DNA of 64,000 nucleotides, taken from NCBI GenBank assembly GCA_963663865.1, contig OY760686.1:2912001-2976000 (forward strand). The letters are read 5' to 3'. The notes below the pieces were generated by a model. The model worked only from the letters and a program-made list of their open reading frames with translations, did no database searches and was not told where the DNA came from. This document shows, in pieces, positions 1 through 64,000 of the stretch. The translations under genes were made by a program, and so were the position numbers. This DNA comes from Spirochaetota bacterium. GTDB taxonomy: Bacteria; Spirochaetota; UBA4802; UBA5550. Position 1 is the stretch's first letter; each line of letters starts with the position of its first letter.

Positions 1-1
1 T

Positions 2-283
2 GTAGGACAGATCAGCTACTGCTTTTATCTGTTTTTTTGTAAAAATACAAAGCTTAAAGCAGCCCTGTATCCTGATATCTTTCTTTATGACTTCGATAAT
101 CGTCTCAGAGTCAAGCTGAGCAAAATCAAAAATGAAAATATTGATTTTCTCAGAGTCAATGTTGAGTTCAGACATGTTTAGACCGTTAACAGAATGAACC
201 TCAAGCCCGAGCCTCCGTATATTACGGTCAAGTCCCTCTCCGCTGTCCTGGTCTGATAAATACCACGTAATAATCTGTTCCAT
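2..283 (-). CDS. Partial CDS running off the window start; possibly a degenerate receiver-like N-terminal domain
   Basis: Not in the ORF track. ATG at 283 after a G-rich SD (GCAGGGGGG), open to the edge: MEQIITWYLSDQDSGEGLDRNIRRLGLEVHSVNGLNMSELNIDSEKINIFIFDFAQLDSETIIEVIKKD. The alternating strand/helix pattern with IFIFD resembles a REC fold (inference). Confidence 0.7.
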   Translation of the reverse strand, partial: MEQIITWYLSDQDSGEGLDRNIRRLGLEVHSVNGLNMSELNIDSEKINIFIFDFAQLDSETIIEVIKKDIRIQGCFKLCIFTKKQIKAVADLSY

Positions 284-346
284 CCGAATATCCCCCCTGC
301 CGGGTTCCTGACCACACAGCCGTGGAACCCGAAAGAACAACAAAAG

Positions 347-375
347 AATATTATTGACGCTATCTCAATAATATT
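347..375. promoter_or_regulatory. Perfect 11-bp inverted repeat, candidate operator
   Basis: AATATTATTGA-N7-TCAATAATATT, about 65 bp upstream of the 283 start. An 8-bp GC hairpin (CGGGTTCC/GGAACCCG, 301-331) lies between it and the SD. Confidence 0.5.
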
Positions 376-413
376 ACAACAACTTTTCAATATTTATCAC
401 GAGTAATCACAGC

Positions 414-609
414 CGGCCGACTAACAGAACCATCAGGGTATAGCGCGCGCTAAACGACTGTTCTACGTACGCTGGTATTACGCAGGAATCCCTGACTACA
501 CGGCTCTCCGGATAGCCTGACCACGCACGCTGAAAATCAGAACATTCATTCAACGCCTTTAACCTTAACCCGGGCCGAACACGCACTCTCATAGAATTGT
601 GCCCGGCCG
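414..609 (-). ncRNA. Candidate structured ncRNA or cis-regulatory RNA of unassigned family (about 200 nt)
   Basis: Long nested helices on the - strand with many G-U pairs (see findings). Intergenic; the overlapping 61-aa ORF is not protein-like. Confidence 0.5.
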
Positions 610-660
610 TTATTCAGGAAACCGTTAACGAAACACGTGTAACTGGCGGGAAAACTGATG

Positions 661-927
661 CTATTCGTAGGAGACCCGGCAGGATCCGTCAGCGCTTCTC
701 TCCAGAAAAACGGTACCAGCCATTTCCCTTACAGGGACAACAGCCGTGTTCTCTATATCAACCGAATTGCTGTCTTCCAGAAATTGCCTGATCAGTTCTA
801 TCTGGCGGTCAATTCTTCCTTCGGTATCATCCTCTGAAAAGAACCTTTCCATAAGTTTTTCATACTCCATCTCGGCGGCTGTTTTTATGCAACCGCAGTC
901 GAGAGACAGGGCTACCCTCTCTGACAT
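661..927 (-). CDS. Small hypothetical protein (88 aa, N-terminal CGC)
   Basis: AAGGAG SD upstream of the ATG; acidic, helical, protein-like composition. Confidence 0.7.
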   Translation of the reverse strand: MSERVALSLDCGCIKTAAEMEYEKLMERFFSEDDTEGRIDRQIELIRQFLEDSNSVDIENTAVVPVREMAGTVFLERSADGSCRVSYE

Positions 928-1160
928 AATACTGCTCCTTCAAAAAATTGACTTAATAAAAACCGTGACAATATTATTACAAGATTATTTTTTATTTTTC
1001 CGCATTACACCGCTTTTTTCTACAGCCCGTGCAGCCAGATCAGCCCGAGCGCGGGGTTCGTAGAAAAAAAACACTCGCAATATATCCCCATCTTATGATA
1101 TAAAATAATGTAATTTCTATCCGTATATATTCAAATTTGAAATCAGGATTCTTATAGCAA

Positions 1161-2273
1161 ATGATATTTTTTTCTTGTCACATAACAGCCCGACCAAAAA
1201 AATGTCCGGAGAATACCGACAAGCGGAGAAAAATTTTGCTCAAAATAAACCATATCGCCAGAATTTTCCTGGCATCACTGCTCATGGTGGTGGCAGTAGG
1301 ACATAATAAAAACCTGTTTTCATGGGGACTGTTCACCCTTTTCACGGACACTGACTACAGTTCCGAGAGCGTAAAAAAAATCGAGGAGTTCAATCCCGAC
1401 GAAGACATACTCTATCTTCCAGGACTGGAGGGCAAAGAACTCTTTGCCGCGGTAAACGACCTCTCCATTACAAGAAAAACCGAGGTGCGCAAATTCATAT
1501 ATATCTATCTGACCCGGGGACGTGAGTACGTAAAAAACGCCATTGAGAGATCAAACCTCTACATGGATACCATAATGGGTGTAATCTCTAGCCATCCGGA
1601 GATACCGGCAGAAATCGCACTTCTGCCGCTTCTTGAAAGCGGTTTCAATCCAAGGGCCGTATCAAAAAGCAGGGCCGTGGGGCTCTGGCAGTTTATTCCG
1701 GGAACCTCAGCACTGCTCGGCCTCAAAAACGACAGGTGGGTCGACGAGAGAAGGAATATCCGCAAATCAACCGAGGCCGCAGTCAGACACCTCAAAGGAT
1801 TGTACTCTGTTTACGGTAATTGGGAACTCGCGCTTGCCGCCTACAACGGCGGAGCGGGTTATATCTCAAAAATGCTGAAAAAAACCGGAACATCAGACCT
1901 CTGGGATCTCAGAGAAACAGGCGAGCTCAAAAAAGAAACCGATGAATACGTTCCACGTTTCATAGCAATGCTTCTCATATACAAGAACCAGAAAATGTTC
2001 GGAATAAGCGGAGAACTCCAGGAAACTGAACCGTTAGATCCAGTCACTGTAAAGCTTACAAGGCAGGTCAATCTTAAAAGGCTTTCCGCAGCCCTTAAGC
2101 TTGACTATCAGACGCTCAGACTTTACAATCCCGAACTAAACAGGATTCTAACTCCACCTGTGAAATCATACGCGCTCAGGCTCCCCAGGGAAGCGGCTGA
2201 GCTTTTCATGAAAGATCCGGACAGGCATATCGCTCTATCCACGGTAAAAGGAGCAGTAAAATCCCGAATCTGA
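1161..2273 (+). CDS. Lytic transglycosylase, MltD-like SLT domain (true start may be downstream)
   Basis: LPLLESGFNPRAVS, AVGLWQFIPGT, DERRN, LALAAYNGG and ETDEYVP motifs. Confidence 0.9.
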   Translation: MIFFSCHITARPKKCPENTDKRRKILLKINHIARIFLASLLMVVAVGHNKNLFSWGLFTLFTDTDYSSESVKKIEEFNPDEDILYLPGLEGKELFAAVNDLSITRKTEVRKFIYIYLTRGREYVKNAIERSNLYMDTIMGVISSHPEIPAEIALLPLLESGFNPRAVSKSRAVGLWQFIPGTSALLGLKNDRWVDERRNIRKSTEAAVRHLKGLYSVYGNWELALAAYNGGAGYISKMLKKTGTSDLWDLRETGELKKETDEYVPRFIAMLLIYKNQKMFGISGELQETEPLDPVTVKLTRQVNLKRLSAALKLDYQTLRLYNPELNRILTPPVKSYALRLPREAAELFMKDPDRHIALSTVKGAVKSRI

Positions 2274-2474
2274 CAGGTGGAGCTTAAAGCTCCCCTGCTC
2301 AAGTTTCCGTAACAAAATAAACATGCCATACCTCTGAAATACTGTATTTTAATTATTTCTTGACATATCCTCTAAACATGCCTGATACTATAAGGCGGTA
2401 GCAATCCGCCGGACACATTCACATCAGAAAGCACAATGCCTTTCCCGGCCTGATTTTTTGCGTGTAAGAGTGTA

Positions 2475-3776
2475 TTGATGAACTACAGGTTCTCACCCCT
2501 TTTCAGGAAGCTGCGAATCCTCATACCGCCGGCAGCAGCCGCCTCTGCGATCCCGCTTTCAGTTCTTCTACATAACAGCGGTAATTCTCTCGCTAATTCT
2601 GTGTTCCCGTCAGATTTCCATATACCGGAGATTCTGGCGGCATTAATCTGCGGAACCGCGGCTTTTATTGCCGCTTATCCGGCACACAGATTCCGCGAAC
2701 AGGTCAGCAGGCGCATCAGCACCGGGACCGGGGGGACGGGTTTATCCCCCGACAATCGCAATGATCCAGTCGAAACACTCAAAGCTCTCGACAGCTTAAC
2801 GGCTCACGCACGGAAATCAGTCAGCTCAGCGCCGCGCCTTGAAAGCCTTCTTGGCGGCTTCAGCGAATTTTCTGGTGCTGCGGTGCAAAACACCGAAGAT
2901 ACCTTTGAAAACCTGAAAAGGCAGGCAATTTCAATTATCGACCTTTCCGCCTCAATCGAATTCATTGTCAAAGGAATAGACGATGTCGGAGGAAAAACAT
3001 CGGCAATGTCATCAGAGCTCCAGATGTTAGTCAACTTGATACACAATCTCTCCTCCACCGCGCAGGAGCTTGGAGAGAAGATTGACTCTGCTGTAGCTTC
3101 GGCAAGGCTTGTATCAGCGGAGGCCATTGAAAGCCAGAGCCGCCTGAACTCCGCAACCCGTGAAATGCTCAACGTGATAGAAAACTCAAGGATGATAGGC
3201 GAATCGCTTTCAGTGATCAATGACGTCTCAGACAGGATAAACCTGCTTGCCCTGAACGCTGCCATAGAGGCCGCTCGCGCCGGAAACAGCGGACGCGGAT
3301 TCGCGGTAGTTGCCGATGAAATATCCAAGCTCGCCGACCAGACAGCTGAAAGCGTCAATGAGATCACGCGCCTCCTGGCAGGAAACAGCTTTGACCTTGA
3401 GAAGAAGACTATAACCATACAGAACGCCGTCCACAAGACCGGCGATATCATGAAAAAAATCGAAACGCTTCACAATGAGATCGGAAAAATCGCGCACTCA
3501 ATAAAGGATCAGGCAACCTTGAACAGCATTATATCCAATGAGGCTGCCAAAATAAACACTACCTCCGACGCTATAGAAACCGCGACAATGGAGCAGAAAC
3601 TCGCGGTATATGAAATACTCACGAAGGTTAACGACATCAATGATATTTACAAGATAATTGTTCCCCTGATTAAAGACACGATATCGCGCAAAAACAGAGT
3701 AGAACACGACATCGCGCTTTTAAACGACATCAGGATGGAATTCACTTCAATCCGTCCTGAGATAAGTAAAAAATAA
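2475..3776 (+). CDS. Methyl-accepting chemotaxis protein
   Basis: [40 protein letters not shown] signalling tip; two N-terminal hydrophobic segments with a very short loop. Confidence 0.92.
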
Positions 3777-3821
3777 TCTTGACGCGGCTTCCGCCGGTGA
3801 AATCAATACCTCAATAAATCC

Positions 3822-6254
3822 ATGATGACAGAAACGGTCCCAGCTATGCATCACTCCATATCGGACCGGGTGCTGGAGGTCCTTGAGTGGCCGGCCGTTG
3901 CGGCTGCTCTCAAATCGCGCTGCTCTTCAGAACCCGGGAAAAAACACATAACAAATCTGAAACCGCTTACCCCATCCGAATCGTCTGTGCGGATGAGCAA
4001 GATTTCAGCTCTTAAAGAGATAAGCACTCTTCACGAATCTGTTCCGCTCGCGGGAATATCAGATATTCAGCCCTTAGCTGACAGAGCGTCAAAGGGCTCA
4101 TCTCTGACACTTGAAGAGCTTATACAGATAAGGGATTTCGTCGTCGGCACACGCAGAATCAGGCATTTTCTTTCTGAATTTGTCGACGAGTACGAGCCGC
4201 TAAGGGATGAGTATGAGAACCTCGACCCTCTTGACAGGCTCCACTCGGCGCTCATCCCCGCTATTAACGACAACGGAGAACTGTCAGAGCAGAGATACCC
4301 CCGGCTCAGAAAGCTAAAACAGCAGGCCGCCGCGGCGCGTTCCGACATAGAGAAAAAGCTCACTTCTATGATAAACTCTCCGGCCCTTGAAAAGGTGCTT
4401 CAGGAGAAAATAATAACATCAGTAAATCAACGCTATGTTCTGCTGGTCAAATCAGGCATGAAGGGCCGGATGAACGGAACCGTTCAGGATGTTTCCGCCA
4501 GCGGTGCCACCCTCTACTACGAGCCGGACGAGGTAAAAGCCCTCAACAACAGCATCATCATGCTCGAGATGGAGTATCAGAATGAAGTCCTCTTAATACT
4601 GAGAGAGCTTTCAGCGGTTACAGGAGAGCACTCCCCCGCACTCAGGCAAAACCTTGAAATTGCATCTTACATCGACTTTCTGAACGCCTGCGCCCGTTTC
4701 AGCGCCGCGACAGGCGCCTCCGCACCAAAAATAGCCGGTGACAGAAGGATATCGCTGAAGAACGCCAAACACCCCCTGCTCTGCCTCCAGAACACAAATG
4801 AGACAGTCGGCAATGACATCTCCCTCGGCGAAGACTTTAACTGCCTCATAATATCGGGGGCAAACACAGGCGGCAAAACAGTTCTTCTTAAGACAATCGG
4901 CCTCGCGGTGCTTTTCGCGTTAACAGGACTTCACGTAACCTGCGGACCCGATTCCGAGATAGGCATCTTCGACGGAATATTAGCTGATATAGGAGACGAC
5001 CAGAGCCTCCAGATGTCACTCTCCACATTTTCCGGCCAGATCGTCATTATTGGAGAAATGCTGCGAAAGGCCACACCCCGGACTCTCATTCTCATAGATG
5101 AAATCATTGTAGGGACAAACCCCAGGCAGGGCGCCGCGTTAGCTCAGTCAATACTTGAGCATCTTGCCGCGACGGACAGTCTGGTGGTCGCAACGACGCA
5201 TTACACCGAGCTGAAGGAGTTAGCCTCCTCCGAAAGCGGGCGCTTCCGGAACGCTTCGGTCTCCTTCGACCTTGAGACACTGAGGCCGGCGTACCGCCTT
5301 GTTATGGGGCTGCCGGGAGTAAGCTATGCCGTTGAGATTGCGCGCAACTACGGCATTCCTGAAACCGTGCTGAAAAGGGCTATTGAGCTTACAGACAGCA
5401 GAGACCTCTCAGTGGAAGCCCTGCTTGAGGAAACACAGCGGTTCCGGAGCCGCATGGAAGAGGAATCAAGCAGAATTGAAGAGCTCAAGAAACATTACAG
5501 AGCTGAAAAAATGCGTCTCGAAGAAGAACAGCGCAGGCTTGCGGAGCTTACGCTCAGAGTAAAAAACAAAGAGGGCATTGAATTCCTCGAAGAACTTGAA
5601 AAATACCGGGGCAAAGTAGCCGCGAAGATAGCTGAGCTTCAGCAGGCAGACCTCAAGGACGCGGGCAGCCTTCAGAAAGAGCTCATTGAAATAGAAAGCG
5701 AAATCAGCGGCCGGCTGCAGAAACAGCAAAGGGAATCCGTTGAATCTCAATACCGAAGGCTCACACCTGAAGAAACAGCGCCCGGCAAAAGAGTGTATGT
5801 GCTTCAGCTTGAAAAAGACGGCGTTATTGAGGACGTCGACTCCTCAGGAAAGACTGCGCAAATTCTCTTTGGAGGCAGCATAAGGGCCCGCTTCAAAACC
5901 GAAGAGCTTTACTACATCCCTGACAGGGCAGGTTCATCGGCCTCTGCCCCCAGGCCGGCCCCGCGCGTTCAGGTTTCGTCCTCAATAGGCACCACGGTCC
6001 AGACAAGCTACAACACAATCGACCTGCGCGGATGCCGGGTCGACGAAGCCCTGAACAGAATGGAAGCCGGCCTCGACCGGATGACAGGGGAAGGAATATC
6101 GACGGCAATCGTCATTCACGGCCACGGAACCGGCGCGCTGAAACAGGCGGTGAGAGACTACCTGAAGACTTCGACATATGCCGCTGATTTCAGAAGCGGC
6201 GAAACCGGAGAAGGCGGAGACGGCGTTACTGTGTTAAGAATACGCAACGTTTGA
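3822..6254 (+). CDS. mutS2: MutS2 family ATPase with C-terminal Smr domain
   Basis: LEW N-terminus, SASGATLYYEP, Walker A GANTGGKT, DIGDDQSLQMSLSTFS, ATTHY, coiled coil, and Smr IDLRG...IHGHGTGALK...EGGDGVT. Confidence 0.95.
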   Translation: MMTETVPAMHHSISDRVLEVLEWPAVAAALKSRCSSEPGKKHITNLKPLTPSESSVRMSKISALKEISTLHESVPLAGISDIQPLADRASKGSSLTLEELIQIRDFVVGTRRIRHFLSEFVDEYEPLRDEYENLDPLDRLHSALIPAINDNGELSEQRYPRLRKLKQQAAAARSDIEKKLTSMINSPALEKVLQEKIITSVNQRYVLLVKSGMKGRMNGTVQDVSASGATLYYEPDEVKALNNSIIMLEMEYQNEVLLILRELSAVTGEHSPALRQNLEIASYIDFLNACARFSAATGASAPKIAGDRRISLKNAKHPLLCLQNTNETVGNDISLGEDFNCLIISGANTGGKTVLLKTIGLAVLFALTGLHVTCGPDSEIGIFDGILADIGDDQSLQMSLSTFSGQIVIIGEMLRKATPRTLILIDEIIVGTNPRQGAALAQSILEHLAATDSLVVATTHYTELKELASSESGRFRNASVSFDLETLRPAYRLVMGLPGVSYAVEIARNYGIPETVLKRAIELTDSRDLSVEALLEETQRFRSRMEEESSRIEELKKHYRAEKMRLEEEQRRLAELTLRVKNKEGIEFLEELEKYRGKVAAKIAELQQADLKDAGSLQKELIEIESEISGRLQKQQRESVESQYRRLTPEETAPGKRVYVLQLEKDGVIEDVDSSGKTAQILFGGSIRARFKTEELYYIPDRAGSSASAPRPAPRVQVSSSIGTTVQTSYNTIDLRGCRVDEALNRMEAGLDRMTGEGISTAIVIHGHGTGALKQAVRDYLKTSTYAADFRSGETGEGGDGVTVLRIRNV

Positions 6255-6271
6255 GATCTGCCTGTGCTTCC

Positions 6272-6955
6272 CTATATCAGCGCCATGTTATAGGCGTATT
6301 TTACAAGGGCGACATCGCTGTTTATTCCAAGCTTCTGCATAATATTCGACTTGTGGTTTCTCACTGTTTTTTCGCTGATGCCGAGTTCGACCGCGATCTC
6401 CTTTGTACTGTGCTCTGAAACAATGAGCTTTAAAATCTGCATTTCGCGCCTGGTAAGAGGACTTGACGGGACTGCCGACGTCAGCTGCAGTACATCAGCG
6501 CTGTCCCTGTATTCGGGCGAAAGGTAAAAGGAATTTTCCGTCAGTATATGCGAGATGGCTTTTTTTAACTCACTCAGCCCCAGCCTCTTCGAAATGTAAC
6601 CGGCCGCCCCTACCCTGTAGGCCATCGAGACAAGCTGCTCGCTGAAGTACCCGGACAGCATAAGCACCCTGGTGGAAGGGCATTCGGTAAGAAGCCCTTC
6701 AGTGAGGTCAATACCGTTATTTTCCCCCAGATTTATATCCATCAGAACTACGCGGGGCTTCAGCTGCTTGATCTCCGCGATTGCCTGACCCGCCGAAAAG
6801 GAAAAACCGCAGACACTGTAACCCGGAATCGTCCCGAGCAGCAGAGAAAGCGACTCACACACAATCTCTTCATCATCAACTATATAAACATCAATTTCAT
6901 CGCTCTGCATGCCCTGAAACGCCATCTCCACCCGCCCTGATAAATACGCTTCCAC
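6272..6955 (-). CDS. NarL/FixJ-family response regulator (REC plus LuxR HTH), no adjacent kinase
   Basis: IVDDE, VLMDI and GYISK receiver motifs; LTRREMQILKLI...IAVELGISEKTVRNHKSNIMQKL helix-turn-helix. Confidence 0.93.
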   Translation of the reverse strand: MEAYLSGRVEMAFQGMQSDEIDVYIVDDEEIVCESLSLLLGTIPGYSVCGFSFSAGQAIAEIKQLKPRVVLMDINLGENNGIDLTEGLLTECPSTRVLMLSGYFSEQLVSMAYRVGAAGYISKRLGLSELKKAISHILTENSFYLSPEYRDSADVLQLTSAVPSSPLTRREMQILKLIVSEHSTKEIAVELGISEKTVRNHKSNIMQKLGINSDVALVKYAYNMALI

Positions 6956-7091
6956 CCGGTGCTCTATTTATGCATCAAATGATAATAATGTCCAATTTGC
7001 CTCAAAGTCAATAGGCAAGTATCACGGTTAGATAAAATTAAAAGCTGTAATTAAGAATAGCCCGCTCCCCATGATCCACGGCTAAACATTC

Positions 7092-7163
7092 GGGCGTGTC
7101 CCCGCCGGAGGCGGGGCCGGGCTTTCCCTTCAGGCCTTCGGCCTTACGGTCAATCCCTCACGC
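7092..7163 (+). ncRNA. Flavo-1-like RNA motif / small structured element
   Basis: GGGCGTG-[CCCCGC-CGGAG-GCGGGG]-CCGGGCTTTCC-[AGGCC TTCG GCCT]-CAATCCCTCACGC matches my recollection of the Flavo-1 consensus, reported from Bacteroidota and some spirochaetes. Not verified by a covariance search. Confidence 0.55.
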
Positions 7164-7341
7164 GGTGCCGTCAATAACAGCATAATGGCCGGCTTATATG
7201 AGGAACCGCCCGCCAAACACAACCGGTTCGGCAAATCAGACATATACACACTATACGAGTAAAAACAGGGACAGATTTAACAAAAAAAACTGTGGATATA
7301 AAAAAAAGATGGAGAAACAGATCAAATACCCCAAAAACCTG

Positions 7342-8184
7342 TTATTTAAAAAAATCCTTTGCTATCGCACGGCATTCCGCGGGTTTTTCGAGCGGAACCA
7401 TGTGTCCCGCCCCATTAAGAAGGCTGTAACTTCCCCGGGGAAAACGCGACGCGGCTCCCCTTAAATCCATATACTGCATAAACTCGCTTTCTCCTCCCTC
7501 GACAATGTGAACGGGACACTCTATACCCGCGGCAAGAGGCCACGGGTCAACGCATGAGCAGCCGAGAAGAAGGGAAGCCTCAACATCAGGACGGCATTTG
7601 AGCTTCAGCCCGCCATTTCCGTCAGAATTGAGAGCGTTCTCACTGTAAAGTCTCAATGACTCAGAATCCCAGCGCCTGAAGTAGGCCTTCGAGTTCAGGT
7701 ACTCTTCAAAATCACCCTGACTCTCAAATCTGTTCCTTCGCCGCACAGAACCGGAGGCGAGATGTTCTACGGGCTCTCCCCCGCCTTCGATATAGAATTC
7801 AGTAGAAAAGAATATCGGCTCGAACAGAAGCATAGCGCGCGGATTAAGTCCGTTGATAGCTGATGCAAGAATTGAGACCCCCGCACCCATAGAATGAGCC
7901 GTGATAATCGGTCGCTCAATGTCCAGCGCCAGACACAGCTCTTTGAGGTCGCCCGCGACAGCCGTCCAGGGTATGCCCCTACCGTTCGGATCAGCTTCAG
8001 AATCGCGATAATCACAGAAAAACGGCATTATAATCCTGAACCTGCCGGTAAACTCTGAAGCGATCGGCATCCAGATATGGGGAATAAGCCCCGCCGCGTG
8101 GAGAAAGATCATCGTCGTCTGTCCCTGCCCCGCTTCAAGATATTTTACCCCGGCACTGCCTATGTTTACTGTCTTCATTTTCAT
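7342..8184 (-). CDS. Alpha/beta-fold hydrolase
   Basis: FLHAAG oxyanion loop, AHSMG nucleophile elbow, GAGHMVPLE catalytic His. Confidence 0.9.
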   Translation of the reverse strand: MKMKTVNIGSAGVKYLEAGQGQTTMIFLHAAGLIPHIWMPIASEFTGRFRIIMPFFCDYRDSEADPNGRGIPWTAVAGDLKELCLALDIERPIITAHSMGAGVSILASAINGLNPRAMLLFEPIFFSTEFYIEGGGEPVEHLASGSVRRRNRFESQGDFEEYLNSKAYFRRWDSESLRLYSENALNSDGNGGLKLKCRPDVEASLLLGCSCVDPWPLAAGIECPVHIVEGGESEFMQYMDLRGAASRFPRGSYSLLNGAGHMVPLEKPAECRAIAKDFFK

Positions 8185-8498
8185 TTGAGCCTATCCAGAA
8201 ATGATCCGCTTACCCGCACGACACTGCTCAGAACTGTTAAGCCCTGAACCGCTTCAGCCGAAATGACTCACGAATCATGTTTTTATATGTTTTATTTTGA
8301 CCATTAAGAGATATGCTTTTTATTAATCCAGAATTTAAACCTCAAAAGGCTTAAAAAAATTCTTGCTTTCACCGGAATTTGGTTTAGAATTCACAGCCGC
8401 CGCGGTTATCGGCCCCGCCGGTAAAAAATCACTACCATAGAAAACCTTTCTGCCGCGCGGCCGAATCCGATTCTGATTTAATTACGGAGTCGCAAACA

Positions 8499-8711
8499 AT
8501 GGGGTTTGCTGATAATCATTTTAATAATACAGAGCTTACCCGCTCTCCCGGCGAGTTTTCGGATAGACGCGGCCTCTTCGACAGGCGCATGACAGATTAT
8601 CTCAATCAGAGCCCTTTAAATCTGTATCAGAAGAGTGACTACGACCGCCGTGTATCAGAAAGGCGCAGAAATCCGGACAGAAGGTCATCCATACGCCTTA
8701 GAATTACCTGA
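8499..8711 (+). CDS. 70-aa microprotein with five (D/E)RR motifs; candidate c-di-GMP binder
   Basis: GGAG SD; upstream TTGCTT-N16-TAGAAT promoter-like site; DRRGLFDRR and DRRVSERRRNPDRR. Confidence 0.7.
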   Translation: MGFADNHFNNTELTRSPGEFSDRRGLFDRRMTDYLNQSPLNLYQKSDYDRRVSERRRNPDRRSSIRLRIT

Positions 8712-8735
8712 GCAATCACCAGGAGGTCTCACACC

Positions 8736-9962
8736 ATGACAGCAGGACGCATAAGCGCATTCTTTTCCATACTTACGGCTTTCTTGCTTATATCCGGTAG
8801 CTGCAAAACGCTTCCGTCAAACACAAGGGCTACACGGAACCTGACTGTCGCCATCCTTACTGAAAATGAACAGCTAATTCGTCAGGCCATGATTGAGGGA
8901 GCCGATATTGACGCCCGCACACCGGACGGCCGGACACATCTTCACGCTGCCGCAACCTGCGAGAATCCCGACATAGCGCTTCTTCTTATCAAGCTTGGTT
9001 GCAGTAAAAACGAGCGCGACAGAGACGGCAACACGCCTCTGCACTACGCGATAATGAACAACCGTCTTCATACAGCGGAGGTCCTCATTGACAGGGCGGG
9101 AGGCATAGACCTCCGGAACAACGAAGGCAGAACACCGCTCCACACAGCGGTGCTGTCACTGCCCGGCATCTCGAAAGAGACCCCGTCAGCCGTTCCGGTA
9201 AAAGGAAACATCACTTCACATTTCGGTCTGAGAAAGTCGCCTTTCGGTGAAGAGTACGAGTTCCACGGAGGTCTCGACATCTCATCGCCTGAGGGTGCTC
9301 CTGTGAAGGCAGCCGCTGCGGGCAGGGTCGCAAAGGCAGGCTGGTTCGGAGGTTACGGATTAACAGTGATTATCTCGCACAGGTTCGGATTCGAAACAAT
9401 GTACGGGCATTGCCGTTCCATAAGGGTAAGCCAGGGGGCCAGCGTTGAGAAGGGGCAGATTATCGCAAGTGTGGGCAGCACCGGCAACACGACCGGCAGC
9501 CACTGCCACTACGAAATCAGGCTTAACGGCAGCCCTATAAACCCCTATCCCTACCTGAACACGAGCGTGGGTGAAAAGCCTAACGACATCTACTCAATTA
9601 CAAGGCTTCTCCTTTCAAAGAAAGCAGTAGTAAACTCGCGGGACAGCCAGAAAAGAACGCCTCTTCACGACGCGGTTCTACGCGATATCGGTACAGCCAG
9701 GCTCCTCGTCAACACCGGGGCTGACGTAAACGCGTGTGACAGCACGGGCCAGACTCCTCTGCACAACGCCGCTGCCGCAGGACCTGAAATAACGTCATAT
9801 CTGCTTGAACAGGGCGCGGACCCCTCCGCCAAGACAACCGCGGATATCTGTTCCATTTCAGGCATGCTTTTCCCGGCGGGCACAACCCCAGGCGACGTAG
9901 CGCTCAGGACAGGTCAGACAGAGAGCTACCGGATTCTTCTCAGGGCCATCTCTTCCCGATAA
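8736..9962 (+). CDS. Lipoprotein with ankyrin repeats and an inserted M23 peptidase domain
   Basis: AGGAGG SD; lipobox-like LLISGSC; GRTHLH/GNTPLH/GRTPLH/KRTPLH/GQTPLH ankyrin repeats; M23 motifs HGGLD, YGH, HCHYE. Confidence 0.88.
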   Translation: MTAGRISAFFSILTAFLLISGSCKTLPSNTRATRNLTVAILTENEQLIRQAMIEGADIDARTPDGRTHLHAAATCENPDIALLLIKLGCSKNERDRDGNTPLHYAIMNNRLHTAEVLIDRAGGIDLRNNEGRTPLHTAVLSLPGISKETPSAVPVKGNITSHFGLRKSPFGEEYEFHGGLDISSPEGAPVKAAAAGRVAKAGWFGGYGLTVIISHRFGFETMYGHCRSIRVSQGASVEKGQIIASVGSTGNTTGSHCHYEIRLNGSPINPYPYLNTSVGEKPNDIYSITRLLLSKKAVVNSRDSQKRTPLHDAVLRDIGTARLLVNTGADVNACDSTGQTPLHNAAAAGPEITSYLLEQGADPSAKTTADICSISGMLFPAGTTPGDVALRTGQTESYRILLRAISSR

Positions 9963-10058
9963 CCCTAATCCTCGCAAAAAAAGTACTCAACTTATAACCA
10001 ACAGGGGCCGAACAGGACAACAGGCCGTTCTTCTGTCCTGACGGCTCCGGAGGGTGCG

Positions 10059-10955
10059 ATGAACAGTATAACGCCCACAATTGAAGAGCTGTGTTCCGGC
10101 TTCGGATCCCCTTTCGGCGTGCCTGACTCCGCGCGCGGAAGCGGTATGCTTCAATATCTCATTCTCAGGTCACAGAACATTCATCCTTTCTCTCCGAATT
10201 TCGGGAAATTCGCTACTGAGCCCGCCGCGGCAGAGATAACTGGGCCCCATCCCCCCCCCGATTTCAAAAAAGCCGAAAAAACAGAAAATCATCATATAAA
10301 ACACGAAGCGCCGCGCCCGGAAACAAGGCTTTCAGCCGCGAAACAGGCCCTCCATGAGCTCGCCAGACTAACCGAGCTGCAGATAAACGAACCCCTGTGC
10401 CATCTTGAACGCATTTCCTGTTATACCGAGCTTCTGGCCCGCGGGCTCGCTGAGCGCAAAGGCTTCACCCGCTACCTCACCGAGTCGTACATACGCGATC
10501 TTGCCATGAGCAGCGTTCTTCACGACGTCGGGAAGGCCGCGGTACCAAAGGACATTTTACTCAAACCGGACAGGCTAAGCGCAGCTGAATTCGAAGCCCT
10601 GAAAAGGCACACGACAATGGGCCGTGATATTATCGACGCGGCATCGCGCATGGTCCCAAGAAGCGCTTATCTTAAAATGGGACGTGGAATAGCTCTTTCA
10701 CATCACGAAAGGTGGGACGGTTCCGGGTATCCCAGAGGACTGCGCGGCAGAAGGATTCCGCTGTCGGCCCGCATTGTCGCGGCGGCTGACGTCTACGACG
10801 CGCTCACAAGCAGGCGTCCCTACAAGTGCGCGTTTTCACACGAGGCGGCCCGCGATTACATAATCAGCAGAGCGGGGTCGCACTTTGACTCAGAGGTTGT
10901 GCGTGCTTTCTCAAGTGTCAGCTCCGCCTTTGAGAGTTTCAGGGAATCACTGTAA
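10059..10955 (+). CDS. HD-GYP cyclic-dinucleotide phosphodiesterase without a recognisable sensor domain
   Basis: HLERI, LHDVGK, HHERWDGSGYPRGL, ARIVAAADVYDALTSRRPYK. Confidence 0.92.
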   Translation: MNSITPTIEELCSGFGSPFGVPDSARGSGMLQYLILRSQNIHPFSPNFGKFATEPAAAEITGPHPPPDFKKAEKTENHHIKHEAPRPETRLSAAKQALHELARLTELQINEPLCHLERISCYTELLARGLAERKGFTRYLTESYIRDLAMSSVLHDVGKAAVPKDILLKPDRLSAAEFEALKRHTTMGRDIIDAASRMVPRSAYLKMGRGIALSHHERWDGSGYPRGLRGRRIPLSARIVAAADVYDALTSRRPYKCAFSHEAARDYIISRAGSHFDSEVVRAFSSVSSAFESFRESL

Positions 10956-11143
10956 CAGCTTCTTCTTTACTTTTGTGATTGACATTATAATAACACCTTA
11001 TGTACAAATGCATCAGGATTTGTCTTCCAACCATGCACGACGGCACAGCAATGCTCTTAAGGTCTCCAGGCAGAACTGACCGTATAGGCTGCGAAACCCG
11101 TTGCAGGGTTCAGCCGTGAAATAAAATATCCGGATGGGGTGTT

Positions 11144-11662
11144 ATGAGATACGCGTTATTGCTTCTTGCGATTACAATCGCTTCTTCTCCTGTACTGTCT
11201 TCAGAAACTGACCAGAGCATTTCCGGCGATAACGCAAAAGCAGAAAACCGGCTCTCAAAACCCGACCACTCGCTGGGCTTTTCTACAGGATTTTCAATCG
11301 GTGTTGGTCCCACTTACCGTTACTGGCCTGGAAAATTTGGCGGCCAGATCACCTTTTTACCCTATATCGACAAAGACTATTTCTTATACTCTACGGCCAT
11401 AACCGGATTTGTCTCCTGGAAAGAAACAAGAATCACCAGATTCTTTTCATACGCCAGCATCCATTCATTCAACATTGATGATGATGATTATACCTGGAAA
11501 GACGGCCCGCATTCTTTCATTTCGGGAATAGGTATAGGAATTGAGTTTTTCTCGGATGAGAGCCTCTCGCTCAGCATTATGGGAGGATTTGCCGGATACA
11601 GAATTGATGACAAGGTGGAATTTTTTCCAACATATGACATGTCAGTAATGTACCTTTTTTAG
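11144..11662 (+). CDS. Small outer-membrane beta-barrel-like protein, paralogue 1
   Basis: Signal peptide, amphipathic beta strands, C-terminal YLF. Confidence 0.75.
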   Translation: MRYALLLLAITIASSPVLSSETDQSISGDNAKAENRLSKPDHSLGFSTGFSIGVGPTYRYWPGKFGGQITFLPYIDKDYFLYSTAITGFVSWKETRITRFFSYASIHSFNIDDDDYTWKDGPHSFISGIGIGIEFFSDESLSLSIMGGFAGYRIDDKVEFFPTYDMSVMYLF

Positions 11663-11778
11663 TTGCCTCATCACAAAGATGCAGTTATAAATAAAGTTGA
11701 TGCTTTTTTTTCTGAAATGAATAAGCCCTTTCGAGGCATAAGACTATGTTCAGTCATCATAAACTACCGGGGAACAAC

Positions 11779-12318
11779 ATGAAGAAGCCTGTGAAAATTA
11801 TTCTCTTAATATGCGCCGCCTTTTTATCAACGATGCTTCCGCTTTCTGCCGAAACCGAAACAGTCAAACCGAAGGACGATACCAGGCACGCGCTCGGACT
11901 CGCCGCGGGTCTGACCACTGGCTCAGGCCTCAGCTACCGATACTGGCCCGGGGACTTCGGCTTTCAGGCTACATTTCTGCCCAACACTGCCGCAGGAGAA
12001 CCCTACGTCAATGCAGGAATAACCCTCCTCTACCAGATAAGCAGGAGCCAGATCACCCGATTCTATCTCTATGCCAGCTCAAGACATCTCTTTAAAAAAT
12101 ACGACGAGGACTACTACGACTACGGCTCGGACTGGTACACCACAAAAGACGGCGAGAACTACAAGTATTCCCTCTCAATCGGAGCCGGCCCCGGCATCGA
12201 GATATTCCTGTTCGAAGATATCGGAATAAACCTGATGACCGGCTACGCTGTTCACAACATCAACCGCGACACAGTATTCACTATGACCGTTGAGAGCGCC
12301 GTCTTCTATAACTTCTGA
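11779..12318 (+). CDS. Small outer-membrane beta-barrel-like protein, paralogue 2 (likely start MKKPVK)
   Basis: Signal peptide; GLSYRYWPGDFGFQATFLP versus GPTYRYWPGKFGGQITFLP in the neighbour; C-terminal YNF. Confidence 0.75.
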   Translation: MKKPVKIILLICAAFLSTMLPLSAETETVKPKDDTRHALGLAAGLTTGSGLSYRYWPGDFGFQATFLPNTAAGEPYVNAGITLLYQISRSQITRFYLYASSRHLFKKYDEDYYDYGSDWYTTKDGENYKYSLSIGAGPGIEIFLFEDIGINLMTGYAVHNINRDTVFTMTVESAVFYNF

Positions 12319-12322
12319 CAGG

Positions 12323-12871
12323 CTATTCCCCGTCTTCCACACGGCGTTCAGCGGAGTATTTCATGCTCCGCTTCGTCAGACGGGAAAAGGCTGCCGTTAT
12401 AAGCATTGCGACAAGGCAGCCGAGAACGACGCTGACCATTCTCTCAAAGGCGATATTCCACTGGAAATTTCTGTTGTTCTGAATAAGCACAATTACAAGG
12501 GCGGCAAGCGCCGTCCTTGTCGCGTTTCCCAGCTTCAGAAACGTGCATATCAATATGGTTGTTAAAACCGCCGCTACAAGGCTGATGAGGCCTCCCGATG
12601 GAACAAGCGTGAAGTAGACAAGCCCTACACCTGCTCCGGTGATGTTCGCCTTTATCCTGTCCAGAGAAAGCTTCAGGGAATCCTTCGTCTCAGGGGCCAG
12701 AACAAGCAGGACCGATATTATCGCCCACGAGAACTCATGTTCCGGAAAGAACAGATAGAGAGCATAGCACAGCGAGGCGCCAAGGGCGCACTGAACAAGA
12801 TAGAGGATAAATGTCAGCTTCTTAAGCTCGCAGTAATAATCCCGCCACAGCGATGCCATCAATGACTTCAT
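12323..12871 (-). CDS. FUSC / aromatic acid exporter family membrane protein
   Basis: WAIISVLLVL..SLKLSLDRIKANITGA and IAFERMVSVVLG motifs; multiple TM helices; overlaps the AKR stop by 4 bp. Confidence 0.8.
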   Translation of the reverse strand: MKSLMASLWRDYYCELKKLTFILYLVQCALGASLCYALYLFFPEHEFSWAIISVLLVLAPETKDSLKLSLDRIKANITGAGVGLVYFTLVPSGGLISLVAAVLTTILICTFLKLGNATRTALAALVIVLIQNNRNFQWNIAFERMVSVVLGCLVAMLITAAFSRLTKRSMKYSAERRVEDGE

Positions 12872-13824
12872 TTAACGTACACTTCCCTGAAGCCCGCCGA
12901 CGCTGCGTTGAGTTCCGGCACAAACTCCTTAAACACATCCATCGCGGGAAGCTGCGAGTTTTCGTCTGCCTGCCTTCTGTCGCGCGCTCCGATAATCACC
13001 GCGCCGACTCCCTCAGCGCTCAGCGCCCATGCCGCGGCCGCCTGTGAGGGCCGGCATCCGGCCCTTTCAGACACTTCTCTCAGCTTTGAGACCAGCCTTT
13101 CAGCGGCCTCCCTGTAACTTTCTCTGTAGAACCTGTAAAAAAACGACCTGGCGTCATTCCTGGGAAAATGCGGGGGGCTGGTGTATTTTCCTGTAAGCAT
13201 CCCGCCTCCGAGCGTGCCGTAGACAAGCATCGGAACGCCGTTCCTGATTGACCATGGCAGAATACCTTCGTCAATGCCTCTTTCCAGCAGGGAGTACTGA
13301 TACTGCATGGAGTTAATCGCCGCGTACCGTCCGGATTCCTCTGCCTGCTCAACGCTGTAGTTTGAGAGGCCTATAAACCTTATTTTACCCGCGTCTTTCA
13401 GCCGGGTCATCGCTCCCATAACATCCTCAGCCGGAACGGATGGATCCGGCCAGTGGCACTGATACAGGTCAATGCAGTCTGTTCCCAACCGCCTGAGAGA
13501 AGCCTCCGCCTCGCGGTAAATCGACTCAGGCCTCAGATTATGCCTCATCCCGTTTTCCAGGTCGAGTCCGCATTTAGTGGCAATAAAAACAGAATCCCGC
13601 GTTCCCGAGACGGCCTCACCGACAAGCTCCTCTGCAAGGCCCGACCCGTAGGCGGGGGCCGTGTCAATGGCGTTCACTCCCCTCGCGATTGACTCCCTTA
13701 CTGCCTCAACGGCCTCCCTGCTGTCGCTGCCGCCCCATCCGGAGCCTCCCATTGCCCATGTCCCTAAAATTATCCTGGATACCTCATGAGAATCTTTTTC
13801 ATCAGATATTGTAAAGTATTCCAT
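12868..13824 (-). CDS. Aldo/keto reductase (start placed at the ATG after GGAGG)
   Basis: LGTWAMGG, IDTAPAYG, IATKCG, IDLYQCHWPD, GKIRFIGLSNY. Confidence 0.93.
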   Translation of the reverse strand: MEYFTISDEKDSHEVSRIILGTWAMGGSGWGGSDSREAVEAVRESIARGVNAIDTAPAYGSGLAEELVGEAVSGTRDSVFIATKCGLDLENGMRHNLRPESIYREAEASLRRLGTDCIDLYQCHWPDPSVPAEDVMGAMTRLKDAGKIRFIGLSNYSVEQAEESGRYAAINSMQYQYSLLERGIDEGILPWSIRNGVPMLVYGTLGGGMLTGKYTSPPHFPRNDARSFFYRFYRESYREAAERLVSKLREVSERAGCRPSQAAAAWALSAEGVGAVIIGARDRRQADENSQLPAMDVFKEFVPELNAASAGFREVYVK

Positions 13825-13897
13825 ATTGCCTCCGCGTTTCCGGATAATTTGTAGCGTGTTTATTGTCAACTATGAAGCTCACACAGAAGTCTGTTCT

Positions 13898-14026
13898 GGC
13901 CTCTAAGGGCCTCTCAGCCGTATCTGATTGATCAATCGGACCTATCTCTATCGGGTAGGCCCGTTAAAGATAATTAACGGGGCCCTGTTCGCCCGCTGCA
14001 GCCTTTCCCGCGCGCAAAATGCTGCA
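13898..14026 (+). other. Cluster of abutting hairpins; candidate structured RNA or element end
   Basis: Three stem-loops with no gaps between them (13923-13940, 13941-13959, 13960-13981), plus flanking stems. Confidence 0.4.
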
Positions 14027-14122
14027 AAATATGGTATTTCCAGTATTCTATGAAAAATCAGCCCGGTCCCGGATACCTTTTAAATATGATTGTATTGTTT
14101 TTCCGCGTTGTTAAGTTGAATT

Positions 14123-14461
14123 TTGATACTTTTCAGCGTTTTTTACACACAAGTATGTCAACTCATCATTACATTATGTAATCTTGACATAAATGTATGT
14201 CAACTTAACATAACATTATGTGACCTTTACATTATCGAGTGTCATCATTACATAACAGTATGCGACCTTTACATAATCGTATGTCAACTTTACATAACGT
14301 TATGTGACTTTTACATAATCAAGTGTCATCTTTACATAATGTTATGTGAATTTTACATAATAGAATGTAAACTTTACATAACGGAATGTGACTTTTTGTT
14401 AACTGCATGTCAACTCGACATGATGTTATATGTTCTTTTCATAATCTTATCTGTTATCTGA
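14123..14461 (+). CDS. Possible Cys-heptad repeat peptide (CxLYIxx)13; may be a by-product of the DNA repeat
   Basis: Open frame through the array with Cys every 7 aa, but a TTG start and no SD. Confidence 0.25.
   Translation: MILFSVFYTQVCQLIITLCNLDINVCQLNITLCDLYIIECHHYITVCDLYIIVCQLYITLCDFYIIKCHLYIMLCEFYIIECKLYITECDFLLTACQLDMMLYVLFIILSVI
14135..14449. repeat. Degenerate 21-bp tandem repeat array (13 core units plus 2 degenerate flanks) with internal dyad symmetry
   Basis: Consensus TGT(C/G)ANCTTTACATAANNNTA; no indels across 14156-14428; palindrome ACATAAC|GTTATGT spans the unit junction. Confidence 0.95.
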
Positions 14462-14561
14462 TTTTTTCTCTACTTTTTTCTATTTTTTTTGTCAATTTCC
14501 ATGATAAATAAACACATTAGATGCATGAGTAATAATAAAATTAGGCAAGGAGGTAATTATA

Positions 14562-15059
14562 ATGCGTTCAGGACCCACCTTTCTGTTGACCTTTCTTATT
14601 TTGCTTTTATTATCAAGCTGCGACGGAGGATCTTCAGATGACAATACGCTAAACCCCGCTGAGAGCGCGGACCAGAACCTGCAGAGCGGGTCCATCGAGT
14701 TTGAAAAGATTACAGTCCTTAACCTCGAAGTGATGGATTCAGGATGTTTTGTTTTCAACTCCCGGGCTGAGTGGATTGAATTCACCGAAACCAACGATAT
14801 TTCAGATGATGCTCTTACTAATGTGGACTTTGATTCAAAAACAGTTCTGGCGGTTTTTGCCGGGAGGAAATCATCGGCGGGGTATTCGATTGACATCGTT
14901 TCAGTAACTAAAGCCTCGGGCGAAGCGCAAATTACCGTCTCTTACGAGGAGACCGTCCCGCCCGAAGACGGTATAACCGCCTCTGTTCTGACATACCCGT
15001 GCAGCTTTGTCACTATTTCCAAAACCGACACCCCGGTCATATTTCAGCAATCAGAATAA
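14562..15059 (+). CDS. Lipoprotein with PrcB C-terminal-type domain
   Basis: AAGGAGG SD; lipobox LLSSC; VDFDSKTVLAVFAGRKSSAGYSIDI...VLTYPCSFVTI. Confidence 0.82.
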   Translation: MRSGPTFLLTFLILLLLSSCDGGSSDDNTLNPAESADQNLQSGSIEFEKITVLNLEVMDSGCFVFNSRAEWIEFTETNDISDDALTNVDFDSKTVLAVFAGRKSSAGYSIDIVSVTKASGEAQITVSYEETVPPEDGITASVLTYPCSFVTISKTDTPVIFQQSE

Positions 15060-15073
15060 CATCTTTTCTTATT

Positions 15074-15101
15074 AAAAAAAAAGGGAGCCGCCAGGCTCCC
15101 T
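15074..15101 (-). terminator. Rho-independent terminator of the TolC-RND transcript
   Basis: GGGAGCC/GGCTCCC stem followed by a T9 run on the - strand, just after the RND stop. Confidence 0.8.
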
Positions 15102-15109
15102 CTGATATT

Positions 15110-18100
15110 CTATTTTTCCTTTTTCTTCCGCGTCTTTGCCTGAGCCGGCTTTTCTTCGGGCCCGGGGATAGTTCCCTCTGCGGGAGCAAGCGCCCTGCTC
15201 TTATAAATTTCTCCGTTCAATTTAATGCCGATCTTTGAAAGCAGCCACGCGGCCCCCTTCTTTATGTCCTCGGCTATGTGATAGAAGCAAGGGATAAGTA
15301 CCAGCGTTATAAACGTCGCGAAAAGCAGTCCGTAAGCAAAAGCAAGCGCCAGAGGGAAGACCATGTAGTCCTTTCCGCCGAATCCTATTATTGTCGGAAC
15401 AAGCCCGAGTATGGTTGTACCGGCGGTAAGAATAATAGGCCTCAGCCTTACAACTCCTGCTTCGACTACAGCTGTCTTGATATCCATGCCCTCATCCCGG
15501 AAGCTGTTGATAAACATTACAAGCACCAGGGTGTTGCTGACAATGACGCCTGCAAGGCTGAACATTCCGAGTACGCTCATGAACGACAGTGGCTGTCCGT
15601 GCACCATAAGTCCGAAGACAACACCCACAAGAGCGAAAGGAATTGCAATCATAACGACAATCGGTATAAAAACAGACCTGAAATAAAGGATCAGGGTAAA
15701 CAGTATTACAAGGAGCGCACCCTGGAAAAGCAGTCCGAGCTCGGACATCGACTCGTTTGTGTCCTCCTGCTCTCCGCCGTAGGCTATCTTGTAATCGGGA
15801 TATCTCTTTCCGATGTCGTGAAACTTCTTCTCGAGCAGCTTTGTGACGTCAACAGCGGTAATGACTGACGGATCGACTTCGGCCTGGACCTGAACCAGCC
15901 TGGCAAAGTTCAGCCTGTTTATCTGGGAATAGCTTTTTTTGACGGTGACATCGCTGACTGAATTAAGCCCGATCAGTCCCCCCTTGGAATTGGCAATTTT
16001 TACTTCACTGAGGCTTCTCATTCTTTCGCGGGCGGACTCTTCGAAACGTACCCTTACGCCTACTTCCTCCTCATCTTCACTGACCTTTGTTGCAACTGTT
16101 CCTGAGAATGAAGCATTCAGGGCCTGCGCAATATCAAAAGCAGAAACATCAGTAAGAGCTGCCATTCTCTCATTTACGGAATAGTGATATTCCGTCTTCC
16201 CGTCCTCAAGGTCTATTGTGAGGTCAAATATACCTTTGACGGTTTTAAGATAGTCCATGTACTCCTTCGCTATCTTTTTTATAACCTCGAAGTCCTTTCC
16301 GCGAATCTCAACGTTAACCGGCTTACCAACTGGAGGGCCTCCAAACTCGGCTTCAATTCTGGCGGTAACGTCTTTCGATAGAGTTCCTGACTCCCTGGCT
16401 TCCTTAACCCTCTGCCTCATGATTGAAGCGATCTCGGAAGCTGTCCGCGTCCTGTCCTTCTCGGGACAGAGTCCGAGATAGAAGGTGCTCTTGAATGTTC
16501 CCTTTCCAGGCTTTGGGTCAATAATACCTGAGGCCTCCTCGCCCACGATTGTCTGGAGATACTCAAATTCGTCCTTTGAGGGAATCGACATTGTTATCCG
16601 TTCGAGCTTCTTCATCTCGGTCAGGTTTGTCTCAAGGTTTGTTTCAAAGGGAAGATTGACCCTCATGGTAATCTTCTCCTCGCCGCCCTCGGTCATAAAC
16701 TGAAATCCAAGAACGTTGGCAATCAGTGAAAGAGAAGTAATAAGAAGTAGAAACATTATTGAAACCGTGATATACCTGTGCTTCAGGGAAACCTGCAGCA
16801 GCTTTTTATAGGCACGCTGAACCCTTCCGAAGAAACCGGTTTCAAAGTTATCATCCTCCTGAAGAAGCTCTTTTTTGTTATTGAGCTTGCGCCTGAAAAG
16901 AAAACATATCACCCTCTCGGTGATACTCTGCCCCGGGCATTCTCCGGCTGAACGGCTTGGCTTTCCGAGCATCGAATACAGATAAGTCGGGAGGACAAAG
17001 AAAGCGACGAACCAGGAGGCAATAAGCGATGTTATAAGGACCATCGGAATAGACTTGATAAACTTTCCCATCATGCCGCTGACAAGCAGCAAAGGCATGA
17101 ACGCCGCGATAAGACAGATAAGCGTTACCGTTACTGAGCCAAACATCTCGCTGACGCCCTTCATGACAGCGCTGTGCCTGTCGTGTCCGTGTTCAAGGTA
17201 TCTGTGACTGTTCTCTGTTACAACGATACTGAAGTCGACTATCATTCCAAGCACCATTATCATTCCGAACATACTCAGAATATTGAAGGTCATGCCGTAA
17301 CCCTGCATGACTATAAATTCGCTCATGAATATAATCGGCATGGCGAGCATGACGACACCGGCCATCCTCTTTCCCAGGAAAAAGAGTATAAAGATTCCAA
17401 GAATGAAGAATCCGAGAATCGCGCTGTCAATAACCGTTGAAAGCCTTGTCCGTGTTATTTCGCTCGTGTCCTTAAAATGCTGAATCTCGACATCCTCAAA
17501 GCCCTTAACCGAGTACGTTTCGACAGCCTTTTTGACACGGTCGGCAAGCTCAATCTCATCAGCCTCTCTTTTCTTGAGAAGAGTCAGAACGACCGCTTCC
17601 CTGCCGTTAAACCTGTGATATACGTCAGCCTCTTCATACGTGTCGGTGACCTTTGCTACATCTCCGACTCTGAGGACATATCCAGTGTCGTTTCCCCTTA
17701 TTACCGTGTTGCGTATCTCATCAGCGTTTTTGAACTGCCCCTTTGTTCTGAGAACAAACTCCTTCTTCCCTATCCGGAGCGGTCCTCCAGGGAAGTCGAC
17801 ATTTCTCGTCTGGAGAGTGTTGGCCAGAGTGTTCAGGCCTATCCTGTTCCTTTCGAGCGCTTCAGGCGAGACCTCGACCAGGTATTCTCTGTCGTAGTAG
17901 CCATTCTTCTGAACCTCGGCAACCCCGTCAATATCATAGAAAAAATCCTCGGATATCTTGGCGTACTCCCTTAGCTTCGAGTAGGGAACCTGCTTTCCTT
18001 CCTTCCCTATGAAGGCAAGGGATATCAGCTCTGTGTTATCAAAGTTAATCTCTTCCACAAGCGGAGCTTCGGCACCGGAGGGTAGATTGTCTACAAGCTC

Positions 18101-18442
18101 GACAGCGTCCTTGATGTCCTGAACCGTCTTGGGCTTGTTTTTGGCCTTATCCTCAATAAAAACTACAACTACCGACACGTTCTCAACATTGTAAGAACGG
18201 ACCTTATCGAGATCGCTGACCCCCCTGAGTTTCTTCTCGATGGGGATGGATATGAGCTCTTCAGCCTCCTGAGGTGAAGCGCCCGGATAAACCGTTGTAA
18301 TGCTGACCATGTCAAACTTGACCTCCGGAACAGCTTCACGGTTTAGATTGGTTACACTGTAATAGCCCGCGATAAATATCGATACGACGAGAAGGTTCGC
18401 GAGCAGCTTCTGATCAATTAGAAAATTTATTAGTTTTTTCAT
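15110..18442 (-). CDS. RND (AcrB/AcrD/AcrF family) transporter permease
   Basis: 1110 aa; YPGASP, GMIVDFSIVVTEN, FMPLL..GMMGKF, RLRPIILT; two large periplasmic loops. Confidence 0.93.
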   Translation of the reverse strand: MKKLINFLIDQKLLANLLVVSIFIAGYYSVTNLNREAVPEVKFDMVSITTVYPGASPQEAEELISIPIEKKLRGVSDLDKVRSYNVENVSVVVVFIEDKAKNKPKTVQDIKDAVELVDNLPSGAEAPLVEEINFDNTELISLAFIGKEGKQVPYSKLREYAKISEDFFYDIDGVAEVQKNGYYDREYLVEVSPEALERNRIGLNTLANTLQTRNVDFPGGPLRIGKKEFVLRTKGQFKNADEIRNTVIRGNDTGYVLRVGDVAKVTDTYEEADVYHRFNGREAVVLTLLKKREADEIELADRVKKAVETYSVKGFEDVEIQHFKDTSEITRTRLSTVIDSAILGFFILGIFILFFLGKRMAGVVMLAMPIIFMSEFIVMQGYGMTFNILSMFGMIMVLGMIVDFSIVVTENSHRYLEHGHDRHSAVMKGVSEMFGSVTVTLICLIAAFMPLLLVSGMMGKFIKSIPMVLITSLIASWFVAFFVLPTYLYSMLGKPSRSAGECPGQSITERVICFLFRRKLNNKKELLQEDDNFETGFFGRVQRAYKKLLQVSLKHRYITVSIMFLLLITSLSLIANVLGFQFMTEGGEEKITMRVNLPFETNLETNLTEMKKLERITMSIPSKDEFEYLQTIVGEEASGIIDPKPGKGTFKSTFYLGLCPEKDRTRTASEIASIMRQRVKEARESGTLSKDVTARIEAEFGGPPVGKPVNVEIRGKDFEVIKKIAKEYMDYLKTVKGIFDLTIDLEDGKTEYHYSVNERMAALTDVSAFDIAQALNASFSGTVATKVSEDEEEVGVRVRFEESARERMRSLSEVKIANSKGGLIGLNSVSDVTVKKSYSQINRLNFARLVQVQAEVDPSVITAVDVTKLLEKKFHDIGKRYPDYKIAYGGEQEDTNESMSELGLLFQGALLVILFTLILYFRSVFIPIVVMIAIPFALVGVVFGLMVHGQPLSFMSVLGMFSLAGVIVSNTLVLVMFINSFRDEGMDIKTAVVEAGVVRLRPIILTAGTTILGLVPTIIGFGGKDYMVFPLALAFAYGLLFATFITLVLIPCFYHIAEDIKKGAAWLLSKIGIKLNGEIYKSRALAPAEGTIPGPEEKPAQAKTRKKKEK

Positions 18443-18500
18443 TCCTTTTTCCCCGGGGCCTTATTGGACTGTGCCGCCCCGTAATAGAGAGTTTGCTTCA

Positions 18501-20066
18501 TCAGCCTTTGGGAATATAGTCTTCGACATTAATTCCGTACCTTTCCCAGAGCTCATTTTTAGCCACAGTCAACTGCAGCACCGATATATTATAATAAACA
18601 AGGGCCTCAATCTCCTGCTGACGGCCGCTGACCATCGCGTCAAGACCATTCTTTACTGTAGCCGAGTCGAGACGTCCCCTTCTGAGGTTTCTGAGCATCT
18701 TGTAATAGAAAAGCTCAGCCTGAGCTCGCGCCTCGCTCGCCTTCCTGTATATCTCATAAGCCGACTTCATTGCCTCAATCTTGTTTACCACGTCGTCTTT
18801 TACTGTGCGCTTGATCTTGCTCAGGTTGATTTCAGCCTGTTTGAGCTGGAAAGCGGCGTTTCTCTCGTCAGCCTTCTGCGACCTGTCGCCTATCGGATAG
18901 CTCAATGTCACCCTTCCCTCAAGACTGGGATAGTCGGCCCCGTATGACTGTCCGTAGGCTGAAGCCATCTCCTCATCCTGGCCCACCGTTGAGACGTTTA
19001 ACTCGGCGGTCAGTGAAGGCAGCCCTGAGCTCTCTGCCATATCAAGCTGCATCTTCGCGTTCTCAAGCGACAGCAGAGCGCCTTTATAGTCAGCCCTCTT
19101 CGCGTAGGCTGTTTTTATTGCCTCTTCCGGCTGTGCCTCGCTGTAAACATTGGAAAGAATTACCTTCCCGCTGAGATCAACACCTTCGTCGAGATTTATT
19201 GTTGTGAGAAAGTTTCTGGCCGCTTCAGAGTAGGCCTGCTTCGCTGAAATTACACTCGCCTCAGCCCCCGCGACAAGCAGGTTGTAGTAGTTAAGCTGAA
19301 AGCTGTCATCAAGCCCCAGGTTGACGTTTCTTCTAATTATGTTCCGGACATTCCTCGTCTCCGCGAGCTGAAGCTCAGAGTTCTCAAGGTTTGTCTTGTT
19401 CGTGACTACGGTCCAGTAGTCTACAATCACTCCGACAACGACAAGAGACAGGGACTGCAATACCTGCTCCTTCTGGATTTTAGCCGTGTTCTTCGCGATC
19501 TGACTTTCCCGCCTCTCGCTATAACCGAACCCGTTCTTCAGAAGCTCCTGTCTGACGCTCGCGAATAAAACCGGCATGTGATATTTAGGATCGCCCAGAG
19601 TGAATCCCGTTCCAAGGTCGACCATCTTTCTGTCAGTGTAAGAATTGTTAATCCCGGCGCTGACGCTCGTTCCAGAACTGAAGCTTTTCTGAAGAGCCAA
19701 GTTGGCGTCTATTGTTTTTGACTCGCTCCCATACAGAATTGCTGAACCAGGAGTATTTTGCTGGTACTTATATCCAGCGTCCGCGTTCAGAGTGAGCGCG
19801 TATTTCTTTTGCAGCTTTTCGTACTGCGTGTCTGTCATGGCCACGTCATAGCTTCCAGACAGAATATCGTGGTTGTTCTCAACAGCCTGTTTGATTGCGT
19901 CGCCCAGACTGATCTTCACGCCGCCGATTACCACCGCCGGTTCTTCGGCGTATTCAACAGTCATCTTAGCCGGTGCTTCCTGGCCGGTCAGCATTGCCGC
20001 CGGCAGACAGATAAGCAGCGCAGCAAATATAAAACCCCTGGCCGTCTTCAAATCAGCTTTTTTCAT
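18501..20066 (-). CDS. TolC-family outer membrane channel
   Basis: Signal peptide; ISLGDAIKQAVENN and EEAIKTAYAKRAD OEP repeats; directly upstream of the RND gene. Confidence 0.87.
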   Translation of the reverse strand: MKKADLKTARGFIFAALLICLPAAMLTGQEAPAKMTVEYAEEPAVVIGGVKISLGDAIKQAVENNHDILSGSYDVAMTDTQYEKLQKKYALTLNADAGYKYQQNTPGSAILYGSESKTIDANLALQKSFSSGTSVSAGINNSYTDRKMVDLGTGFTLGDPKYHMPVLFASVRQELLKNGFGYSERRESQIAKNTAKIQKEQVLQSLSLVVVGVIVDYWTVVTNKTNLENSELQLAETRNVRNIIRRNVNLGLDDSFQLNYYNLLVAGAEASVISAKQAYSEAARNFLTTINLDEGVDLSGKVILSNVYSEAQPEEAIKTAYAKRADYKGALLSLENAKMQLDMAESSGLPSLTAELNVSTVGQDEEMASAYGQSYGADYPSLEGRVTLSYPIGDRSQKADERNAAFQLKQAEINLSKIKRTVKDDVVNKIEAMKSAYEIYRKASEARAQAELFYYKMLRNLRRGRLDSATVKNGLDAMVSGRQQEIEALVYYNISVLQLTVAKNELWERYGINVEDYIPKG

Positions 20067-20183
20067 TTTAACCTTCTCAGATTTAAGAATCTATAATTTT
20101 CAAATTTAAATTATCAACCGGCGGTCAGTTAGCTGACTCTGCCGATTCGTGTGAATACCCTCATAAGCATAACACATTGATCT

Positions 20184-20945
20184 CTATTCACCGATTATTT
20201 TAATCAGCTTTTCTACAATTGAAGAGGACAATCCCCTGTTTTTAGCAATATCTACAATTCCATCTATGTAACTCAGAACAGGCTCGGGGACCTCCGGAAT
20301 TTTATAGGTTTCACCGTCCGGACAGACCATCTTGAACGTATATTCCATTATGTAGTCCAAAAAGAGAGGCATGTCGAGTTCAGCCGGAGACAGGCTGTAC
20401 AGAGTGGGCTTGCACATTCTTCTCTGCTTTTCAATTCTGAAAGAGATCGTCTGGGTTCCTATTCCCATCAGTACGAGGGGGATATAGCGGGAGCTGAATG
20501 CCCCCTCCTCAATTCCCCGCTCAATAACCTTTTTCAGGACACTTTCCCTCGGCCCGAATATCTCATTGCGGATGGTCTGCATAAACTCTCCACCCTCGGC
20601 CATCTCCCAGAGAACAATATCGTTCATTTCATCGTCAACGCATTTCAGCGTAATCATTGTCATTATATAGACGATCAGATAGAGCTTCTGTGAGCTGGAC
20701 AGGCTCTCCGAGCCGAAATAGACTGGAAGGTCGATGTCTGTTCCCTTCTCTCCGCCTCCCATGGCAGTGCTGAGTACGGCTTTGTAAAGCCCCTCTTTGC
20801 TTTTGAAGTAGTAATGTATAAGGGCTTTGTTTACACCCGCGCTTTCAGCAATAACAGCCATTCTCGCGCCCTGGTAGCCCCTTGCAGCGAATTCTGTCTT
20901 CGCCGCTTTCATTATTATGTCCTTCGCTTCATGATCACCTATCAC
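20184..20945 (-). CDS. TetR/AcrR family regulator
   Basis: IMKAAKTEFAARGYQGARMAVIAESAGVNKALIHYYFKSKEGLY. Confidence 0.93.
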   Translation of the reverse strand: MIGDHEAKDIIMKAAKTEFAARGYQGARMAVIAESAGVNKALIHYYFKSKEGLYKAVLSTAMGGGEKGTDIDLPVYFGSESLSSSQKLYLIVYIMTMITLKCVDDEMNDIVLWEMAEGGEFMQTIRNEIFGPRESVLKKVIERGIEEGAFSSRYIPLVLMGIGTQTISFRIEKQRRMCKPTLYSLSPAELDMPLFLDYIMEYTFKMVCPDGETYKIPEVPEPVLSYIDGIVDIAKNRGLSSSIVEKLIKIIGE

Positions 20946-20964
20946 AAATCACACCGCCCAATTA

Positions 20965-21008
20965 TTATCCGTATGGTTAATATATTTAATGTTTCGGTTA
21001 GCGTCAAG
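20965..21008 (-). promoter_or_regulatory. Sigma70-type promoter of tetR overlapped by two operator-like sites
   Basis: TTGACG-N17-TATATT; sites CTAACCGAAACATTAA and TTAACCATACGGATAA, 21 bp apart. Confidence 0.65.
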
Positions 21009-21013
21009 GAATA

Positions 21014-21820
21014 TCACCAGTTTCCTTTATAAAAATCGGTTTCAACCATGCTTTCAATCGGTATGCCCATGTACACCTCGGCGCATACCTCGTTGCTGAC
21101 GGCCTTTCTTCCCGAGCTGCTGTATATATTATCACCGGTTTCAAAAGATGTCCGGGAATAATAGAGGTTAAACCCGAGATTTACCGAGCAAACTGACAAA
21201 GCCGCACCAATACCTGCGTCAATCCTCAGTCCTGAGAGATCTGCCTCGTATGCGCCTGAGAAGACGCCATCGTTCCTCATCGCCGGATATGCCGTCAGCG
21301 AACCATTGAATATCCTGCCGGCAAGAACATAGGCAGTGAATCCGCCGCCTGCGGTAAGATTGCCTCTGAAGCCGGCGAAGTCAAAGCTGGGAGCGTAATA
21401 TATCACCGGTCCGACCATCCAGTCGTAGTATGACATGAGCTGATCGCCGTGATCTTCCTTGGAGCCACCGGCTGCGGTGTATATCATCTCCTGGTCAACG
21501 CTGTGATACTTGACTCCAGCCCTTATTCCAAGCTTAAACGCGTGCGAATCGGTACCGAGAATAAACGGCTTGATAAACATCAGATCAACGTTAAAAGCCA
21601 GTCCAGTGTGTTTATGAGTAGGGCTTTTTACAGCCCCGTCTTCCTGCTCAACCTCATATAGACTCTCTTCTTCGCTGATGAAAGTCCCCTGAGGGGCAAA
21701 ACTGAACAGGTATCCCATATTTATATGCATTATGGAATTCAAAAACTCCCTTGCCCGGGAGATTTCTGGTGAGGCTGCAGTAAAAAGCAGAATGGTCAAT
21801 ATTATACTGGTTTTTTTCAT
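21014..21820 (-). CDS. Exported, probably outer-membrane beta-barrel protein of unknown function
   Basis: Signal peptide MKKTSIILTILLFTAAS; alternating aromatic/Gly beta strands. Confidence 0.7.
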   Translation of the reverse strand: MKKTSIILTILLFTAASPEISRAREFLNSIMHINMGYLFSFAPQGTFISEEESLYEVEQEDGAVKSPTHKHTGLAFNVDLMFIKPFILGTDSHAFKLGIRAGVKYHSVDQEMIYTAAGGSKEDHGDQLMSYYDWMVGPVIYYAPSFDFAGFRGNLTAGGGFTAYVLAGRIFNGSLTAYPAMRNDGVFSGAYEADLSGLRIDAGIGAALSVCSVNLGFNLYYSRTSFETGDNIYSSSGRKAVSNEVCAEVYMGIPIESMVETDFYKGNW

Positions 21821-21886
21821 GCTATCCTTATCTTAGTATTTAACACCTTCAATTGCGAAATGCATCACTCATTAATAAATAATCAT

Positions 21887-21930
21887 TTAACTATGTGGTT
21901 AGATATGTTAATGCCACGGTTAGTGTCAAG
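21887..21930 (-). promoter_or_regulatory. Promoter/operator unit paralogous to the tetR promoter
   Basis: TTGACA followed by CTAACCGTGGCATTAA and CTAACCACATAGTTAA; 30/44 identity by hand to 20965-21008 without gaps. Confidence 0.65.
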
Positions 21931-21955
21931 CATTAACACAAAAAAATTTAAACCC

Positions 21956-22597
21956 TTACAGCTTTTCAATAATATCGAGAAATGCCGTTACTGGCTGAGC
22001 ACCCGTAAGCTCACCTGTTTCATTTATAATAATTTTGGGGACCCCTGTGACAGAGTACCTGTTCGCCAGATGCGGAAAAGTTGAGCTTTCAATCATATCC
22101 GCCCGAACATAGCTGCTTTCAAGAGCAAGCCTGTGGGCCGCAATGACAGCTCCCGGACAATAGGGGCAGCCGAGAGTGACAAAAACCTGTATGTGAATCT
22201 CACTGGCGATTGCCGATATCCTCGATATAACATCAGGCGGAAGAGCTTCCTTTGTTCCCGAAACCTCGAGAAGGCTTGCCAGAAATGAATTTATCTCATA
22301 GCCGCCCGGCACACCGTAAAACCTTATACCGGTGTCATTTTTCCTGCTGTCAAGAAGCGCGATTGCCGGAATTTTATCAATCTTCAGGGCCTTCACCGTA
22401 TCAGAGTCAGCCTCGAAATCGAAGATTTGCATTTTCAGTTTATCTGAAAACGAAGTGATTTCTTCAACAAAGGCCCTGTTGTCAGAACAGTCTCTGCATT
22501 CAAAATTCTGTGTAAAAACAGCGATATTGACCTCACCTGCAAGCCCTTCCAACACCTTCCTTAGCTGTTCAGCTGTTTTTTCGTCAAATAGTGACAT
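21956..22597 (-). CDS. Protein disulfide oxidoreductase with two thioredoxin folds (AhpF N-terminal-domain-like)
   Basis: CRDC and CPYC motifs, RFYGVPGGYE, VTGVPKIIIN. Confidence 0.88.
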   Translation of the reverse strand: MSLFDEKTAEQLRKVLEGLAGEVNIAVFTQNFECRDCSDNRAFVEEITSFSDKLKMQIFDFEADSDTVKALKIDKIPAIALLDSRKNDTGIRFYGVPGGYEINSFLASLLEVSGTKEALPPDVISRISAIASEIHIQVFVTLGCPYCPGAVIAAHRLALESSYVRADMIESSTFPHLANRYSVTGVPKIIINETGELTGAQPVTAFLDIIEKL

Positions 22598-22609
22598 ATT
22601 AAACCCCCT

Positions 22610-23596
22610 TCAAATCCATTCAGTTTTTAGCAGATAATCGCAGGCTGATAGAGCGGCCTTAGCTCCCTCGCCCGCGGCAATGATAATCTGTTTATATGGC
22701 ACCTCGGAAAGGTCGCCGGCCGCGAAGAGTCCCGGAACACTCGTCCTGCAGCTGCTGTCTACTTTAACCTCCCCCAGTCTGTTCATATCAACAATTCCCT
22801 TTAAAAACTCGGTATTTGGTAGTAATCCGATCTCGACAAAAACACCCTCCACGCTGATTTCCCGGACACTCTTATCGGCGGCAGAAATTACGGAGACCGA
22901 CGAAACTGATTCATCACCGTTTATTGAGACAACCTCGGAGTTTAATAGAACCTCAACATTGCTGAATGATTCCATGGCACCCACAAGAACAGCATCAGCC
23001 GTAAGTCTGTCCATTATCTGAACTACTGTAACCTTCTCAGCAACGCGGGCAAGATCAATCGCCGCCTCTACAGCGCTGTTTCCTCCGCCGACCACAACGA
23101 CCTTTTTGCCGGCAAAAAAAGGCGCGTCACATGTAGCGCAATACGCCACCCCCTTACCGGCAAATTCCGCCTCGCCTGGGACGCCGAGCTTTCTTGATCT
23201 TTTGCCCGTTGCGGCTATAACAGCCTTCGCCCTGACAGATGTGCCATTTGAAAGCAGCGCCTCATGGGGTGTGCCGGGCTTAAGGGATTCGACCCACAGC
23301 CTGTCACCGAAGGATATGCTGAACTCAAGCACCTGTTCCCTGAATCTCGACACGAGCTCCATCCCGCTGATATATCTGAACCCGAGATAGTTTTCAACAC
23401 CCACTGTCTCGGCAACCTGCCCCCCCAGATCACCTCCTATCAGCGCGGTTTTGACACCTTTTCTCATAGCGTAAACAGCCGCGGTCAAGCCGGCCGGCCC
23501 CCCTCCGATAATGAGTATATCGTATACGATGTCAGAGGCAATGGGCATGAATTTTTCATCGGAAAGAAAGGCAGCGGTGTTGATGTTGAACTCCAT
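22610..23596 (-). CDS. trxB: Thioredoxin reductase (TrxB / AhpF C-terminal type); start placed at the ATG after GGAGG
   Basis: IIGGGPAG, GVAYCATCD, VVGGGNSAVEAA, TSVPGLFAAGD. Confidence 0.9.
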   Translation of the reverse strand: MEFNINTAAFLSDEKFMPIASDIVYDILIIGGGPAGLTAAVYAMRKGVKTALIGGDLGGQVAETVGVENYLGFRYISGMELVSRFREQVLEFSISFGDRLWVESLKPGTPHEALLSNGTSVRAKAVIAATGKRSRKLGVPGEAEFAGKGVAYCATCDAPFFAGKKVVVVGGGNSAVEAAIDLARVAEKVTVVQIMDRLTADAVLVGAMESFSNVEVLLNSEVVSINGDESVSSVSVISAADKSVREISVEGVFVEIGLLPNTEFLKGIVDMNRLGEVKVDSSCRTSVPGLFAAGDLSEVPYKQIIIAAGEGAKAALSACDYLLKTEWI

Positions 23597-23643
23597 ATAG
23601 CGAACCTCCGTAAAAAGGGCAGCCCCCTTAACGGGGGCCCGTT

Positions 23644-24378
23644 TCAACTCATTTTATTTTTAAGTGCGTCAAGCTCATCGGCCATCATCTGCTGGACCAT
23701 ATTGGCGGTTTTAATCAGCGGCTGGTCAGCAAAGCTGCTGTATGGAAGCTCAGGCAGAACGCTGACTGCCATCCTGTGAAAGGCTTTCATCTTCAGGGTG
23801 TTTTTTCCCATTACGGTCCCAGTACCGTATATAACGACAGGAAGAATAGGCTTGCCTCCGTCTTTCGCAAGGCTGAAGGCTCCGGTTCTGAACGATTTAA
23901 GGTTTCCGTCCTCGGAGCGGGTTCCCTCAGGAAAAATCAGAACTGAACTCCCCTCCTGAAGAGTCTGAGCGCAGTCCTCCATCATCTTAGCCATGCTCTT
24001 TATTGTGCCCCGGACAATTCCAATGTAGCGGTTCAGGTACATTATCCAGCCGAGCAGAGGCACCTTAAATATTTCCGCCTTGGAAACAAACTTGAAGTGA
24101 TGGTGGAGCCTGCAGAGTACGAGGATATCCAGAAGCGACTGATGGTTACATACAATGACTCTCGCGTCCTTTCCCCTGAGATTTTCTTTCCCGTAAACCT
24201 TAACACGCCAGCCGGGGATGGCAGCTGTATGCAAGGAGCCCCACATGCATGTCACCCACTGAAGCGCCCTCAGACGCCTGTCGAAAGGCCGCGTTACCGC
24301 CCAGACAAGGAGCGCTATCGGGAAAAAAATAAAAGAGCTTGTTATCATAATCGTCAGCAGTAAAACCGTTGTAATCAT
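23644..24378 (-). CDS. plsC: 1-acyl-sn-glycerol-3-phosphate acyltransferase
   Basis: NHQSLLD (HxxxxD), FVSKAE, IFPEGTRS. Confidence 0.9.
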   Translation of the reverse strand: MITTVLLLTIMITSSFIFFPIALLVWAVTRPFDRRLRALQWVTCMWGSLHTAAIPGWRVKVYGKENLRGKDARVIVCNHQSLLDILVLCRLHHHFKFVSKAEIFKVPLLGWIMYLNRYIGIVRGTIKSMAKMMEDCAQTLQEGSSVLIFPEGTRSEDGNLKSFRTGAFSLAKDGGKPILPVVIYGTGTVMGKNTLKMKAFHRMAVSVLPELPYSSFADQPLIKTANMVQQMMADELDALKNKMS

Positions 24379-24646
24379 TGCACCACCACACAGAATAATA
24401 TACTCGGGAATGCCGCCCCAATAACCCTTTCTGACGGGAGGCGATTAACCCAACGGCTCAGACAGAAATGCTTCACTCAAAAATATGCAGAGTAAGCATT
24501 CGAAACCAGCCTGCAGCCGGCGTCATGATCTCATAAAATAATAAATATTGGAAATCTTTTTTTTGTATAGGGTTTAAATGATGCTGGAAAAAATGAATTA
24601 TGGTTTACTCGGCGAGAGGAGAGGGCCGACAGGATGTCTTTTCGGG

Positions 24647-24994
24647 TTATTCAGCCGGCTCAACCTCCTTAAGATAGGGGATTCTTCTTGATATCGCGCC
24701 GTCAGCCGTCTCAAGCTTATATACTCCTTTTACTGCTCTGATCTTCATCTTCTTTCCTGCTGATTCAAGAAGATCGGGGGTAAGCCTGTCGGCAATCTGA
24801 TAAACAGTACCGTCCGCATCTCTGAAGTAGAGGCTCTGAAAGGGCTCGTTTCCCTTAACAGTTATTACACCCTCCAGAACTGCCGTTTCAGCCGCAGAAT
24901 TTTCAGCGCCCCTCCTGCAGCTGCATCCAGCTAAAAGGAGAAGCGCGATGGAAAGCACGATTAGAGCACCCTTTAACCTTGAAGGCGCTTTCAT
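24647..24994 (-). CDS. Small lipoprotein, hypothetical
   Basis: ATG immediately after the upstream stop; lipobox LLAGC. Confidence 0.7.
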   Translation of the reverse strand: MKAPSRLKGALIVLSIALLLLAGCSCRRGAENSAAETAVLEGVITVKGNEPFQSLYFRDADGTVYQIADRLTPDLLESAGKKMKIRAVKGVYKLETADGAISRRIPYLKEVEPAE

Positions 24995-24995
24995 G

Positions 24996-26420
24996 TCAGC
25001 GTAGATCTCCGAGCGGAATCGCGAAAACGGGATCAACCTTGACCGGGGCCTTTTCAGCAGAAACAGCCGAGGATTTTTTCAGCAAGCCCTGTAGCTCCGA
25101 CAGTTTTGTTGACTGTGTCGGCTCAGGAAGCATCGTGTATGCAGAATTGGGATCCTCAACAGAGTAAAGCCCGTTAACGGCTACAAAGTAACCGTACGCG
25201 GAGTACGGAGCCTCAAAGGATTCCTGTGTCCCATCGGCGGAAAGGCTCATGTAAACAAATCCGTCACTGTTGTTATTAAAGACGCTGCCTGATTCAAGAA
25301 CGACACCAGCCCCCACCCCCATTGAAGCGCTCTCTGACTGCAAGAGCCCGAGTGAAGGCTTTGTGGCTATTTCATCATCATACTGATACAGCGGGCCTGA
25401 TATAAGCCCTGTATTCGCTGCGTACCATCTCAGAAGCAGACGGTTGAAGGTGTTGTCATCTGAATTGCCCCATTTGTCAGAGGAAAATGCGGAATCGTTT
25501 TTCACCGCTCTGACAACGGCCCTGTAGTCCATGTAATCATCGGTATAATCTGTGAGATAATCTTCTGCCGCATTAAAATATCCTTTGAAGAAGGCGTCCT
25601 TTGAGGCTGACTGTGACCTCAGATACTGAAAAAAGAGATAGGACTGCGAGTAGTTCAGCAGCTGAAGATCAACGTCCGTTGTGTTCCAGTAAAACAGAGA
25701 CTGGTTCTCAGCGAACAGGCCGGAAGCCATATATGCGTTATATCTGTTGAGGCTGTTGGTAATCTCTCCATAACACATGTGGTTTGCTGCCTCAGCGAAG
25801 CCCTCATCGATCCACGTATCTGAAAGAAACACGTCGTTTTTTACAGCGAATGAGGCGTGTACCAGGTGCTGAAACTCATGCGCGACCGTCCGCCAGGCGT
25901 CCTCGGTTTTAATGTTCTGAGGATAGCAGTCTATGTAAACCATGTCGGCTTCGTTGGACTTGAGCGCCTTATATGGGCTGAAAAGCAGAGAGGCGTTGCT
26001 GAAAAAGTCAGCTGTAAAGAAGTAACCGCCGACATAGGCCCCCGTGTTCTCAAAATCATCCTTAATGTCGCAGATGAGGAGTATGGTCTTGCCGTTTCTG
26101 TCGACATCGTAAACCTCGGTAAAGCTGCCGGTTACTGTAGGATATATCTTCCCGGAAAACTCCCTCATAATGGATTCGATGTCGGAGTCATCGGGCAAAT
26201 TGCCGTCAGCGTCCAGCGCGTTGTCGGCAACGTACACAACGGCGTGTGAATTTTCTCCCCTTTTTTCGGCTGAGACCCTGTACCATGCTTCCGAGTCATA
26301 GCGGTAATCACCAGTATATGAGAAATCGACCATCCAGAATTGGCGCGTTTCTTCGCTGCCGCACCCGGCTGCAAGAAAAGTAAGAAGTGCAACAGCTGCT
26401 GAAGTAAAAAAAGTTTTCAT
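24996..26420 (-). CDS. Zinc metallopeptidase lipoprotein, M30 (hyicolysin)-like
   Basis: Start MKTFF after GAGAGG; lipobox LAAGC; GGYFF, AHEFQHLVH, WIDEGFAE. Confidence 0.8.
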   Translation of the reverse strand: MKTFFTSAAVALLTFLAAGCGSEETRQFWMVDFSYTGDYRYDSEAWYRVSAEKRGENSHAVVYVADNALDADGNLPDDSDIESIMREFSGKIYPTVTGSFTEVYDVDRNGKTILLICDIKDDFENTGAYVGGYFFTADFFSNASLLFSPYKALKSNEADMVYIDCYPQNIKTEDAWRTVAHEFQHLVHASFAVKNDVFLSDTWIDEGFAEAANHMCYGEITNSLNRYNAYMASGLFAENQSLFYWNTTDVDLQLLNYSQSYLFFQYLRSQSASKDAFFKGYFNAAEDYLTDYTDDYMDYRAVVRAVKNDSAFSSDKWGNSDDNTFNRLLLRWYAANTGLISGPLYQYDDEIATKPSLGLLQSESASMGVGAGVVLESGSVFNNNSDGFVYMSLSADGTQESFEAPYSAYGYFVAVNGLYSVEDPNSAYTMLPEPTQSTKLSELQGLLKKSSAVSAEKAPVKVDPVFAIPLGDLR

Positions 26421-26545
26421 CCCGCCTCTCCTTTCGGCCCTTGTTGCAGCCTGTAATCTATCCACTCGAGCAAAACTCCTGTTCAACAGTATGTGCCGGC
26501 AACTAAAATACTAAAAGAGGCCGTTACCGGCAAACATAAAACTCC

Positions 26546-27673
26546 CTATTGGAGATCAAAGAACATCCACTTAACATACCTTCTGACTGCCTCCATCTCC
26601 ATTCCATAACCGAGGTAGTAACCGTCAACCCAGACCTCAAAATGCAGATGACTCTGGTCCGTGTTGCCTCTCGTCTCCCCCAGCAGTCCCGAATTGCCCG
26701 CATATCCGAGCTTCTGTCCGCGCTTAACCTTTTTTCCGGCCTTAATTCCAGAAGCAATTTTCGAGAGATGGTTATATGTAACAACAACACCATTGCCGTG
26801 ATCAACCCAGACCTGCCTGCCGCCGAAGTCCCGTTTCACAAACGTTGTAGGGAATTTAGACTTGTATGAGGACTTTGCTCTCCACTCATCTTCCGTCATC
26901 GGCTTGTACCCGTGATCGGCCCTAATAACAACCCCGTCTCCGGCAGAAACTACCTCGGTATTGAAATTTACGGGAACGGCATCGAATGAGCCCTCTTCGT
27001 GATAGTAAAGTATATCAAGCCCCACATGCCTGCCGCCTCTGTAAGACCTGGGCGCGTTGGGATAGTTATAATCGCTCTCCGGAAGATATCCGTTTTTTAT
27101 GGGATATTGAAGCCCCTTAAGCCTTCTATCAAAATAGCTTATACGGGAACTCCCCATATAGCAGGCAACCTCAGCTATTGCCGCGTATCCCCCGTAGGTT
27201 TCTGCAGCGGGCACGTAGATTCTAAAGGTGCTGGCGTCGACACCTCCGAGATCAATGCTCACGAAACCGTCATTATCATCCATTGAATCACGAATGTCCT
27301 CATCAAGCAGGTTAATTTTGGCAAAGTCGAACCACTCCCCCTCGTAGAGAAACTGAAGCCTGAACCCCTTTATTGTTTCATAGTTATTCTTCTTTCCAGG
27401 CTTAACAGCCATTCTTGTAAACAGCCTCTTTACGCCGAAGTCAACTTCAAGCCAGTGGTCAGCCCCAGTTGATGATGATATCCATGATGTTGATGCATCC
27501 TCATCAATGGCCTTGTCTCCCCTGTAAATGCTCGCGTATGACGAGCTTGCGGCATAGTATATCTTCTGCATTGAATTCTGACCACTGAGAATATACTCCT
27601 TTCCGTTAGTGTCTCGTACTGGCACCTGTGTCACGGCGAGTACCGCGGCACAGCAAATTGCTGCGAAATTCAT
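26546..27673 (-). CDS. Discoidin (F5/8 type C) domain plus M23 peptidase
   Basis: ASSSY..KAIDEDASTSW..HWLEVDFG; M23 motifs HVGLD, YNHL, HLHFE. Confidence 0.85.
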   Translation of the reverse strand: MNFAAICCAAVLAVTQVPVRDTNGKEYILSGQNSMQKIYYAASSSYASIYRGDKAIDEDASTSWISSSTGADHWLEVDFGVKRLFTRMAVKPGKKNNYETIKGFRLQFLYEGEWFDFAKINLLDEDIRDSMDDNDGFVSIDLGGVDASTFRIYVPAAETYGGYAAIAEVACYMGSSRISYFDRRLKGLQYPIKNGYLPESDYNYPNAPRSYRGGRHVGLDILYYHEEGSFDAVPVNFNTEVVSAGDGVVIRADHGYKPMTEDEWRAKSSYKSKFPTTFVKRDFGGRQVWVDHGNGVVVTYNHLSKIASGIKAGKKVKRGQKLGYAGNSGLLGETRGNTDQSHLHFEVWVDGYYLGYGMEMEAVRRYVKWMFFDLQ

Positions 27674-27694
27674 CTATTAAGTCCTCCGAATGTT

Positions 27695-28954
27695 CTAATC
27701 AATATTAAGGGCTTTGTAGTGCAGTTTAATCAGAGCGGGTAAAGTTGAAAGCACCGGGATAGCGGCTCCCGCCGCCAGAATTGCTTTTCCAAGATCATCA
27801 GGCACAGAGAGGCTGATCTTCAATCCCGCGACAAGAGGGATCTCCTTTATCAGGCCGGCAGAGTAACGGATAGCAGCAAGAGCGCAGCCTGACGCGGCCA
27901 GGCCGAGAACAAGATACTTTATGACCACAGCTGAAGACAGAAAGAGCTTCGAGGCGCCAACCATTCTCATAATACGGTAGTACTCAATCCTGTTCATTAC
28001 CGCAATCATTGTCGAGAACGCAACAGCAACCGTCGTTATGAAAATCACCAGGTACATAAGTCCGTCAATAAGCAAAGCTGCGTTTTTCTTGAGAGCTACA
28101 ATATGACCTGAAAGGCTCTTCTCGGTTTCAACATTGAAGCCCATTTTTGATATTCGGGATGAGGCCTTTAAAAGTTCCGAATGTCCCTTTGCCTCAACAA
28201 AAGCATACAGGTACTCGTCGTATCCGGGATTATACTTTCTGTTGTACATCCTCATCGCCGGCTCAGGTACAACCAGAGCAAGCGAGTCTATTCTGTTAGT
28301 GATACCGGCAACAGATGCTCTTGTTATCACATGATCTTCAAGCTCCTTGATGCTTGAGCGGCCGAATGCCAGCGAAAAGCTCATCCCCTCGGCAGCCTTA
28401 GCTGAAATTCTTGGAAGGTTATTTGCGTCAGCCATGCCGTCATTATACGCGTCAAGAATTGTCTCGGGGATAAGAACCGGCATTTCTCCATCAAAGTCTC
28501 CCGATGACCAGCGTCTCCGGGCCTCCCCTGATTTAAGATCCCTGCTGATATATCTGTAAGGCACACCAAGCGCCGAAAGATCCGTCCTGTAGTTTAGTCC
28601 AAAAAAGGATATTTTAGCCTGCATCGGTATGGCTGATGCCATGACCGGATAAACGCTTTTGATTCCGTCCATGCGCCTGATCTTCGACACAGCCTGCCCG
28701 TCAAGCTGCTTGACTGACGGGTCTTTGCTTTTAAAAAAAAGAACTCCTGTCTCCTTTTGAAGCGGAGAGACTTTCATGGTATTCGGCGGTATCACCGAGG
28801 CAAAACGCCTGTCAATATAGTCACTGAAATTTGAACCAGCGATGTAAAAGAAGGCAGCCGATATCACCGAAGCAAAAATAGAGCAGAACACTATAAGGCT
28901 GATGAATCTTCCGCTGAAGATTTCTTTAAGAACAAGTAACGGCTTCTGTATCAT
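27695..28954 (-). CDS. Type VII ABC permease (MacB/FtsX/LolC-like)
   Basis: One N-terminal TM, a large periplasmic domain, NRIEYYRIMRMVGAS motif and three C-terminal TMs. Confidence 0.82.
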   Translation of the reverse strand: MIQKPLLVLKEIFSGRFISLIVFCSIFASVISAAFFYIAGSNFSDYIDRRFASVIPPNTMKVSPLQKETGVLFFKSKDPSVKQLDGQAVSKIRRMDGIKSVYPVMASAIPMQAKISFFGLNYRTDLSALGVPYRYISRDLKSGEARRRWSSGDFDGEMPVLIPETILDAYNDGMADANNLPRISAKAAEGMSFSLAFGRSSIKELEDHVITRASVAGITNRIDSLALVVPEPAMRMYNRKYNPGYDEYLYAFVEAKGHSELLKASSRISKMGFNVETEKSLSGHIVALKKNAALLIDGLMYLVIFITTVAVAFSTMIAVMNRIEYYRIMRMVGASKLFLSSAVVIKYLVLGLAASGCALAAIRYSAGLIKEIPLVAGLKISLSVPDDLGKAILAAGAAIPVLSTLPALIKLHYKALNID

Positions 28955-29619
28955 ATCAGCTTAAGCACCCCGTCTTCCATATTGTAAACCCTGTCCGAAC
29001 GCTCATGCATGTAGTCAGTGTGAGTAATAATAAGAACAGATGTTCCGCTGCTCTTGATGTCCTCAAGAATCGAAAATATCTCCAGGGCGGTTTGCTTATC
29101 AAGATTGGCTGTAGGCTCATCCGCAAGGATCAACGACGGCCTGTTTATAAGAGCGCGGGCAATAGCAACCCGCTGCTTCTGGCCTCCCGATAGCCGTCCG
29201 GCGCGGGTATTTCTGTACTTGTATATCCTCAGCCTGCTCATAAGCTCGCGGGCATAGAGAACCGTATCACTGCCGACCTTTCCGCGTATACGCGCCGGCA
29301 GCAGGACATTCGCGAAAACCGTTTCATCGGGGATCAGTCTGAAATTCTGGAAGATGAAGCCAAGATGCCTGTTCCGGCGCCTCGAGGCAAGGATGTCAAA
29401 AAAGTTGAAAATCCTTCTTCCTCGTAAATGCAGCTTCCCATGGTCTGATGAGATGACGCCCGCAATGATGTTGAGCATCGTTGTTTTCCCGCATCCCGAC
29501 TTTCCAGTGACAGAGACTATTTCGCCCTCTCCTATATCAAGAGAGAGCCCCCTGAGAACGGGGGTCCTGACACCGGCGATGCGGAAGCTCTTATGAATAT
29601 TATCAAGCTTTAGGAGCAT
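28951..29619 (-). CDS. ABC ATP-binding protein (LolD/FtsE/MacB-like)
   Basis: [34 protein letters not shown]. Confidence 0.93.
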
Positions 29620-29621
29620 AG

Positions 29622-29804
29622 CTATTCAGAAAGAAGCTTTCCGCCGACCCCCCAGTTTTCCCTGTCATGCTCTTCAATGAGCACGTATGTGGCAGAGGGC
29701 TTCTTGCCGGCGGTTTCTTCAAGAAGCGACGTAATTCCTTCTACAATCTTTCTCTTCTGGTCAACGGTAAGACCTCCGCCGACTTTGACATTGACAAACG
29801 GCAT
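29622..29804 (-). CDS. 4-oxalocrotonate tautomerase family protein
   Basis: Pro1 after Met (MPFVNVK) with GGAGG SD; 60 aa ending ENWGVGG. Confidence 0.9.
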   Translation of the reverse strand: MPFVNVKVGGGLTVDQKRKIVEGITSLLEETAGKKPSATYVLIEEHDRENWGVGGKLLSE

Positions 29805-29870
29805 ATATACCTCCACAAATAACGTAGACTATTAATACCTACGCCCGCGGCGATGTCAAGCAAACTCTGT

Positions 29871-31931
29871 TTACTTTAGAATCAATGGGAAGGTTGCAGA
29901 TACATTCACCTTCACAAGGGGATCCCTCTTCAAATCAGAGTGATCCAAAACGTTGTGAGCGACAATCTCTCCACCATGCCTTTGTACAATTTTATCAACC
30001 ATAGTCAGGCCTACACCAAAGTCAAGCGTGCCGAAGGAGTCATATACATATTTGGAGAGCCTGTAGAAAGGCTCAAATATCGCCTTTTCATACTCAGGCG
30101 GAACACCTGTAATGTTCTCGTCAGCCTTTTCCGGATCGTTGACTATGGATATTACGGCATTTGAACCTGAATTGTGGAGCATCACGGCAATTATCGTGTT
30201 CTTTTTGGAAAACTTCATAGCATTGAGAAGAAGCTCTCTCATCGCCGAGTATAAATATTCACGGTTGATATTAATTCTCTCCAGAGCTATCAGAGGATCC
30301 AGTTCATTGATAATAATCTTCTGGTTTCTTAATATCAGAAAATCAGAGAGGTCCGAAATAATCATCCGGACAAAATAATGGAGTTCCTTGAGTGTAACCG
30401 GCCCGAGCTCAAATTCGTTACCTATTATCCAGTCAATAGTCGAAAAAACTTTGAAGGCGTTTTGAGCTATAACAATATTCTTTCCAATAAGCTCAAGAAC
30501 TCCGCTGTCAACAGCAGTTCTGCTTCCCTTATCTTCAGCTCCGCTCATCAGCATTTCAAAAAGGGTAATCATGGCGCCGAAACCGGCTCCCTGGGTAAAG
30601 CTGTTATTAATGTTTCTGAAGAGGCTTCTGTCCGAGCGGGAAACATTACGCGCAACCATCATATCTTTCCATTCGCGCCAGTTCATCTCCATGTCTATCT
30701 GGCCTATTTTGTCTTCGGAAATAGTATCACGTATCTTTTCCAGCTCCATCCTCTCTCGCCTTTCAGCAGTTATATCGTCAGCAAGAATGATGTATCTGCA
30801 GTTTGCCTCATCATCCTCCATAATTCTGGAAACCGTGGCTTTTGTGTAATATATCTCACCGGATTTGCTCAGGCCATACATCTCATTCCGCCATTTTTCT
30901 CCAGCGGTAATCTCCTGCCACAGCTCGGGTTCCGGAAGAACCGGGTTGCCCGGCTTTGTGATATCAGCACCGACAACCTCATCCATGGCGAAACCGGAGA
31001 TTTCAAGAAAGCGGGTGTTCACGTATTCAATCTGAGCTTTTGGATTCACAATAATAGCCATGAACGGCATTTGATTTATCGCATAGCTGAAAACTCTTAT
31101 GTTTCTCTCGCTGGCCTCTCTGAGCCTTATCTCATTCTGTAGTGTCTTGTTAACCGATACTATCTCAGCAGTGCGCTCTTCAACTCTTCGCTCCAGACTC
31201 TCCTTGTACTCAAGAAGCTCCTTCTCGGCGAGTTTGGCCTTAGTGATGTCCCTGACAATCACAAGGGCCGTATCCTCTGCCGAAGGAATTATTCTTGCCT
31301 CAAAGTATTTTTCATAAGGATCTTCCTCAATCGAGTACTCAAATGACTCGGGACTGTCCGCTTCAACGGCTTTCCTCACCATGCCGGAAGCATGCCGTGC
31401 GACCTGCTCGGGCCAGATTTTTCGAGCAATAGCGGCCTTTGAACTGTCTAAAAAGCTTCCGTCTTTTTTCAGGTTAAACATTACGTCAGGAATACTCTCA
31501 ATGATGTCCCGGTTATGCTTTTCACTTACCAAAAGCCTCTTTTCTATCTCATAGCGGTGAAGCCCGAGCTCAATAGTGCTGACGAGCATATTCCGGTTAA
31601 ATGGCTTAATAATAAAACCTGACGGCATGGTCTCCTTCGCCCTTTCGAACGTCGCATCATCCGTACCGCTTGTTATGTAGATGTGCGGAATGCTGTGTTT
31701 CGATGAAATAATTCCGGCGGCCTCCACACCGTCAAGCTCCCCGTTAAGCGTTATATCCATAAGAACGATGTCGGGCTTCATTGTGCCCGCTTTTTCAATG
31801 GCATCCTCACCTGAGTCCACCGAAGAAATGATCACATCACCGCACTTTTCAATCATCTTGCGAAGAGCAAGCGCGTCTACCCTGTCGTCTTCCACTATAA
31901 GTATTTTTTTTATTCCCGCGCACTTCCCCAT
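29871..31931 (-). CDS. Hybrid sensor: REC-PAS-PAS-atypical dimerisation domain-HATPase
   Basis: IVEDD/VLMDI/IIKPF receiver; PAS segments; ELLLNAMKFS N-box, IFEPFYR F-box, DFGVGL G-box; no His in the expected H-box. Confidence 0.85.
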   Translation of the reverse strand: MGKCAGIKKILIVEDDRVDALALRKMIEKCGDVIISSVDSGEDAIEKAGTMKPDIVLMDITLNGELDGVEAAGIISSKHSIPHIYITSGTDDATFERAKETMPSGFIIKPFNRNMLVSTIELGLHRYEIEKRLLVSEKHNRDIIESIPDVMFNLKKDGSFLDSSKAAIARKIWPEQVARHASGMVRKAVEADSPESFEYSIEEDPYEKYFEARIIPSAEDTALVIVRDITKAKLAEKELLEYKESLERRVEERTAEIVSVNKTLQNEIRLREASERNIRVFSYAINQMPFMAIIVNPKAQIEYVNTRFLEISGFAMDEVVGADITKPGNPVLPEPELWQEITAGEKWRNEMYGLSKSGEIYYTKATVSRIMEDDEANCRYIILADDITAERRERMELEKIRDTISEDKIGQIDMEMNWREWKDMMVARNVSRSDRSLFRNINNSFTQGAGFGAMITLFEMLMSGAEDKGSRTAVDSGVLELIGKNIVIAQNAFKVFSTIDWIIGNEFELGPVTLKELHYFVRMIISDLSDFLILRNQKIIINELDPLIALERININREYLYSAMRELLLNAMKFSKKNTIIAVMLHNSGSNAVISIVNDPEKADENITGVPPEYEKAIFEPFYRLSKYVYDSFGTLDFGVGLTMVDKIVQRHGGEIVAHNVLDHSDLKRDPLVKVNVSATFPLILK

Positions 31932-32114
31932 AACAGTTCCTCTTCAGGTAAATGATAGCGCTACACGCACCCGGCCACAGAATTCAGTGCCAGGTTCGGG
32001 CTGCTTTGAAGATATAATTGAACATACCTTTCAGTTCAAACGCAGAAACGGCATGAACAGCTTGACTATTTCTACCATATATTACAAACTCTGTCAATAG
32101 CCGAAAAACGGGAA

Positions 32115-33482
32115 ATGATCACGGCAAATGGAGCTTTATCAATGCAGGATTACAACGCTGAAACTGAAGAAAAACTCATCTCTCATCTGGAGAACATCCG
32201 CGAGTTTATGGATACCGCCTCGCTTACACGCATAATAAATAAATTGACGGACTACGCTGAGATAATCTCTGAAGGGAAGCTTCTATCAATCATCAACTTC
32301 AATTACAACCTGAACAGAAGCGAATCAACCCGGATACTCGACTTTCTGATTGATTCGAGGGCCGTTTCAAGGATAAATATAATCGCGAGCAAAGGCATAC
32401 GCAACCTCGACAATGAATTCATATCCAATGTGTTTTCAAATCCTCACAACCCCGAAAGCCTTTCGGCCTATATCAGCATAAGGAACATTCTTGAAAACAG
32501 GCTGACACACCAGACTCAGCAGTACAACATGAACATGAACAAGAACAATACTACACAGTCAATGCCCATTAATGAGCTGCGAGGTCACGTCAAAACAATT
32601 CTCGATTTCAGTATAAACGATATAACGCTTTCCTCAAAAGCTCAACACGGCTACATAGCCGCAACACTCCACGACGCATACGTAATCATGATCCAGAGGA
32701 CAGACTGGTGGAACGACAAAACCTACATTAAATTTTTCTTTAACGAAGACTCTCAGGACAAAAAATTCCAGCAGATAACATCACGTGAGAGCCATATGTC
32801 TCTCGCTGAAATCAACAAGCGCCTGAGCGATATTATCAGCCGGGCCGACGAGAGCGTTAATCAGACTGCGGAAAGCATCCCCGACATCAATGTGTCAGAT
32901 CACGACTTCGCCGGGGAAAGATTTCAAGTTGAACCTCAGAGAGCAAAAAACATCGGCGGCGATGATAAAATGATGCAGATTCCCTTTGCCCGTCAATACG
33001 GTGCCAGGATAGACTCCATTCTGGCGGAAATATTTGAAAAAAGAAATGTTCCGGACAGCGAAAAAGCGGCAGAAATAGCTTTTTCAATATACAATAACTA
33101 CGAAAGCAATAATGGGACTCTTGGTTCTTACGCAGACAAAGCGCAAATAGCCGATCTCGCCACATGGCTTATAAGATCAGACCTCGACATAAAATCCTTC
33201 ACGGAAAAGATGATACTTCCGGGAAGGAAGGACACTCTCAGCAGGTTTTTGAACGAAGACAGAAAAAAAAGCCTCAATAGCTTTATTGCCGAACTTTTCG
33301 GCCTCTATTTCAATGAAATGTTCAGAGTACTCTTTAGAATCATCAGAAGTCCGGAAATCATCAAGTTCGCATGCGCCTTCACAATCAAGAGAATCTACCT
33401 GACAAGGGGAGAAAACCTCGGCACTTTCGGGTATTTCCTCATAAACAGCATTGCTAAAGCAGGCCGAATTAAAACCGGATAG
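32115..33482 (+). CDS. Hypothetical cytoplasmic protein (455 aa)
   Basis: Long ORF, helical composition, no motif recognised. Confidence 0.8.
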   Translation: MITANGALSMQDYNAETEEKLISHLENIREFMDTASLTRIINKLTDYAEIISEGKLLSIINFNYNLNRSESTRILDFLIDSRAVSRINIIASKGIRNLDNEFISNVFSNPHNPESLSAYISIRNILENRLTHQTQQYNMNMNKNNTTQSMPINELRGHVKTILDFSINDITLSSKAQHGYIAATLHDAYVIMIQRTDWWNDKTYIKFFFNEDSQDKKFQQITSRESHMSLAEINKRLSDIISRADESVNQTAESIPDINVSDHDFAGERFQVEPQRAKNIGGDDKMMQIPFARQYGARIDSILAEIFEKRNVPDSEKAAEIAFSIYNNYESNNGTLGSYADKAQIADLATWLIRSDLDIKSFTEKMILPGRKDTLSRFLNEDRKKSLNSFIAELFGLYFNEMFRVLFRIIRSPEIIKFACAFTIKRIYLTRGENLGTFGYFLINSIAKAGRIKTG

Positions 33483-33485
33483 TCC

Positions 33486-33794
33486 TCATCGGACAGAGAG
33501 TACTTCCTCCATAACGTCATCGGGAGCATCGATAAACTCTACACCCATCCCGGCCTTTGTTCCGTCCGGTTCCTCATCTCTTGTCCACTTGACAACAGCT
33601 TCAACCTCGGCATGACTTCCGTTTTCAAGATACATCAGCAGAGAAACCTTTGTTTTCTCAGCTGGAGGCTCGGGGGTTGCGATGAAAAGACCGCCTGGAC
33701 TCACATCTACAGTACTGCTGAATGTGAACGAATCCGAAGTAACCTCACACTTGATTGACTTAAGCACCCGCTCATTTTTGCGTTTTTCATTCAT
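33486..33794 (-). CDS. Stand-alone PilZ domain protein
   Basis: RKNER (RxxxR) and DVSPGG (DxSxxG), GMGVEF. Confidence 0.9.
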   Translation of the reverse strand: MNEKRKNERVLKSIKCEVTSDSFTFSSTVDVSPGGLFIATPEPPAEKTKVSLLMYLENGSHAEVEAVVKWTRDEEPDGTKAGMGVEFIDAPDDVMEEVLSVR

Positions 33795-33966
33795 ATTCCT
33801 GCTCCGAATAGTATTTCATTACAAAGCCGCCGCGGAACGCTCGGCGCTCTGTCTAAATAAACATCTTCGACTTTTATACATATTGACAAAATTTACAATC
33901 TTTTTTTCTTTTATTAAATCCGCTATAATGATAATAATAAAAAATTAACTCAGCGATTATATCCTT

Positions 33967-34563
33967 ATGAAAACCGGCCAAATAAAAATATTCTACATAA
34001 AAAGGAGGATAATTTTCCCCGGTTCAACAGTCAAAGTTGAACTCAAGTCACCCGGCGCGGACACAGTAATGAAAGGAAATACAATTCTTGCCTTCCCCGT
34101 TAAAACGATACTCTCTCTTTTCATGGCGAAAAAAAGGGTTGCAACTATTTGTGAAGTCGTTAACACTCAGAGAGAGATGAATTCTGTAAAAATTGAGCTG
34201 CGTGGACTGGAACGGGTTTTCATAAAAAAGATTTACAGGCTTAGAACGGCAGACTATGAAGAGATTGGAAACAAGAGCGTAAGCTCATACCCGGAACGCC
34301 TCAACTCCCTGAAGAGAAAGGCACAGGAGTTGATTTTTCTGATTAATGTTGATGAGTCTGACAAACTTATATCCCTGCTTAACTACATCTCAGACCTTGG
34401 CCAGATGACTGATTTTATTGCAAACTACTTCGTTCTTGACATTTCAAGAAGATACGAACTTTTCACTTTAACGGATACAGAAGAAAGATCCGATACCCTT
34501 TTGACTGTTCTTGACAAACTTATACACGATATTAATTCAAAAAGGACTATTTTAGAAATATGA
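33967..34563 (+). CDS. Stand-alone Lon substrate-binding (N) domain protein
   Basis: IIFPG, IELRGLERV, and TDFIAN..RRYELF...ERSDTLL helices; no AAA+ or protease domain. Confidence 0.72.
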   Translation: MKTGQIKIFYIKRRIIFPGSTVKVELKSPGADTVMKGNTILAFPVKTILSLFMAKKRVATICEVVNTQREMNSVKIELRGLERVFIKKIYRLRTADYEEIGNKSVSSYPERLNSLKRKAQELIFLINVDESDKLISLLNYISDLGQMTDFIANYFVLDISRRYELFTLTDTEERSDTLLTVLDKLIHDINSKRTILEI

Positions 34564-34985
34564 AAGTTGATATTCGCTCTAATGAGGTATTTTATAAGAT
34601 ACAGTGGTCAAAGATTATCCCCTACGAGAAGTACAGCTCTTCACGAATTCTTCCTGAACTACCGGGAATTATCTGCATTATGAAAAACAGGAGGCCCGAT
34701 CCTGAGCCTCTTATATTCTTTGAATGCTGGCGTGACGGCCTGCGTGACGGCTTGAGAATATTTATGGACCCAAACAGAAAAAAGTTCAGCGATATACTTG
34801 AACAGATCAGAGAGCTTGAGCTCATGTACATGTACACTATAATTGACACCACTCCCCGCGACATTCAGGATATTCTCTTCTTTCTTATAAACACATACAA
34901 GCCACCGTTCAATAATACCAGCACCTTCAAAGACTCCGGCCGCTTCAGGGGAATAAATGTTAAGGAGCTGTTTACCGTATCATAA
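34560..34985 (+). CDS. Hypothetical protein with a degenerate GIY-YIG-like pattern
   Basis: LPELPGII...LINTYKPPFN; 4-bp overlap with the Lon-N gene. Confidence 0.6.
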   Translation: MKVDIRSNEVFYKIQWSKIIPYEKYSSSRILPELPGIICIMKNRRPDPEPLIFFECWRDGLRDGLRIFMDPNRKKFSDILEQIRELELMYMYTIIDTTPRDIQDILFFLINTYKPPFNNTSTFKDSGRFRGINVKELFTVS

Positions 34986-35630
34986 TACCGGTGCAAGCCT
35001 CAGATCTTCAGGGGTATAGACAGCCGAAACATTTTTCTTTAAAAGAATAAACTCAAGAACATACTTAAGACGGGCGGCCGCGTCCAGAGGCGAGGACAGC
35101 CTGTCATCGCTTCGGGGAGAGAACTGCTGAATTCTTTTCACATTCAGGCAGCGCCTGTTCCTGTCGGGTTCAAAAACATCCTTTCTAAAAAGAACAAAAG
35201 TATCATATACAGCCTTGATTATCTCCCTCGATTGAATCATATTCGCGATAAAGAGATTTGAATCAGGATCATGCAGATTTCTCGTGAAGAACTTCAGGAG
35301 CTTGAGAACTATTTCCGGATACAGATGAACATTAATAATCTCGACTATCCTTGACTCAAGCTCCCTGTCGGACATCCTTCTGCAGGGGTACGCGTCGCTC
35401 GGGCTGTCCCAGTATCCGGTCATTGCTTTAAAAAATGCAAAATCCAGAAACCTGTCAATAGTATCTTTCTTCATGTAATCGGATTCGCCGTAGCTTGCCT
35501 CAAGGATATGCTCCGCTACCTGTTCAATATCGTGCTCTTTAAGAAGCGTCTCATAATCGATGATCACGCTTCCGCCGGATATGATCTCTTCCGGAGTCAG
35601 CTGTTTCCATTTTCTTTTTGGTCCGGCCAT
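34980..35630 (-). CDS. Hypothetical protein (216 aa)
   Basis: ORF with AGGA SD; last gene of the yidD-like cluster. Confidence 0.75.
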   Translation of the reverse strand: MAGPKRKWKQLTPEEIISGGSVIIDYETLLKEHDIEQVAEHILEASYGESDYMKKDTIDRFLDFAFFKAMTGYWDSPSDAYPCRRMSDRELESRIVEIINVHLYPEIVLKLLKFFTRNLHDPDSNLFIANMIQSREIIKAVYDTFVLFRKDVFEPDRNRRCLNVKRIQQFSPRSDDRLSSPLDAAARLKYVLEFILLKKNVSAVYTPEDLRLAPVL

Positions 35631-35643
35631 GGGATTCCTATTT

Positions 35644-36507
35644 TTAAAATTCCTTTTTCAAACCGAGCCTGATCCTTCTATTAAGCCTCTCAGGCGAATT
35701 GTATTTTTCCACTTCGCGCAGCCCCCCGTAAAGAGAATACTGATAGAAGCTGAGTCCCATCATCCCGAAAAGAAAGCCTTCGAAGTTATTCCCCGTGCTG
35801 AAACCGTAACAGCTCAAAGAAATCATGAGGACGTTTGACACAAACGACGCCGCTCCGGTGACATAGTCTCCCGTATAAAAGAAACCAAATCCAGGAAGAA
35901 CAATCGAACCAATTAATGCGGCTGAGGCGCTTTTTTTAGGCCGGTTCATTTCTTCCATAATCTCATTGTTAAGGTTTTGCACCCCGCTGCTATAGATTCC
36001 TTCAGGATATGCGCTTCTGTATTCGTTCATATACAAGAATGCTCTTCGGTAATCGCCTGCCAGCGCGGCAGCGGCGCACCGTTCATAATAAACTGTTTCG
36101 GAAAATTCGCCGCCTCCATAAAGCGATATATAGCCGGAATAGCCGCGCATAGCGAAAAATGGAGAACCTGAAAGCAGGCGCATCTTTGAAATCCGGTACA
36201 ACGCCTCTCCTCCTTCGGGCCTTCCTGAATATGCTGAAGCTATATCCTCAAAAAGACTGGAAGCCTTCCCGTAATTATTGCCCATGTAATACGACTTGGC
36301 CATCAGCAGCCTGCTTTCCGCGAGCATATCTCCATCCGGATAGTAGCTGCCGTAGCGCATACACTCTGTAACTGCGCTGTAGTACTCCCTGTTGACGTAG
36401 TACTCCTTTGCCAAATCAATAATTTCACTGCCGTCATAAGGATTTGCCCGCAGAGCTGCCCCGCCCGAGGCCAGCAACGCAATCAAAACAAATGCCGCAC
36501 TCCTCAT
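35644..36507 (-). CDS. Exported TPR (BamD/YfiO-like) protein with C-terminal TM2-like membrane domain
   Basis: Signal peptide; repeats with YPDG/YSGRP/YPEG turns; KKSASAALIGSIVLPGFGFFYTG followed by hydrophobic helices. Confidence 0.75.
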   Translation of the reverse strand: MRSAAFVLIALLASGGAALRANPYDGSEIIDLAKEYYVNREYYSAVTECMRYGSYYPDGDMLAESRLLMAKSYYMGNNYGKASSLFEDIASAYSGRPEGGEALYRISKMRLLSGSPFFAMRGYSGYISLYGGGEFSETVYYERCAAAALAGDYRRAFLYMNEYRSAYPEGIYSSGVQNLNNEIMEEMNRPKKSASAALIGSIVLPGFGFFYTGDYVTGAASFVSNVLMISLSCYGFSTGNNFEGFLFGMMGLSFYQYSLYGGLREVEKYNSPERLNRRIRLGLKKEF

Positions 36508-37397
36508 TTCGACCGCCCTTCGAGCATGTACTGAACCTCTTTGCTGTAGTAGTCTTCCGGTTTAAAGGGGGGGATATGGCTCTCTCTGATTCGGCGGCAG
36601 AATTCACGCCTGACATCGCTGTTGGCGCGAAAAGCGGAGTTGTAGGCTCCGTAGATATTGCCGGCATGGAACAGGCCGGCAAAGACGAAGAGTGTAATCC
36701 CGATTCCTCGTTCACCTTTACGGCTGAAGTACACTCCTCCGGCCGCTGCTGCAACAACTCCGGCCATGCTTATGAGCGCATCAGCGTATCTTCCAGAGTA
36801 GGCCTGCCCGCTTCCGGGAATAATCGACGACAGAGCGGCTGCAGCGACAGGGCTATATACTGGAAGCTCTTTATAAGACGAGAGGTCTCTGTACAACTCA
36901 GAGGCCCCTTCATCCGCGTGCCCTGACAGGTAATCAGATGCCTCCAGCTCAGCCTGCTCGAAGAATCCACCGGCAAGCAGGGAGTCAATCCGCCTCTGAA
37001 AGACCGGATACCTGAGGCTGCCGTCTATAACGGACATGTTGATATCCCCCAGATAAGAGGAAGCCTCAATATAGCTGCCCCTGTTCAGCGCGGCCGATGA
37101 AAGCATCATCAGTGAAGCAGTATCGTTCATAGGCAAGCCGTCAGCCGTAATCCGCGATGTCACAGCGGCGTACTGCCCCCCCAGATAGTAGCACGAGTTA
37201 ATAAAATAAGCGAAGCCGCCCTGGGCGCTTATGCCCCGCATGTGGAGATACCTTCTTGTTTCAGAAATGCAGTCAAAATAACGTCCCGCCTGAAAAAGCC
37301 CGGCCATAAAGCTGCGCTGCCTTTCCAGCTCAGGCTCAGCGGCTGAAAGTTCAAAGACAAGTATTACACACAGAAAAAGGGAAAAAAAAGGCCTCAT
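36504..37397 (-). CDS. Exported TPR-like protein with C-terminal TM2-like membrane domain
   Basis: Signal peptide; SPVAAAALSSIIPGSGQAYSGRY followed by hydrophobic helices and GNIYGAYNSA. Confidence 0.75.
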   Translation of the reverse strand: MRPFFSLFLCVILVFELSAAEPELERQRSFMAGLFQAGRYFDCISETRRYLHMRGISAQGGFAYFINSCYYLGGQYAAVTSRITADGLPMNDTASLMMLSSAALNRGSYIEASSYLGDINMSVIDGSLRYPVFQRRIDSLLAGGFFEQAELEASDYLSGHADEGASELYRDLSSYKELPVYSPVAAAALSSIIPGSGQAYSGRYADALISMAGVVAAAAGGVYFSRKGERGIGITLFVFAGLFHAGNIYGAYNSAFRANSDVRREFCRRIRESHIPPFKPEDYYSKEVQYMLEGRSK

Positions 37398-37792
37398 TTG
37401 TCTCCGCCGAAAACGGTTTCAGGAACCGGATCCCGTCCGGGAACATTAAACGGGTTACACCGGATAAGGCGGTCACCGGCAAGCACAGAACCTAAAAAAG
37501 CGCCGTGTTTTTCTACCGCCTGACGGCCGTAAGAGCTGCAGGTAGGGGTGTATCCGCAATTTGCGCCGTCCTGCGGAGATATAAAAACCTGGAAAAACCT
37601 GATGAGGAAATAAGCCCCGCCCTGAACTCCGTTGAAAACTGTACCCGGTGATGAATGATTGCAATCACTGGAAGCATACAGCTCATCGCCGGTTTCGACA
37701 TCACACCCGTAAGGCGCGAACTCTGAAGCCGCCGGCGCCGCCCATGCCGCGGCTGAAATAAGTATAATAATCTTTATAAAACACATCTTCAT
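37394..37792 (-). CDS. YidD (membrane protein insertion efficiency factor) family protein with an N-terminal signal peptide
   Basis: FQVFISPQDGANCGYTPTCSSYGRQAVEKHG..G..L..DRLIRCNP..DPVP. Confidence 0.88.
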   Translation of the reverse strand: MKMCFIKIIILISAAAWAAPAASEFAPYGCDVETGDELYASSDCNHSSPGTVFNGVQGGAYFLIRFFQVFISPQDGANCGYTPTCSSYGRQAVEKHGAFLGSVLAGDRLIRCNPFNVPGRDPVPETVFGGDK

Positions 37793-38007
37793 GGCCCGAT
37801 CATTGTGCGGCTCAAAAGCCCTGTCAAATCAAAAAATATACCTCAGGTCCAGTCTATGCGCGGACTACGTCTTGCATTGTTTAAATTACAATTCATCCGG
37901 GAGCTTTTACCGCAAGACCTGTCTATTTATGTCTTGACAGTGAGGTTTTACAGAGCTAACCAATCACTAACGTCTTAGACTGGCGGAATATATACCTGGA
38001 AAGTACA

Positions 38008-38859
38008 ATGAGAAAAAACAGACAGATTACGATATATCTCTTCAGAGTGATTCCCACATCTCTGCTCTCAAGAATTTTCGGATTCATTACTCGAATTCCT
38101 GTTTCCGCAAAGACAATGGATAGTCTGATAAGCTGGTATTCAAAGAAATACTCCGTTAACACCGATGAGTACATTATTCCAAAAGAAGGCTTCAGGAACT
38201 TTAACAGCTTCTTCACACGTCAGTTAAAAAAAGGCATGAGGCCGGTAGACCGCACAGCCGGAGCGGTCGTATCTCCGGTAGACGGCCGGATTGATGAATT
38301 CGGCAAGATTAAAGGTTCGTCAATCATGCAGGCAAAAGGGATTGACTACTCGCTTTATGACCTTATTCCCTCCGAATCTGCTGAAAAATATGAGGGCGGT
38401 TCATTCATAACTCTTTACCTCTCGCCGGGAGATTATCACAGGATACACTCTCCACTGAGCGGGAAAATAACCGGATACTTCCACATCCCCGGGAAGCTCT
38501 TCACAGTCCAGGAATTCATGGTCGGCGGATTGCCGGGTCTTTTTTCCAAAAATGAAAGGCTTATCAGCTATATAAAAGCTCCACGGACTGAATGTGCCGT
38601 CTGCAAGATAGGAGCCATGAATGTCGGAAGAATTTCCATCAGCCACGGTAGCATCATAACGAACCGAACCATAAGGACAAAGCACGAAGTCCACTACTTG
38701 AAAAGCTCCGAGGTCAAAACAAAAGCCGGCGATGAACTCGGCATTTTCCATCTTGGCTCAACTGTAATTCTTCTTTTCACCAGAGGAACAGTAAAATTCA
38801 AAGGCATCAAAAGGGGAATGAAGGTTAAAATGGGCAGCAAAATAGCTGAATTTGCATAG
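38008..38859 (+). CDS. psd: Phosphatidylserine decarboxylase proenzyme
   Basis: FNSFFTR, VSPVDG, YLSPGDYHRIHSP, NER, LGST autocleavage motif. Confidence 0.95.
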   Translation: MRKNRQITIYLFRVIPTSLLSRIFGFITRIPVSAKTMDSLISWYSKKYSVNTDEYIIPKEGFRNFNSFFTRQLKKGMRPVDRTAGAVVSPVDGRIDEFGKIKGSSIMQAKGIDYSLYDLIPSESAEKYEGGSFITLYLSPGDYHRIHSPLSGKITGYFHIPGKLFTVQEFMVGGLPGLFSKNERLISYIKAPRTECAVCKIGAMNVGRISISHGSIITNRTIRTKHEVHYLKSSEVKTKAGDELGIFHLGSTVILLFTRGTVKFKGIKRGMKVKMGSKIAEFA

Positions 38860-38884
38860 AACGTTTTTCCAATTCCGGTACGCC

Positions 38885-39373
38885 ATGGTCAACGGAGATG
38901 TCATTTACGAAAGCACAAGCGGCCTGCTTCAGTACGATGAGAGAAAGTCGATTCTCACGTACCGGCCTTCACTGGAAGAACCGGTAATCTGGCTGAAAAA
39001 AATTAATGAGGCCAGGTTCATCGACGGTGTGATTGAAGATGCGGAAAGGTTCTACATTGCCTGCGGCATCAGCGAAACGGAAGGCCGCTACATTGCGGTC
39101 TTCAAAGAAAGCGGCTCAACGGCCTGGTACATTCCCGGCAGGTCGTATATGCAGAGGCTCTTCGACGAAAGCCTCTATCTGATATTCGTCGATGAGAACG
39201 ACACTTACTACATTATTAAGACACGGCCCGAAGACGGAAGCATCGTATGGCATCACCGCGTCGACGAGTACCTTTGCGCCTACACTATTAAAAAAAACGC
39301 CGTGGTCCTCGCCTATTCTGACGGGCGTTCTGAGACACTGGACCCCTCAACCGGCATGTCCGTCGGCCGTTGA
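38885..39373 (+). CDS. Hypothetical protein, partial PQQ-type beta-propeller-like repeats (start uncertain)
   Basis: ESGSTAW, EDGSIVW and DPSTG blade-like motifs. Confidence 0.6.
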   Translation: MVNGDVIYESTSGLLQYDERKSILTYRPSLEEPVIWLKKINEARFIDGVIEDAERFYIACGISETEGRYIAVFKESGSTAWYIPGRSYMQRLFDESLYLIFVDENDTYYIIKTRPEDGSIVWHHRVDEYLCAYTIKKNAVVLAYSDGRSETLDPSTGMSVGR

Positions 39374-39379
39374 CAACTG

Positions 39380-42300
39380 CTACTCGCTCATCGCCTTCAT
39401 AACAGCTTCGCGGAACTCAACCTTATACGCCTGTATGCTGTATGGAACATTCTCATCAGTAATTGGATCGGGCCTGTCGGGCCTGTTCATGGTACGGGCA
39501 AGATTGACCCTCGCGAACTCATTTTCCATCTCAAGCTTTTTAGCGTACTGGATGGATTTCCAGTAACTGATTGAGCTCTTGGATTCATCGTTCTGCAGAA
39601 AGTACACTGCTCCAAGATTGTTATAGGCCGAACTCAGCGCTCCGAAGACCCTGTTGTGCTTATTGCTGCCGAGCTCAACAAGACCGATGCTCTCGGCTTC
39701 GTATTCAAGCACATTAATCATCTTAAGATATTCACCCCGCGCGGCATCATAGTTACCCATGTGATAAAAGGCATTTCCAAGCGCGAACATGAGTTCCGGG
39801 TGCTCTACAAAATCCTCGTAAAGATTGAGCCACTGTTCAAGCGATTTTGAATAGAGCCGGTTGAGGTAGTATACCCTTCCCAGATTGTAATGAAGCTCCG
39901 GAGAGCTGTATCCCTCAGCCAATGACTTTTCGTATTTTTCTCTGGCAACATTATAGTTGGCAAGCTTTTCAAGTTCCCTGTCGGTAATCTCATCCTCAAG
40001 GCTGCCGAACCTGAACTTAACCTTATCAAAATAATAATAGAAGATATCTCCCATAACAGCGTAGGTTTCGCCGGGCTCTTCGGTTCGGCGGTAAAAATCC
40101 TCGTAGGTAAACTCAGGCGGATTTGAAAGAGACTGAATTGCCCTGTTGAGATAGTCGTAGGACTTCACAGGCTGATTTGCCCTGAAATAATGCTTACCCA
40201 TAAGATGGAGAGCGTCAAAGTAGTTCGGAGACGCGTCTATGGCCTTCTCCAGAAAACGTTCCATTGCCTTCCGGTTGTTCCTTAAACCGGCGAGACGCGC
40301 CGATACAAGGTTAAGAGGGGGGTAGCCCGAATCCCTCTTCCTCAACGCCGCAAGTACATTCTCAACGGCAGGATAGGTGTTGTCGTTTTCGTTAATAATA
40401 CGGGGGGATACGACTCCATGGTCAACCCTCGCGTTGAAGCTGTCCGTACGGCGTTTGGTCAGGTAATAGTTCGCCAGCTTTGCCAGGAGCGGCGAGGGCA
40501 TATCCTCCAGAATCTCCTTCGCATTTATTTCAGCATGCGTTGAAGCGGTTAAATCGTATGCGTCTCTTTCTATATAAAGGTTGAGTAGTCCGGAATATCC
40601 GACAACCGAATCCGGGTCAACTTTGATGATATCCTCATAGTACTTTTTAGCCTTCAGATACTGCCCCTGATAGAAGTACGCGTTTCCGATTCCGAGCATG
40701 GCCGATACATTTTCCGGCTCAATTACAAGCGACCTCTTATAAAAGTCAATTGCCACATCCAGCTGAGAAGGAACTGTTGCTCCCATCTCCCTGATCTTAG
40801 CGGCAGGATAATACCTGCTCAGAAAATCTCTTATGTTGGAACTGTAAAATTGAGAAGGAACCCTGGAGTAAAACCTGCCCAGATTGTTGAGCGTTTCAGT
40901 GCATGCAGGATCTATGGAAAGAGCGGCATTTAACTTGCTGACAGCCCTGCCGTATTCTTTTTTTGTAAAGTATGCCTTGCCGTATGAGTTAAATCCGTAA
41001 AGATAGTTCCGAGCGTAATTCTCCTCGACTTCAACAGCCAGCCTCTCCGCGTTTTTGTAATCTTCCGATTTGGCGGCGTAATCTCCGTCGCGAAGAATGT
41101 ACTCCACACCCTCATCGATTTTACTCTTTGCCATGTAAGGTTTGTACACATAGTGATAGCCGAGCACGGTTATAATGAATCCTGAAACCGCGGCTATTCC
41201 AAATATCTTTGCACCCTTGAGCAGCCTTTTCTGGCGCAGCCTTCCCTCTCGGCTGTACTCTGGCCTTGAGTGAATGACCCGCTTAGCGGCAGCTCTCTCA
41301 TCCGTAAGGCGGATTTTCTTTCCGGTTCGGTCTTCCAGGTATTTCCTTACCGCATCCTCGGGACGTCCGTCGATAATCATGTCGGCAAGTTCTCTGATTT
41401 CGGATTCGGTAATCTGATCGTGTACTATGGCATCCTTGACCGCTGACCGCAGGCCGGGATTGAACAGGATTAGCGCCTTTTTCAGTTTCTTCAGGTCCTT
41501 TTCAGAGAGCTCAAGGCCGTCTCCAGACCCGGATGAAGCTGCCTCCTCTTTTCGGGAACTGGAAGAAAGCGGCAGGTGGTCGTCAAGCGGTTCGATCTCG
41601 AGCTCTTCACCGTCATCTTCATCGCTGCCGCCCGGAAGTTCAGCAGACATGCTCTCAAGATCGAGATCATCAAAAGCTGAAGTCTCAGGGGGCATCTGAG
41701 GAACTTCCGCCACCGGAATTTCAGGAAGCCCGGAGCTGGCGGGGAAATCATCTTCGAGAGCATCAGGAATCCCGGACAGGTCAACATCGGACAGACCGTC
41801 ATCTTCGGAGACAGGTGTAGCTTCATCTCCACCCTCTTCTTCGAAGGAAAGATCTGAATCGGGAATATCGCCTCCGATCAGCTCAGAATCTGCAATATCC
41901 ATCTCGTCAAGTGCCACGGGTTCTTCAGAGGTCAGGGAATCAAGGTCGCCGAATGCGGCTTCATCCGTAACGGCTTCCGGGGCTGCAGGCTCTTCAAGCA
42001 CATCATCTGAAGTAAAGTCGAAGTCTTCCGGCAGTGAGGACGCTTCTTCCGGTTCAAAATCCTGAGGTTCTTCGGCAGTGAAATCCTCTGTGATATCCTC
42101 AAGAAAATCCTCGTCAGGTTCAGAAGTTTCAGACGTTTCAATTTCCTGAATAAGATCTGAGATGTCCTCCACCTCATCTTCAGGAATCTCCGATGACTCC
42201 TCATAGATGTAGCCAGGACCGCCCTCAGCATCATCTTCTGAAGTATCGTAATATTCATCAAGTTCGTCGTCGGATTGGGCCGGAAACGTCTCAACAAAGT

Positions 42301-42460
42301 CATCAGCAGAAGGAAGGTCATCCGTTGGCGGCTGGTATCCGCCAGGCGCGATATAGGCATCCTGTTCAGCAGGAGAAACATAGCCCGTAACCACCTTTAC
42401 AATTCTGTCTATTTCCTCGAGCTCGTCGGGCGAATAATCTATCTTTTCGACTTCAGCCAT
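39380..42460 (-). CDS. flcA: Periplasmic flagellar collar protein FlcA-like
   Basis: About 310-aa very acidic N-terminus, one TM (IFGIAAVSGFIITVLGY), long TPR C-terminus; architecture of spirochaete FlcA. Confidence 0.7.
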   Translation of the reverse strand: MAEVEKIDYSPDELEEIDRIVKVVTGYVSPAEQDAYIAPGGYQPPTDDLPSADDFVETFPAQSDDELDEYYDTSEDDAEGGPGYIYEESSEIPEDEVEDISDLIQEIETSETSEPDEDFLEDITEDFTAEEPQDFEPEEASSLPEDFDFTSDDVLEEPAAPEAVTDEAAFGDLDSLTSEEPVALDEMDIADSELIGGDIPDSDLSFEEEGGDEATPVSEDDGLSDVDLSGIPDALEDDFPASSGLPEIPVAEVPQMPPETSAFDDLDLESMSAELPGGSDEDDGEELEIEPLDDHLPLSSSSRKEEAASSGSGDGLELSEKDLKKLKKALILFNPGLRSAVKDAIVHDQITESEIRELADMIIDGRPEDAVRKYLEDRTGKKIRLTDERAAAKRVIHSRPEYSREGRLRQKRLLKGAKIFGIAAVSGFIITVLGYHYVYKPYMAKSKIDEGVEYILRDGDYAAKSEDYKNAERLAVEVEENYARNYLYGFNSYGKAYFTKKEYGRAVSKLNAALSIDPACTETLNNLGRFYSRVPSQFYSSNIRDFLSRYYPAAKIREMGATVPSQLDVAIDFYKRSLVIEPENVSAMLGIGNAYFYQGQYLKAKKYYEDIIKVDPDSVVGYSGLLNLYIERDAYDLTASTHAEINAKEILEDMPSPLLAKLANYYLTKRRTDSFNARVDHGVVSPRIINENDNTYPAVENVLAALRKRDSGYPPLNLVSARLAGLRNNRKAMERFLEKAIDASPNYFDALHLMGKHYFRANQPVKSYDYLNRAIQSLSNPPEFTYEDFYRRTEEPGETYAVMGDIFYYYFDKVKFRFGSLEDEITDRELEKLANYNVAREKYEKSLAEGYSSPELHYNLGRVYYLNRLYSKSLEQWLNLYEDFVEHPELMFALGNAFYHMGNYDAARGEYLKMINVLEYEAESIGLVELGSNKHNRVFGALSSAYNNLGAVYFLQNDESKSSISYWKSIQYAKKLEMENEFARVNLARTMNRPDRPDPITDENVPYSIQAYKVEFREAVMKAMSE

Positions 42461-42735
42461 TTTAAAACACCTGAACTCCTATTCGTTTAATCGTGCGCCG
42501 GGATTACGGGACATAATCAGATCATATTGCCCGAATTTAAAAATCAAGTAACTATTAGAAACCAGAAAAAATATTTGCGCCGGATCAAACTGACAGGCCG
42601 GTCCAGCAAAATACTCTCAAGCTTCACGTTAAGATTATCGACACAAGTAGTGTATCCATCAAGAAGAAATGACTTTTGTGCTGCAGCAGATTTCGTACTG
42701 CAGATATATTATTACGGAGATTTCTGATACCGCCG

Positions 42736-43488
42736 ATGAACCTACACAGATACCGTGCCGTGAGACTCCTCATATTGACCGGCATACTCTTTTGCATGCC
42801 CGCTTTTACGCCGGGGAATGTCAAACTTAAAATAGCCGACTACCAGAACCTGGTCAGCCTTAAAATTCCGGCCCCCCCCGAGCCGCTCAACATGGTCAAT
42901 CTTGACGCGCTCGGCAGAGACAGTGAGAAGCTTGTACCGGGAACACTGTTCACCTACAGAGGAAGGAGTGCGGACTCCGTAAAGATCTGCGCGAGCTTTA
43001 CGGGTTGGGACCCGGTTCCAATGAATAAGGGGAGACATGGTGTGTGGTACTACTTCAAACCATTGTCCGCCGGAGACAGCGAATACAGCTATAAATACAT
43101 CGTGGACGGCATTTACATTCGCGATCCGTTGAATTTCTCAAAAAAGGACGACGGAGCCGGTTCCTATGTGTCGGTGACATATCCGCCTCCGGAAAGATTC
43201 AATCCCCGGCTCTCATACAGAATTCTGGGGAAAAACAGGGTCGAGTTCCGGCATTTCCGCCCCAGGGCAAGATTTATATCTGTTGTCGGAGATTTCAACG
43301 GCTGGAATCCGGAAAACGACGTTATGACCCGGGGGAAAGACGGCGTGTGGAGACTTTTAAAGCGCCTTCCATCAGGTACGTACAGATACAAGCTGGTAAT
43401 TGACGGAGAATGGAAGGCTGACATATACAACAGCAATTCCGCCTCTGACAAGACCGGGGATTTATGTTCCGTGGTTACAGTAAAATAA
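42736..43488 (+). CDS. Exported protein with two glycogen-binding (CBM48/AMPK-beta-type) domains
   Basis: Signal peptide; SFTGWDP..GVW..YKYIVDG..DPLN and VGDFNGWNP..GVW..YRYKLVIDGEW. Confidence 0.85.
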   Translation: MNLHRYRAVRLLILTGILFCMPAFTPGNVKLKIADYQNLVSLKIPAPPEPLNMVNLDALGRDSEKLVPGTLFTYRGRSADSVKICASFTGWDPVPMNKGRHGVWYYFKPLSAGDSEYSYKYIVDGIYIRDPLNFSKKDDGAGSYVSVTYPPPERFNPRLSYRILGKNRVEFRHFRPRARFISVVGDFNGWNPENDVMTRGKDGVWRLLKRLPSGTYRYKLVIDGEWKADIYNSNSASDKTGDLCSVVTVK

Positions 43489-43558
43489 AAGAGCCAGAAT
43501 CGAATAAAGTCGCCTGAAAAATCGTTGCATTTTTTACAGGATTTATTTACTTGAAAGT

Positions 43559-44119
43559 ATGACAGAATATATTAGAAATAATGCTTTCAAGGACGTGCCG
43601 GTAAAAGAGTCGCTTGCAGTTTCGAACGACGAAGACTTTCTGGAAGAAAGCCTTGAGGATATTATAGACAGGGCTTATGACAGTATTGACTCGTGTGACT
43701 ACCTTCAGGCCTTCAAGCTATTCAGCTACGGCTCAACCCTGGATGACCGGGACCCGGAGATTCTAAACGGACTCGGTGTAGCGCTTTGCGAGTTAGGAAA
43801 GCTTGATGAGTCACGCCTGGTCCTTGAGAGAGCATTCAGGTTCAATCCGGACGACGCAATCACATGTGCCAACCTTGCCGGCGTTCACTGGGAAATCAAT
43901 AACTACGACATGGCCGCCTATTACTATAAAAGATCTATAGACCTTGATCCCATGATGGAAGAATCGTACTATAATCTGGCCAACCTGTACATTGAGACCG
44001 GCTCGCTCTATATGGCTTTTATTCTGTGCTCTGAGCTCAAGAAACAGTTTCCCGCCAGCCTTGACGCTACTGACCTGATGGACGACATCATTCTAAACAT
44101 GGCTCTTTCCATGTACTGA
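43559..44119 (+). CDS. TPR protein
   Basis: DPEILNGLGVAL, NPDDAITCANLA, DPMMEESYYNLANLY. Confidence 0.85.
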   Translation: MTEYIRNNAFKDVPVKESLAVSNDEDFLEESLEDIIDRAYDSIDSCDYLQAFKLFSYGSTLDDRDPEILNGLGVALCELGKLDESRLVLERAFRFNPDDAITCANLAGVHWEINNYDMAAYYYKRSIDLDPMMEESYYNLANLYIETGSLYMAFILCSELKKQFPASLDATDLMDDIILNMALSMY

Positions 44120-44124
44120 GAATT

Positions 44125-44613
44125 TCAGTATTTACTGAAGGTTTTTCTCACATATTCATTTACAGTGGAATCCCCTCCAGCAGGCGTGGATATGTCTCCG
44201 GAGAGGTCAAGCTTCCAGCTTCCATTTTCAAAAACGGCCCTGAGCCTGACAGGCATCCCTACTATGTTCTGGCTTGAATGCCTTGTAAATCTCACATCTA
44301 TTATCGCGGTCTCATCTGACATCTCTGGCGGGGGGCATATCCACTTATCGCCCGTGTCAGCGATCTTTAAAACAGAGAAAAGTTTCTCCTTTGTAATTAG
44401 CCCTTTTCTGACAAGGCTTTCAGCTTCAGCCAGAGTACCGGCCGAATAGCAGGCCCTTAGCTCACTGTACGACTTGGAATCCCTGACGCACGCAACCGCC
44501 GACTCAGGCAGGCTGCTCTCTTCAGCCGGTTTCTTTTTTCCGCATCCTGTAAAAAAAGCAGGCGCTGAGACACAGAGCATAACCGTACATACAAATCTTA
44601 AATAAAAACCCAT
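44125..44613 (-). CDS. Lipoprotein, hypothetical (NTF2-like C-terminus possible)
   Basis: Lipobox FFTGC; VFENGSWKL. Confidence 0.72.
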   Translation of the reverse strand: MGFYLRFVCTVMLCVSAPAFFTGCGKKKPAEESSLPESAVACVRDSKSYSELRACYSAGTLAEAESLVRKGLITKEKLFSVLKIADTGDKWICPPPEMSDETAIIDVRFTRHSSQNIVGMPVRLRAVFENGSWKLDLSGDISTPAGGDSTVNEYVRKTFSKY

Positions 44614-44683
44614 GCGGCCCCATCCTCCCCCTTTTGAATCTTACCTGCGATACGTCCGGGCAAACCGAAACTGCCGGCCTTCA

Positions 44684-47236
44684 TCAATGTCCAAGAAGGT
44701 CGCTGCTTATATCGTTAATTATCGCGTTGTCTGTTTCGGTCTGTATATTCTTTATCACCGACCTTTTCTGTTCTCTCACCAGGTTCTCAGAGGGGCCCTT
44801 CCTGGCTGCCCTGACTCCAACATCGCTTCCGTTGCAGGAGGCACACTCTTCAGTAGGCTCTGTTCCCGGAATAAAGATTTCGCTAATCTTGCTTAAACAT
44901 CCAGGACCCGGAAGAAGCCCTGTTTTTGAACATATTTCCTTCTCTGCGAGAGCTGCGTATGCCGGAAAACCGGTAACCGGCACTCCTTTCATGGCTTCCT
45001 TCATGTAAGAAGCCCATACCGGAGCAGCCACCGCGCCGCCAGCCTGTCCCGGACCGAGAGAAAGCCCCATTTTATCATAGCCTATCCAGATACTCGTTGT
45101 GAGCTGAGGGGTAAATCCTACGAACCAGGCGTCCTTGTAGTTATTTGTAGTTCCAGTCTTACCTGCCGCCGGCCTTCCAATTGATGCACCCATGCCTGTT
45201 CCGGAGCTGACCACGCCCTGCATCATGCTTATCATAATCTGTGAGGTCTCGGGCTTAATAACCTGGATTGTGCCGTTATTGCGTTTTTCCTCAAGGAGCT
45301 TGTTTACATCAGCCTCCTGATTCTGTACTATTTTCCCGTCCCTGTCTTTTATATACCTTATGCTCAGAGGAATTACATCTCGTCCGCCGTTGGCAATAAT
45401 CGCATAGGCTCTTGTAAGCTCGAAGGGACTCACCTCTATTGAGCCGAGGGCGATAGAGAAGTTTCTGGGAATTCTGCTCCTGGCTTCCTCCTGGTTGAAT
45501 TTGAGCAGCCTCGTATAATACTGCGTAACCGTATCTATGCCGAGCTGATCGGCCAGTCTTATTGAGATTACATTCAGAGAAAGCGCGAGTGCCTTCCTGA
45601 GACGCACCAGCCCCTGATAGTCGCCCTCATAGTTCTCAGGCAGCCAATCTCCTCCTTCCGTGTCGAGATAGACTATCGGAGAGTCAAGTATAGCGCTGGC
45701 AGGCGTAAACTTTCCTGATTCAATTGCGGCTGAATACAGCAGCGGCTTGATTGATGATCCCGGCTGCCTGCGCGACTGCATGGTGCGGTTAAGCTGGTTA
45801 TAGGTGGTGAAATCTGAACCGCCCACCATGGCCTCAATGTAGCCGTTCCGCTGATCTATCGAAAGGAAACAGCCCTGAACCCTCTGCTGCTCCCTGTCGT
45901 CAAGAAATGTTCCCCTGAATGATTCAGCAAGATCGTAAACAGGGGCCACTCCGGTTAGAAAATTGACGGCATCAAGCTCTTCTATCACATGGCTCCTGAT
46001 ATGCGCATTCAGCTTTACTGCTTCACGCGAGCCCCGTCTTTTCAGACCGGGTATGTCAAAGAGGTAGCTGAGAAACTCAACCGTTTCAGTGTACCGTTCG
46101 GCTATGTACCCGTCATCATTATATGAGAGCCCGGAAGAAACAGCTGTCTGCTTTTCAAGAGCAGCGGCCAGAACCTTCTCAGCCGCATCCTGTTTTCTGA
46201 TGTCCAGCGTTGTGTAGACGTTGAGACCCTGTTTGTAAACCACATCCTCGCCAAAATCCTCAACAAGCCTGCGGCGTATATACTCTGTAAACCACGGCGC
46301 CCTGTTGACCCTTGAAGTCCAGGTATTCCGCGTGGGAGCAAGTTCATTTATGCGCATCAGGTAGTCCGGCCAGAAATCAAGGTAGCTCTTTTCAGCCTGT
46401 TCGACACTCAGGAAGCCGAGTTCAACCATCCTCGCCAGTACGACCCTGTGCCTCTGCATGGATAGCTTTGTGTGTCTAATGGGAGAGTAACGGTTTGGCG
46501 CGGAAGGCAGGGTGGCTATGAGAGCGCATTCAGCTGTGTTGAGCTCATTTACGCTCTTCTGGAAGTAAAACTGAGCAGCGGCCTCAACCCCGTAAGCTCC
46601 ATGACCCAGAAATATCTGATTGAGGTACATGCCATAAATCTGCTCTTTAGTAAAGGTAAACTCCATCATCAGTGCGATGAAGGCCTCCTTTGCCTTCCGG
46701 TAAAGGCTTCTCTCCCTGTCTGTCAGAAGTATCTTGGAGAGCTGTTGTGTGATAGTGCTTCCCCCCTGCTTTACACCCCCGGCAGCGATGTTAACAAAGA
46801 AGGCACGGATAATTCCTTTCGCATTAATTCCTGAATGGCTGTAGAACTCGGTGTCCTCAATCGCCATTACCGCGTTTTTCAAATCATCCGGGATACTCTC
46901 GAAGGGAACGACTTCCCTTTTCTCCTGAAAAAGCTCCGCGATAAGCACATCGTTTCTGTCATATATCTTTGTGGTCACGCTTGGCCTGAATGAGGTCAGC
47001 TCCTTGACCTTCTGAAAGTCAAGATATACAATGACTCCGAAAGCGATAATAAAACCTACAGCGATTCCGGCAGCTGCGATCCTGTACCGGTTCAAGAGCA
47101 TTAACAAAGCCCCCGAAACCACCCTGACGGCCGCGATTGTCCTGTTGAGCAGATTATCCAGAAAAGCCAGAACCCTTCCGAACCATCCGCCTCCGGGCAT
47201 TCCATAGCTGCCCCGGCTGCTTCCCATATATCTCAT
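44684..47236 (-). CDS. mrcA: Class A penicillin-binding protein (PBP1A family)
   Basis: Transglycosylase EDTEFYSH, GGSTITQQL, RKAKE; transpeptidase SSIK, SLN, KTGT. Confidence 0.93.
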   Translation of the reverse strand: MRYMGSSRGSYGMPGGGWFGRVLAFLDNLLNRTIAAVRVVSGALLMLLNRYRIAAAGIAVGFIIAFGVIVYLDFQKVKELTSFRPSVTTKIYDRNDVLIAELFQEKREVVPFESIPDDLKNAVMAIEDTEFYSHSGINAKGIIRAFFVNIAAGGVKQGGSTITQQLSKILLTDRERSLYRKAKEAFIALMMEFTFTKEQIYGMYLNQIFLGHGAYGVEAAAQFYFQKSVNELNTAECALIATLPSAPNRYSPIRHTKLSMQRHRVVLARMVELGFLSVEQAEKSYLDFWPDYLMRINELAPTRNTWTSRVNRAPWFTEYIRRRLVEDFGEDVVYKQGLNVYTTLDIRKQDAAEKVLAAALEKQTAVSSGLSYNDDGYIAERYTETVEFLSYLFDIPGLKRRGSREAVKLNAHIRSHVIEELDAVNFLTGVAPVYDLAESFRGTFLDDREQQRVQGCFLSIDQRNGYIEAMVGGSDFTTYNQLNRTMQSRRQPGSSIKPLLYSAAIESGKFTPASAILDSPIVYLDTEGGDWLPENYEGDYQGLVRLRKALALSLNVISIRLADQLGIDTVTQYYTRLLKFNQEEARSRIPRNFSIALGSIEVSPFELTRAYAIIANGGRDVIPLSIRYIKDRDGKIVQNQEADVNKLLEEKRNNGTIQVIKPETSQIMISMMQGVVSSGTGMGASIGRPAAGKTGTTNNYKDAWFVGFTPQLTTSIWIGYDKMGLSLGPGQAGGAVAAPVWASYMKEAMKGVPVTGFPAYAALAEKEICSKTGLLPGPGCLSKISEIFIPGTEPTEECASCNGSDVGVRAARKGPSENLVREQKRSVIKNIQTETDNAIINDISSDLLGH

Positions 47237-47541
47237 CTGGTGAAAATACCCCGTTTTTTTTTACAGTCTCTGTTTGCCCGAATAATTTTCAACCATAAAT
47301 CATTCGTTATGTGAGATGAAGCCGGAATTCAACACCTTTCTACCAGTATCTTTTCCGCAACTCTCTGGATTTCCTGAAAAAAATCATAATAATTCCCATT
47401 TTTTTAACTCTAATCATATAGCCCCATTTAAAGGGCTTTTTGATATTGTATTCAATTATATTCGCTTATTTTCGCCATTATTCAGTCTAAATGGATTTTT
47501 ATGACAATGTCGACTTTGGAAATGATAAATAATGCTGATTA

Positions 47542-47580
47542 ATGCGGTCAAGGATGACTGCATCAGATTTCAAGGAGGAA
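47542..47580 (+). promoter_or_regulatory. CsrA-type binding sites in the flagellin leader
   Basis: Hairpin ATGCGGTCA-AGGA-TGACTGCAT presents AGGA in the loop; a second AAGGAGGA is at the SD, as known for flagellin leaders in spirochaetes and Bacillus. Confidence 0.75.
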
Positions 47581-47582
47581 AT

Positions 47583-48431
47583 ATGATAATCAACCACAAT
47601 GTAGCGGCGATCTTTTCGCACCGAACCCTGAAGTTTCACGACTGGGATCTCACAAAGAACATTGAAAAGCTCTCTTCGGGCATGAGAATTAACAAGGCCG
47701 GCGACGATGCGTCAGGACTTGCCGTCTCCGAAAAGATGCGATCACAGATTCAGGGCCTCAGGCAGGCGGAAAGGAACACCGAAGACGGCATGTCGCTTAT
47801 TCAGACCGCTGAAGGATATCTGAGCGAGACACACAGCATCATCCAGCGAGTCAGGGTGCTTGCAGTACAGGCTGCTAACGGAATATACACAGCCGAAGAC
47901 CGCCAGCTCATTCAGGTAGAGGTGTCAGAGCTGATCGATGAAATCGACAGGATTTCTTCGCAGGCGGAATTCAACAAGATGAAGCTTCTGACAGGCTCGT
48001 TCGCAAGACTTCATCCGACGTCCTCAATGTGGTTCCACATGGGCCCGAATATGCACCAGAGAGAAAGAGTGTTCATTGAGACTATGACCACCGCGGCACT
48101 GGGATTGAGAAACCCTACCGTCCTCACCTTTGTCTCAATATCGACTCCGGGCAAAGCTAACTCGGTAATAGGCCTGGCCGACGAAGCTCTCAGAATAATA
48201 TCAAAACAGAGAGCCGACCTCGGAGCATACTACAACAGGCTTGAGCACGCAGCAAAGGGCCTCATGAACGCGTACGAAAACGTTCAGGCATCAGAAAGCC
48301 GCATCAGAGACGCGGACATGGCCGAAGAGATGTCTTCGTTTACAAGATACCAGATTCTCACGCAGGCAGCGACTTCAATGCTCGCGCAGGCGAATACAAA
48401 GTCACAATCTGTTCTCCAGCTGCTTCAGTAA
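47583..48431 (+). CDS. flaB: Periplasmic flagellar filament core protein FlaB
   Basis: MIINHN start, [39 protein letters not shown]. Confidence 0.95.
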
Positions 48432-48461
48432 GCTTGAGCCAGCATCGCAATACCATTCGAC

Positions 48462-48498
48462 AAAAAAGGCCGGTAACTCCCAACCGGCCTTTATTTTT
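48462..48498 (+). terminator. Rho-independent (probably bidirectional) terminator after flaB
   Basis: AAAGGCCGGT/ACCGGCCTTT stem flanked by A and T runs. Confidence 0.8.
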
Positions 48499-48606
48499 CC
48501 CCACGGAATACATTACAACCACCGACACAGAGATCAACTCAGGCTCCCTTGACTAAAAAACTTCAATTTTGCCAATAATTAATATTGTTCAGTTTTGAGA
48601 AAATCT

Positions 48607-49311
48607 TTACTCTCCTCCACCGGGAACAAACCGGTACCACTCCATCAGGGGCTTCCACCCGTGATAGGTGAACTGCATAGTCTCAGAGAGTATCTCCTTC
48701 ATTTCAGTGTAACTAACCCTGTGCATCAGAATTTCTCTGACAGTGCTTATATAAAATGAAACGATATTATGCACGAAAAACTCTGAAATCGTAATATTAG
48801 CCTGTGGATACAGCTCCCTGGCCCTGCTGATGAAGCCCAGTGAGTACTCAGTGTAGTGGTCAATAATCTCCTCTGCAAAGTCCTCAAGCTCTGATCCGGC
48901 AGAACTGAAGGCAAGAAGCTCAAGGTTCTTTCTGTGCTTTTCGATAAAATCCGCAACAGCGGTCACGACACCCATGTGATATTCCAGGGTCCAGGACTCT
49001 GGCCTCTGTAAGTAATCAACACTCCGGAGGTCATCCAGAATAAGTCTGATGGCGCTGACTGTCGGCTCTACTATAGCCGTAAATATAGAGTCTTTACTTC
49101 CATAGTAGTTATATATATTTCCTGAAGAAATATCCGACTTCTCAGCAATCCTTCTGATGTTGGCCCTCATGAATCCGTATGCTTCGAATTCCAGCCTTGC
49201 CTCGTTGAGTATCCTTCTGCGGACGCTTTCTTTTAACGATTGAATTTCATTGTCCCCATTTCTATAATTATACTCAGCATGACTAAACCCAAAATTAAAA
49301 AGGTCAATCAT
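48607..49311 (-). CDS. TetR/AcrR family regulator (start uncertain)
   Basis: ILNEARLEFEAYGFMRANIRRIAEKSDISSGNIYNYYGSKDSIF. Confidence 0.9.
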   Translation of the reverse strand: MIDLFNFGFSHAEYNYRNGDNEIQSLKESVRRRILNEARLEFEAYGFMRANIRRIAEKSDISSGNIYNYYGSKDSIFTAIVEPTVSAIRLILDDLRSVDYLQRPESWTLEYHMGVVTAVADFIEKHRKNLELLAFSSAGSELEDFAEEIIDHYTEYSLGFISRARELYPQANITISEFFVHNIVSFYISTVREILMHRVSYTEMKEILSETMQFTYHGWKPLMEWYRFVPGGGE

Positions 49312-49706
49312 AATTCCCCCTCATACCGCTCGTTTGGTTGAACAAACAAGTAAAATATATAGAGATGTCATGAAGAACACTGACATAAGTCCAATATAAG
49401 CGACCATCTAAGTTTTTCAACTGCTCTTTCATTTAGATGTTTCCCCGATATCAATTTCAGAAAGACTCAGTTCCTGACGCTAACAACCACTCATCACTGC
49501 GTTATTCAGCACCCCTGTAATTAGTCACAACTAACATTGATGACAAATTGTGTCAACTTTATATCTTTTTGAGTGTTTGATTCAATTTAAAAAAATCTGA
49601 AAAAAAGCGGCAACCAACCAGTGAAAACATGGGGTATGCCCATAATACCACAGTTAATATCTGTAATGCTTACACAGGTAAGGGCAAAAAAATAATTACT
49701 AATTCT

Positions 49707-50306
49707 TCATTTAATTCTATGATCTGTAAGAAGGAACTTAAGAACAATCTTCATTTCAATGCGATCATCATCGACGCAGTCTGGAATAGCCTCAAACGGT
49801 TCAGAATCTCTAACCGCTTCCACTGCAGCCCGGTCCAAATCCAAAAAACCCGAAGATTTCTCAACTCTAAGTCCATACACAAATCCACTTCGGATAATCC
49901 CGAATGCGACAAGAACCTCTCCTTCATGCCGTTTTCTGCGAGCCCATTCAGGATACCTTTTTTGTGCTGCAATTTTGCTTTTAACTACCGCGGTATATCC
50001 CGCTTCCAGTTTCGCCCCTAACCCATCCCGCTGGCCTTGAGTAGACTTATCGATTATACCATTCCCATCAGCTTCAGGATTAGATTCAACTCGGCCTCCC
50101 TCAATCTTCTCTACCAGGTTACCAGAGCCCCTAAATGACTCAGGAAGAAACTCCACCTCCTGAGAGCAGGACAAAGGCTGTTCCACTGGCTTGAGAAGCG
50201 TGCCACCTTCCGTCAGAACAATAGATGCAAGGCCGGCATGAATAAGAACTGAAAGCACAAACGAACACCTGAATAGGGTGTCTGACTTTTGTTTAAAGAA
50301 CTCCAT
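49707..50306 (-). CDS. Short TonB-family energy transducer
   Basis: N-terminal TM with SVLIH; C-terminal YPEWARR..EG..SSGFLDLDRAAVEAV. Confidence 0.85.
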   Translation of the reverse strand: MEFFKQKSDTLFRCSFVLSVLIHAGLASIVLTEGGTLLKPVEQPLSCSQEVEFLPESFRGSGNLVEKIEGGRVESNPEADGNGIIDKSTQGQRDGLGAKLEAGYTAVVKSKIAAQKRYPEWARRKRHEGEVLVAFGIIRSGFVYGLRVEKSSGFLDLDRAAVEAVRDSEPFEAIPDCVDDDRIEMKIVLKFLLTDHRIK

Positions 50307-50322
50307 ACATACTTCTGTGCTC

Positions 50323-52398
50323 TTAAAAACTATAGGTCAGACTGCCATAAATAAACCGGCCCGGTTCATTCACAACTGAGACATTATTCCCTCCCACATC
50401 GGTAGGATCATACTCGTAGGAGTTTGATACTGCATAGGTTTTATTAAAAACATTGTTTATTCCCAGATTTAGTGCCGTTCCTTTCATAAAGCCGAAAAAA
50501 TTCTTTTCTTCGGTAAAACGGTATCCAATCTTTAAATTAAACACATCCCAGCCGTCAAGCCGCCTCTCTCCAGCTGGACTGTCAATACTGGTATCCGATT
50601 CAGAATGGGTCCATTCTACTGAGAGCGACAGGTCATTCCTATTCCATGATATATCCACCCTGGACTTTAGAGGCGGTATTTCAGCAAGGTCCTTATCATC
50701 ATTATCACTGAGAGTATCAATTTTCCTGCCTGTCTGGCATGATACGGCTCCGCTCAAAGTCAGGCCCTTAACTGGTTCCACAGCAACCGTAAAATCACCT
50801 CCGGCAATATAAACGTCAATATTTGTCCAGGTTTTTGCCGGAACTGTTGTCTGATAGATATAATCTGTGATATAGCTATAAAAGCCCTTCCCTTTAATTT
50901 TTATCTTTTTAAGCGGAGTGACTTCAAGGCCCAGGTCAGCCTCATGATTCCTGGCAGACTTAAGGTCAGGGTTTCCGTAAAACGTACTGCCCTGCTGAGT
51001 GTACCTCTCAACCGCGGTGGGTGTTCGAGTTGAAACACCGGCTCCGCCAAACAGTGTTATATTCTCAAGGGCATAGTATTTCATAAAAATATTCCCCCCT
51101 GGAAATATCTCCGTCACCTCGTTAGTTTGAGTTATTGAAAGACTGTCAATCAGGCGCCCTCCGGCTTTACTTCTGAATATATCCCCTCTTAATCCTGCAG
51201 TTATTGACAACAAGCCGATGTCACGATCAGCCTTAATATAGCCGCCAAAATCAACCTCGCCTACATCGGGAAAAAGATTGGGATTCATAACCTCGCCGGT
51301 TTCACGGCTAAATAGCTTCCCATCCCAGCTTCTGTAATAAAAATCAATTCCACATGTCAACCCAGCAAATGAGGTCATTGTTTTGTTCTCAACCTTCGCT
51401 CCAGTTATGCCAGATAATGCCTCAATACGTCTGGTGTTCACCACGCCTGATCTGTATTCTCCATATGGATAATGTTCTATACGATTATAGTACGCGGATA
51501 AAGACAGCAGTTCAGACATACTGCCCAAATTGCTATGAGCGTACTCGATTTTGTTCATGAATGTCTTTTCCTGTTTTATGTCCATGCCAGTACGTGGAGA
51601 TAAAATATCTTTCCCGGCTCCATATGAAGATGTCACAGCAAGTCTCTGCTTATCGGACATATCGAAATTAATTTTCCCCCAGAAATCATGTTTTGAGAAG
51701 GCATCTTTTGACTTTCCCGCCGCTGTATAGCTCTGATTAAAACTGGTCAAGGGGTTACCGCTTCCGTCTTTGTACTGTCCAGACCTGGAAAAATTATATC
51801 CGAACAGCCCCTGAATTAAATCATTGCCGCCAGTCAGAAAACCGCCCAGACTCATAAAATCAAATGACCCGTATTTCAGCTGGGTTTCTCCATGAAAGCC
51901 CTTTTGCGGGTCCTTTGTCTTAACGTTGACACTTCCCCCGAGAGCTCCCGGGACAGCAACATCAAATGGACCTTCATTTATCTGCATTTCTCCGACTGAA
52001 ATCATATTAATATGAGAAAGAGGAGGATCTTTTCTGCTTCCGCATGATCCTTCAACAAGAGTTCCGTCAGATGTAAATCTAAGGTTACTCTTGGTAAAAC
52101 CTCTCAGACCAACCTCATTGCCATATCCGCTCTTCCTGACCATTGAAGCTTCTACAAGCTCGTCAGCTATTACCTCTGAGAGATCGACAACCTTATGTGT
52201 TTTAATGCTTTTCCTGGATATCACCGTGGTATTTCCGCCACCCTGTCCCTGAGATGTCTCACTACTTTCAGCTTCAACCGTGATGGATCCCAGATTAAAC
52301 ACTGTACTTTGTGCCCTTAGCCCCATACTAAAAAACGCAGTAAGCATTCCAGCCAAATAAAAACGACATAATACTCGCACCAATTTCAAACCCTTCAT
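50323..52398 (-). CDS. TonB-dependent receptor, probably for a metal
   Basis: GGAGG SD before MKGLK; TonB box ITVEA; plug GPF..GALGGSVN; GNPDLK; EPGRFIYGSLTYSF terminus. Confidence 0.92.
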   Translation of the reverse strand: MKGLKLVRVLCRFYLAGMLTAFFSMGLRAQSTVFNLGSITVEAESSETSQGQGGGNTTVISRKSIKTHKVVDLSEVIADELVEASMVRKSGYGNEVGLRGFTKSNLRFTSDGTLVEGSCGSRKDPPLSHINMISVGEMQINEGPFDVAVPGALGGSVNVKTKDPQKGFHGETQLKYGSFDFMSLGGFLTGGNDLIQGLFGYNFSRSGQYKDGSGNPLTSFNQSYTAAGKSKDAFSKHDFWGKINFDMSDKQRLAVTSSYGAGKDILSPRTGMDIKQEKTFMNKIEYAHSNLGSMSELLSLSAYYNRIEHYPYGEYRSGVVNTRRIEALSGITGAKVENKTMTSFAGLTCGIDFYYRSWDGKLFSRETGEVMNPNLFPDVGEVDFGGYIKADRDIGLLSITAGLRGDIFRSKAGGRLIDSLSITQTNEVTEIFPGGNIFMKYYALENITLFGGAGVSTRTPTAVERYTQQGSTFYGNPDLKSARNHEADLGLEVTPLKKIKIKGKGFYSYITDYIYQTTVPAKTWTNIDVYIAGGDFTVAVEPVKGLTLSGAVSCQTGRKIDTLSDNDDKDLAEIPPLKSRVDISWNRNDLSLSVEWTHSESDTSIDSPAGERRLDGWDVFNLKIGYRFTEEKNFFGFMKGTALNLGINNVFNKTYAVSNSYEYDPTDVGGNNVSVVNEPGRFIYGSLTYSF

Positions 52399-52510
52399 AA
52401 TTCCTCCCAAAATATCCAATAGAAATTATTTCTGTTTAGAAAATACAAAAATACCTTCAGATAAATCCACGAACAAACTGGGAAGGAAATTATAATATTG
52501 CAAATAGAAT

Positions 52511-52948
52511 TTATTTCTGTTTGATACTTTTTTGTTTCTCCGCCATACAACGCTCACATATACCGTTTACCTGCATAAAATGACTAATCACCCTGAATCC
52601 GCTTACATTTTCAATGGCAGTCATACAACAGGCACTGATATCCTTAACCATTCCGCACTTTATGCATATGATGTGATGATGATGCGATGAATTTCCGGTT
52701 TCACACAAACCATAGTGTTTTTTTCTGTCGAACATCTGAACTCGCACCAGAATTCCGCACTCTACAAGGGTTTCAAGATTTCTGTAAACCCCCGGCAAAC
52801 CCCATTTTTCGAACTCTTCATTTAAACCGGTCCACACATCCTCAGCGGTTAAATGACGGTTCTGTTCGACAAAGAACTCAATAATGGCCTTCCTGCGTGG
52901 AGTCATTTTAAACCCCTGCGTCCGGAGGCTGTCAAAATAATCGTTCAT
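52511..52948 (-). CDS. Fur-family metalloregulator (Zur-like)
   Basis: GFKMTPRR, HLTAE, VYRNL, HHHHIICIKCG, GICERC. Confidence 0.9.
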   Translation of the reverse strand: MNDYFDSLRTQGFKMTPRRKAIIEFFVEQNRHLTAEDVWTGLNEEFEKWGLPGVYRNLETLVECGILVRVQMFDRKKHYGLCETGNSSHHHHIICIKCGMVKDISACCMTAIENVSGFRVISHFMQVNGICERCMAEKQKSIKQK

Positions 52949-52991
52949 AAATCAACCTTTCCGTCAATATTACTGAAACTTAAGCCGCTCT

Positions 52992-54071
52992 TCAGTCTCT
53001 GACCGGCAGATGCAGAAGGCTTAGAGGGTCAACCTGTTCACCGCCCGCGTACAGAGAAACATGCAGATGTGCCGCTGTAGACTGCCCGGTCGAACCGACA
53101 GCGGCGATGACATCGCCCGCGTCAACGACATCGCCTTCTGCTGCGTTCAGCGTTTTTAAATGCATATAGTATGTAAAAATGCCGTTTCCGTGGTCAATAA
53201 CAACCATGTTGCCTTCGTAGAAAAGGAAATCAGCCAGGACGACTCTGCCCCTCGCCATCGCATAAACCGGAGTACCCTCAAATCCCCGTAGGTCAAGGCC
53301 TCTGTGAATGCTGACCTTATCCTTGAGCCTCTTTTTGACGCCCTTTACTGTCCTATACCGCCTGTATGTCCGCTTTGCCCAGAACTCAGAGGTAATATAA
53401 TGCATATCCCTGGGATGTGAGAGCGAGGATGATATCATATCAGGCCCCCGGGAGGCGAATGCCTTCTTTTTCTTTGCGCTGCTGCGCTTTATGTGCTCAA
53501 GGTTATCCTTCTTGGTATGGTAATCAGAGTCAGAAAACTTTCCGAGATTCAGGGCCTTGCGGCTATGGGGGAACGAGGCTTCCCTGACAATAAAACGGCC
53601 GGTTATTTCACGGCTAAACCATCCAAAAGAGTAAACCAGCCGTATCTGCATACTTCCCGGCTCCGCCTCCGGACTGATAGGGATAAAGCCCCGGCTTCCC
53701 CACTCTCTGTGAGTAAGAGGGATCTCCCTTGAACCGCAGTAAAGCTTTGCGCCCTTAACAGGGCCCTGCCCGCCCGAGCGGTACAACTCGGCATAAACAA
53801 GATTCCCCTGCTCGAAGTCCCTCGCGTACAGATCGACTGTGATACCCTCTTCTTCAAGCCTCATGAGCTCGGGCGGTGAAAAGCTGTAAGAGTCCGGGAC
53901 CTTCACGGCATAGGCCCTCGAAAAGCCCTCAACCCTTTTTAAAACTCCCTCCGCGGCAGATGATGCCCCGGGAAATATAGTACAGAATATTATGACCAGT
54001 GCCGCGAAAGGTTTATATCCCCCCGCCGAAAAAAAAACACTGTCTGCCGCAAAACACTTATAAAATCTCAA
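52992..54071 (-). CDS. M23 family peptidase (exported)
   Basis: HRGLD, YMHL, GSTGQSTAAHLH, VDP. Confidence 0.9.
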   Translation of the reverse strand: MRFYKCFAADSVFFSAGGYKPFAALVIIFCTIFPGASSAAEGVLKRVEGFSRAYAVKVPDSYSFSPPELMRLEEEGITVDLYARDFEQGNLVYAELYRSGGQGPVKGAKLYCGSREIPLTHREWGSRGFIPISPEAEPGSMQIRLVYSFGWFSREITGRFIVREASFPHSRKALNLGKFSDSDYHTKKDNLEHIKRSSAKKKKAFASRGPDMISSSLSHPRDMHYITSEFWAKRTYRRYRTVKGVKKRLKDKVSIHRGLDLRGFEGTPVYAMARGRVVLADFLFYEGNMVVIDHGNGIFTYYMHLKTLNAAEGDVVDAGDVIAAVGSTGQSTAAHLHVSLYAGGEQVDPLSLLHLPVRD

Positions 54072-54264
54072 AAAACCTCCTCCAGGACTGTCTCGTCCTG
54101 AGCCCGGTATTTCAGTCTATTACTGAATTTTTGTCAAATGGATATCTTATTTTCTGCTGCGCTCCCGATAAAAAGAATTTACTGTTTACGTTTTCTATGC
54201 TAATTAGTATCTTGAGTCAGGTTCGCCTTTCCGCGCGCTGACACAAGTTCATACTGGAGGCCCC

Positions 54265-55017
54265 ATGCCACTGATAAGGATAATTTTGACAGCAATACTT
54301 GCTTTTACAGCCCTGTCGTGCGAGACGGTGAGCGACGACACTCCCGTGTATTCCGGCAACAGCCCTGACGAGAATGAAGAAGAAAACACCGAAGAGACGG
54401 GGGATGATGCAGACGGAGACGAGGGCACTTCCATAAGCGGTACGATAGCCAACTGGGACGACCTCGCTGCGGAGTACTCGCTGCTTACCATAGATATAAA
54501 CGAGCTTACATTGTACGTCACAGCCTTTACGGAGGGCGCGGAAAAAACCGCTCTGGGCGCCGGTGGTGAAATCGGCGCGGGCGGGTCATTTACGTTTACT
54601 CTTCAGGATGCTGACACTGCCCTCCTGACTGAAAATACTTCCTCCACGTGGCCGGGACTTACTCTTGATCCAGAAAACGGAACCTATTCACTTACAGCGC
54701 TGACTCAGTCACCCGGATCCATCGAAATAGTCACGTCGGAAGGAGACAGCCTCGCCGAGCTTCGTTACATCTCCTACGACCCTAACGCTGCAGCTGCCTA
54801 CCCGGCGAGAGAATGCCTTCTGCAGTATTCAGACGCAGAATTCACAGTTACCGGATCGACTACACATGAAGGCTCCGCCGTCACCGCGGCCGACACCGCA
54901 TTCCCCGCCGGCTGGTCATGGGCCGCCCTGGACTACACCTCTGCCGCCGAGTTGGCTGTAACATCGGAAGCTGTCGGTGACGTCTCTGGACTTTCATGGT
55001 ACGCCGAGTTGCCGTGA
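54265..55017 (+). CDS. Acidic lipoprotein, hypothetical
   Basis: GGAGG SD, lipobox ALSC, acidic tether, then a beta-rich domain. Confidence 0.8.
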   Translation: MPLIRIILTAILAFTALSCETVSDDTPVYSGNSPDENEEENTEETGDDADGDEGTSISGTIANWDDLAAEYSLLTIDINELTLYVTAFTEGAEKTALGAGGEIGAGGSFTFTLQDADTALLTENTSSTWPGLTLDPENGTYSLTALTQSPGSIEIVTSEGDSLAELRYISYDPNAAAAYPARECLLQYSDAEFTVTGSTTHEGSAVTAADTAFPAGWSWAALDYTSAAELAVTSEAVGDVSGLSWYAELP

Positions 55018-55036
55018 CAGTGACGACACTCACGGC

Positions 55037-56848
55037 TTAGAACCTGTCCTGGAGTATTCCCTTCACATCGGATATGCGGTTAGCAGCTTCTTCGACATCG
55101 CCGCTGATCTCTCCGAGACGGCTTATTGTGTCTTCAAATCCCGCTGTCCTGTCAAGAACCGCCTGAAATAGCATCTTTATCTCCGTTGAAAACGGCATTA
55201 TTTTATTGACTTCGTTTTTGGTTCTTCCGGCGAGCTTTCTTACCTCCGCAGCGACAATAGCGAATCCCCTGCCATGTTCTCCGGCATGGGCCGCCTCAAT
55301 AGCAGCGTTCAGGGCGAGCAGTGTCGTTTGAAGCGATATCTCGTTGATCGCGTCTACGATTGGATTAACGCTTTCAATAATTGACGAAGAATCCTCAATC
55401 ATGCTCCTGAGCTTCTTCATTGCCTCTCCCTGTTCCCGTGAAAAGCCAATCAACTCGGCCGACATCTTCCCTATGTCGCTGTTCTCAATACTCATGAGGG
55501 CCCTGTGAGCCGTGTTTATCCGCTCAGTTGACTCCTGGTGCAGCCTGGCGACCATCTTCTGCCGGTAGTCCTGACAGTTTTCAGGCTTATTTAGACCGTT
55601 AAATACCGCGACAGCCATGTCCCTGCAGTTGCCGTAACCGCAGGCGCTGCAGTTGTAGTGGTCTCTTTCCTCGTACTTCAGCATTTCCTCATAGAGACGG
55701 GCCATATCATTATCAGAAGGCATTTTGTAGGTTCCGTTACGGCTCAGATCAAGATATGACCTTGAGTACATCCCTTCTTCCCAGTAGCTGTCCAGGATTC
55801 TATGAAATGCCTTCAGTCCCTTCCTCGTATTCCTGCCAGCGATTCTTTTGCGGGCTTCCTCTGCCCTTGCGGCCACAAGAGCTTCAATCTGGTCGATATT
55901 CTTGTCCACGTTAAGCGTTCCAGGCCCTCCATTGCACCCCTTCTCACAGTTAAGGCAGTCAATCAGCAGCGGCGCGGTGCCGTCCGAAATTGACTCGGGC
56001 AGGTTTGAAAGGTATCTGTAGATCACCTCCACACCCTCAATTTTTCTCGTTTTCGGCGAAATACCCGGCACTTCCCTCATGGCTGTCTCAAGAAGACCCC
56101 CTGGCGTTGAAAAGAGGACTGCCCTTTCTGCCGGAGGATTCACATAGTCTTTTTCATCATAGTCCGAAAGATCAACTTTTCTCATCATAAGCAAATCGTT
56201 AAGGGACTTGACCGTCAGGTTTATTACATCCTGATAACCGGTTTCGATGAATTCCCTTTTCTTGGCATAGCATGGTGAAATCATAACTACAGGCATATCC
56301 CTGTATTCAGGGTAGAAACGTTCAATCATCTTGATTGTATGGAGCATTGGGCTGTCCGCGGGCGCTAAAAACCCGATCAGCTCAGGGTGATATATCTCTA
56401 TGTAGCTTACTATAGCCGGGCAAGGCTGCGCTATTACACATTTTGGACTATTCCTTTTTATGTGCTCGACATAGGACTTCACAGTAAGCTCAGCTCCGTA
56501 GCTGACATCAAAAACCGCCGAAGCTCCGATCGACATCAGCCATCCATTAAGGTTGAGATACTCGCGAGGGAATGATGATGCTACAGCGGGCGCGGCCACC
56601 GCCACAAAGGGGATACTCCTTTTTATCAGAGCTTCAAATTCAGGCGTATCATCAATACCGAGCCTCGCACTATGTGTGCAGTGAGCTATGCAGTTCCCGC
56701 AGCCGATACACAGATCGGCATTGACCCTGACATAGTCCCCGCTCCCGTCATTGCAGAACTTCACCGGGCAGGCGCTTATGCAGGCATGACAGTTTGTACA
56801 CTTCTCCTCATCAACCCTTATGACCGGAACAAGACCGCTCATCTCCAC
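55037..56848 (-). CDS. Soluble chemoreceptor with 2[4Fe-4S], [FeFe]-hydrogenase-like and FeS domains fused to an MCP signalling domain
   Basis: CTNCHAC..CP, CIGCGNC; [23 protein letters not shown]; CSACGYGNC; [23 protein letters not shown]. Confidence 0.9.
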
Positions 56849-57083
56849 CCCCTGATCCCGGAAAGGCGAGCAGCTCCGGGAATATGATACAGCTGTTAAG
56901 CAAGTAATTCAGATTTTGACGTCTTGATTATGACGGACAGATCCGATTATTTCAAGACATAATTTTCACAAAAAAAAGAATATACATTTGAGCACATTTT
57001 TCGGCTACTAAAATGATGAAAAATTTACTTCTTGCAAGCGCTATGTGATTATTGTTAATGGCTTTTAACCATAAGGTGAATTC

Positions 57084-58565
57084 ATGAACAGCTCATTCGC
57101 TAAAAACGCACTGAAAATAATGTCGGGAAATGTTATCGCGAGAATAATCAGCTTCGCGTCCATCGCCGTTATCGCCAGGCTCTACACCCCCGGGCAGTTC
57201 GGGATAGCTGAGCTCTTTATGACCTTTCTATTTATATGTCTCACTTTCAGCTCTCTCAGCTACGAATACGCTATTTCTCTGCCCGAAAAGGAATCTGATT
57301 CATTTAGCGTTGTACAGCTGGCACTTTCGCTTCTTATCTTTTTTACTGCTCTGATTGCCGTATCCAGTTTCATCTTCTACTATATGTCCAGCGGTATTTC
57401 CTCTCTTGAGGATATAAGGATATACATATTCTTCCTCCCCATTCTCGTTTTTGTGCGAGGTTCCCGCGACGTTCTCGAACTATGGTTTTCCCGTAAGAGG
57501 CGTTTCGGAAGAATCGCAATGTCAGAGATAATAAACAAGCTTGGTGAAGTGGGTTTCAAGATCGGACTTGCCGGAATAGGCACAGCAGGGCTTTTCTGGG
57601 GAAACATCGCCGGCTTTGCCATTTCAGCGTCAGCCTATCTCACGATATTAATTCGAAAGGACAGAGGCCTCATCTCCCTGCCTTCACTTTCTGCTATGAA
57701 AAGTACCGCCCGGCGTTACTCAGGATTTCCAAAGTTCAACATATTATCCACAATGTCTAAAAGCCTTACTGAAAGACTACCTACTCTGATAATAACACCG
57801 TTTTTCGGTTTCACCGCAACCGGGCTTTACTCAATGGCGTTCAAGCTGATAAATGAGCCCATGAAGATTCTAAGCACATCCATGTCGAGGGTGTACGAAC
57901 AGGATGCCGCCCGGGAATACAATAAAAACGGCAGTATAGCCCGCCTTACTGAAGACATCTTCGACAAACTGCTGCTGATGTCCTTCATGCCCATAGCATT
58001 TATCGGCGTCGCCAGCGAAGAGCTTTTTACGGTTGTTCTTGGCTCCACATGGTCCGAAGCCGGAGTCTATACGGAAATTCTGGCTGCCTCCATGCTGGTC
58101 CGCTTTCTGATACAGCCGCTGTCCTATGCCCTTAATATTGTAGAGAAACAGCACCTCAACATGATTTTCAATTCAGCCCTTTCTGTGTTCGCTCTGCTTT
58201 CTTTCTTTGCCGGCGGTGCGCTCGGAAGCATCTATGCCGCTCTGATATTCTTTTCAGCCTCATACACAGTCATATCTTTGATATACCTGTCATTCATCCT
58301 GATGAACGCCGGAGCCTCTGCCGCGCGCATTTTCAGAAGGTCTTCCGTCCAGATAGCCGCGGCAATGCCGCCAATTGCTCTGATCATAACCATGAAACAC
58401 CTGAGGCTGCATCCGGTTCTTTTTATTCTGCTTGCCTTAACAGCGGGCGGTTTGTACTACGCCTTCATGCTTCGTTTTTACCTTAGAAAAAACAACACCA
58501 GCATTTCCGCACTTATCAAAATGCGGAAAAACCCTGCGGAGAAAAATTCAGAGAAACGCCCATGA
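57084..58565 (+). CDS. Wzx/PST-family polysaccharide flippase
   Basis: IARLYTPGQFG, SYEYAI, GLYSMAFKL; about 12-14 TM helices. Confidence 0.85.
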   Translation: MNSSFAKNALKIMSGNVIARIISFASIAVIARLYTPGQFGIAELFMTFLFICLTFSSLSYEYAISLPEKESDSFSVVQLALSLLIFFTALIAVSSFIFYYMSSGISSLEDIRIYIFFLPILVFVRGSRDVLELWFSRKRRFGRIAMSEIINKLGEVGFKIGLAGIGTAGLFWGNIAGFAISASAYLTILIRKDRGLISLPSLSAMKSTARRYSGFPKFNILSTMSKSLTERLPTLIITPFFGFTATGLYSMAFKLINEPMKILSTSMSRVYEQDAAREYNKNGSIARLTEDIFDKLLLMSFMPIAFIGVASEELFTVVLGSTWSEAGVYTEILAASMLVRFLIQPLSYALNIVEKQHLNMIFNSALSVFALLSFFAGGALGSIYAALIFFSASYTVISLIYLSFILMNAGASAARIFRRSSVQIAAAMPPIALIITMKHLRLHPVLFILLALTAGGLYYAFMLRFYLRKNNTSISALIKMRKNPAEKNSEKRP

Positions 58566-59527
58566 TTACAGCCATTGCCCTTGTCATAGCAGGACTTATA
58601 ATCCTTGTGTGGAGCGCCGACCGCTTTGTTGACGGAGCTTCAGGAATCGCGGCTTACCTGGGAATGCCTCCCCTCCTTATAGGAATGATTATTGTCGGTT
58701 TCGGCACATCAGCACCGGAGATGTTCGTTTCCGCCATGTCAGCTGTTAAAGGTAATCCCGGCATCGCAATAGGGAACGCCTATGGATCAAACATCACCAA
58801 TATAGCCCTTATTCTCGGGATTACATCGCTTATTGCCCCGATTACAGTTAAGTCGGCCGTTCTCCGGCGCGAGCTGCCCGTACTGACAGCGGCAACACTA
58901 CTGGCAGCCTGGCAAATCCATGACGGAGAGATAACACGCGTTGAAGCAGCCATTCTTCTTACAGTATTTGCATGTCTCATTGCCTGGTCGGTGTGGCAGT
59001 CGGTAAACAAGAAACCTGATGAATTCAGCACAGAAGTCGAAGACATGCTGAAAGAGAAATCCAGACCGCTCGGTCGATCGCTGTTCAGCCTGTCAGCCGG
59101 ACTTGTCCTGCTGATAGCAAGCTCTCATCTGCTTGTTACAGGCGCTGTAAAAATAGCGACATCACTTGGAGTCAGCGACCTTGTAATCGGCCTGACTGTC
59201 GTCGCTATCGGAACATCTCTGCCCGAACTTGCGTCATCTATAGCCGCCGCCCGAAAGGGCGAACACGAAATTGCCCTAGGCAATGTAATTGGATCAAACC
59301 TGTTTAACACCATGGCTGTAGTTGGAATTGCGGGAAGCGTCAGGCCCTTCAGCGTGTCCCCTGAAGTCTTCACCCGGGACATGTCAGCAATGCTCTTACT
59401 GACCGTTTCGCTCTTCGTGACAGGCTGGGGCTTTAAAGGCCGTCAGGGAAGGATAAACCGTTTTGAAGGCGGGTTCCTAGTTCTGTTTTACGCCGCTTAT
59501 ACAGCGATGCTGCTTATCACCGCCTGA
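58562..59527 (+). CDS. Calcium/sodium antiporter (YrbG/CaCA family)
   Basis: Alpha repeats GFGTSAPE..GNAYGSN and AIGTSLPE..GNVIGSN. Confidence 0.93.
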   Translation: MITAIALVIAGLIILVWSADRFVDGASGIAAYLGMPPLLIGMIIVGFGTSAPEMFVSAMSAVKGNPGIAIGNAYGSNITNIALILGITSLIAPITVKSAVLRRELPVLTAATLLAAWQIHDGEITRVEAAILLTVFACLIAWSVWQSVNKKPDEFSTEVEDMLKEKSRPLGRSLFSLSAGLVLLIASSHLLVTGAVKIATSLGVSDLVIGLTVVAIGTSLPELASSIAAARKGEHEIALGNVIGSNLFNTMAVVGIAGSVRPFSVSPEVFTRDMSAMLLLTVSLFVTGWGFKGRQGRINRFEGGFLVLFYAAYTAMLLITA

Positions 59528-59704
59528 CAGGATTCAATCCCGTTCTAATTCATTCTCGCGCCAGGCTCTGCCCTGTCGGCACTGGCTCGCCTGAAAACTA
59601 ATTGACACCCTCATCCGCCGGGGCAGAATGTCAGAGCCTCCGGGCAAATCTTCCGCGCGGCGGAACGATTTCCCGCCACAACCAGAAACAAAAAGGATAA
59701 TATT

Positions 59705-62353
59705 ATGCGTATTCCAGATAATTTTGACCCGGCATCAGCCGAAGAAAAGTGGTATAAGACCTGGGAGGATAACGGCTACTTCCATGCTGACGAAAATGAC
59801 GGACGTGAACCCTTTTCGATCGTTATCCCGCCGCCAAATGTTACCGGCAGCCTTCACATGGGTCACGCGCTCAATAACACTATTCAGGACATTATCGCCA
59901 GGTGGCAGAGAATGATGGGGAAATCTGTTCTGTGGATGCCCGGCATGGACCATGCCGGAATAGCGACACAGAACGTGGTTGAACGGCTTCTGCGGGAAGA
60001 AGGCAAGAGCCGTGAAGAGCTCGGCCGTGAGGAATTTGAAAAAAGAGTCTGGGAATGGAAAGAACATTCCGGTGGACAGATAAAGGGACAGCTGAGGCGC
60101 CTGGGTTCTTCGCTTGACTGGGAAAGAGAGAGGTTCACCCTTGATGAAGGCCTGTCAAAGGCAGTACAGAAGGTCTTCAAAACGCTTTACGATGAAGGAC
60201 TTATCTACAAAGGCTTCAGAATTATCAACTGGTGCCCACGCTGCGAAACAGCTCTTTCCGACATTGAAACAGAATACAGGGAGCTCGACGGCAGCTTCTG
60301 GCATATACGTTACCGCATTGCAGGGACCGACGAGTACATTGTAGTTGCAACAACACGGCCGGAAACCATGCTCGGGGACACCGGCGTAGCAGTCAATCCG
60401 GAGGATGAACGTTACAGCCACCTTGTCGGCAAAAAGGTTATTCTCCCCCTTGTGGAAAGAGAGATTCCTGTTTTTGCCGATTCATATGTTGACAGGGAAT
60501 TCGGAACAGGTCTCGTCAAGGTAACGCCGGCCCACGACCCGAACGACTATGAAATGGGCAAACGCAACGGTCTCGAAGAAATCAATGTTATGGATACCCG
60601 CGGCTTCATCAACGAAAACGGCGGAGTTTACAGGGGGCTTGACCGGTTCGCTGCAAGAAAAAAGATTGTCGAAGACCTTGATAAGGGCGGTTATCTCGTC
60701 AAAGTTGAAAAACACACTCACTCTGTCGGCCACTGCTACCGATGCCAGACTGTAATAGAACCGTATCTCTCAAGTCAGTGGTTCGTCAAAATTAAGCCGC
60801 TCGCTGAAGAAGCCATAAAGTCAGTCGAGGACGGCCGCATACGCTTTGTTCCAAAAAACTGGGAGAAGACCTACTACGAATGGATGTACAACATCAGAGA
60901 CTGGTGCATATCCCGCCAGCTCTGGTGGGGGCACCGCATTCCCGCGTACTACTGTGATGAATGCGGTGAAATGCACGTAGAGCTGGACGCGCCCTCGAAA
61001 TGTTCGAAATGCGGCAGCGCCAAAATACGCCAGGAAGAAGACGTTCTGGACACATGGTTCTCATCGGGTCTCTGGCCATTCTCCACGATGGGCTGGCCAG
61101 AAAACACAGCCGCGCTGCAGAAATACTATCCGACAAGCGTTCTTGTTACGGGCTTCGACATTATTTTCTTCTGGGTGGCCCGAATGATCATGATGGGGCT
61201 AAAGTTCATGGATGATATTCCCTTCAGGGATGTCTACATCCACGCCCTGGTACGCGACGAACACGGCCACAAAATGAGCAAATCGAGGGGCAACGTTGTT
61301 GATCCTCTCATCATGATGGATAAGTACGGGACCGATGCCTTCAGGTTCACGCTCGCCGTCTTCGCGGCACAGGGACGGGACGTCGTGTTCTCTGAAAAAC
61401 GCCTTGAGGGATACCGCTCATTCACAAACAAAATATGGAATTCCACCAAATTCATACTGATGAACCTTCCGGAAGATTTCAAGCCGGAACAGCCGGAACC
61501 ATCCAGGCTTGAGGTTTTCGACAGATGGATTCTGCATCGTCTCAATATAACTGTTGAAAGGGTGAGCCTTGCCCTCGAAGAATACCGATTCAACGACGCG
61601 GCAAACGAGCTATATGACTTCTACTGGCATGAGTTCTGCGACTGGTACATAGAGCTTACCAAACAGCGCCTGTACTCTAAGGACCACTCTCAAGCTGAGT
61701 CAAGTGAAACCGCAAGACAGGTTCTCTATCATGTTCTTTCACAGTCCCTGAAAATGATGCATCCCTTTATGCCCTACGTCACCGAGGAAATATGGGAAGG
61801 AATAAAGAACTCCGATGAGCATCTGATGGTATCCAGCTGGCCGAAAAACTACAGCCTTTATGTCTTTGAAAAGGAAGCATCCGAAACCGAAACCTTTAAG
61901 GAGATCGTTTACAAGATTAGGAATGTCAGGGGAGAGATGAATGTACCTCCTGATAAAAAGGCATCGGTTGTATTCAAAACCGGATCAGAAGATATTGCAG
62001 CCCTGATAAAACGCGAAGAGGTTCACATTATAGCCCTCGGACGGCTCAGCGGCATCACGGTAGACCCGGCTTATGTGCCTGACAAGTCTGACGCATCTGC
62101 CGTCATGAGCGAACTGGAGATATATCTCCCATTGAAGGGGCTAATTGACCTTGGCATGGAAAAATCCAGGCTTGAAAAAGAGATCACTAAAGCCGGATCA
62201 GACCTTGAAAAAGTAGAAGCAAAGCTGTCAAATGAAAGCTTTACTTCTAAAGCCCCCGCGGAAGTCATAGAAAAGGAGACAAAAAAGCGTGACGAACTTG
62301 CCGCTATTGTCGAAAAGCTTAAAGAAAGTCTCAACAAGCTGGCGGAACTCTAA
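59705..62353 (+). CDS. valS: Valine--tRNA ligase
   Basis: PPPNVTGSLHMGH, DWCISRQLWWGHRIP, KMSKS, C-terminal coiled coil. Confidence 0.98.
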   Translation: MRIPDNFDPASAEEKWYKTWEDNGYFHADENDGREPFSIVIPPPNVTGSLHMGHALNNTIQDIIARWQRMMGKSVLWMPGMDHAGIATQNVVERLLREEGKSREELGREEFEKRVWEWKEHSGGQIKGQLRRLGSSLDWERERFTLDEGLSKAVQKVFKTLYDEGLIYKGFRIINWCPRCETALSDIETEYRELDGSFWHIRYRIAGTDEYIVVATTRPETMLGDTGVAVNPEDERYSHLVGKKVILPLVEREIPVFADSYVDREFGTGLVKVTPAHDPNDYEMGKRNGLEEINVMDTRGFINENGGVYRGLDRFAARKKIVEDLDKGGYLVKVEKHTHSVGHCYRCQTVIEPYLSSQWFVKIKPLAEEAIKSVEDGRIRFVPKNWEKTYYEWMYNIRDWCISRQLWWGHRIPAYYCDECGEMHVELDAPSKCSKCGSAKIRQEEDVLDTWFSSGLWPFSTMGWPENTAALQKYYPTSVLVTGFDIIFFWVARMIMMGLKFMDDIPFRDVYIHALVRDEHGHKMSKSRGNVVDPLIMMDKYGTDAFRFTLAVFAAQGRDVVFSEKRLEGYRSFTNKIWNSTKFILMNLPEDFKPEQPEPSRLEVFDRWILHRLNITVERVSLALEEYRFNDAANELYDFYWHEFCDWYIELTKQRLYSKDHSQAESSETARQVLYHVLSQSLKMMHPFMPYVTEEIWEGIKNSDEHLMVSSWPKNYSLYVFEKEASETETFKEIVYKIRNVRGEMNVPPDKKASVVFKTGSEDIAALIKREEVHIIALGRLSGITVDPAYVPDKSDASAVMSELEIYLPLKGLIDLGMEKSRLEKEITKAGSDLEKVEAKLSNESFTSKAPAEVIEKETKKRDELAAIVEKLKESLNKLAEL

Positions 62354-62835
62354 GCCTCATTCCCCTTTTCACGGTGCAGTGCGGCCATTCTCGCTTCCTT
62401 GCGTATGGCCGCCTCTCTGTTCCTTCTCTTTTCCTCATCGGTTTCGAGAAGAAGCCCCGGAATTTTTCTCGGCTTCATGTCATCATTGAGTGCTACAAAT
62501 GTCAGATATGCCGTAGCCGTGTGCCTCACCTCACCGGAAATGAAGTTCTCGGCTTCGACCTTGACACCGACTTCCATGGATGATGTTCCCACATAGTTTA
62601 CGCTCGCCTTGACCCTCAGAAGGTCACCGATAAAAACCGGGCTGTGAAAATCAAGCCTGTCTATAGAGGCAGTAACGATGAGTCCCTGCGAATGCCTGCA
62701 CGCGGCAATACCTGCAGTGTTGTCAATGAGCTTCATTATCGCGCCTCCATGCACCGTGCCGGCAAGGTTCGAATCGGCCTGAGTCATCTGCTGGCACACT
62801 TCGAGGGCGCTTTCACATACTTTTTTAGGCTCCAT
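62350..62835 (-). CDS. Acyl-CoA thioesterase (hotdog fold, YciA-like)
   Basis: DSNLAGTVHGGAIMKLID, VTAS, GTSSMEV. Confidence 0.92.
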   Translation of the reverse strand: MEPKKVCESALEVCQQMTQADSNLAGTVHGGAIMKLIDNTAGIAACRHSQGLIVTASIDRLDFHSPVFIGDLLRVKASVNYVGTSSMEVGVKVEAENFISGEVRHTATAYLTFVALNDDMKPRKIPGLLLETDEEKRRNREAAIRKEARMAALHREKGNEA

Positions 62836-62838
62836 GTT

Positions 62839-63810
62839 CTATTCTGCCTCCTGTTTTCTATTGCAGCAGGCCCTGCTGTCAAGATCGCATATGGGCCTGT
62901 TCTCAATCTGAATTGTTGTGTGATTTATCGAGTACTGTTCTTCAAGCATACTGTTTATCCCGCGGATAACCTCGTCCGTATCGTCAATATCATCGGTATG
63001 AGAGTAGCATACATGGCAGGAGAGAAAAACCTCACTGGAACTGACCGACCAGATGTGAAGTCCATGAACGCTGGCCACCCCCCTTACCTTGAGAATATCC
63101 CCCCTCACATCTTCGATTGCGATATCGTGTGGAGCCCCCTGAAAAAAGATTCTGAACGACCTGGCTATTATATCCCACGAGCTCCAGAAAATCATAATTA
63201 CAATCATAAATGAAATGGCAAGGTCAATCCATATCATGTCAGTTAAATATATCAGAAGACCGGCTATAATTACTCCCGCCGATGAGATTGTATCGTACAG
63301 CAGATGGATAAAGGCCGCCCTGAGATTAAGACTGTCCTTCCTGTTACGCGCCAGGACGAAAATTGACATCGCATTTCCCGCAAGGCCAACAGCTGCAATC
63401 GGGAGCATTATCCATACATTAATCTCCTGAGGGTTTACAAACCTCTCAATTGCCTCATGAACGATGAACACCCCAACTACAACCAGGGCAAGGGCATTTA
63501 CAAGAGCAATGAATACCTCAAAACGCCTCAACCCGAAAGTATAGTTTCTTCCGCCGCTTCTCGCGGACACCTTTTCGCCGGCATAGCCGAGCACAAGGGA
63601 GGCCACGTCCGAGAGGTTATGCCACGCGTCAGAGATAAGTGCGAGGCTTCCTGAAAGCACACCGCCTGCAAATTCTGCCGCGGTTATAACGACATTAAAC
63701 AGTATGACCAGCAGCAACCTAAAACCAGCGGGCCTCGCGTGATGATGGTGATGTTCGTGGTGTGTGCTGTGTTTATCACTGTTTTTTATGGTATTATTCC
63801 TGTCTCCCAT
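62839..63810 (-). CDS. czcD: Cation diffusion facilitator (CzcD/ZitB-like)
   Basis: His-rich N-terminus, SLALISDAWHNLSD, NLRAAFIHLLYD, HGLHIW, HTTIQIE. Confidence 0.9.
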   Translation of the reverse strand: MGDRNNTIKNSDKHSTHHEHHHHHARPAGFRLLLVILFNVVITAAEFAGGVLSGSLALISDAWHNLSDVASLVLGYAGEKVSARSGGRNYTFGLRRFEVFIALVNALALVVVGVFIVHEAIERFVNPQEINVWIMLPIAAVGLAGNAMSIFVLARNRKDSLNLRAAFIHLLYDTISSAGVIIAGLLIYLTDMIWIDLAISFMIVIMIFWSSWDIIARSFRIFFQGAPHDIAIEDVRGDILKVRGVASVHGLHIWSVSSSEVFLSCHVCYSHTDDIDDTDEVIRGINSMLEEQYSINHTTIQIENRPICDLDSRACCNRKQEAE

Positions 63811-63858
63811 TTCGACTCCAAAACCTACGTATCCCCGTTAGAATTAACGGATACAGCT

Positions 63859-63999
63859 CTATTGTTCCATAATATGATCCATGCCCTGCCTGAAAACGCT
63901 TTCCACATGGTCATCATCCAGAGAATAGAAAACCGCCTTCCCTTCCCTCCTGGCTCTTACGAGCCTGGCGCTCTTGAGGATTCTAAGCTGATGTGACAC
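63859..63999 (-). CDS. 3' part of an ArsR/SmtB-family metal-sensing repressor (runs off the window end)
   Basis: Not in the ORF track. Translates VSHQLRILKSARLVRARREGKAVFYSLDDDHVESVFRQGMDHIMEQ*, with the alpha5 site DxH...HxxE; directly upstream of the CDF gene. Confidence 0.9.
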   Translation of the reverse strand: MSHQLRILKSARLVRARREGKAVFYSLDDDHVESVFRQGMDHIMEQ

Positions 64000-64000
64000 A

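Follow-up and report, generated by a model that had tools for sequence, protein, structure and literature searches.

The tandem repeat at positions 14156-14428 of the window is very probably an orphan member of a widespread class of arrays, in which dyads are phased at 21 bp and which are linked to one unannotated protein family of about 155 amino acids. We call this family X. A narrower claim is that X dimers bind the window array every two helical turns, and this claim we hold with about as much belief as doubt. The window is the whole stretch of 64,000 nucleotides that was analysed (G000:C1:2912001-2976000). The genome, G000, is a single contig of 3,156,400 bp and is 98% complete. Positions without the prefix C1 are counted from the first letter of the window.

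The array and its neighbours in the window are the following features:

12868..13869, - strand: aldo/keto reductase gene (PF00248, E 4e-71), divergent from the array side
14123..14461, + strand: ORF over the array, TTG start, 112 aa, Cys-heptad reading
14135..14155, no strand: degenerate left-edge unit of the array, AGCGTTTTTTACACACAAGTA
14156..14428, no strand: core array, 42-bp A/B alternation (TGTCA.../TGTGA...) with 84-bp higher order
14292..14305, no strand: best dyad, the perfect 14-bp palindrome ACATAACGTTATGT; the remaining dyads lie at 21-bp steps from it
14429..14449, no strand: degenerate right-edge unit of the array, PWM score 17.1 bits
14562..15059, + strand: lipoprotein-like ORF with a PrcB_C domain (PF14343, E 2.5e-13), 113 bp downstream of the array

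The core array holds 13 units of 21 bp with zero indels, and an ACATA-N4-TATGT dyad is present at every unit junction. Tandem Repeats Finder reports the array at three periods, each with 0% indels: 21 bp (14152-14381, 67% matches), 42 bp (14155-14396, 80% matches) and 84 bp (14183-14396, 84% matches). The original prediction, made from the letters of the window, had described 13 indel-free units with a degenerate unit on each side and a 42/84-bp higher-order structure. The unit count and the repeat periods bear out this description.

The dyad is the conserved part of the unit. The dyad pattern ACATAAYNNTATGT, with at most one mismatch, has 11 matches in the 64-kb window and all 11 lie within the array. 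In 100 dinucleotide-preserving shuffles the mean is 0.28 matches, and none of the shuffles reaches 11. Scored with the unit PWM, the units of the window array range from 14.6 to 29.7 bits. Per-column counts bear out the earlier reading of conserved arms around a variable centre: there is hardly any change in the outer 5-bp arms, and the four bases between them differ from unit to unit. Over all dyads of the array, 60 of the 91 arm pairs are Watson-Crick. The units abut with zero spacers, and a CRISPR array, which the original prediction had also dismissed, is ruled out by this lack of unique spacers.

The array sits in a 690-bp gap between the reductase gene on the - strand and the PrcB_C gene on the + strand. 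As these genes encode an aldo/keto reductase and a PrcB_C protein, no candidate binding protein is adjacent to the array. The original prediction had said so too, which is right for the window and nevertheless misleading, because gene X stands beside another array of this motif elsewhere in the genome. The true start of the reductase is likely the ATG at 13824, which stands behind a GGAGG. A nearby ORF of 1110 aa in the window looks by eye like an RND-type efflux pump.

The window array has sisters in its own genome. A scan with the unit PWM, as the original prediction had proposed, turned up two further arrays of the same motif: all matches of at least 19 bits in the 3.16-Mb genome fall in only three places. 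Besides the window array (array 1) these places, and the X gene that belongs to one of them, are:

C1:1198893-1199123, - strand: array 2, 11 units with a clear 42-bp A/B alternation
C1:1199315-1199785, - strand: gene X, a 156-aa ORF; array 2 begins about 190 bp past its stop, after a terminator hairpin
C1:3009649-3009816: array 3, four 42-bp units

Array 1 is 78.8% similar to array 2 across 231 bp, with nothing in common outside the repeats. Array 2 lies between convergent gene ends. GC skew has its minimum at about 0.34 Mb and its maximum at about 1.92 Mb; the arrays are at 1.20, 2.93 and 3.01 Mb, and none of the three lies at either of these replication landmarks.

The genome encodes one X gene. 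Because this sole X gene is at 1.199 Mb, 1.73 Mb away from the window array, the window copy is an orphan. The window array has a 21/42-bp period without spacers and a dyad of about 14 bp in each unit; its unit motif is common to the X-adjacent array 2, and its genome encodes X. These are traits of the family. No X gene lies in the 600 bp or so on either side of the window array; such proximity is typical of the family and does not define it.

The association of such arrays with X extends to other genomes. A pattern scan for two perfect dyads 21 bp apart, in one genome per species, yields 31 stretches. Most of these consist of just two dyads. Those on Acinetobacter plasmids, for instance, lie between small divergent genes, and we judge them to be ordinary operators that are unrelated to the arrays. 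Long 21-bp arrays were found in G013, in an Ignavibacteriaceae bin (L046), in a Flavobacterium-labelled bin (L049) and in a Bacteroidales bin (L051). The Bacteroidales genome was found solely through the DNA pattern and not through X, and the gene directly before its array is an X homologue (43% identity, E 2e-50), in the same arrangement as at array 2. Altogether, ACATA-type arrays led to four other genomes, and all four encode X, against a base rate of 11/400 and 23/300 in two phylum samples (3-8%). Two genomes with only 3-unit look-alikes have no X. Had the window array been unique to its assembly, this would have spoken for a decaying minisatellite according to the original prediction; arrays of the same motif occur in this and in other genomes.

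Starting from the protein gives the same picture. X is present in 12 of 401 genomes of the window's own phylum. Of the 16 X loci in this phylum, 13 have 21 or 42 bp as their top downstream period, clearly in 12 cases and weakly in one, and three have none. A metagenome scan with a closer X alignment yields 80 loci, near-duplicates included. Where at least 300 bp are available downstream, a 21/42-bp periodic array follows within 600 bp behind X at 57 of 73 loci, the remaining 16 being without an array by thresholds that we chose ourselves. The upstream side of the metagenome loci serves as a control: 5 of 74 have a periodic array there, and four of the five are real arrays placed upstream. The best period among 12-45 bp, where it reaches at least 0.55, is 21 bp at 30 metagenome loci, 42 bp at 27 and 44 bp at 2.

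Orphan arrays are found in some X genomes. One genome of the sample (G293) has one X-adjacent array and two orphans, with a motif other than that of the window's genome. Two more (G239, G281) have the X-adjacent array only and no orphans, and in G013 orphan ACATA units lie away from X. Linkage and common motifs could alternatively stem from co-inheritance and duplication. In the ORF lists, most of whose entries were not family-scanned, no other gene is seen to be conserved around X or the arrays.

Unit sequences differ completely between lineages. Among them are ACATA..TATGT, ACACTC..GAGTGT, GCCACTC..GAGTGGC, GGTACTAATTAGTACC and others. The period and the dyad symmetry persist across lineages despite this turnover. 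Even paralogous X genes within one genome, as in G039 and G038, have different arrays.

Could the arrays be a selfish or neutral palindromic minisatellite, similar to REP/BIME elements, that spreads by slippage, unequal crossing-over or a transposase and brings no benefit to the cell? The arrays are intergenic, and two of the three in this genome lie behind gene 3' ends. Array 3 stands between the 3' end of a gene and an IS3-family element, which it abuts; the opposite side of that element carries no array. A 42/84-bp higher order is typical of unequal crossing-over. Many contigs with X end at arrays, where short-read assemblies break. Array sequence also differs between strains: in a run (X4) that contains a relative about 94% alike in the reductase gene, there are contigs with array units of the same type and different sequence, and in one of these contigs the array is joined to 15048, with 140 other letters replacing 14319-15047. 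These observations fit a minisatellite.

However, a minisatellite does not account for a 21/42-bp period that is kept across phyla despite sequence turnover, for arms that are conserved around variable centres, or for the tight linkage to one protein family. Furthermore, neither shared flanks nor a larger mobile element was found around the arrays of this genome, and the Y1 transposase of RAYTs (PF01797) has 0 matches in G000 (98% complete), with controls positive in 6 of 14 genomes. The conserved period together with the linkage to X makes drift a poor explanation. Hence, we regard a selfish or neutral minisatellite as improbable.

An array of 21-bp units without indels can also be read as protein. 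The + frame at 14123-14461 is the sole open frame of six across the window array, and the original prediction had offered a Cys-stripe peptide, either metal-binding or RiPP-like, as an alternative. Cys was correctly reported for 13 of 13 units (TGT/TGC is the first codon of each unit), and no stop interrupts the Cys-heptad frame in any of this genome's three arrays. Nonetheless, the ORF has a TTG start without a Shine-Dalgarno sequence, and Cys is absent from every second unit of array 3. A comparison by codon position, which had been suggested earlier, reveals no pattern in the variation between units of the window array.

The related arrays are decisive. In the same frame there are stops in three arrays of the same motif (L082, L134 and contig C103 of G013), an outcome that the original prediction itself had named as fatal to the peptide. 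Among 53 related arrays read in six frames, 21 lack any open frame; one frame is open in 18 arrays, two are open in 10 and three in 4. The stops in the three arrays and the 21 arrays without any open frame refute the peptide, which we now consider next to impossible. That the frame stays open here is due to a unit consensus that by chance contains no stop in it. We judge the ORF to be a by-product of the unit sequence and not a gene.

The array may instead act as an RNA that is bound or processed by X. Such an RNA would be made as the 3' UTR of X or from a promoter of its own, and it would work as a sponge, as a type III-like antitoxin or as a source of phased 21-nt RNAs. At three loci (L084, L090, L129) the array follows the X stop codon immediately, with no terminator in between, so that co-transcription would be possible. 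The RNA of the window array folds better than its shuffles (z -4.2), and none of 100 shuffles equals it. In addition, AT skew relative to X is positive more often than negative: it exceeds 0.1 in 25 arrays, is below -0.1 in 9 and lies between in 27.

The base pairs of the dyads do not behave as those of an RNA. For the strand in the sense of X, 49 non-redundant arrays contain 1958 Watson-Crick, 220 G-T, 213 A-C and 654 other dyad pairs. Mismatches thus have no bias toward G-U wobble (binomial p 0.77). Between the A and B units of 42-bp repeats, 97 one-sided differences break a pair, compared to 11 compensatory ones. The minimum-energy fold of the window array pairs distant units and does not form mini-hairpins, and the hairpins of single units reach only -1.4 to -4.4 kcal/mol. 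The absence of a wobble bias, the 97 differences against 11 and the weak hairpins all disfavour the tandem mini-hairpin RNA that had been listed as a further alternative.

The surroundings of the arrays also argue against an RNA. Terminator hairpins part X from the array at many loci, including the one in this genome, and some arrays lie upstream of X. Taken over all arrays, the strand composition with respect to X is mixed. Orphan arrays have no consistent promoter context. The perfect TTGACA reported on the - strand at 14490-14495 is present (TGTCAA on +). Promoter-like sites around the window array are not in excess (6 versus 3.8 +/- 1.9 in shuffles). In Rfam the window array matches miRNA models only, at E 0.075-0.7 and far below gathering scores, and X has no ToxN-like match in Pfam or PADLOC. 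We therefore give an RNA function a small probability.

Conserved half-sites, a free centre and an exact phasing of two helical turns give the repeats the look of double-stranded DNA that is bound by protein. The window array is most likely a protein-binding DNA platform rather than a peptide gene or an RNA, as far as its sequence and that of its relatives can tell. Comparative evidence hence favours the phased, cooperative protein-binding array that the original prediction had preferred, with binding by protein as its putative part.

Which protein might bind? X is the candidate that genome comparison offers, and X resembles nothing that is annotated. Its profile finds at least 770 proteins or clusters at E <= 1e-5, all of them 'hypothetical' where they are named and none with a Pfam domain. 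Searches with X in Pfam, NCBIfam, PHROGs, PADLOC and PDB profiles give no meaningful match, an Atlas search returns 'hypothetical' clusters only, and a single query of plasmid and phage collections does not find X. The AlphaFold2 model is confident and all-helical (pLDDT 86.9), with a central helix of 52 residues. A Foldseek search with this model has no match at E <= 0.001, and the best that VIA wide offers are generic helical hairpins (Z up to 6.1). The N-terminal 72 residues folded alone give a model of low confidence (pLDDT 69) without a strand. X proteins are mildly acidic to neutral (pI 5.0-7.7) and end in a short basic C-terminal tail. One X homologue is fused in frame to a KAP P-loop NTPase.

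The predicted quaternary structure of X is a symmetric homodimer. The prediction scores 0.69, compared to 0.00 for the best of three controls, and the dimer runs agree in at least 84% of contacts with a partner pLDDT of at least 79. The 0.69 mark is reached by 20 of 30 proteins whose solved structures pair one chain with itself and by 1 of 23 whose solved structures are single chains, counts that hold only roughly for X because a custom alignment was used for it. Residue 95 contacts residue 95 in the modelled dimer and residue 92 contacts residue 102, which indicates a two-fold symmetric, intertwined dimer.

The X columns that best discriminate between motif classes fall in the C-terminal tail. 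In the clade around the X of this genome the tail is FFK-R-x-R in 7 of 7 X proteins whose arrays are ACATA-type and FFK-K-x-K in 7 of 7 whose arrays are ACACT-type, although these counts overstate independence because the compared X sequences are related. Two X proteins that are 91% identical (L082 and L084) belong to opposite tail and motif classes. The X of G407 is a counter-example to the rule, with the tail FFRKAKR and an ACATA-type array. Judged from these alignments, the tail is a weak lead to a specificity determinant.

It is conceivable that another factor binds the arrays, or that they act through DNA shape as a roadblock or recombination site, and that X is a linked passenger or a regulated target. 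Two properties count against X as the reader: no DNA-binding fold can be recognised in it, and the protein is not basic. The motif class also does not simply follow X similarity: the nearest X (L064, same host family, 53% identity) has a different unit, and the array of the Bacteroidales X, at 43% identity, belongs to the same motif class. Behind the X gene of G013, the 86 bp that are visible before the contig ends show a 15-bp repeat instead of the ACATA units present elsewhere in that genome.

On the other hand, lineage-specific motifs need a reader that co-evolves quickly, and X is the only linked gene, within ORF lists that were mostly not family-scanned. The symmetric dimer that is predicted for X and the tail residues that correlate with the motif class in 14 of 14 close relatives point the same way. 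We consider it fairly unlikely that X is only a passenger or a target. The reading of the arrays as double-stranded DNA platforms bound by X dimers stands at roughly even chances.

Binding of X to the arrays would proceed as follows. X would form a symmetric homodimer, and one dimer would occupy each 14-bp dyad. Because the dyads are 21 bp apart, which is two helical turns, 10-15 X dimers would line up along the same helix face, and their binding would be cooperative. The dimers at each array would then form one large nucleoprotein complex. Such a complex could serve as a centromere- or anchor-like landmark, as a titration sink for X, or as a roadblock or insulator.

A wider proposal is possible, if rather doubtful. 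X and its arrays may make up a new, self-contained, two-part chromosomal system in Spirochaetota, Bacteroidota, Ignavibacteriota and Bacillota-labelled metagenome bins. In this system a dimeric reader of a new fold would polymerise on lineage-specific, 21-bp phased arrays without a partition motor, and give rise to large nucleoprotein landmarks at one site or several sites of the chromosome. Its tail would help to set specificity. The landmarks might take part in chromosome organisation, or in defence given the single fusion to a KAP P-loop NTPase. We found no description of such X-linked arrays in the full-text literature, where one may still exist.

If X reads the arrays, then a widespread cis-trans pair has been wholly without annotation, and a new fold is added to the DNA-binding proteins. 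Chromosomes would then also carry long, helically phased operator arrays as natural objects. The fast co-divergence of site and reader could be used to study specificity. The arrays can be mistaken for CRISPR-like or coding repeats, and knowing the family avoids false calls of heptad-repeat ORFs.

Several known systems share features with the arrays. REP and BIME elements, which go with RAYTs (PMC3733652), are short extragenic palindromes that are clustered, have alternating unit types and often lie behind gene 3' ends. In contrast, the units here are direct, strictly phased at 21 bp, linked to X and without a GTAG/CGTC tag. The missing tag and the missing PF01797 set the window array apart from REP/BIME with RAYT. 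An iteron replication origin is rejected as well, as there is no adjacent rep gene and the window array is at neither GC-skew extreme.

ToxI-type RNAs are made of 36-nt repeats upstream of a gene for an RNase toxin of about 160-170 aa with the ToxN fold, with a terminator in between. The X loci are similar in that a short tandem array stands by a gene of similar size, again with a terminator between them. Unlike ToxIN, the arrays are mostly downstream of X and lack covariation of the RNA type, and X is helical without a match to ToxN. Type III toxin-antitoxin systems are rejected on these grounds, that is, the missing Pfam and PADLOC matches of X, the mostly downstream arrays and the lack of wobble bias or covariation.

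ArgR operators consist of paired 18-bp ARG boxes (consensus TGAAT...ATTCA) that are 21 bp apart from centre to centre, lie on one face of the helix and are bound by a cooperative oligomer. The arrays have the same spacing of palindromes at two helical turns. They differ from ArgR operators in consensus and in number, with 10-20 copies instead of pairs.

Type Ib and II centromeres (parC-ParR of R1 and pSK41, parH-ParG, omega heptads) are short, contiguous, helix-phased repeats, which symmetric dimers coat cooperatively. Their position is immediately next to the gene, on its upstream or its downstream side, and site and protein co-diverge quickly. The proteins are ribbon-helix-helix proteins that work with a ParA or ParM motor. 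X, by contrast, is predicted to be all-helical without a strand, and the ORF lists around it show no linked motor gene. The window array itself lacks the adjacent genes of a partition centromere: its neighbours (the aldo/keto reductase, the PrcB_C protein and the RND-type ORF read by eye) include neither a ParA/ParM NTPase nor a centromere-binding protein.

Each repeat of sopC has a 16-bp inverted repeat inside. In sopC of the F plasmid, the passages on this site in PMC8465637 count twelve 43-bp direct repeats that contain ParB-F binding sites. Unlike sopC, the window array has no ParA or ParB beside it, and no NTPase is evident around X in ORF lists that were not family-scanned. X also carries no ParB or HTH signature, unlike SopB. 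The arrays described here are chromosomal, include several orphans and have two dyads per 42 bp. What they have in common with sopC and SopB is the tandem array next to a gene, in the case of sopC that of its binding protein, and a period of 43 bp that is close to the 42-bp unit found here.

Sequencing run X4 contains a relative whose reductase gene is about 94% alike to that beside the window's array. On one X4 contig the array is joined to window position 15048, and 140 other nucleotides replace window 14319-15047 and with it the PrcB-like gene. Other contigs of the same run have loose ends with array units of the same type and a different sequence. The window also encodes two adjacent paralogues, small signal-peptide proteins that share the motif G..YRYWPG.FG.Q.TFLP and have the appearance of a pair of small outer-membrane proteins or lipoproteins that arose by duplication:

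11144-11662, + strand, first small signal-peptide protein
11746-12318, + strand, second small signal-peptide protein

Array 3, one of the two same-motif arrays outside the window, is adjoined by one copy of an IS3-family insertion sequence of 1260 bp, which occurs three times in the genome at 99.5-100% identity; the far side of the adjoining copy is without an array.

C1:3008384-3009643, IS3-family copy
C1:2240216-2241475, IS3-family copy
C1:977240-978499, IS3-family copy

Immediately after array 3 stands a GC-rich perfect hairpin (GCGTAGAGACGCCC...GGGCGTCTCTACGC, C1:3009811-3009850). Locus L067 has two similar GC-rich hairpins, one on each side of its array.

In genome G013, contig C319 ends behind the gene for X, the protein family linked to these arrays and predicted to be all-helical, in a 15-bp repeat (GCCTGTACARAACCY, L081:1-86) instead of the 21-bp ACATA units that four further contigs of G013 carry. 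Behind two X homologues we find a 63-bp (3 x 21) repeat in 2.5 copies (L171:2254-2410) and, at a contig end, a 7-bp repeat, CTACAAC x 5 (L170:2098-2132); the former period is a multiple of 21 and the latter a divisor. Three related metagenome loci (L082, L084 and L090) have a conserved stretch (GCTTGACAAAAGGAATTATATGCTTA...) directly after their arrays; the arrays themselves belong to different motif classes.

Only one long form of X was found, in genome G239, where no stop codon separates the X frame from that of a KAP-family P-loop NTPase lying upstream:

L072:1450-1941 (contig C2), - strand, X as part of the long protein P0121

P0121 has 1181 aa, with PF07693 at residues 193-445, and is either a fusion or the product of a lost stop codon. 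The joining of KAP NTPase and X may hint at a connection with defence.

Spacing of exactly 21 bp also separates two CACATAAAWWTATGTG palindromes on the Acinetobacter lwoffii plasmid pALWED1.3 (~3413-3447; loci L056/L062), amid two small divergent hypothetical genes. Such pairs recur at about 15 other Acinetobacter loci; they are probably ordinary paired operators, unrelated to the arrays.
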